From: Paecilomyces variotii
Taxonomy: Eukaryota
Assembly: GCA_004022145.1 (NCBI GenBank)
Contig: RCNU01000001.1
Length of the DNA stretch: 64,000 nucleotides
Strand: one strand, 5' to 3'
Part shown: positions 1 to 64,000 of the stretch, in pieces
How the letters are laid out: each line of letters starts with the position of its first letter
How positions within the stretch are numbered: the stretch's first letter is position 1
Program-made: the position numbers and the translations under genes
Notes under the pieces: generated by a model
What the model was told of the DNA's origin: nothing
Database searches by the model: none
The model's input: the letters and a program-made list of their open reading frames with translations, nothing else

Positions 1-244
1 GCTGCTAAAGAATAATAACTTATCAGAGTCTGTGTCAGTTGCGAGGTATTCCAAGAGAAGTATAACCGATTGATAATAAATGGATACTTAAATTTTCGCA
101 GCTTGGTACCAACACACTATCGTAACACGTTGTGAAATGATATTCATTCCTCTATGCCCTGCATTAAGAGCCGCTAGTGTAACCGTAGAGCTTTTCGTCC
201 AAATCATCTATATATCAATCAATCCAATCCAGCCAAAGCAAACT

Positions 245-1415
<1,171 letters not shown>

Positions 1416-1462
1416 ATCTGCGATGTCTCTGAAGTTTGTCAAAGTACTTGCCAAACGTGCCG

Positions 1463-1480
1463 ACGCGTTCGGCGACGCGT
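1463..1480. promoter_or_regulatory. Two MluI cell-cycle boxes (MCB, ACGCGT)
   Basis: ACGCGT at 1463-1468 and 1475-1480, 48-65 bp upstream of the thymidylate synthase ATG. Confidence 0.8.
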
Positions 1481-1706
1481 TAATTAGATTTCATAGTTGG
1501 TCTTTGGAGCTGGCCGTATTATGAGGGGCTGCGACACTTTGATTCGTCCATATTAACACGCGCTAATACTATCGTTATCTGATTGTTATCGATAAGGCTG
1601 TAGAGTCAGGTGATAACTATTGATTATACCACTCGAGAGAACAATCAATGTAATGTTATTATTAACAGTAAAATGAGACTCTAGACTCGTTATATCATCT
1701 ATCCGT

Positions 1707-3716
1707 CTATATCTTACTTCTAGCGACTCCACTTCCCACTCTCTCTTTCTCCATGGCCCTCAACCGATTCCGCATAATCTTCCCACTGATGGTTTTCGGG
1801 AGAAAACTCGGTTCCACGAACTGAACCCTCCGCGGGTACTTGTATGGCGCAGACATCTTCTTGCAGAAGTCCTGGATCTCCTTGCGAAGCTCATCCTGGT
1901 TTCTTCGCTTGTATTCCTCAGTGAGGACGATGAAAGCTTTGACGACCTCGACACGCTCTGGATCTGGTGAAGCCACTACGGCCGACTCGACTACTCCCGG
2001 ATGCTGCTTGAGGACAGATTCGACTTCGTATGGTCCTGTTGGGATTAGAATCAGGAGTCCTTGTATGTAAGGTGAACGGTGAGTGTTGGAACTTACCGAT
2101 TCGGTAGCCTGATGAGTTGATAATATCATCTGAGCGGCCAACAAACCAGAAATATCCGTCAGTGTCCCTCGTGGCACGATCTCCTGTTAGGAACAGAGTC
2201 TTCCCTGCTGTCGAGGCTGTAACGGGTCTCTGCACACTTCCGTCCTCCTTGATATATCCCTCGAATATGCCAAAGAAAGGGGGGTTAGTGTCGTCGCCTA
2301 TTGATAGCGCGATATTTCCTTCTGTCCCTGAAGGTACTTCCTGTCCGGATTCATCGACCACCAGCATCGGTACACCCGGAACGGGTTTTCCCATAGAGCC
2401 GACTTTGATTGCGTTTCCTTCAAGGTTGCCGCATACGAGGATCGTTTCTGTCTGGCCGTAGCCGTCGCAGATCTGAATGCCGCTCATTTCCTTCCAGAGT
2501 CTGATCACTTCACCATTCAGGGGCTCCCCTGCTCCGACACAGTGTTCCAAGGCAGCGGGAGGGTTCTTTCTGAAGTGAGCTAGACTGGCTTGGAGAACCA
2601 ATTGTCGATATGCGGTTGGCGGAGCACATAGTGTCGTGACGGGATGTTTGTGCAGGGTATCGAGCAGATGGATGGGGTCGAAAGGTCTGCGATCATCTTC
2701 TACAAAAAGCGCCGCTCCGCAATTCCATGTTGCGAAAACCGCCCAGCCAGCTTTCGCCCAACCTGAGCACACGATTGTCAGCATCTATATTTGTCTTTGG
2801 GCTTTTCTTTCCCAGAGAAGCCAAACGCACCTTGTTCCGCTAGATTCCAATAGACCTTACCAGGCTTCAGTCTAAGCCAATACTTTCCAGTGCTTGTGTG
2901 TGCTGCGTGGTATTAGCATTTCTTTTTCTTGTCCCAGAGACTGACTTCAAGTTTCTTGCCTAAAGGATACGATATCTGATTATGCAACACCATCTTCGGA
3001 GGACCGGAAGTGCCAGAGGTAAAATATATCAGAGCGGGGTCCGTCGCCTTGTTTGGCTGCCTCGAGAACTGGACATGCTGTTCGATTTTTCCCAGCGCAT
3101 CGAAATACGACACCACTCCTTCAGGAGCATTTCCGCCGACCTGCAATATTGTCTTCAACTGCGGGCATTGATGTCGTACATTGAGCAACTTCCCAACGCT
3201 CGTCTCATCACCGATAAAAGCTGTAGCGCCGGAACGTTGGGCTCGGTATTCGATCTCTTTATCGACAAGGAGAGTGGTGCACGGACATAGAACAACTCCG
3301 GCTCTGATAGCAGCGATAGCAACTTCCCACCTTTATTCCGGTGAAATCGGTTCTTAGTGTAAGTAAGATTTCTTGACATCATGCAGGAGCCGAAGGCAGA
3401 TTCATGACAACTTCATCAGGGGTGTTTTGGGGGGTTTAGTAAATTTCATTTTGTACACATACCACGCAGTTACCCGAGGTAATATGATAATCAATCTATC
3501 ACCAGCTTTTATTCCTAGTTGTCGTAGTAATGTGGCAACACGATGCGATTCCCTGCTGAAATGATTGTAGTCCAGTGTACGGCATTCCCCCGTCGCTCGC
3601 GAAGTCCAGTACATCGCTCGGAGACCGGGAGATTTGGAAGCCCAGTAATCGATAACATCGGTAGCGAAATTGAATGTTTCAGGCCGGGTAAGTGCCTGTG
3701 CTTCGAAGTGCGCCAT
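1707..3716 (-). CDS. Medium-chain acyl-CoA synthetase (ACSM/acetate-CoA ligase-like, AMP-binding), multi-exon
   Basis: N-terminal [12 protein letters not shown]-binding [59 protein letters not shown]-terminus is -SKI. Confidence 0.92.
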
Positions 3717-5200
3717 ACTGTGATAGGTTCCCTGTCTCGTGGTCGTTTGCTTTGCTTTTTTTTTTCTCCTTCCCTGCAGGTGGGTTGTTATAGGTATTAT
3801 TCCTGGTCAGTTGGAAGAAGTTTGGTTTCTGTTCTTTTCTTCTCTTCGTCCAGGCAGGGTCACCTTACCGTACTTACCTAGGTAGTAGTTAACAGCCTCC
3901 CCCACCTGATGATCAAGCCATCACGGACCGACATTGCTATTTTTTCTCCTCACTCTAGCTGTTCAGAACCCACATTTATCCTGTACGGGCTCTGGAGGCG
4001 GGATGACAAAGTCATTTGCGAATGTAGACCTCATCTTCTTGGTAGATGGCTTCGGCAAACATACCGTTGTGGGGACGGAGCGCGGTCCGTTCCCCGCGTT
4101 TTCTTTTAAGCACAAACTCCATAAAATTAACTATCGTGGATTCTTTTTGAGTTTTGCGGAGTAAACTTTTGCGGGACGCAGGCCGAGGTAGAGAACTATA
4201 CGTAGATACCAGAAATCAGTCTCCGAATTCCAGTCGGGTGCATGCTTTTGAAACGACCCCAGATCATGCGCGGTGGCGTTAGAACTATATAAACTGAATC
4301 TCCAGAACCGTCGAATCGGTGATGATGATGCGGATCCGCGGGAATAATTGCTATTTGACATACGAAACATGGTACCATTCAGGTATATCTTTGTACGAGG
4401 CTAGGAGCAATATATTCATTTCACCGGTGCTGCAACTGAATACATAGTATGACTGCTGTCTACGAGCGTACTAGTCATGCAACAGGGCTCGATTGGCTTC
4501 AACCTACTCATACATGATATAGTTCCACGCCAAGTTCACATGACACATGTAGACAAGAATGAGCATCTCCATCAGATTATTCTTAGTCCGACAATCTCGA
4601 CAATGTGTCTACTGTCTATACTGCTGTCGAACCTGTGCACTGTGTTGCAGTATTGCAGTCCGTGAAAACGCTTGTCAATTCTCATATAGCCAGGTCCGAT
4701 TGATTGATAGACATGATATTATCTGGGTATCTATCTGCATGCAACAACACCCATCGAATCCCAACGACGTTGACAACAGGGGTCCCATGACAGCGGCTCG
4801 GAAAGATCACTGACTAGATCATAATATCCTCCCGGCCCCCAGATACGTGCTGTCTCCATGGTCGGAATCCTTCATCCGCGGGTCCGCTTCAAAAATACCT
4901 GAGCTGCAGTTGGCCCTCTTTGTCCTTCTAATCGACTCGCTTCGGGGAAATGCAGATCCACGTCCGCGTGGACAAGACCGCATATACCCCGCATGTACCC
5001 GTCCCTTCTCGACTCAAAAGCGCCGGGGTCCTAGGGTCATGATCCAAGCAGAAGGCATATATATGTCACACCCTGTCAAGCAAGCCAGTATCCTGTTATC
5101 CTTGCCAGATACTCGCCTTCCTATCTCTTGTATCAAGATAGAGTTTTCATTGTGTGAACAGCCGTCAATTCCTTGTCCTCACGCATCATCTTATCCCATA

Positions 5201-6332
5201 ATGGACATTCCAAAAACACAAAAGGCACTTATCACAGATCCGCCTGGGCCGAATACAAAGTCCGTGGTCAAAGAGATCCCCGTCCCCACTCCAGGAGAAG
5301 GCGAGATCTTGGTGAAGCTCAATTGTACTGGGCTCTGCCATTCGGATGTGCACCTCATGCGCAACGACTGGGGAGATCGGGGTCTCTCAATGATGACCAA
5401 GATTGCTGGTCATGAAGGAGCCGGTGTCGTTGTGGCTATAGGGCCCAATGTGACACGGTTTAAAGTCGGAGATAGGGCAGGCATCAAATGGGTGGCTGAT
5501 GTCTGCGGAGAATGCGAGATGTGCACGAATGGGACAGACGAACTCCAGTGTCCGAAGCAGCTCAATAGTGGCTTCACGGCCGCTGGAACCTTTCAGCAGT
5601 TTGCCACGGCAACTGCCCGTTACGCAACTCGCATCCCTGATGGCGTCTCAGATGAGGAAGCAGGACCAGTGAGCACTCTTCCATTCACATATGTACCAAA
5701 TGGTTCTCCCGAACTAACAGTCCATTTTCAATTAGGTGATGTGTGGCGGAGTTACGGGATACGTAGCGCTAAGACGATCCGCTGTTCGCGCGGGACAGTG
5801 GGTTGTCATCATGGGAGCAAGCGGTGGACTCGGTCACTTCGCTGTACAATATGCTAAAGCCATGGGTATGCGGATCATAGCCATCGACGGAGGTCCCGGA
5901 AAGAAGGAACTGTGCGAGAAATTGGGTGCAGAACAGTTCATCGATTTCACTGTCGAAAAGGACGTTGCTGAAAGAGTGAAGCAGATTACCACCTGGGGTG
6001 CGCATGGGGTTGTTGTTGTTGCTCCGAGTCAGGCTGCATATGAGCAGGCACCTTACCTCCTCCGCGCCGGAGGAACGATGGTGTGTGTTGGCCTCCCGAA
6101 GGAAAATTTCAACGCTGGTGCTCCGCCACTAGTCATAGCTCTTCGCAGGTTGAACATTGTCGGCTCAATCACCGGGACGTTGAAGGATGTCGACGAGGCG
6201 CTAGATTTCACAGCCAGAGGTTTGGTTAAGCCCATATTGGTCAAGGGGTCAATGAACGATATCGACGATCTCTCCGCCAAAATGATGGCTGGTCAGTTGG
6301 CCGGTCGGGTAGTCATTGATCTTTGGGCATGA
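5201..6332 (+). CDS. Zinc-dependent alcohol dehydrogenase (yeast ADH1-type MDR), 2 exons
   Basis: GLCHSD, GHEGAG, structural-Zn C-x2-C-x2-C-x8-C (CGECEMCTNGTDELQC), GASGGLG Rossmann motif. Intron 5669-5735 (gtgagc...ttag). Confidence 0.95.
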
Positions 6333-6651
6333 GTCAGAGTTCTACTTTTCGCAGGACCTATCATGTCTTATGGGTTGTTACTATGCTGCCGTGTTTTAGG
6401 CTGGTGGGCTTCCGGGCAAGATCAATCGATTCTCTCCTCGACTCCTTATGACTTACTAGTTTTGACCCACTATGTACCCGTAGGGCTCAAAGATGCAAAA
6501 GCGAAGTGTAATGCTTCGTCATGTCTCATGACTTCTGCTCTCGTCAAACATATAGTCCTGCGAGATAAGTAAGCTCCGAATCCTAATCCAACTTTAACAT
6601 CGATGCCTACAATTGCGACTACTTACTGAAAGGTTATCGGACACTCCCAAT

Positions 6652-9193
6652 TTAGCCGTTCGACCATCTTCCCGGATTCATATCCCCAAACTCATCTACT
6701 TTATAGAAATCCGGTATGAAATTTAGATTTCCTATGCTCCCCGGAGGTATATTCGGGGGGCTACCGAACAGCGCCGAATTTGGCATCATAAAATCGGTGT
6801 GTTGTGGAACTGAATGTGACAGCGGTTGACCTAGAGTTGCGCTCGAATTGAGCATAGGTGGATCTGGTCTTGGGTTGTAGGACGGAGGGGACGCATCATT
6901 AGATGGCGGTCGAGAAAGGGTGTTATAATCTGTAAGGAAGTAGAGCTTTTCAGCATCGGAAGGGTCGAGTTGCACTCGCTGCGGTTCTGCTTCAATGAGT
7001 CCTTTGAATTTCGAACTCTCCAAAGAGAACTCGGAGAGTGCATTTTTCTGCGACATTATGTTAATCAGCATTCTGGGTTGGTAAACTGCTTTCACACGTA
7101 CAATGATGACCGAGTTTTTCCAGCATTTCGCATGTTCATCTAAGAACGCCTGATCAAATTGCAGATCTTCTATAGCTTGTCGCCGCACAAAATCGTTTTC
7201 AGAGTGTTGATGCAGCGCATTGATCATCCCGGCTACCACGACGGCAAAACCATAGAATGAACTCTTCAATTTACAGCCCGCCTTTTGCGCTTCTCGAAGT
7301 ACTCGGGTAATGTCTTGGGTGTGCTGCAAGCAGATTGCTATTGACCTAGCGAGAAACTTTGCTGGGATGTTCGCGTTATACTCCTCTAAGCGTTGACGGA
7401 GGAGGAAGGGGTGATGTAGAAGGCAATGTGAAAGGTGGAATAAGATGTATGAGAAGATTAGAGGCTCTGCAGCATCAGAGTCCACATGACCATCGACTAC
7501 GCAGTGTCTCAAAAGTGCGCCGGTGATGTCGAGACCAAATTCGAACCGTGTCTCCAGGTAGAGGAGCGCCGAGGAATTGATAGCATGATCGGACTAGGAT
7601 TTTATGAGCCTGAATCAAGAGGAGCCCTGGTGATAATCCACTTACGCGAGGGTCCCAGGGAGGTTTTCGACTTTGAAAGTGATAACCTTGAAGAGAGTAT
7701 TGTGCACACTGTGACAGGACGGATGAGGTAACGATCACCTTGGCGAAGGTACTAGAGCAATCCGTTTCCAGGCTGTCGTTTCGAGTAAAATGTTCGATAC
7801 TGAACCTTTTCTCATCCGCCTCTAACCGAAACGCTGCCTCGGTGCAGGGTAATTTGACTCTGCAGTAATGTTCCTGGAACACCGGGGGCTTGGCCCTACC
7901 ACAAGTTCTAGAGCGTAGTCAGCAAATGTTCAACCGAGATAGATAACTACGTTATGGAAATTGTCGCTTACATCAGCTTATCAAGAAGGTACAATGACCA
8001 ATATGCGCGGCGGTGTTCTTCCTGGTCAGCTGGAGATAGTTCTGCCGGTGGTTCAGACATCAGATTCAGATCCTGAGCATATCTGGCGGCTAATCCAATC
8101 TTGATCCAGGCAGCCCGGTGCTTGCACTCTAAAAAGAAGGACCTAGTCAGCCACACACCAGTCCGCAACTGCACAAATCGTCCACCATACCTGTGAAGTC
8201 AAAAATAGCTAGAAGCGTCATGGACTGAACCAATGTTACATCACCTTCTCTTCCATCGGACAGCCACTCCGACACTATAGATTTCCATGCGCGTGTTGCA
8301 TAGGAGTCCGCCATGGCGTCACGGTTCTTTGCAAAGAACGGTTCACTAGAAAATCGAACCGCAGATGCTAAAACCGAGAGAAGGAGATGACCTGGTAGCT
8401 GGTCCTGCTCTAGCTTAAGGCGAAAGCTGTTGCTATGAAAAAAGGAATATGGCTGATTGTGGGAATAGCGGAAATAGTCGTCTACAAGAGATCGAATGAC
8501 AGAGGCGGGTGGTAGATCTTCGGAACTGTTTGAGGAGAGAAAAATGTCAGGCACATACGATGATTGAGACACAAATTCAGATCGACTGACACTTGAGATT
8601 GTTCCTGTCTTTCAAAGCCCGTCGTGGCTCTAGCTGCATTTCCTGGGTCTAGCATCATCATGGAATTTGAGCTCGGTGTAGACGCTGTTTCCGCGGGCGA
8701 TCGATTGATGTCTAGCATATCAGCAGTACTAAACCGACAATCAGCATGCATTCCTTCTCTTCTGACATCTGTGTCCAGTGAATTGCCCTTACAGGTTGGA
8801 GCCCGGAGTCATGCCCGTCAGTCTGGCCTCGATCATCGAAATCCGCGACGCTAGCTCTCCCTAAGAATCATAAGAAGATAATCCCAACACTAAAGACTTT
8901 TGATGATCATACATAGGCTGCTGTCGCGTCGGGCTGGTGGAAAGATAAATTGGACATGTGGCTTCTCGGATACTCGCATCGCTGTCCCAAACGTACGCAG
9001 AAGCTGCATTGTGGTTGATCTCCCGGACACTTAACTTTCTTACGCCTGTGCGTGTGACAGATTGTAAGCTTCTTCGCCTTGCATACCGCCACTGCGACCA
9101 TGTTCCCTGACAAAAAAATATATGAATATACCTGCAATTCAAGCACGCCCGATGGACGCGAGGTCTCCGGCTGCCAGGTTTTACGTCGTCCAT
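6652..9193 (-). CDS. Zn(II)2Cys6 transcription factor with fungal-specific TF (middle homology) domain, multi-exon
   Basis: RACLNCR|RKKVKCPGDQPQCSFCVRLGQRCEY; HNQPYSFFH; AWIKIGLAARYAQDLNL...EEHRRAYWSLYLLDKL. Confidence 0.9.
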
Positions 9194-11251
9194 CGAGCTT
9201 CCATGGAGAAATCCTCTGACAAACGCAACGATGAATGGAATTGATGATGAAGATGATAGCCTCGATGCTGACGAGCGGCAGCTGTTTTGATATTCGAGAC
9301 GAAAGGATTATCACAGTCCGTGTTGGGGTTGACACACTAGCTGCGTCCAAAAAGCGGGGTAAACTTCATCTCCACTGAGCTGCGGGCCAGCGCAAATTCA
9401 CGATCCTTTTCGAACTCCCCAGAAAAGGGCACAAACGGCGGACTGGCTGGAGGTCTTGGCTCTGTTCCGGGCGGAGCAGAAATCAGATCGTCTGGACTCT
9501 GAAGGGACCTCGATCTTGTTCGATCTGCGAGATGGCCGCTCAGACTTCAATCACTGCCTTCGGCCTGTTCGTTCACTGGTCAACTGAATGGTAGGAATAG
9601 GAGCAGTAGTACAGTAGCAGCGCATCCTGTCTCTGGGCTAAGTAACGGGATAGTCTGTCATCGTATCCCGATTCGTTTAGTTGAGTCTTAGTCAGGACTC
9701 AGGAGTTCAGAACTTCAGGCAAGCGTTCCCCCTACTAGAGTAGTATTTCGAGGTCTTGTATGTACTCTGTAGATAGCCCTAGGATCAGCGTGGCGCTAAC
9801 AGTCGTTAGAGAAATACCCACTCATAACTAACTTCTCCAGGCCCAAGCAACCGTGTTACCATACTCTAGAATTGACACGTCCAGGCTTTGGAATGTGACT
9901 CTGGACGTGGAGCTGTCAAGCGACGTCTCTCGGTATGGAGATAGCAGGAAATTAAGGGAACGTGTCTACTTCTGCAGTTTATTAGTCTTGAACGTCGGAT
10001 CGCAAGTGGACAAAAAAAAAACGATTAGCGAGTAATCAATACCGTCTGCGCTTATGCATTCCTCTCGCTTAATATGGCGCATTAAATCAGTCGAATCCCA
10101 GGAATATGTAGAGTACACTGTGCCAAGGTTGACGTACCATATGTTTGTCTACTGGCGATCTACCAGCCACTAGTTACTGAAACATAAGATCATCCATCAA
10201 ACGGGGGACCTTTCCCATTGACCAGCACGAGGAGTATCTCAGCAACGAGCAACCAACCGAGGCGCAAAGTTCAAGCTCGAGAGTCGAAGGACAATAAATA
10301 ATAATAAACCAAGGACTCGGGCATGGTTGATCGACCACAATGCCCCGCGCACATGACCTGCCAAGACGGAAATGCTGCCATCTCAGTTGCCAGAGCGTTT
10401 CTCAGCTAGAAATGCAGTCTGCTGGATAAGTCGACGCGCTGCCGCTTTTTGCTAGTTTTACAGTCAATTGCCTAGGTAGCTTCCCATCTAATCCACAGGG
10501 AGGTCGTCCTTTCATAGTACGCACGAGTGCGAAGAGTATCTCACGCCTGGAGATACATACTAACAGAGATCTAGCACAGACACGAGATGAAACGCATCTT
10601 CAGGTAGATAGACACAGGACCAAATAACTACAACGTGAGTCTGTGCAACGCCGTGCAACGATGAAATATTCTATGAAATATTCTATATTAGGATGCCCGA
10701 TCGGCCCAGCCTTTCCAGCATGGCATGACGGGTTCAGTTGTCGAATGACATGATCCTTGCCTGCGCCACGGGATAGCCAGCTAGCTCTTTGTCCCGCTGA
10801 TTGAGCTTAAATACTTGTCCACGCGATCAGCCGGTGGTCTCATCACTCTCGTTAGGCTCGTCCGAATGTTGGCCGTACTTGATCGGCAGATGCTGTCGCG
10901 TTGTCGAAGCCCTATACTTATAGTGGGGTAACTGGTCGTCGCAGTATGAGTTCTTCCATGCTCTGGAGATTGATTCATCTACGGACATTCTCTTCTACGC
11001 ATCACATAATATTTCGCCAGTCGCACAGTCGCACAGGTGCACAGCTCAGCAATATAGTCGCCGAGAAGTACGTGGTGCGTCACCAAGTGCTTTTTGCTCT
11101 TACGAGGATTCTGCGGGTTAAAGCGTCTATCCATCGACAGGTCTAAAAAAATAGAAATCACCTCAAAGAAGCACATTCCGCAAACTTGCCTCGTTCCTCA
11201 AGATTATCGCGCATGTACGTCCAAAGACCACTTTCCGCCACGCATTTTCCC

Positions 11252-11828
11252 ATGTTAGAGAAACGAGGCGATGAGAAACTCGGAAAACCGATCATCGTAC
11301 TGTTATCAGTAGCTCTTGGTGTGATATTTATCTTTGTTGTCTGTCTGCTGTGAGTGGCCTCGTTCGCCAATCCATCCAAGATTCCTGTTAATGACCATAA
11401 ATCTTTAGTTTGATGATCTATGTGAACCGCGGCAATACTCGCCGGGACCCAAAAAGCAAAGGCGCTTCCCGTGAAAGGCTGAGGAAACTGGATGCCGTGT
11501 CGCCGATATGCCGACTCGATCAGTGGTGGCCTAATGTGAAGGGTTCCTTGGGTCTGCCGGAAGCAGCCGATAATCAGTTCATATGGTACGTTCGTCACTT
11601 TAGGTATTCTGTCATGGTGCACCGCTAACCGCGACTGACAGCGTGGTGTGTCTGGAGCCGGTTCTAAACTCCCAGGAAATCCATCAACTCAAGTGCATGC
11701 ATGTCTTTCACAAAGAGTGTCTGGAGAAATGGTATCTTGGGGATCATTTCAACTGTCCACTCTGCCACCGCGCCTATTTCCACGAAGCGCGCCGTCCAAT
11801 GAGTGACGACTTCGTATGGATGGTGTGA
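11252..11828 (+). CDS. Small single-TM RING-H2 E3 ubiquitin ligase (~153 aa, 3 exons)
   Basis: Exons 11252-11349, 11409-11585 and 11642-11828 join in frame. N-terminal TM PIIVLLSVALGVIFIFVVCLLLMIYV; RING-H2 CVVCLE...LKCMHVFHKECLEKW...CPLCH. The start codon is less certain. Confidence 0.82.
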
Positions 11829-12270
11829 GATCGATTCTATTACTGACACATAGTTTACTGATCTGGAATTTACAATGAGATACCCCCTGCACTTATTACC
11901 TGATTAATCAATGTTTGCATCCTTTCAACTGATAAAGCCTTGCAATTGCAAGAGAGTAAAGATAGATGGGATACTAAGAAATGAACTACTATACCTGGAT
12001 GACTTTCAAATATAACCAAACATGCCAGGGTTAACCAATCGCAGACTCCAAACAATAGATCCGACGCTCCATGTCTATGTACGCTTATCGCTTATAGGGT
12101 GGTAAGGAAATACAACTTGTTTCAAGGTCACCTCGATGGCTTAAGTTAACTAGTTAGTCAATTAGGTTGTAATGATTGGATAGGATACTCAGCGCCGAAG
12201 TGACCCAAAGCCCGATCTGGGTAATATACATGCGTCTATAAGATATCATCATTCTCCCCCATAGTATGAT

Positions 12271-15016
12271 CTATCTCCAGTTACTCGGACCGAACGTCTC
12301 GCCCGGAGCCACGGTTCTCAAGGGCGTCCCTTGCCCGTCAGCAGTTTTATCAGCAATAGTATTGCCGTACCAGCTCAGCGTGACACCAGGATACGAAAGA
12401 CAGAAGAAGATGAAGAACGTTCCAACAGCCAAAGCGGCGTCTAGTCCAGCAGAAAGGATATAGTTATACTTTGACCACCACGGATGATATTTGCGCTTCA
12501 GATAGAAATTGAAGAATATGCCGATTATACCCCAGGTCATGTAGTTAGCTGCTGTCGCGGGAGGGATGGATGCAGTTGATGCGAATATTGCAGGCATGTG
12601 GATCTAACATGGCACAGTCAGTGATCAGAGAAGCATTCCGAGTGGATGATGCTCCTACCTTGCTGAGAAGCTTGCTACGCAAGCGCAGGTTCACAGCCCA
12701 CAGAAGGATAGGCACGGCGGCACCGATGAGGAAGAACCACAGCATGGATCGATACATAGATCCCGAAGAAAACAGCTTCGTTGGTCCGATGAGACCCCAG
12801 AAGACTGCGTTTGTGGCATATCCCCGTGCAAGTGGGCAGGTGAACTGTACGTTCAGAATCAGCGAGAATCATTCCAAGCGAACAATCAATGGTGTGAACT
12901 GACATTATTATCTGCTTCAGACTCGCAGATATGATTGATATTAGCCATTGCCCATAAATTGACCCCCGTCTGGGTTAACCATGACACAATTATGCCGGCA
13001 CATTGTGCTGCAAACGTAATCCTCGGAGGTATTTTCTGAGGCCAAGTCAACACAGTAATAAATATGCGTCAGAACGAGAGACATACCATATAGTGTCCGA
13101 TCTTCATGTCGCGGACGTATCCCAGTCCCTGGTAAGAGGAGACAAGGACAAAAATCTTAAACATGACATTGTTCACCATCTTCCCAGGCCATAGATACCC
13201 GGCTATGAAGGCGGATATAACGGTTGTCGAAAGCATGATGTTGCAGACAGACATCATGATACCAGTTGGTATAATGAGGACAATGACTAGTCCGATAGCT
13301 AATATCATGCCATACCATGGGAGACCCGTATCGTAGACATACAAAAACACAATGCTAAGCCCGAACATGCTAAAGAAGACGCTCGCATACCACCAAAGCG
13401 GCACAGTCTTATATTTCTGCATGAGCTATTTGACAGTCAGCACAACTAACTCTACTTCAAGCATTCCAGCGGTTCGGGATGTTGCTGTTAGATACCTTGT
13501 AATGAATATCAGGTTTCTCCACTGTGGCCGACTTTCCAATCGTGGCAAGAAGACCTCTCCACAGAATCTGGTGATGATGTAGCAGACAATGCACGACGAC
13601 TGAAATTGTCGAAGCGAATCCGAGTCCATACGAAAGTACGGATGTAGTGGAGAGATACACTGGCGAGTAGTTATGATAAGCTTCATCATCCAACGAATAG
13701 TCCGAATTCATTACACGACTCGTGTTATATGAACTTCCTAGAGAATGTTGTTAATTGAAAGGATCTGACATTAACATCAAACAAAAACTCACCTGTATTA
13801 TCGAAAGTGTCAGATGATGAGAACGGCATGTATAACCCCTCCCATGCATTACTCCAATGCAGCGCAGGGGCGATAACCCAAAGAAACAGAACCGCTCCCC
13901 CGAAAACATTTACCAGTGCCCACGAGGGAACTAGCAGTGGGGAATACAAATAGCCGGTGATTTGATTCCAGTCAAGGGTCAAAGGTAGGAGGTCCATTCC
14001 AGTTGTCGCGCCAAAAACTTGGTTCAGCGTTACGTTGTTCGGTTTGATCCAGGTGATCCAGGCGAAAGTGGTGAGCCCGGTAAATAGATAACCGGGGACG
14101 AATTGGTAAAGCGAGCCGCAGGCAAGGATGATCCAGAAAAATTTCATTCGATCGATCTTCCACCCATTGGCCTCCTGGTCTCCAAATCGTCGATCATGGA
14201 ATGTGTATAGAAGGGCGCATGTTGGAAGGGCAGCTGGCCATACGCAAAATGCAGGCTCGACGAGCAACTTCTGAAGTATTCCAGCAATTCCAAAACTGAG
14301 CGCTTGAGACGTCAAAAGGAACATGAACCTGTATCCAACCGAAATTGGAATGTTAAGAAATTTGTCAAATGCAACGTAGACATCGGAAGCCAATGAGCCA
14401 TTGTCGAATACTGTCGCGAGAGTAGACATTATAGCAACGATCGAGTGTTCTTTCTGATTGAACGGTCCAGGATTCAGTGTAAAATTCCATCCCCAGAAGC
14501 TGTATATAGTCGTTGGCAGCACCCTTTCCATTAGTCGTCCAACTGGCAAGGTGACTAATATTGCAAGATAGGGCGAAAGAAAGACTGTTACTCCGCATTA
14601 ATTTCATCATCGATTAGTGAAGCGTCCGCTCACTTACTCGGTGGCGAATGCAGCTGGAAGAACTGATTCAACGCTGTTAAGACCATGGTCCCAGTAATGC
14701 CCAGGACCCAAGCACGGAAGGTATTGACAGGCACATCTTCATCAACTGGAGGAATGCTGGCCTGAACTTCTGGATAGGGACTGTCATCAGGTCAACACTT
14801 GCGCTTTGCTGTTGCGCGCCGCGATAGAAGGACATACGAATCGTCTGAGGACGAGTCAGGTTCGACATTGTTTTCCCCTACAGGTTTATCTGATTTGACA
14901 TCGTCATCGTCAGGATCGTCAGGATTGTTATAATCGGTTTCTTGCGCCCCAGCCGCAATTACACCTTTCTGGGACTCTGCTGAAGGGCGACGTCTCGAAC
15001 GTCCTGTCCCCGCCAT
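12271..15016 (-). CDS. OPT-family small oligopeptide transporter, multi-exon
   Basis: LNPGPFNQKEH, LTLDWNQI, YKTVPLWWY, DMKIGHYM, WWSKYNYILSAGLDA and C-terminal GETFGP; many TM segments. Confidence 0.95.
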
Positions 15017-15887
15017 TGTCGCCCATAGAGACTGGCGAGTTCAGTGATCGTGACGGTTTAAGCTGGCAGGCAAGCCGTTAAAACTGCATTGTTTGGCCGT
15101 GTCAGTTCCAACGGGAGCTGATCTCGCAGCCTCAACACTCCGGCTAAGAAAGGCTTGACAAAGTGGCTGCAAATCTGGGGAGTCTTAGGGGATAGGAACT
15201 GAGACGATCTCGCACCACAGAGGGTCCGCGTCCTCGTGGCGACGGCTAGTGTTCTGGCTGAATCCACAAGCACCGACTGATCACCCGCCAAGCCCGGTTC
15301 GTTCTCATCTTAGTTCGAGATCCGCAAGCAGGAGACCCAGCGGCCCACCAGATAAACTTGTCCCACAATCTTTCTTTAGGAGTCTAGATAGGTAAGCATA
15401 GGTAAGGCTGGTACAGTTCTAAGCCTTCCAAGCTTGTACCTCTTCAGAGGACAGGTCATAGCTCCTTCTCAAGCTAGGAATCTGGTTATAGAAGCACAAT
15501 AATCCTCAAAGAAATCTTCTAGCGTACTTTCGCCTATGGCCAATAGACAGGTCGCTAGTTATGCTCTTAAGGTCCAGACCTAAGCATCTTCTGCAAAAAT
15601 CCGATCCAGAGGTACCTCTGTCATCGTGTTCAATGGCTCAACTGTCCAATGGCAAACCACATACCATACGCCCAGGTGGACAATCGTAACAGAGAAGATG
15701 TTGTTGCTTGCAAGATCTTATCATGGCCAGTTTTTGCCTACATTATAGAGTTATATCTCAGCATGCCTAGGCTGTGCTCCGATGAATAACTGTTATCTAT
15801 CATACTAACACATTCACGTCGAATCGTTATTCTTTTCAAAGGAGGCAGGTGTGAAACCATGATCTGATCTAGGAACTGTTGATTTCT

Positions 15888-15928
15888 TTGGGAGGCTATT
15901 GGGAGGCGTATTGGGAGGCGTATTGGGA
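15888..15928. repeat. Short 12-bp tandem repeat (TTGGGAGGCGTA, ~3.5 copies)
   Basis: ttgggaggcta ttgggaggcgta ttgggaggcgta ttggga, in the divergent OPT/ABC intergenic region. Confidence 0.8.
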
Positions 15929-17223
15929 TGCTCTTGGATATTCAAGCTGACCGCATAGCATAACCTTTTCATCTCACAGGTCTGAGTTACTCATGAAGCC
16001 AGTTTCGTTTACTTATCAGTTCTTGTTCCGGGCTGGCTGGTCAGTGAAGATATCGAAGAACCACGAGTCCACGAGAGGTATTCCGATAAGCACAATTCCC
16101 ACTGTCGTTCATACGACAAAGGCCCAGCTTCGACAACATCTTCCTGAGGTGAGACATCACTCTGCGTTGCACAAAGCCTCAAGAATAGAAAGGCGTCAGT
16201 GATGTGCCAATCAAACCAGTCGCGACTGATAACCCGGTCATCCGCAACATCAAAGGCAGGTTATCGGGCTCATTGAGACTGTCAAACTGCCCTACATCAG
16301 GCCCTTGCCAGGATCAGTAGGGCTCTCAGAAAAGGAAGAAAAGAAGAGCAAAAGAATAATAGCTGTCTCCTGTTGTTGGAGTCAAGCGAACTAGTGCGTA
16401 TAATTTCTTGAACCTGCATCGCAAGAGTCCATCACTTCATTCCTTGGTCCATAACAAGTAGGACGCATATTCGGGAGCTTATATATGTAGCGACTGGCGG
16501 GTGGCGATGGCCGTTTAAATCCCGCAGCGGACGCGAACTTGGTTGATTCTCGAGCACAGAGATAAGAGTCGTGAAAATTCCGCTCACGCAACAACGCATA
16601 CATATAACCTCATAGTCGACATATATATAGTTACTGTTACATCCTGCCGTCAACAATTGCTGTATCTGATCCAAAAGGAACGAGCGCGCCGGTTACCAGA
16701 GTAGAGTAATTCTGAACGAGCGGAAGAACTCAAAGCTCGGTCCACCCAGCGCGCCGTCGATTCCAAGCGAGGATTTTAGCCTCATCTGGCAATCGAGAAC
16801 GACCGGGCTTGACTTTGTCGGCCCCAAAGCTCCATTTTCCCGTTAGGGCCATCGTCTGCGAAAATCCCCGTCAGCAAGTTCGATGACGGAATCTGGGCTC
16901 GAATCAGAAAGCCATGAAAAATGATAACCCTAGGGTCGCTTCAGCTCTAAGTTGCGCGAGGAGATTCGTTCGAGAACGCGTCCGCGATGGCAGGCATAAT
17001 CTCGACAGCTAAATCTCCGGTAGGCTTCCTCCGCCATGTGGCAGGTCTAAATATGTTTCTCAAACCACAAAGTGGGCCCTTGGAGGAGGATTTGGGGCCT
17101 CTCGTTTCCCATGAACACGCGTCTAGCTGATATAAATGAAGCAGCCACCCAAGATCGCGAAATCACCCCGAATGGCACATGTCATCTCTCGAAGAATATG
17201 TGAATAGCAACAGCGATTAAAAT

Positions 17224-20200
17224 ATGCCGCGCCTGGGGAAATTTCGGGGGACTTTACCTCCGCAGCATGGGCCTCCGCTGATAATACATCCCGGCGCGCC
17301 TCGTCCACCAGAGCCGTATCTGCCGCTCGAGAGTGCAGTAATCCTCGCGGTTCTCTGTCTGTTGATATTTCTGTTCAACATCAAGTTCTACATTCGACGG
17401 ACGAGATGCGCAGCCGTAGCTTTCACATGGCGGCATAAGTGGCTAGGCTACTTGGGTCTCTGGAGCAGCAGTTGTTGCGTGGTTGCCTCCCTCTGGCCAT
17501 CACGACGAACCCGTCTGGATGACTGGACGAGAATTCTGGTAGGGACTGTCTGGGTATGTGATGCTCCTGTGAATCTTTCTCGAAGGACATGACCGTACTG
17601 ATAGAGTTAGCTGTTCCTATGCGTAAGCCGCATCATCTATTTGATATCCCCAACACAGCGTCGGATTGCCTACAGGAATGCAGTGTTGCTGGGCACTTCA
17701 CTTTTTCTGGCGGCAATCGTACCCCGCTATCTCTACCCTTCGATTTGGATGTCTGGGCCTCCAGGGCCTGATGGTCCTCCTCGATTTCCCTCACTGCCTC
17801 CTCGCCATTGTCCTCCAGGATCGCATGGCTTTCCAGGCCCTCCGCCTCATGGTCCTCCTCACGGGCCTCCTCACGGACCTCCCCATGGGCCTCCTCCTGG
17901 CCCGCATGACTTCTCTCCTCTGTTTACTCCTCGAGGGATTCTCGAAGTATTCTCTGCTTGTGTGTGCACAGTTATCATCCCTCTATTAACCCCATATCAT
18001 CATCCAATCACCGAACAGTATCCTCACCCTTCAGAGACATGCTCCCCTGTGTCGCGATGGTGGCTCTATTCCTGGATCAGTCCTCTAGTGAAGAAGAGCT
18101 ATGCTCATGGCGGAAATTTGGATTCTGAAGACATCTTGCCTATCCACCCTCAAAGCTCTCCGGAGAAGTGGCTAGAAAACTACGTCGAACTTCGCCAAAA
18201 AGGCGGCTCATTCCGCACGGCTATGTGGAGGCTTTTTCGTCCCCGCCTTGCTATAACAGCACTCTTCATGATTCTTTGCGGGTTCTTCGAATTCATCGGT
18301 ACCTGGGGCCTCCAGCAACTACTTCTCTTCTTCCAGGGCTCTCGAGAAGTGAAAATTGCCCCATGGTTTTCTGTATTACTCTTTGGCATATGCCCGATTC
18401 TCCGTGGTCTATGCATGCAGACGTTCGAGTATTTCGCCACGCATACGATCGGTCACTGGAAAGCACTTATCATCTCCGCCGTGTATCAAAGATTGCTCCA
18501 GTTTCCTCCAGGTGAAAACATCGACGTAGGTCAGCTACAAAATAACATTTCTGGAGATATCGACCGACTTGGCACTCTACGCTACACAGTTATGACCATA
18601 TTCATGGTGCCAGTTGAGCTTTCCGTGGCATCGGTAATGCTATATAGGACCATTGGATGGTCCTACATACCAAGTCTTGTGTTTCTGATCGCCACCAGAC
18701 ATCCGTTGTCAAAATTCATCGTGCAGGCACAGGGTGCGGCTCAGTCGAAAATTTTGCAGGCAACAGATGGACGAGTGGCACAAATAAGTGAAGCTATACG
18801 ATACATGGCGACGATAAAGATGCTTGGGCGCGCGCAGGCTTTTGTCACGGGGATTCTTGACAAGAGAGCTAAGGAGCTAAAAGCGCTGTGGAAGAAAGCA
18901 GAAATAATAGTGACTTCGGAAGCTATCTCGACGGCCTGCACATTCGTGGCACTTGTTCTATGCCTGTGTCTGTACACGACAGTCTCGAAGGAACGTCTCG
19001 AAGCCGATGTCGCCTTCACTGTGATAGCCATATTCAACATAATCAAAAGCATGCTCTCGCTAGCTGTTCTTGGGACCGGACAATATGCGCAAGCGGCAGT
19101 GAGCTACAACAGACTATGTGAATTTCTAGATCACGAAGATCTTCCAGCAGGTTCACTCTATCCCACATCAACAAACTGGTCTAGGAATAGTATCGGTTTC
19201 CAGGGAGCGGGATTCGGTGTCCTTAATGCGGATGGATCGTCTCGGATGCTCTTAAGAGACTTGAACGTCCAGTTTGTCAGGAGAGGGCTAAACGTCATTA
19301 GCGGTCCACTGGGGTAAGCGTATCAATGAGTCACATGCAGAATACGTGGAATACGTGCTAACGAAATCTGCCAGATGTGGAAAGAGTCTCCTTCTACAGT
19401 CTCTTTTGTCCGAGCAACGGCAGTATGAGGGTACCGTGAGATTACGAGACGCACCATTTGAGCCTGTTGCCTATGCTTCCCAGAATCCCTGGTTTCAAAA
19501 TGGTACCATTCGGGACAATATTCTGTTTGGGTCCCCGCTCATCAGAGAGCGGTACAAGCAAGTTCTGAAGATGTGCGCTTTAGAGCTAGATCTGGCTGAG
19601 TTTGAAGAAGGCGATCTGAAAGATGTTGGAGGAGCCGGCAGCGCACTCTCGGGCGGACAACGGCAACGCATTGCACTGGCTCGTGCGCTATACTCCAGTG
19701 CAAACACCGTCATCCTCGACGATGTGTTGTCCGCTCTAGACTCGGCTACAGCTACGTTCATAGTCGATAATTGCATTTTGGGTCCGTTGATGAAGGATCG
19801 GACATTGATCCTGGTCACCGATGACGCAAAATGTCTCGAGAAAGCTCACTTAATAGTTCGTATGGACGACGGAACTATCCAGGAGATCATCAGGAAGACA
19901 GAGAACGACCTCAGCATCAGTGATCGCGCGGAGCCCGCTACCCTAACGCTGGCCGTCCCTGGTACTCCCGAGACGCCTCCCAGACCTATAGGAACTCCTG
20001 CTGAAAACGCCATTGAGTTGACCAGTCCGAGAAATACCGACAGTGGAAAGCAAACCCCACTCATCCTTGACAGTAGTCGTCGCGGCCTACTGGGAACGGC
20101 TTACGGTGAATCGAGCCCTCTCCTTCGAGGTAGTCTTCTCGTGCTGACTTGATTCAGTTTTCAAATACATACGGTCTTTGGGCCGTTGGCCCTTTGTCCT

Positions 20201-21977
20201 TTTAACTTTCATAACTATGATGGTCGCGCAAGCCATGGATGTCGTCCTTCCTGGATGGCTTTCTTATTGGACCCTTGCGACGTTCTGTGCTCCGCCTGGC
20301 ACCTCTGCCGGCTTCTACCTTGGGATTTTTAGCGGTACGTTGACAGCCAATATATTCATTGAGATTCTTGCTCATCGTCCGGACAGGTCTGGGTGCTGCT
20401 CAGCTCGCTCTCTTGGCCGCTTCTCTCTTGCTCCTGTACAGAGGTGCCTTGAGGGTAAGCCGCGATAAACACGTCAAGCTGCTTGCTACGGTCTTTGGTG
20501 CATCGTACACATGGATCGTGAATACACCAGCTGGTGAAGTGATCAATCGTTTCTCCACCGACATGACGAGTCTGGATGATACGCTGATGAGATCCTTGCG
20601 ACCTGTCTTGGAAACGTACTTGTCCATCGGATTACGAATTCTGACCGTGGCTTCGATGGTGCCCATCTTCGTGTTTCCAGCTGTCGTACTCACTGGACTA
20701 GGGATCTATACGGGGTACCGGTACCGATTTGCATCCACAGCAGTAAAGAGACTGTACGCTGCCAGTCTGTCACCTCTCCATCACAGCATTGCGGAAACTG
20801 CCTCGGGGCTCGTCACTATCCGCGCGTACCGTGCAGAGAGGACCCTACAGGACCGGTTCATCGGTCAAGTTGAATACCATGTTCGATCGTGGGAGGCTGT
20901 CAGCGACTTGCAGCGGTGGCTAGCTGTCCGAATGGATCTATATGCCTCGCTGATCTGCTTTTCAGCCGCCGTGTTAGCGTACCTGCGACCGGGGCTAAAC
21001 CCATCCTTCATGGGTCTGGGACTAACACTGACCACAGGGCTGTGCACCTCTCTTATGTGTAAGTGCAGAAGCTCTCGACCTGAAGCGAGCCCTGGACTAG
21101 ACTGCTAACGGCCATGCCAGACCTGGTATATCTTTCAAGTCTACTTGAAGTGGAGATGAACAGCGTACAGCGCATCGACGAGTACATTGAAGACGTGCCA
21201 CGAGACCCCGGCGAGACTTCCCCAGACGATGCAATTCCCGACGACTGGCCCACCCAGGGCAACGTCGATGTTCAGCATCTCACCGTGGGTTACTCGCTCG
21301 ACAGCAAGGAGGTGCTTGGAGACGTCAGCTTCCATGCGCCTCCAGGCACACGCGTGGCCGTAGTGGGACGGACGGGTAGCGGGAAGAGTTCGCTCGCATT
21401 AAGCTTACTGCGACTAACGACCCAGTTCTCGGGCACCATCCGCATCGACGATGTTGATATCTCATCTCTGCCCGCCGAACGGGTGCGACAGCGAATCAGC
21501 CTGATCCCACAGGATCCCACCTTGTTCAACGGCTCTATCCGGTTCAATCTGGATCTCAGCGGGACCGTCTCTGATGAGCATCTTCAGTCGGTCCTGGACG
21601 CGGTCGTAGGCACGCACCAGTGGACGCTCGACGATATGGTAGAGTTGAACGGACAAAATTTCTCACAAGGTGAGCGACAGCTGATTGCTCTGGCGCGCGC
21701 GGCGGTCAATCGTAGCAAGGTCGTCATCATCGACGAAGCGACAGCCAGTCTCGACCAGGCCAGCGAAGCGCGCATCCAAACGGTCCTTCGCGACCAGTTC
21801 CGTGACTGCACCATCCTGGCCATAGCGCACCGCTTGGACAGCATCGTAGATTTTGATCAGGTCCTGGTGTTGGATCACGGTCGTGTGGCGCAGCGCGGGC
21901 ATCCACAAACCTTGATCGAGAGGGAAGAAGGCTTGTTCTACGAGGCGTACGCGCAACAGGCCCGCCGGACGGCGTGA
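17224..21977 (+). CDS. ABCC/MRP-type full-size ABC transporter, multi-exon
   Basis: TMD-NBD-TMD-NBD layout. NBD1: GPLG|CGKS (split by an intron), LSGGQRQR, VILDD. NBD2: GRTGSGKS, FSQGERQ, IIDEATA, IAHRL. Confidence 0.94.
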
Positions 21978-22685
21978 GCGGTACGCCCTTAAATGGTTCC
22001 TGGAGTTTTACCACTTGTGTAGTTGCATGTACATAGTTACTTACAGTAGATATCATCGAGAATTACTCGGTTGTCAGTTGGCTTCCATACTTCATCGTGA
22101 TCTCCTCGTAGTCAACTCAGAGAGTAGTTAACTATAAACTACTAAATTAGATATCCAGCAGTCAGTTCGATCGTCCTCCCTGCGAGTACTAGTAGATAGT
22201 TACCCTAAGTTTGACGCTACCAGGTGGACCATCTCTAACTTACCACTAGAGCAAAGGGTGACGACGGCGTCTTCGTCGCACGCGGCCTTTTTGTCCACTC
22301 AGCCCCAAATCCAATAATAATAATAATGGCCCTTGCGCTACTCGGACATCCTCATCGGCCTCGGTGACGCCTCCGGATTCGCAAGCTTCGTTCTTGTGGC
22401 TGTCGATCTCTGCGGGATCCGCAGAATATTCAGACGCTTAACTGGAACCCACCAAGAGGCCCGCGGAGGCCTTCAATGGCGGAGGGTTTCTTGTAGTCGA
22501 TAAGACGCTCTCTGCGCCATCCACCGTTTCTTCATAACGCTCCCCATCCCTCAATTCTCTTTGTAACCCCTCCTCCGCAACGCGATGAGCCACATGGAGG
22601 ATTCGCCACATGCCAGACGATATCGAGGAGCAGATTAGATGCGCATCTCGACGCTATTGCTCTGGACCAGCGCGGGGCTTCCAGC

Positions 22686-24990
22686 ATGACTGACACCAAG
22701 AAGGAACCGGAGAAGGACAAGGGAAAGGACAAGGAAAAGGAAAAAGAAAAGGAAAAGGACAAGCAAAAGCCCGTCAGGAAGCGCAATGTTGTCTCGCGAG
22801 GTCGCACTGGTTGTCTGACCTGCCGTCGACGGCGTCTGAAGTGCGATGAGGCGAAACCCGCTTGTCACAGTGTAATTGACCCAGATCCTCGCGCATCATG
22901 GCCTGCCATCTGACATCTGCCATTTACAGTGCACTCGTCTGAACCTGAAGTGCGAAGGCTACGCTCAGCGCATCTCCTTCAAAGATCAAACCGACCTGGT
23001 CGTCGAACGGGCCAAAGGAAAGTCGACCAAGAAACGGAAGGCATCCGAACCACCGATCAAGGAGGAAGATTCTACAGACAGCGTGCACCAACCCAGCGAT
23101 AGCGGGAGTCCAGCGGAGAAGAGCAGTGCCAGTCCGCCAGCTACGAGCTCGATCACCTTCGATAACCCCATCGTTTTTGCCGGAGAGCCATCGGATTCAC
23201 GCCGGCTAGATTCCGGGCGCACGCAAATTGATAGCCAGCAGTCAGCAACTTCCACTCCCGACCGTGTTTTGGGGGACCCCTTGGCCTCTTTCGATTCACT
23301 ACTCTCGTCCACCACAGACCCCTCTGGGGGTTCGATGATATTATCGGATGTTCCTATTAAGTCCCATCTCGCTGAGGATTTTTTCACAGACTCCGGGGAA
23401 GGCTCTTCCACGTGGGTGGTAGCGCAGGAGGGAGAAGGACCGTTCGATCAGCATTACCAAACAGAATTCGCTCGAAGCTCTCCGGATACACATTCTGAGT
23501 TCACAAGAGGCTCACCGTCTTCAGAGGTGGCATTCTCGGCAGCCTACGGCACACCTCCATCAATATCGCTGGTGCCATCATCCCCCAGCAGGCCGCTTCC
23601 AAACGCCTTCCTGTCTCTCTGTGGTGCGTACGAGTTTCCGGAAGATGTGGCCTACTACGAGTATTCGGCCGGTCACTTTCAAAGTCTCTCACGGGTACTT
23701 CCACTCTCGGAATTATTTAGATCAGAACCGGTGTCACCTCATGTTTACAATGCGGCCTTAGCCCTTGCGGCTTTGAATCTCTCTAGTATGGAGGACTATT
23801 CGAAAAATCCGGTCGTGCTACGGCAACATGCATTTCAGCATAGTCTAAAAGCTGTTCAGGGTATACGGGAGGCGCTATCTTCTCCAGACCAGTCAAAGGC
23901 TCTCCGAACACCGAAGAACGTGGACACCGGTCTGTCATTATTTGCGACGATTATCTTGCTAGCCAACTTCGAGCTTCAACGAGGCTCTTTGTTTTCCTGG
24001 CGCTCCCATATGCGCGGGGCAGCATCATGCCTAGGCATCTGGCACAAAGACATGGCACAGAGACCTGCAGGGATGTTATTGGCCAAGGCCTTTGCTAGAA
24101 TGGCACTTCTCTTACGCCTATACAACGAAGACTACTCGGTTACAACACCAGATGTTCTGTCTCCCAGTTTAGCCGCCTGGTTGAACAGTCTGCTCGCCAG
24201 ATCTTCCGAGTTGCAGGATCGGCTCTTACTTCTGGTCGAAGAATGGACGCAGATAGAAATAAAATATCGTGAACAGCCAGAACTAGAAGACCAGTGGATT
24301 GCATTCAGCGACGACTTCTTATCCAGATTAGATGAGTGGCGGAAAAATATACCGCCCTCAGATCTACCAGTGGAAAGCAACGGGCCTGCTAGTGTGACGG
24401 TTTACGCTCCTTCACAACAGTCTGCGGATTCGTCCGGTTTTGTCTACGTTCCGGCTCTCTGTTTTCCAAATTCTGCGGACCCATGTACTGCTGCGGTCAA
24501 CTACGCCACTTACCTCTGTCTGGGTATGAGATCTCGGACGCGGTACTCTGTGGAGTTAGGGAAGATTGTACCTCCAGACAGTGACGAGACAGCACTCATG
24601 ATTTGTCGCATTGCGGCTGGCATCTCTCCAGTATCATTTGGACAGTCCTACACATATGCTTATGGCATGCTGCCTTCTGTCGTGGGGGCGGCTCGCTGGT
24701 CATCAAACCCGGGTCTGAAAGCCTGGGTGAGAGATTACCTGACGAAATATAAGAGTAACCGTGAGGGAATATGGAATGTTTCTCATTCCATTCGGTTGCT
24801 GGACCACATGGACCGTGAATACGCCAGGCGCGGAGCCGCTGGATGGGAGATGGTTGCTGTCCGCGTCTTGGACGAACCGACGGATCCATCCCCTGATCTT
24901 GAAGAAAACGATAGCAGTAAGCCCTTCAAGATCGTGATGCGCGGAAGGACCAGGCAAGGCCGCTCTGAAGACGTCGTCGAAGTCCCTTAG
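22686..24990 (+). CDS. Zn(II)2Cys6 transcription factor (Fungal_trans_2-like C-terminus), 2 exons
   Basis: SRGRTGCLTCRRRRLKCDEAKPACH|CTRLNLKCEGY; LLANFELQRGSLFSWRSHMRGA; N-terminal KE/KD low-complexity run. Confidence 0.9.
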
Positions 24991-26302
24991 AGCGCTCATG
25001 GATATTGCTTTTTGGGAGTCAGGGCGGTATAGGCGTTCGCCCCGTTATTGATTTATGGCTGTCGAAAAAGACAATTTAAGTATATGGTCTCGGACATCTG
25101 ATGTTTGGATGCGGGTTTGATACCACTGATGACGATAGCCTCTGATTTTGTTTGCTTTCTTGCATGTCTCCCGGAACGGGATCTCGGGATTTTGACGGCT
25201 GATTTAAATCTCTGTCAATGAATATACTCTTTTCTCTATCATGCGGACCGCAGGCAGCTGCAAGATTAGAAATGTTTTTAGGCGTGTTAAAATGACTCTG
25301 TTTTAGATACGGCAAGTCAACTCATTGATGGCTCGAGTAGTTGCCGCCGACTCTCCTAGCCTCAACAGAACAAACATGATAACAAGCCAACTGTACGATC
25401 TTCGGAGGTTGCTAGCTCAGGAACTTGTTCCTGTGCGTGTGACCACTTTCCGGTCAAAGCTCCCAGGCTAAGATACCGATATCATGCACGCCACAGAATG
25501 ATCTTATCGGAGAAATCGACCAAGCAACTTATGGCTCATCCTCAAGCTAACCATATCCTTACTAAAACCCCACCTCTGGCAGGCCAAGAATTACATAACT
25601 ACGTGCACAGATAACAGGTAGTTAGTTAGCTGGGCAACTGTACATGATACGTACTGGGTCCCAATCGGTATCGTCAAGAGCAGGAGGGCTTGCTGTATAC
25701 TGGCTATGCCGTTCATGATACCAAATGTCATTCAGAGCATTCTCAAGAGGTCGTTGTTAGCAGTACTCAGTAGTACATCTTACCATAGAACTGACAAAAT
25801 CTCGAGGTTTCAGTTGTTCTCGACGATCTAGCATGACGAAGATCGACAGGGAAAGAATGCTAGTTGGCGCTCGGTAGGGGATTGATAAACATTCCCCGTT
25901 CCAGGCCAGGCCTGTTGCCAATTCTGGCCCCCAAACAGCGATAAGGACGATGCACAGACAAGTATTGTCCATAAAGATGTCCTTGCATCTTGGAAACTTT
26001 TTATCTGTTTGGATAACTGATACTCAGTAAATGGGGTCTTGTTCCTTTCTGTTATCTATGCTCTCGGCCTCAGCGTCGCTATACCGTACGAAGTGCCAAG
26101 CAGCCACTGTATCCCCCTCGTAGCTGGACATATAGCTAAAAGCTGGGTGGTGATGAACTTTCGGCTTTCTTTCAAGGAAGTATAAAATCTTGTTTGCCTT
26201 GATTTCTCACTCTCTCTATCTCAAGCGTAATTGCGAGATTAATAGTCACGATCCATCCTCCTGTATTAGCGACAACCAGTGACTACTTCGAACCTTTGCA
26301 AG

Positions 26303-28174
26303 ATGTTAATCGACCCCGAGAAGAAAGTTGCGGCTACACCAACGAGCATTAGTGCAGACAATGAGGATGGTCGGGGGCTTTCGCTGGATGAAACTTCCGG
26401 TGATATCCAAACGGTCGAGATCGATAAGGCGGTCGAAAGATCGTATTTGCGAAAACTAGATTTTTATCTGCTACCGTATCTGTCGTTGATGTATTTGTTT
26501 AATTCAGTTGATCGAGTGAGTTTTCTTTTTCTATGTTTGAGATTTGGTTTCTATACTATCTCGTTGTATGCTTTCAGATTGCCGATAACTTCTCGACTTT
26601 AGTCAAACTTGGCAAATGCAAAGACAGACGGGTTCGACAGAGATATGCATTTTACTGGAAACGAGTATTCTCTCCTTCTGCTACTCTTTTACATCCCCAA
26701 TGGTCTCGCCGGTGAGTACTAGCTTCATATAAAGCATTTTTGGACAGGGGCCGCTGACCTGGACATTGTCAGACCTGCCACTGAATCTCCTGACGAAACG
26801 GTTTTCAGGGAAGATTACCCTTCCATCGTTAATGCTGATATGGGGTGGTCTGTCCATGATTCAAGTTGGATGCACAAATTTTGGAGGGATGCTTGTAGTT
26901 AGGCTGCTCATCGGGTAAGAGTCGATATATCATCTTCATGCTTGCTTTTATAGATCGAGACAGTAGGAACTAATAGTAGTACGCAGTTTCTTCGAGGCCG
27001 GCTTCTTCGCTGGAACTGTCTTCTACCTTACACTTTTCTATAATCGAAATGAACTCGGATTCCGCATCGCGCTTTACTTTGGTAGTGCGGTCCTAGCAGC
27101 TGCCTTCTCGGGGATTCTGGCCTACGGTGTCTTTCAGATTAATGATACTAGCATTGCCGGATGGCAATATTTATTTATTATTGAGTATGTTCCTTCGTTT
27201 CTTTAGCGGCAACTTTGTCGTCGAAAAAACTCGCTCACAGAATGGTTCCTTAGAGGTGGTATTACCGTTCTCCTTTCACTTTTCGGTTACTACTGGCTAC
27301 CATCCTCACCTCAGAATGCACGCTGGTTTACTCCCGCGGAGAAAGAGGTAGCCAGGACTCGTGCTCTCCGGGACGGTTCGAAGGTTGTCGATGAGAAGTT
27401 CAACTTCAATCTGGCATTCCAGCAGTGGAAAAATCCCAAAATGATCTTGTGGTCGTTTATCTCCTTGACATACCCGATTCCGTTTACTACTTCGGCCAAT
27501 TTCTTACCTCAGGTTCGTACATTGCGCTTCTTTTCCCTACTCTTCGTCATTATAGGGAGTTGCATGATAATTAATAGTATCAACAGATCGTCCAAAGGCT
27601 GGGCTACAGCGAGGTCAAAACAAACCTGATGACCGTTCCTCCCAACCTGGTCGGTTTCTGCGTCCTCCTCGTCGTCACCTGGTCATCAGACCATTTCCGT
27701 GAGCGTACATTCCACATCTGCTTCGCTCTACTCCTATCCCTAATTGCACTTATCATCCTATCCACCATCGACGTAGCCACCCACAAGGGCGTCGCCTACT
27801 TCGCCATGTTCCTCCTCGCCTCCGGCGCCTACATCCCCTCATGCCTCGTTCACTCATGGCATAACAACAACAATCTCAGCGAGAACGCACGAGCCGCAAC
27901 CACGGGAATCCTTGTTGGTTTGGGTAATCTGGGCGGTATCCTGAGCAGCGCGACTTTCCGCATCGAGTATGCTCCTAAATACATCCCAACTTTGGCAGCT
28001 ACGGCCGCGAGTGCTGCGGCGTGTATTATCCTGACGCTGGGTTTTGGTCTTTGGATGAAATGGGATAATTATAGGAAGAATCGTGAGCAAGGAGTGCAAT
28101 TGAGGGCTGAGGATGTGGATACGCATCTATTGGAGGATGGGGAGAAGAGCCCGAATTGGAGGTGGTTTACTTGA
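26303..28174 (+). CDS. MFS transporter, anion:cation symporter (Dal5/Tna1-like) family, multi-exon
   Basis: RKLDFYLLPYLSLMYLFNSVDR|SNLGNAKTDG, FEAGFFAG, FYNRNELGFRIA, WQYLFIIE|GG, SDHFRER. Confidence 0.92.
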
Positions 28175-28699
28175 TCGTGTTCTGTCGGACTCTGTCTGGA
28201 GTCACTCTGGATTAAATGGGATATTTTTTTCCCTGATTTCCCCACTCTTGGGTCTCTAGTCCTATTGTACATGGACCGCCTCAAGAGCTACATTAGCTCA
28301 GCCTTCAGGTAACCTCAAACGTGAACCGAGGAGCATGGTGCTTTTATAGAGTATGACTCAAGGCTCGTCGGGATGGTTTCTCAAGCCCCACCAGCGATGG
28401 GTAGTGAGTCGTAGTTAGTTGAAATGAATCGCAGGTGATGTTGCACCATCGACGTCTTTCACTCTAATCATCTACATGTTCCGCACCAAACGGTCATTTG
28501 TTATAAAATTCCGTGACCTAGATCCGATTCAAAGATCACCAATATCGCCTGAGTGGATGATGTGGAAGACAAAACGAGAATATGCCTTATCCAGAAATCC
28601 TTGAAGGAAAAGCCGGGGCTGGTACCGCAGTGTTTCCTGACATAGAGCCGTTGAAAAAGGTGTGCGAGTAAATATCGCTGCTATTTGGCCCGAATAAGT

Positions 28700-29482
28700 A
28701 TGCTAATGCAGCAACAGCATCAAGTTGGTGACCTATCCTTGGAGGCCTATGGATCCAATTTGGATGACATCCAGAAAGCCTTGTCCTCCAAGACATGGTT
28801 TGGCTTTGATCTTGATGACACGCTCCATGAGTTCCGAAAGGCCTCTGCATCCGCGTCCTCTGCTGTGTTCAAGGCGATCCGCAATGAGAACCCAAATATT
28901 AGGATAGAAGACCTTGACACGACCTACCGTGATATACTTCGTTCAAAAACAGCCGGTGCTTTCACCGATGGAAGGACATCTACTGAGTACCGCAGGGAGC
29001 GCTTCTCCCATCTCCTTCAGGTCCATGGAATTGCGCCATCGGAAGACTATATAAACCGTCTCTTAGCAATCTATCAAAATAGTCTCGGGAATTCTCTCAG
29101 ACTGAAAACGGGCGCGCTTCAGTTGCTCCAAAGACTGAAGACACTAGGTAAGAAAGTGATTGTGATGACAGAGGGGCCGCAGGACGCGCAGGAATGGACA
29201 GTATCAGAACTTGGACTGCGGAGCTATATTGACATTCTTATCACGACCAATGAGATAGGAAAGTCCAAGATCGATGGCCTATTTCCGATTGTGTTGGACA
29301 AATACAATATTGCCGCCTTGGATATCGTCTATGTGGGTGATAATGAGCAACGAGATATTTTCCCGGCACGGGCAGCGGGTATAATGACTGTGCTTTATGA
29401 TGAGCGGAGTGATTGCCGATTTGAGAACGCTGAGGTATTTCGTCTTAATTCTCTTCTAAAGCTGAAGTATCTGGTAGGTTGA
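28700..29482 (+). CDS. HAD-superfamily hydrolase (subfamily IA-like), intronless
   Basis: Motif I FDLDDTL, motif II MTEG, motif III K and motif IV YVGDNEQRDI. The start codon is uncertain. Confidence 0.85.
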   Translation: MLMQQQHQVGDLSLEAYGSNLDDIQKALSSKTWFGFDLDDTLHEFRKASASASSAVFKAIRNENPNIRIEDLDTTYRDILRSKTAGAFTDGRTSTEYRRERFSHLLQVHGIAPSEDYINRLLAIYQNSLGNSLRLKTGALQLLQRLKTLGKKVIVMTEGPQDAQEWTVSELGLRSYIDILITTNEIGKSKIDGLFPIVLDKYNIAALDIVYVGDNEQRDIFPARAAGIMTVLYDERSDCRFENAEVFRLNSLLKLKYLVG

Positions 29483-30420
29483 GAAGCTGGCTTGGCTATG
29501 ATGTTAGAGACAAAAGAGTTGTACGTGGTCGTTGATGTATCTGCTTAATTCAGTACATAGGATAGGGTCTTCTTTCTGAGTATACTTGAGGTTTGCTACT
29601 ATACCTGACTGTATCTCTCTTGGTATATATGCGTCCAGGTTTCTGATAGCTTCTCCACTCCAGCCGATCTTGGCAAATTCATGCTACTCAAAATTCATAA
29701 TCCAAGTTAACTCGTGAAAAACACTTCTATAGCATGCAAAGTAAACAATATACTGTTATATTGTAGTAGCTAGCAGTGCTATCGGCGATCGGCGGCCGGC
29801 GGACTCCGTTGAGAGTTCTCCCATCCTTCTTTATCTTGCTCAAAAACCCCAACTCTTGGAGCAATATTCATTAAGAGCCCCATGTCAAAGGCAGGTTGTG
29901 TATGATCAATAAAAACCATAGAGTCATATAGTCGATGGTGACGGGGATGGGGCCCCGGCGTGCCTATCAGATCCATCCTCAATGTGTGTATCCTGTCAGT
30001 GCAAGAGCTAGAGGCACCAATTGAGACGACTGGGTTCACTAGCATTTCCCATATTGATCAGTACTAGGATCATGTCATCCATTTATTCGGTTGGTTGAGG
30101 TCCATTGAGTGCCAAGTCGATTATCTCTTATCGGCGGCACGGCCGATAGAGGATGTATCTGGTTTTGTAGCTTAAAAAAGGTATTATATCGGACTCTCTA
30201 GACCACTCAACTAAAAAGGAGAAATCTCCGATTTTGTCTCCTTGGGTCCAACAAGGTACAATTCTACGCTTGAGAAGTCAGGATATTTCACGTATAGAGC
30301 CATCCTTGGTATGCATGTCCTTTATTATCTACGAGACCTTTCTATGTTGATTAACTGTCCTCTTTATCCGGTTAGAAATAAAGGCGATCGGCAAGTACAA
30401 TCACTTGGGCCACAAGAAAG

Positions 30421-31746
30421 ATGCCACCTCCTCCGATCCTTGACTTTTCTGGTACGTAACTAATGCTTTGGAAAAACTCCCTGCTCAGGTCAGCTGGATA
30501 CCTTCCTGGTGACTACCGATTCTCACTTTCGCTAACGGGCTGCTTGTCGACCGGCAGTATTCTACGGCGATGATCAAGCTGCGAAACAGCAACTAGTCGA
30601 CCAAATTCGACAATGCTGTCTGTACAACGGCTTCTTCCAGATAACTGGACATCGAATCCCGTGGGAGCTACAAGAGAAAATGCTGCAACTCTCGAAAGAA
30701 TTCTTTGAACTACCTCTGGAGGAGAAGGAAAAAGTCAATAAGAGTATGTGTCCATTATCGGTTTGCTTATGGAAACGAGATGTAAGGTTTTGAAGAAAGA
30801 CACGTCTTTTTTTTTTCAAATTTCTGACGATTTTCTATCGTAGATAATAACACGTGGAATCGAGGATACGAACTCCTACGATCTCAGATCCTCGAGGAGG
30901 GGACGCATCCAGAGTTGAAAGAGGGATTCTACATCGGGGACGAGATCTCCACCGATCATCCATACTTCCTTCAGAAGAAATTGAACAGTGGACCAAATCA
31001 GTGGCCGCAAAGCGTCAGGGATCCAGAGGATTTCAAGAATACTGCGATTGCTTATTATCGCGCGGCGTTTGAACTCGCCAAGGACATCCTGCGCATACTC
31101 GCATTTACGTTAGATCAAGATGAGAGCTTCTTTGGTGGTTTTACAGATGGGGCGGTTGCTACGATGAGACTGCTACATTATCCACCACAGCCGAAGGATT
31201 CGGACGAGAAGCTCAGCCGCGGCATTGGGGCGCATCAGGATTTTGGGGCCGTAACTCTGCTTCTGCAGGGAGACGTCGATGGATTGCAGGTGTTGGATGT
31301 GCCAACTGGGGAATGGTTTGATGTAAGTCGATTATTTGGTCTCAATCTCTATCATCGACTTTCTGCCACTGGATGCATGTTAATAATCGTATCTTCAGGT
31401 CGAACCTGTCAAAGGCGCCTACGTCGTGAACCTGGGAAATCTCTTCATGAAATGGTCCAACGATAAGTATAGATCGAATATCCATCGAGTCATCAACAAG
31501 TCCGGCCAGGAACGTTATTCGATCCCATACTTCTTCAGCGGTAACCCTGACTTTGTATGCGACTGTCTCCCCAACTGTGTAGCAGAAGGCGAAAAGTCCA
31601 AGTATCCGCCTAGGACGGTCAGTGATTTCATCAATGAGGGTTACCAGGTCAGCTACGGCCGAGCAGAGAAATTCAAGAGAGAAATGGAGAAGAAAGAAGC
31701 CGAGGGTCTCAGTTTGACTGCGCCGGCCGTTGCGGCGGAGGCGTAG
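30421..31746 (+). CDS. 2-oxoglutarate/Fe(II)-dependent dioxygenase (IPNS/DIOX_N family), 4 exons
   Basis: MPPPPILDFS|VFY...GFFQITGH; MRLLHYPP; HxD in GIGAHQDFG; distal His in SNIHRV; RxS in ERYSIPYF. Confidence 0.93.
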
Positions 31747-32722
31747 GAATAGCAACTTGGAGAAAATGCACATCATGACAGCCATAAATGATTCTTCCAG
31801 TTTTGGTGTCGACCACCTTCGATGGGAACCTCTGTGGCAATGGTTGGTTACGCAAAGCTTAGAAGATAACCTTAGTGCAATGTCAAAGATAGAGCAGGGC
31901 CAAGATCTGACGCCGACAGACTGCAGACCAAATGGAGAGAGCAATAGAGCCATAACGGCAAGTCTATAATTATACTATGGAACATCTGCTGTGACTAGCT
32001 CATTTCCTTACGAGATAGTCTATGGCCAGGTAAAGTTAATTAATGACCGACGTTAGCATGCACCGGAAATACTTCCTACTGGCAGCTGCCATCTATGAGG
32101 ATAGGGACCAGGAGTGGATTGTGGCTCTATCCTCCCTCTTTCTTCTTTCATCTCCCAGACCTCATCTCCTATCTTCAACCTCCTCTGGCTCTCGGTCCTA
32201 CAAGCACTGACTACATATCTAAACAGAGATCGCCATAGAAGCAAAGTCACTCGTCGTGACGGGAAATACCGGCGCTGATGCGCTCTCTGGGACCTTCTGG
32301 TGGCCTCGCCCTCCTTTTTCCAACCGCACAGGCGCCGTCGACCCGCTCGCGATGGTCAGCCACTTCCGCAACCAATCCATCATCCAGTCTGCCCCTCTAT
32401 CTCGACCGTTGAGCTATTCTAATTTAGATCGAGTTGCGATCTGATCATTCCTATTCTCTTTGGGAAGTGAACGGCGGGCACAAACACCTGCACGACAGTC
32501 GACCGGAACTGCGGATCCCATATAGAGATCTACCGTAGTCATGACCTGTCGATTCTGATCTCATGGGCCAGCTTGGGCTTCTCTTCCTTCCCTTCATTCT
32601 CTTCATTCTCTTCGTTCTTTTTCCTTCTTCTTGCTCAGGCAGTCATTCTGCAGCACCTTATCACCGGTCTGTCATTTTGTCCCGAACCGTGCTGTGACCG
32701 GCGGGATGGTAGAGACGCCACG

Positions 32723-34131
32723 ATGGTCGGCGTACCGCGCAGCAAAGCATGTCTCTTATGCCTCCAGCGGCGCGTGAAGGTTAGATCTGGGTGCCAATCT
32801 GCATAATACGACCTTCTAACTGGTACTCACCCTAACAGTGCGACGAGCTCCGACCAGGATGTTCCCAGTGCCAGAAATACGGCGTTGCATGTCCCGGGTA
32901 CAATAAGGCTCTAAAATTTCAAGATCAAGGCCCCCTACTACGGCAAAAATTCGGATCTCGAGCTGTCACCAAGCAAAACAGTCTACAGGGATTTCAATCG
33001 TCAATCGATGAGCGGGTGGTGCCGTCCCTAGTCTCAATATCCATGAGCAAGCAACAACCCAATGTCTTCCGTGACTTCGTCTTAACAGCTTTCCCACGCT
33101 GGTTTGGCCTGAACAAGCACCGTGTACAAGTAACGTGGGTTGCTTATGTTTCTGAGCAGCTCGGCAAGAACCCAGCGCTAGATGCTGCTGTCTACTGTAT
33201 CACATGTGCATTTATGGGCCATTCTCGCAGGGACAAAAGGTTGAAGGAGTCTAGTTTCGAGATGTACTCCAAAGCTTTGAACCTCTTGAAGGAGTCGGTC
33301 AAGGATGGGACGGCCCTATGTTCGCGGGAAAGCATCAGCACATCTATACTCCTCGCTATGTTTGAAGCATATACAGCCACTAGCAACGATGCGTGGGCTC
33401 GACACGCCAGCGGTGCATCTATGATGATGTCCCTTAGGGGAGCAGAGAGTCACCATTTCGGATTTGACCGTAGTTTATACATCTCGTTTCGCAGCTTCTT
33501 GGTCGCTCAAGCATTCGTCGAGGGCAAACCGTGCATGTTTGAGAAACCAGAATGGCAAACCTTGATTGACCAGATCCGGAAAGAAGATATGGCGGATCCT
33601 AGGGTGGACGAGCCGATTGCAGTCTTTATCGACATATCCGATAGACTCTTCATGGAGATCGTCAAGTTCCCCGGGTTGGTGAGTGAGGCACGCTCTCTTA
33701 TCTCATCACCAGGAAGAGGGACGTACGAAAAGAAAGACCTCATGGCAAAGATGCTCAACGCTCGTGAAGTGACAAGTATCCTTGCTGCAGATATGCGCAA
33801 TGCTCTAGCTGCACATGGCCATCTTTCCCGCGGAGGTTACAGAGTCCCTTTTATCGGTCCAGTTCCCTCAACTTTTCCAGAGGCGTTCGCAAACAGTTTA
33901 CTTCGTGGCACTGATATGGCGTTAAGCGTACTCGACTTCCAATTGGCAGACCTTGCAACCGAGGGGGCGGCAGACCGTCCGGTCTCCAGGCCCTTTCGGA
34001 TCATATCGAACCTTGCAGGTGGTGAGATCAGCCAAAGCTCAGAAGCAGCTGATGATACTCGACAGGTAAATGAATGGCTAGACAAAGTCGCGTCTTCCAT
34101 GGGGATGGAAGGCATGGCAATTGTCCTATAA
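32723..34131 (+). CDS. Zn(II)2Cys6 transcription factor, 2 exons
   Basis: MVGVPRSKACLLCLQRRVK|CDELRPGCSQCQKYGVACPGY; C-terminal LLAMFE...WARHASGA region. Confidence 0.88.
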
Positions 34132-34736
34132 CATCAAAAGCCCCCTGCGGTGGTCCACATAAAATACGATATGAGCCAATAAACTCACTCAGGCTCCAAC
34201 CTCCAGGAAGCAATTACAAACAGCAGCTCTATAACGACAGAAGACAGAATGTCCAAATAGGATTATTTATCCGATTCCGTGAGACGAATATCGTACTGAC
34301 GTGAGTCGTAACATACAAACAAACAAGATTACCTTCAACCCTGGGAAACACCGTGCTATCGAAACCATAAAAACAGACCAGGAAAGTAAAACTCCTTGTA
34401 CATCTTCAATCAACTCAATCAACCACACCCCATATCCAATTGCAACCGAGTTTTCTGGATCGCCAGGCGGCCAGCAAGATGCAATCCAAGAACGCCGTAT
34501 TAAACTCTTCCCAAACCAAAGACCTCGAGTCCCGACAAACCACAGGACAGAAACAAAATTGTGAAACCGGGCACAGCCGTTGAAGATGCACAGTGCATGC
34601 CGGTGAGACGCTTTCACCGGCGAATTCACAAATCGAAGCAAGCAACCATGAATAAAAATGCTGAATGGAATCGCAAAGTCATGAGGCATAAATGGGGGTC
34701 ACCAGACTTGAAGTCGACTGAACCTTTTTACAGCAT

Positions 34737-36691
34737 CTATTTGACTCTTGTGGAGCATCCGGCACTGCCAATCCTGCCGCTAATCTTCCTAACGCCCTTA
34801 GTGGTTTCGCTTTTGCTATCGGTCGCTCGTCGAGGACTCGAGCGCACCTTACCCATGGTAAGAGCACCGTTGCCACTCTTGCTGCTACCAGGGGTCTTTG
34901 GCTTCCCGGTCGGCGACTCAACCCAATTCTCACGGTCCTCATGTATTTCGTCGGCCAGCATATAACTGGCACTCACCGTGGCAGAGTAGCTGATGGAGCG
35001 TTGAGTGGGGGAAGCGGTAGGGCTCCTGGAAGAGCGTTTCGCGAGCATTCTAAGTTGGATCTCCTCTTCACTTTCGCTGCCTTCATTGCTTAGGCGATGA
35101 GATCTGGTCTTGCTGCGCTCAACCGTCCTCTCGACCTCCTTCTCAACGGTAATACCGCCTGAGACATTGCGGGCGTATGGATGATGCCGGGAGTCCTTCC
35201 TGTGGGACTTGCGCGGCTGTCCAGGCGTTGGTGCCGGGAGATTATCTTCAGCATGGTGACCGCTTCCTTCGTTGTGATCAATTTCACCGAGAGCCGCACG
35301 CTTGGAATGGCTTCCATTGGGAGGCGTGGTGGTCTGTCCGTTGCTCGCCCGCTGCTTCGGGGCGGCCCTACCAGGCGTGACCGGCATAGTAAGAGCCAGC
35401 TTCTCCCTCATTGAGTCCTCAAACCACCATTCGCGGAAGGCGCCTTGGTTCAGGTGCAACCAATGCTGCTGTGGTCCAACAACCATGCCCGGCCGCATGA
35501 ATCGCATGAAGGCAATGATCTCGTTCGCAGTGAACCCATATCTGTAAATCAGGTACGCCCCGATAAGGCATCCAGTACGCCCCAATCCTGCTTTGCAGTG
35601 CACAGCAATTCCCTTCTTTTTGATGGTGATCATTTCGTGGGCCATCTTGATGAAACGGCGGACCAATGGCAGCGGTGGGCAAGTACCGTCCTCGAAGATC
35701 ATGTCAATGTGATTGATTCCCAATGCAGTGAAGTACGACGGCGAGTACAGCTCCGAATTCAATCGCACTACCAGTCCGACATTGCGGGAAGAGAAGTGGG
35801 CAAGTACGTTCTTGAAGGGAAGTGGCAGTCTCGAATTGAGAACTTCAGAGACGGTCGATGGCAGGGCGGCATATTCAGGCGTGTTTGACGGGATGGGCGC
35901 TACCGGCTGGTGCTGAGGCGATGCGAAGGCCAAAAATTGGGGGGTGATCCAGTTAAAGTCACCCATGTCGACACGTTCAAATTTCTCATACCTAACCCCG
36001 CGTCAACATTGTTTGTACCATGGAGCTGGACATTACTTACTCTTCCAGGCTGAACTCCCTCAATCCACATAAACCTTCTTCCTTGGCCTTCCAGACGCCG
36101 TACACAACATCTTGAATGCTCAAGACAAAGTCTGCCTGGCTGTATCCAGCATCGCGGAAAGGCATATATGGGGGATCCGCCTGAGCGATTGGGGCAAGAG
36201 CCAGATGCGGGGGCCAGGACTGGATCAGGACCATATAGCACGCCACCAAACAAGCAGCGTTGGCACGGCTCCGCGAATCAGTCTTGCTGTAAAACACCAC
36301 TGCGCGGTCACTGTTGGCGGGATCTCCCAGAATCTCGTGGAAATGCACGGCAAAACGATAGAGGTGTCCAATGTGGAAAGGACCGAAGTCTGCATGGAAG
36401 GCATTGTAGAGCAGGGTGTCATCAACAGTGAAATAGACAGGCCTCTTCGACGTGTCTCTTCCTGGGGTCTGCTGGCCTCTAGATCGTTTACTAGGCGACT
36501 TGGGCTGCGGTGCAGCATAGGGGAAAGGCGTGTGAGCATCGGGGGTGGAATCGTAGGAGGCGAGGTACAAGCGATCTGTTTCGAGTCAGGTACGGATTCT
36601 CCTCCATCTGGGCCTTTCCAGGGAAGCACGCGACCCACGAACCTTGGATATACTCGATCACCTGCCCATAGCAACCCTGAGCGGAAGGCAT
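34737..36691 (-). CDS. CDC14: Dual-specificity protein phosphatase Cdc14, 3 exons
   Basis: YGQVIEYIQ|DRLYLASY, YNAFHADFGP, PYMPFRDAG, GDFNWITP, FEDGTCP, catalytic HCKAGLGRTG, RPGMVVGPQQ. Confidence 0.97.
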
Positions 36692-38676
36692 CTTGTTTGC
36701 GCAGATTGTCGCGGAATCGATCCGGACACCAGAACGAGAGAGAAGGGTTAACCCAGGCGTCCTAAGAGGACAATTGGATGTTTTGAGCAGAGAAAGACTT
36801 CAACCTAGGCAGGTCCGCAGGAAGTGGAAGTTGATTCAGGGCCAAATGGTCATGGCCTGGGCAACAACAACAACCGGAATTCCAATCGTCCACGCTCGCG
36901 GCTTGGGCTAGCAGTCAAGAGAAATGCGGGAAGGTAAGGATACAGGCGATATACCAGAGAAGAAATGAATATGGTGAAGCTGAGCCCAGCGCCGAGATAG
37001 ACAGATGGAAGTCGGAGTAGAAGAGGAAGAAGAAGACTTGAAGGTCGAGATACCCATGACACTTTTTGGCAGCTGCGACGCACGCTAAGTGGCTGTTATG
37101 TTATGATGTCCCGATACGGTAAGCGCGCTGCCGTTGACAGGACAACGGTTGCCGGCCTGAGGCACCAGGGCCCGTCCTGGTCACGGGATTGGCCGTCACC
37201 ATAACAAACAGTCGCAGACCGCCCTCGTTCACAACAAACACATTCCTGAAAGGCTCGTCCATGGCGAGTCAGACGGTGCCATGTCTCTGCTGAGGTGGAT
37301 CGGGCATCAAATCTCCATACCGGGTGACTTCGTCTGAGCTTCAACAGCCACCACCCCAGCTGGTTGACTGGGGCCCCTCGAGCCCACAGGGAGGGGTCCA
37401 GATGGCATGTTGATGATTCTATTGTTGCTTATCCACAGGCGTGATATACAAAGCGCTCGTGATAGCTAGTATCTGGCCCAGCATGGACCAAACTGGGCGA
37501 TTGAACGAGTATGAATTCATCGGCCACGTATGCTCGTCCTTAGATATTCACAAGCAATCCGCCGGTTTTCGAGACAAGTTGGTGACATAGCAAAGGAGCA
37601 TGGGACACATTGTTCATGTGCAGTCCTTGGCTTCTTCCCCCACGGACACGATTTCACTGGGTTTTTGGGATATATTTCCGTGGGTTTGCTCCCCAGATCA
37701 AAGATATGCTCGTTGTGATTCTATGTGACCACGATCTATAGTTATCTACGTGGCCACGATCAGAACCCATCGACATGGATGCACGAACCTATATCGTTTT
37801 CCCGGCTCGAGGCCACCCTGCAAGACATGTAGCGAGTAGTCTAATTCCATCACCAAAAGCACGAGATAAACCTGCAGCGGCGTGTCTGATACATCGCGTT
37901 ATGTGTGAGCTACACGGACAGGTCGTCTACTGAAACGCCAGGTCATCCCGCGGGTGTCAGACAAGAATGCAGCGTGTGGATTTTCTCGAAGCATGCCCTG
38001 TAAAGTTTCGTTCATGGAGCTAGGTGGCGAAGACGGGCTGAGTACCCACGACAATGGAATTCTCCCCATACAATGTACACGCGCGGCTCTACAGTCCAAT
38101 GGTGATCTCGTCCTTGGTTTTCCAGGCCATCTACTGTTTACCATCACTGAGGCAATTGAATTTGTACCCTCCGGGGATGTGTAGTTCATCGTGTGGACAT
38201 CGCGCTTGGCGAACGATAACTTTGGCCATTAGGCCTCGTTATCCGGACTCGCTGTGCAAGGATCCAAGATTAGTATATGATACCCATGCAGCTCGTAGGG
38301 TCATCACTGTACTTTGTTCTTGACGATACTATGCATACTAATATCCTTTGATCTGTTTGCGATGGTGGTAGTACCAACAGTGTATAGACATACATTATCT
38401 CCAGATATATATTTACGGTACACAGCCCTTCAGTCCCTCTCAATTACTTCGAATAAAGACCACCCCTCCACGAACTACATGAAAAGCCAATAGCAATGCT
38501 TAACACACTCAATACTATAGGGACCCTCGCAAATAACAAACTACCCGCTGTCAAACACCAGAAAAGCATACATATTCTCTACCATCTCGAGTAACCACAA
38601 GTACGAACTGTCCGACATACTTAGTTCTGAATCTCTGATTAATAGATTCAAAAGACTCGCCGCTTTAACAAGAACC

Positions 38677-38759
38677 GGTTCTGTAGTGTAGCGGTTATCA
38701 CTCCGGATTCTGATGATCAGAATCTTCCGGCAACCCCGGTTCGATTCCGGGCAGGACCT
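38677..38759 (+). tRNA. tRNA-Gln(CTG) with 11-nt intron
   Basis: Acceptor stem GGTTCTG/CAGGACC, anticodon arm CCGGA-TTCTGA[tgatcagaatc]T-TCCGG, T-loop GGTTCGATTCC. Confidence 0.95.
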
Positions 38760-38766
38760 GAGTGGT

Positions 38767-38820
38767 GGACTCCTTCTGACTCTTAAGATCCCGATTGGGA
38801 TTCGTAGAGGCAGTGAGTTC
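38767..38820 (+). ncRNA. Candidate structured RNA hairpin in the tRNA-Gln 3' trailer
   Basis: Manual fold gives ~19 bp in four stacked helices, lying between the tRNA 3' end and the first oligo-T run (38822). Confidence 0.45.
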
Positions 38821-39110
38821 CTTTTATTTTTGCTCCCTAGAGATGTGTGATGGCTGCGATACATAGGAAGAATTCTAGGTTCTTTGTGGGAGATGTATAA
38901 TTAGACGAAGAGATTTAGGGAAGGGTCTTTTTAAGCCGTTGAATAGCATTTGTTGAACAAATAACCAAATTCGATAACCAATTTCTTTCTTTCTATGTGG
39001 GCAAGGAAGAACTGTGGAGATTCTGGAAAACTTTGACAGGCTATCGAACTCATCACAGATTTACCTTAGCTTGATAAGATGAAGATGCCCCGATCCACAC
39101 CAAGATAACC

Positions 39111-39195
39111 GGTTCTGTAGTGTAGCGGTTATCACTCCGGATTCTGATTGCATCAGGATCTTCCGGCAACCCCGGTTCGATTCCGGGCAGGACCT
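39111..39195 (+). tRNA. tRNA-Gln(CTG) with 13-nt intron
   Basis: Same mature sequence as the 38677 copy; intron ttgcatcaggatc; T6 Pol III terminator at 39198-39203. Confidence 0.96.

Positions 39196-64000: not shown

Follow-up and report, generated by a model that had tools for sequence, protein, structure and literature searches.

A tRNA-Gln gene of Paecilomyces variotii with a 62-nt hairpin trailer: probably a structured by-product of processing and no more than possibly a small RNA

A tRNA-Gln(CTG) gene in a 64,000-nt stretch of a 30.1-Mb fungal assembly (G000), referred to here as the window, is followed by an unusually long trailer that folds into a hairpin at the Pol III terminator. This raises the question of whether the trailer is a small RNA gene carried behind the tRNA, as the original prediction proposed, or a part of an ordinary tRNA precursor. 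The features of the locus are as follows.

38677-38759, plus strand: tRNA-Gln(CTG) copy 1 (ARAGORN with introns; Rfam RF00005, 52.5 bits, same coordinates)
38684-38694, plus strand: internal Pol III A box of copy 1, taken from the sequence by its consensus
38710-38712, plus strand: anticodon of copy 1, whose discriminator is T38759
38714-38724, plus strand: intron of copy 1, 11 nt, at the canonical 37/38 position (the ARAGORN placement one base later is equivalent)
38738-38748, plus strand: internal Pol III B box (T arm) of copy 1, a pattern match at G000:C1:1836738-1836748
38760-38821, plus strand: 3' trailer of copy 1, 62 nt, single copy in the genome, without an Rfam match
38764-38822, plus strand: predicted trailer hairpin, an imperfect stem of five helices (21 pairs in all) that closes on a GAUU loop (38793-38796) and reaches the T run
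38822-38831, plus strand: Pol III terminator TTTT-A-TTTTT (TTTT at 38822-38825, A, TTTTT at 38827-38831)
39111-39195, plus strand: tRNA-Gln(CTG) copy 2 (ARAGORN with introns), trailer 2 nt
44866-44950, minus strand: tRNA-Gln(CTG) copy 3 (ARAGORN with introns), trailer 4 nt

The exons of the three copies are identical, the introns of copies 2 and 3 are 13 nt long, and all three genes of the genome with these exons sit within 6.3 kb (38677-44950). A fourth, variant tRNA-Gln(CTG) gene on another contig (L116), whose exons vary at several positions, some of them as paired changes in the acceptor and anticodon stems, has a trailer of 2 nt, and the long hairpin trailer is found on one of the four copies. 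Measured from the discriminator, the first run of four T residues (T4) comes after 62, 2 and 4 nt in copies 1, 2 and 3 respectively. This distance and the ARAGORN and Rfam coordinates confirm the claim that copy 1 has no T4 until 38822 and hence a 62-nt trailer, and the other two copies do reach T4 within a few nucleotides, as had been stated. The copy 1 locus is intergenic; the gene it lies upstream of is on the minus strand and encodes a Cdc14-like dual-specificity phosphatase with DSPn and DSPc domains.

The minimum free energy (MFE) structure of the trailer is one unbranched hairpin of -23.6 kcal/mol. Its four main helices (38767-72/38815-20, 38776-78/38811-13, 38780-83/38806-09 and 38787-92/38797-802) are present in both the MFE and the centroid structure with pair probabilities of 0.83-1.0, so that the single hairpin described in the original prediction, with its named helices, its GATT loop and its end at the terminator, is recovered in full; two additional, weaker basal pairs lie at 38764-65/38821-22. 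The stem is interrupted by three internal loops, contains three G-U pairs and has a longest helix of 6 bp. Five of 200 shuffles folded as well as the trailer (z -2.22), 1000 shuffles gave p 0.03-0.04 with z about -2.1, and two of 63 tiles of 64 nt across 37000-41000 had z <= -2.2. The significance of the antisense strand is at least equal (z -3.11), while the sense strand is the more stable (-23.6 versus -20.4 kcal/mol). The fold is genuine, yet for a feature picked post hoc it is above chance only modestly. Within the full precursor the cloverleaf and the trailer hairpin fold separately (0.2 expected cross pairs), so the cloverleaf is left intact. No T4 occurs until far past the usual 0-10 nt, and the trailer stem reaches the T4, a sub-optimal tract, and so lies inside the distance of about 7 nt at which a hairpin can assist a terminator.

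A number of other identities for the trailer were tried and rejected. It matches no known RNA family in Rfam at the gathering score or at E <= 10, and a genome search for a repeat or SINE, of a kind that can miss common words, returned one match, the trailer itself. A plant-type tRNA-snoRNA dicistron was set aside, as the trailer lacks C, H and ACA boxes as well as an Sm site and contains just a lone CTGA. A second, decayed tRNA in tandem was considered in several forms: a tRNA-Gln relic, plausible on inspection, had p 0.16-0.54 under four scoring schemes and 0.02-0.03 under a fifth, with other tRNAs scoring higher; the 11-mer in common with tRNA-Glu(TTC) was equalled by 44 of 500 shuffles; and for any tandem tRNA relic there was neither an ARAGORN or Rfam call nor a B box, the best score versus 76 distinct tRNA bodies having p 0.14-0.25 against shuffles. 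A 119-codon minus-strand frame across the locus has no Pfam match and was not taken as coding. The trailer also contains two splice-like words, CTGAC and GTGAGT, and no splice joint was found in four runs.

Among the 108 tRNA genes called, the copy 1 Gln trailer is the longest (62 nt; runner-up 47 nt). These genes are the second of two sets and were called uniformly by one program in all stretches retrieved, among the matches listed and not as the full tRNA set of the genome; the first set comprised 64 tRNA genes, namely 61 Rfam matches (63 of 977 candidates scored) and the three in the window. The uniform caller missed several genes seen before (among them L006, L063, three in L098 and two in L106), all with trailers of at most 13 nt. 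Trailers of at least 20 nt occur in 23 of the 108, which is no unbiased frequency because the tRNA-Lys family was added for its long-looking trailers. Nine of these 23 fold at p <= 0.05 versus dinucleotide shuffles, compared with none of 23 equal-length controls downstream, behind the terminator, and one of 23 upstream (paired Wilcoxon 8e-6 and 4e-5, respectively). The other eight hairpin trailers follow Thr, Cys, Arg (two), Glu (two), Ala and Pro genes, are without evident common sequence and are all stronger than the Gln trailer (z -2.5 to -4.5 against -2.1). They lie at L013, L040, L042, L044, L048, L052, L055 and L100, are 24-47 nt long and form unrelated hairpins of 7-13 pairs that end 1-5 nt ahead of the T run; those at L048, L055, L100 and L040 are near-perfect palindromes with 3-5-nt loops that occupy most of the trailer. 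The enrichment amounts to eight of 12 in the discovery set versus one of 11 in the held-out set, in which the mean z is -0.72 (Wilcoxon 0.012 and 0.042) and six of the 11 members are tRNA-Lys paralogues. Several long trailers have no hairpin, and a hairpin is therefore not a requirement. Of 17 long trailers with at least five predicted pairs, 15 have a stem that comes to within 7 nt of the T run, a proximity that short trailers nearly force. The first T run is no longer than T4 in eight of the 108 genes, the copy 1 Gln gene among them, and five of the nine hairpin trailers end in T6-T8. A full-text literature search, with most subscription journals and the supplementary small-RNA tables of milRNA papers outside its scope, returned no account of the copy 1 Gln trailer, nor of trailer hairpins being enriched genome-wide in filamentous fungi.

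As a separate observation from the same set, seven dispersed tRNA-Lys(CTT) paralogues (L057 and L126-L131) have trailers of 21-30 nt that begin with a common 12-base motif with one variable position and then diverge, mostly with only a weak stem of 3-5 pairs.

Four of 24 sequencing runs listed were compared over 38300-39500, of which X3 is identical across 38673-39136 and X9, X18 and X20 represent one related lineage. In this lineage the trailer carries one change, C38772A, common to all three runs, and no indel, among the changes listed (in place order, to 38917); an X20 contig across 38738-38820 has 2 differences in total. In X9 the upstream flank has 30 differences in 377 positions and the downstream flank no more than 26 in 289 (8.4% together, plus indels), versus one of 62 in the trailer (one-sided Fisher p 0.034, post hoc), and 34 of 316 upstream 62-nt windows are equally conserved. 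The unpaired bases of the trailer are conserved as well. The trailer is thus conserved at the orthologous tRNA in one close relative and its fold beats shuffled sequence, albeit modestly (z about -2.2, p 0.03-0.04), so the original prediction survives on both of these points, on which it had offered itself to refutation. It had also proposed a search for compensatory changes, and in the single lineage available the one substitution is not compensatory: C38772A disrupts the pair 38772:38815, and the refolded variant reaches -21.2 kcal/mol (z -1.83, p 0.055). Immediately behind the hairpin, the T tract of the related lineage is longer by an insertion. A single lineage at less than 10% distance is insufficient to tell selection from chance. 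A scan for distant orthologues with the exact tRNA pattern gave no loci in viral contigs, two in metagenome contigs and none in GTDB genomes; the two metagenome loci (L064 and L065), which have short trailers, match the window in the tRNA alone and are for this reason uninformative on orthology. Elsewhere in the region compared, only 4 changes are listed in about 165 nt of intergenic sequence at 38300-38465, with many more just downstream, and this segment is possibly a regulatory element of the Cdc14-like gene.

The RNA runs were available as assembled contigs only, which give neither strand nor end nor level. Record 13 of X20, on our reading of its alignment, in which no joint is listed, runs from 38738 to 38766 on one strand and then from 38820 to 38738 on the other. 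It thus folds back at the predicted basal pair 38767:38820, as would be expected if a molecule with its end at the hairpin had primed itself. Given that X20 has a second fold-back at 38406 and cover about 270 nt upstream of the tRNA, its source may nevertheless be DNA or a longer RNA. X18 covers 30 of 30 bins and resembles DNA. The X20 contigs listed contain none with at least 31 letters on each side of the tRNA-trailer junction, and the lack of X20 cover over 38821-39110 carries no evidential weight. Other X20 contigs have A-rich tails directly behind the tRNA 3' end (38759) and behind the 5' exon (39147), as for oligo-adenylated tRNA or splicing intermediates or a tailing library, and these are not assignable to one copy.

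The gene, the 62-nt distance to T4, the predicted hairpin at the T run and the like hairpins behind other tRNA genes are direct observations. Given these, the trailer of copy 1 is probably, though by no means securely, the long structured 3' trailer of an ordinary pre-tRNA, an extreme case among the terminator-proximal trailer hairpins of the genome; a structured by-product of tRNA processing is the most likely reading, and an independent small RNA no more than a possibility. Established Pol III biology suggests that transcription would start from the internal A and B boxes and be read to 38822-38831, and since there is no T4 ahead of 38822 the trailer should belong to the Pol III precursor. 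The hairpin perhaps aids release of Pol III at the weak T4, and it is the sole structure near enough to do so because the tRNA body is 62 nt away. With purified yeast Pol III, a hairpin 0-7 nt ahead of T4 stimulates release and one at a distance of 18 nt has no such effect (Xie et al., bioRxiv 2021.08.27.457903; PMC9278858); the placement of the Gln hairpin is the same, but the yeast templates were engineered, whereas this is a natural, predicted case in which a T5 follows after one base and the relative has a longer tract. In the same assay T6 needs no hairpin (bioRxiv 2021.08.27.457903). Since T6-T8 runs close five of the nine hairpin trailers and the relative has a longer tract, an aid to termination is not demanded, and this step is weakened.

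The stem may also bar 3' exonucleases, in which case RNase Z would be expected to cut after U38759. In Saccharomyces cerevisiae the two pre-tRNAs with stem-loop trailers of 25 and 26 nt, Lys1(IV) and Phe(VII), are those dependent on tRNase Z (Skowronek et al. 2014, PMC3866640). They are likewise single gene copies among their isoacceptors with an unusually long stem-loop trailer, although the trailer here is 62 nt, and tRNase Z processing was shown in yeast and is a prediction for copy 1 in a genome with one tRNase Z gene. On this reading the trailer belongs with the structured long pre-tRNA trailers of the kind known from yeast. The released hairpin would measure about 62 nt plus oligo-U and begin with G, and its default fate would be 5'-3' exonuclease decay; in human cells and plants, trailers freed by RNase Z are abundant, short-lived and barred from Argonaute by XRN2 (PMC10191329). 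The tRF-1 class described there likewise has an RNase Z 5' end and a Pol III oligo-U 3' end, but the members listed in that work are 14-25 nt long, against the predicted, largely double-stranded 62-66 nt or so of the Gln trailer. Any constraint would then act on structure and precursor handling and not on the product RNA. Against reading the trailer as part of an ordinary precursor stand the weak held-out set, the conserved unpaired bases and the outlier length, the trailer being much longer than a terminator hairpin needs. By a count made by eye, one of 37 published terminator regions of A. niger (tRNA-His2) has more than 20 nt ahead of the first T4 (PMC6108506).

It is possible, but unlikely, that the locus is a tRNA-ncRNA dicistron in which RNase Z releases a stable hairpin RNA of about 62 nt with a role of its own. 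Such an RNA would be bound by La through its 3' oligo-U, and its 5'-3' decay would be slower on account of the near-terminal stem. The nearest known dicistron in size and layout is tRNA-Trp-RUF70 of Yarrowia lipolytica (Acker et al. 2008, PMC2566860), likewise an ascomycete, in which a structured, promoterless sequence of about 60-70 nt spans from the tRNA 3' end to the T tract. The rank of the Gln trailer as the longest of 108, its single substitution and lack of listed indels over 62 nt where the flanks show about 8% and indels, its imperfect stem with three G-U pairs, unlike a fresh palindrome, and the X20 contig 38738-38820 that folds back at 38767:38820 all agree with such an RNA. However, RUF70 lies behind all 13 copies of tRNA-Trp, covaries by compensatory changes and gives a stable northern band (PMC2566860), whereas the Gln trailer is a single-copy element on one of four copies and shows no covariation in the one related lineage compared. 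Furthermore, the sole substitution removes or displaces a pair (-21.2 kcal/mol, z -1.83, p 0.055), equal conservation is reached in 34 of 316 upstream windows, there is neither an Rfam family nor a C box, H box, ACA or Sm site, and the fold-back at 38406 with the upstream cover leaves DNA or a longer RNA as a possible source of the X20 contigs. Of the small RNA freed by RNase Z that the original prediction put forward, a need for cleavage is plausible from the yeast precedent and the tRNase Z gene; a functional product is unsupported because like hairpins occur in at least eight unrelated trailers, one of four Gln copies carries it, the change in the relative is not compensatory and the stem is broken. 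An improbable variant is a milRNA precursor of the TMER or milR-4 type, with a 5' end that would come from RNase Z, a stem that a Dicer-like enzyme would cut and an arm of 19-25 nt that would be loaded on Argonaute. Predicted milRNA precursors of Penicillium measure 43-89 nt (PMC4425646), a range that includes the length of the trailer; the hairpin passes a loose set of rules (PMC9757828: no side stems, at most 20 unpaired bases), and the genome has two Dicer-dimerisation matches and three full Piwi matches besides its one tRNase Z. These points are offset by a longest helix of 6 bp and a best 21-nt window that pairs 15 (5' arm) or 16 (3' arm) positions, and by the RNase Z end at G38760, whereas fungal milRNAs prefer a 5' U (PMC4425646); a product of the 3' arm could begin with U. 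In addition, all 34 of the P. chrysogenum milRNA precursors in PMC4425646 lie outside tRNA genes, and A. fumigatus is described as having few milRNA-like RNAs, its tRNA-derived RNAs being mostly Dicer-independent (PMC12871901). The precedent invoked for this locus, milR-4 of Neurospora (Yang et al. 2013, PMC3547838), holds in that it too is a Pol III transcript with a tRNA leader and an RNase Z 5' end (predicted for the Gln trailer). It fails in architecture: milR-4, which is abundant and Argonaute-bound, is flanked by two tRNA-Ala genes, the second of which precedes its star strand, as opposed to one tRNA and one self-contained bulged hairpin here. The two small-RNA versions jointly, stable RNA or milRNA, retain a real but minority share of the probability.

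It is also conceivable, though less so than a stable RNA, that the hairpin has no function: an inverted duplication by template switching would have lengthened the trailer, the hairpin would be its decaying trace and the low divergence would be due to chance. The same mutational route would yield the near-perfect short-loop palindromes of other long trailers, and template switching is a described origin of new hairpins (PMC10710096). The z of only about -2.1 for a post hoc pick, the equally significant antisense fold (z -3.11), the palindromes themselves (L048, L055, L100 and L040) and the existence of hairpin-less long trailers are all in keeping with this. It is less easily reconciled with conservation in excess of the flanks (p about 0.03), with arms that are still in register despite many mismatches, and with the greater stability of the sense strand, which uses G-U pairs.

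Taking the copy 1 trailer as the structured trailer of an ordinary precursor, the single locus is of minor importance, and what is more useful is that distal Pol III terminators in this mould are enriched for adjoining hairpins of unrelated sequence. The trailer hairpins of this genome form a natural data set on the disputed role of RNA structure in Pol III termination, and Eurotiales genomes offer a cheap comparative test of them. A more speculative proposal, which we consider unlikely, is that in Paecilomyces RNase Z releases the 62-nt hairpin as a stable small RNA, and that the graded series of trailer hairpins, from short perfect palindromes to the long, bulged, conserved Gln hairpin, records the birth of tRNA-linked small RNA genes such as RUF70 and the tRNA-milRNAs. 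Inverted duplication would lengthen a trailer, which would be kept as a terminator or processing hairpin and then co-opted.

Further features were seen in the window beyond the locus. At 43924-44244 (plus strand), between tRNA-Gln copies 2 and 3, is a gene with a Pcc1 (KEOPS subunit) domain, and a U2 snRNA gene lies at 50425-50617 on the minus strand (Rfam, 163.6 bits). A glutathione peroxidase frame at 46015-46566 has 96% identity to a Paecilomyces variotii protein and 68-82% to those of other Eurotiomycetes. Two frames at 42031-43012 (plus strand) are perhaps exons of one secreted protein with a signal-like hydrophobic start; they have no Pfam match and contain 37-residue repeats ending in Lys-Arg-Asp (111-bp period, 2.2 copies), which presumably resemble those of a Kex2-processed repeat peptide precursor.
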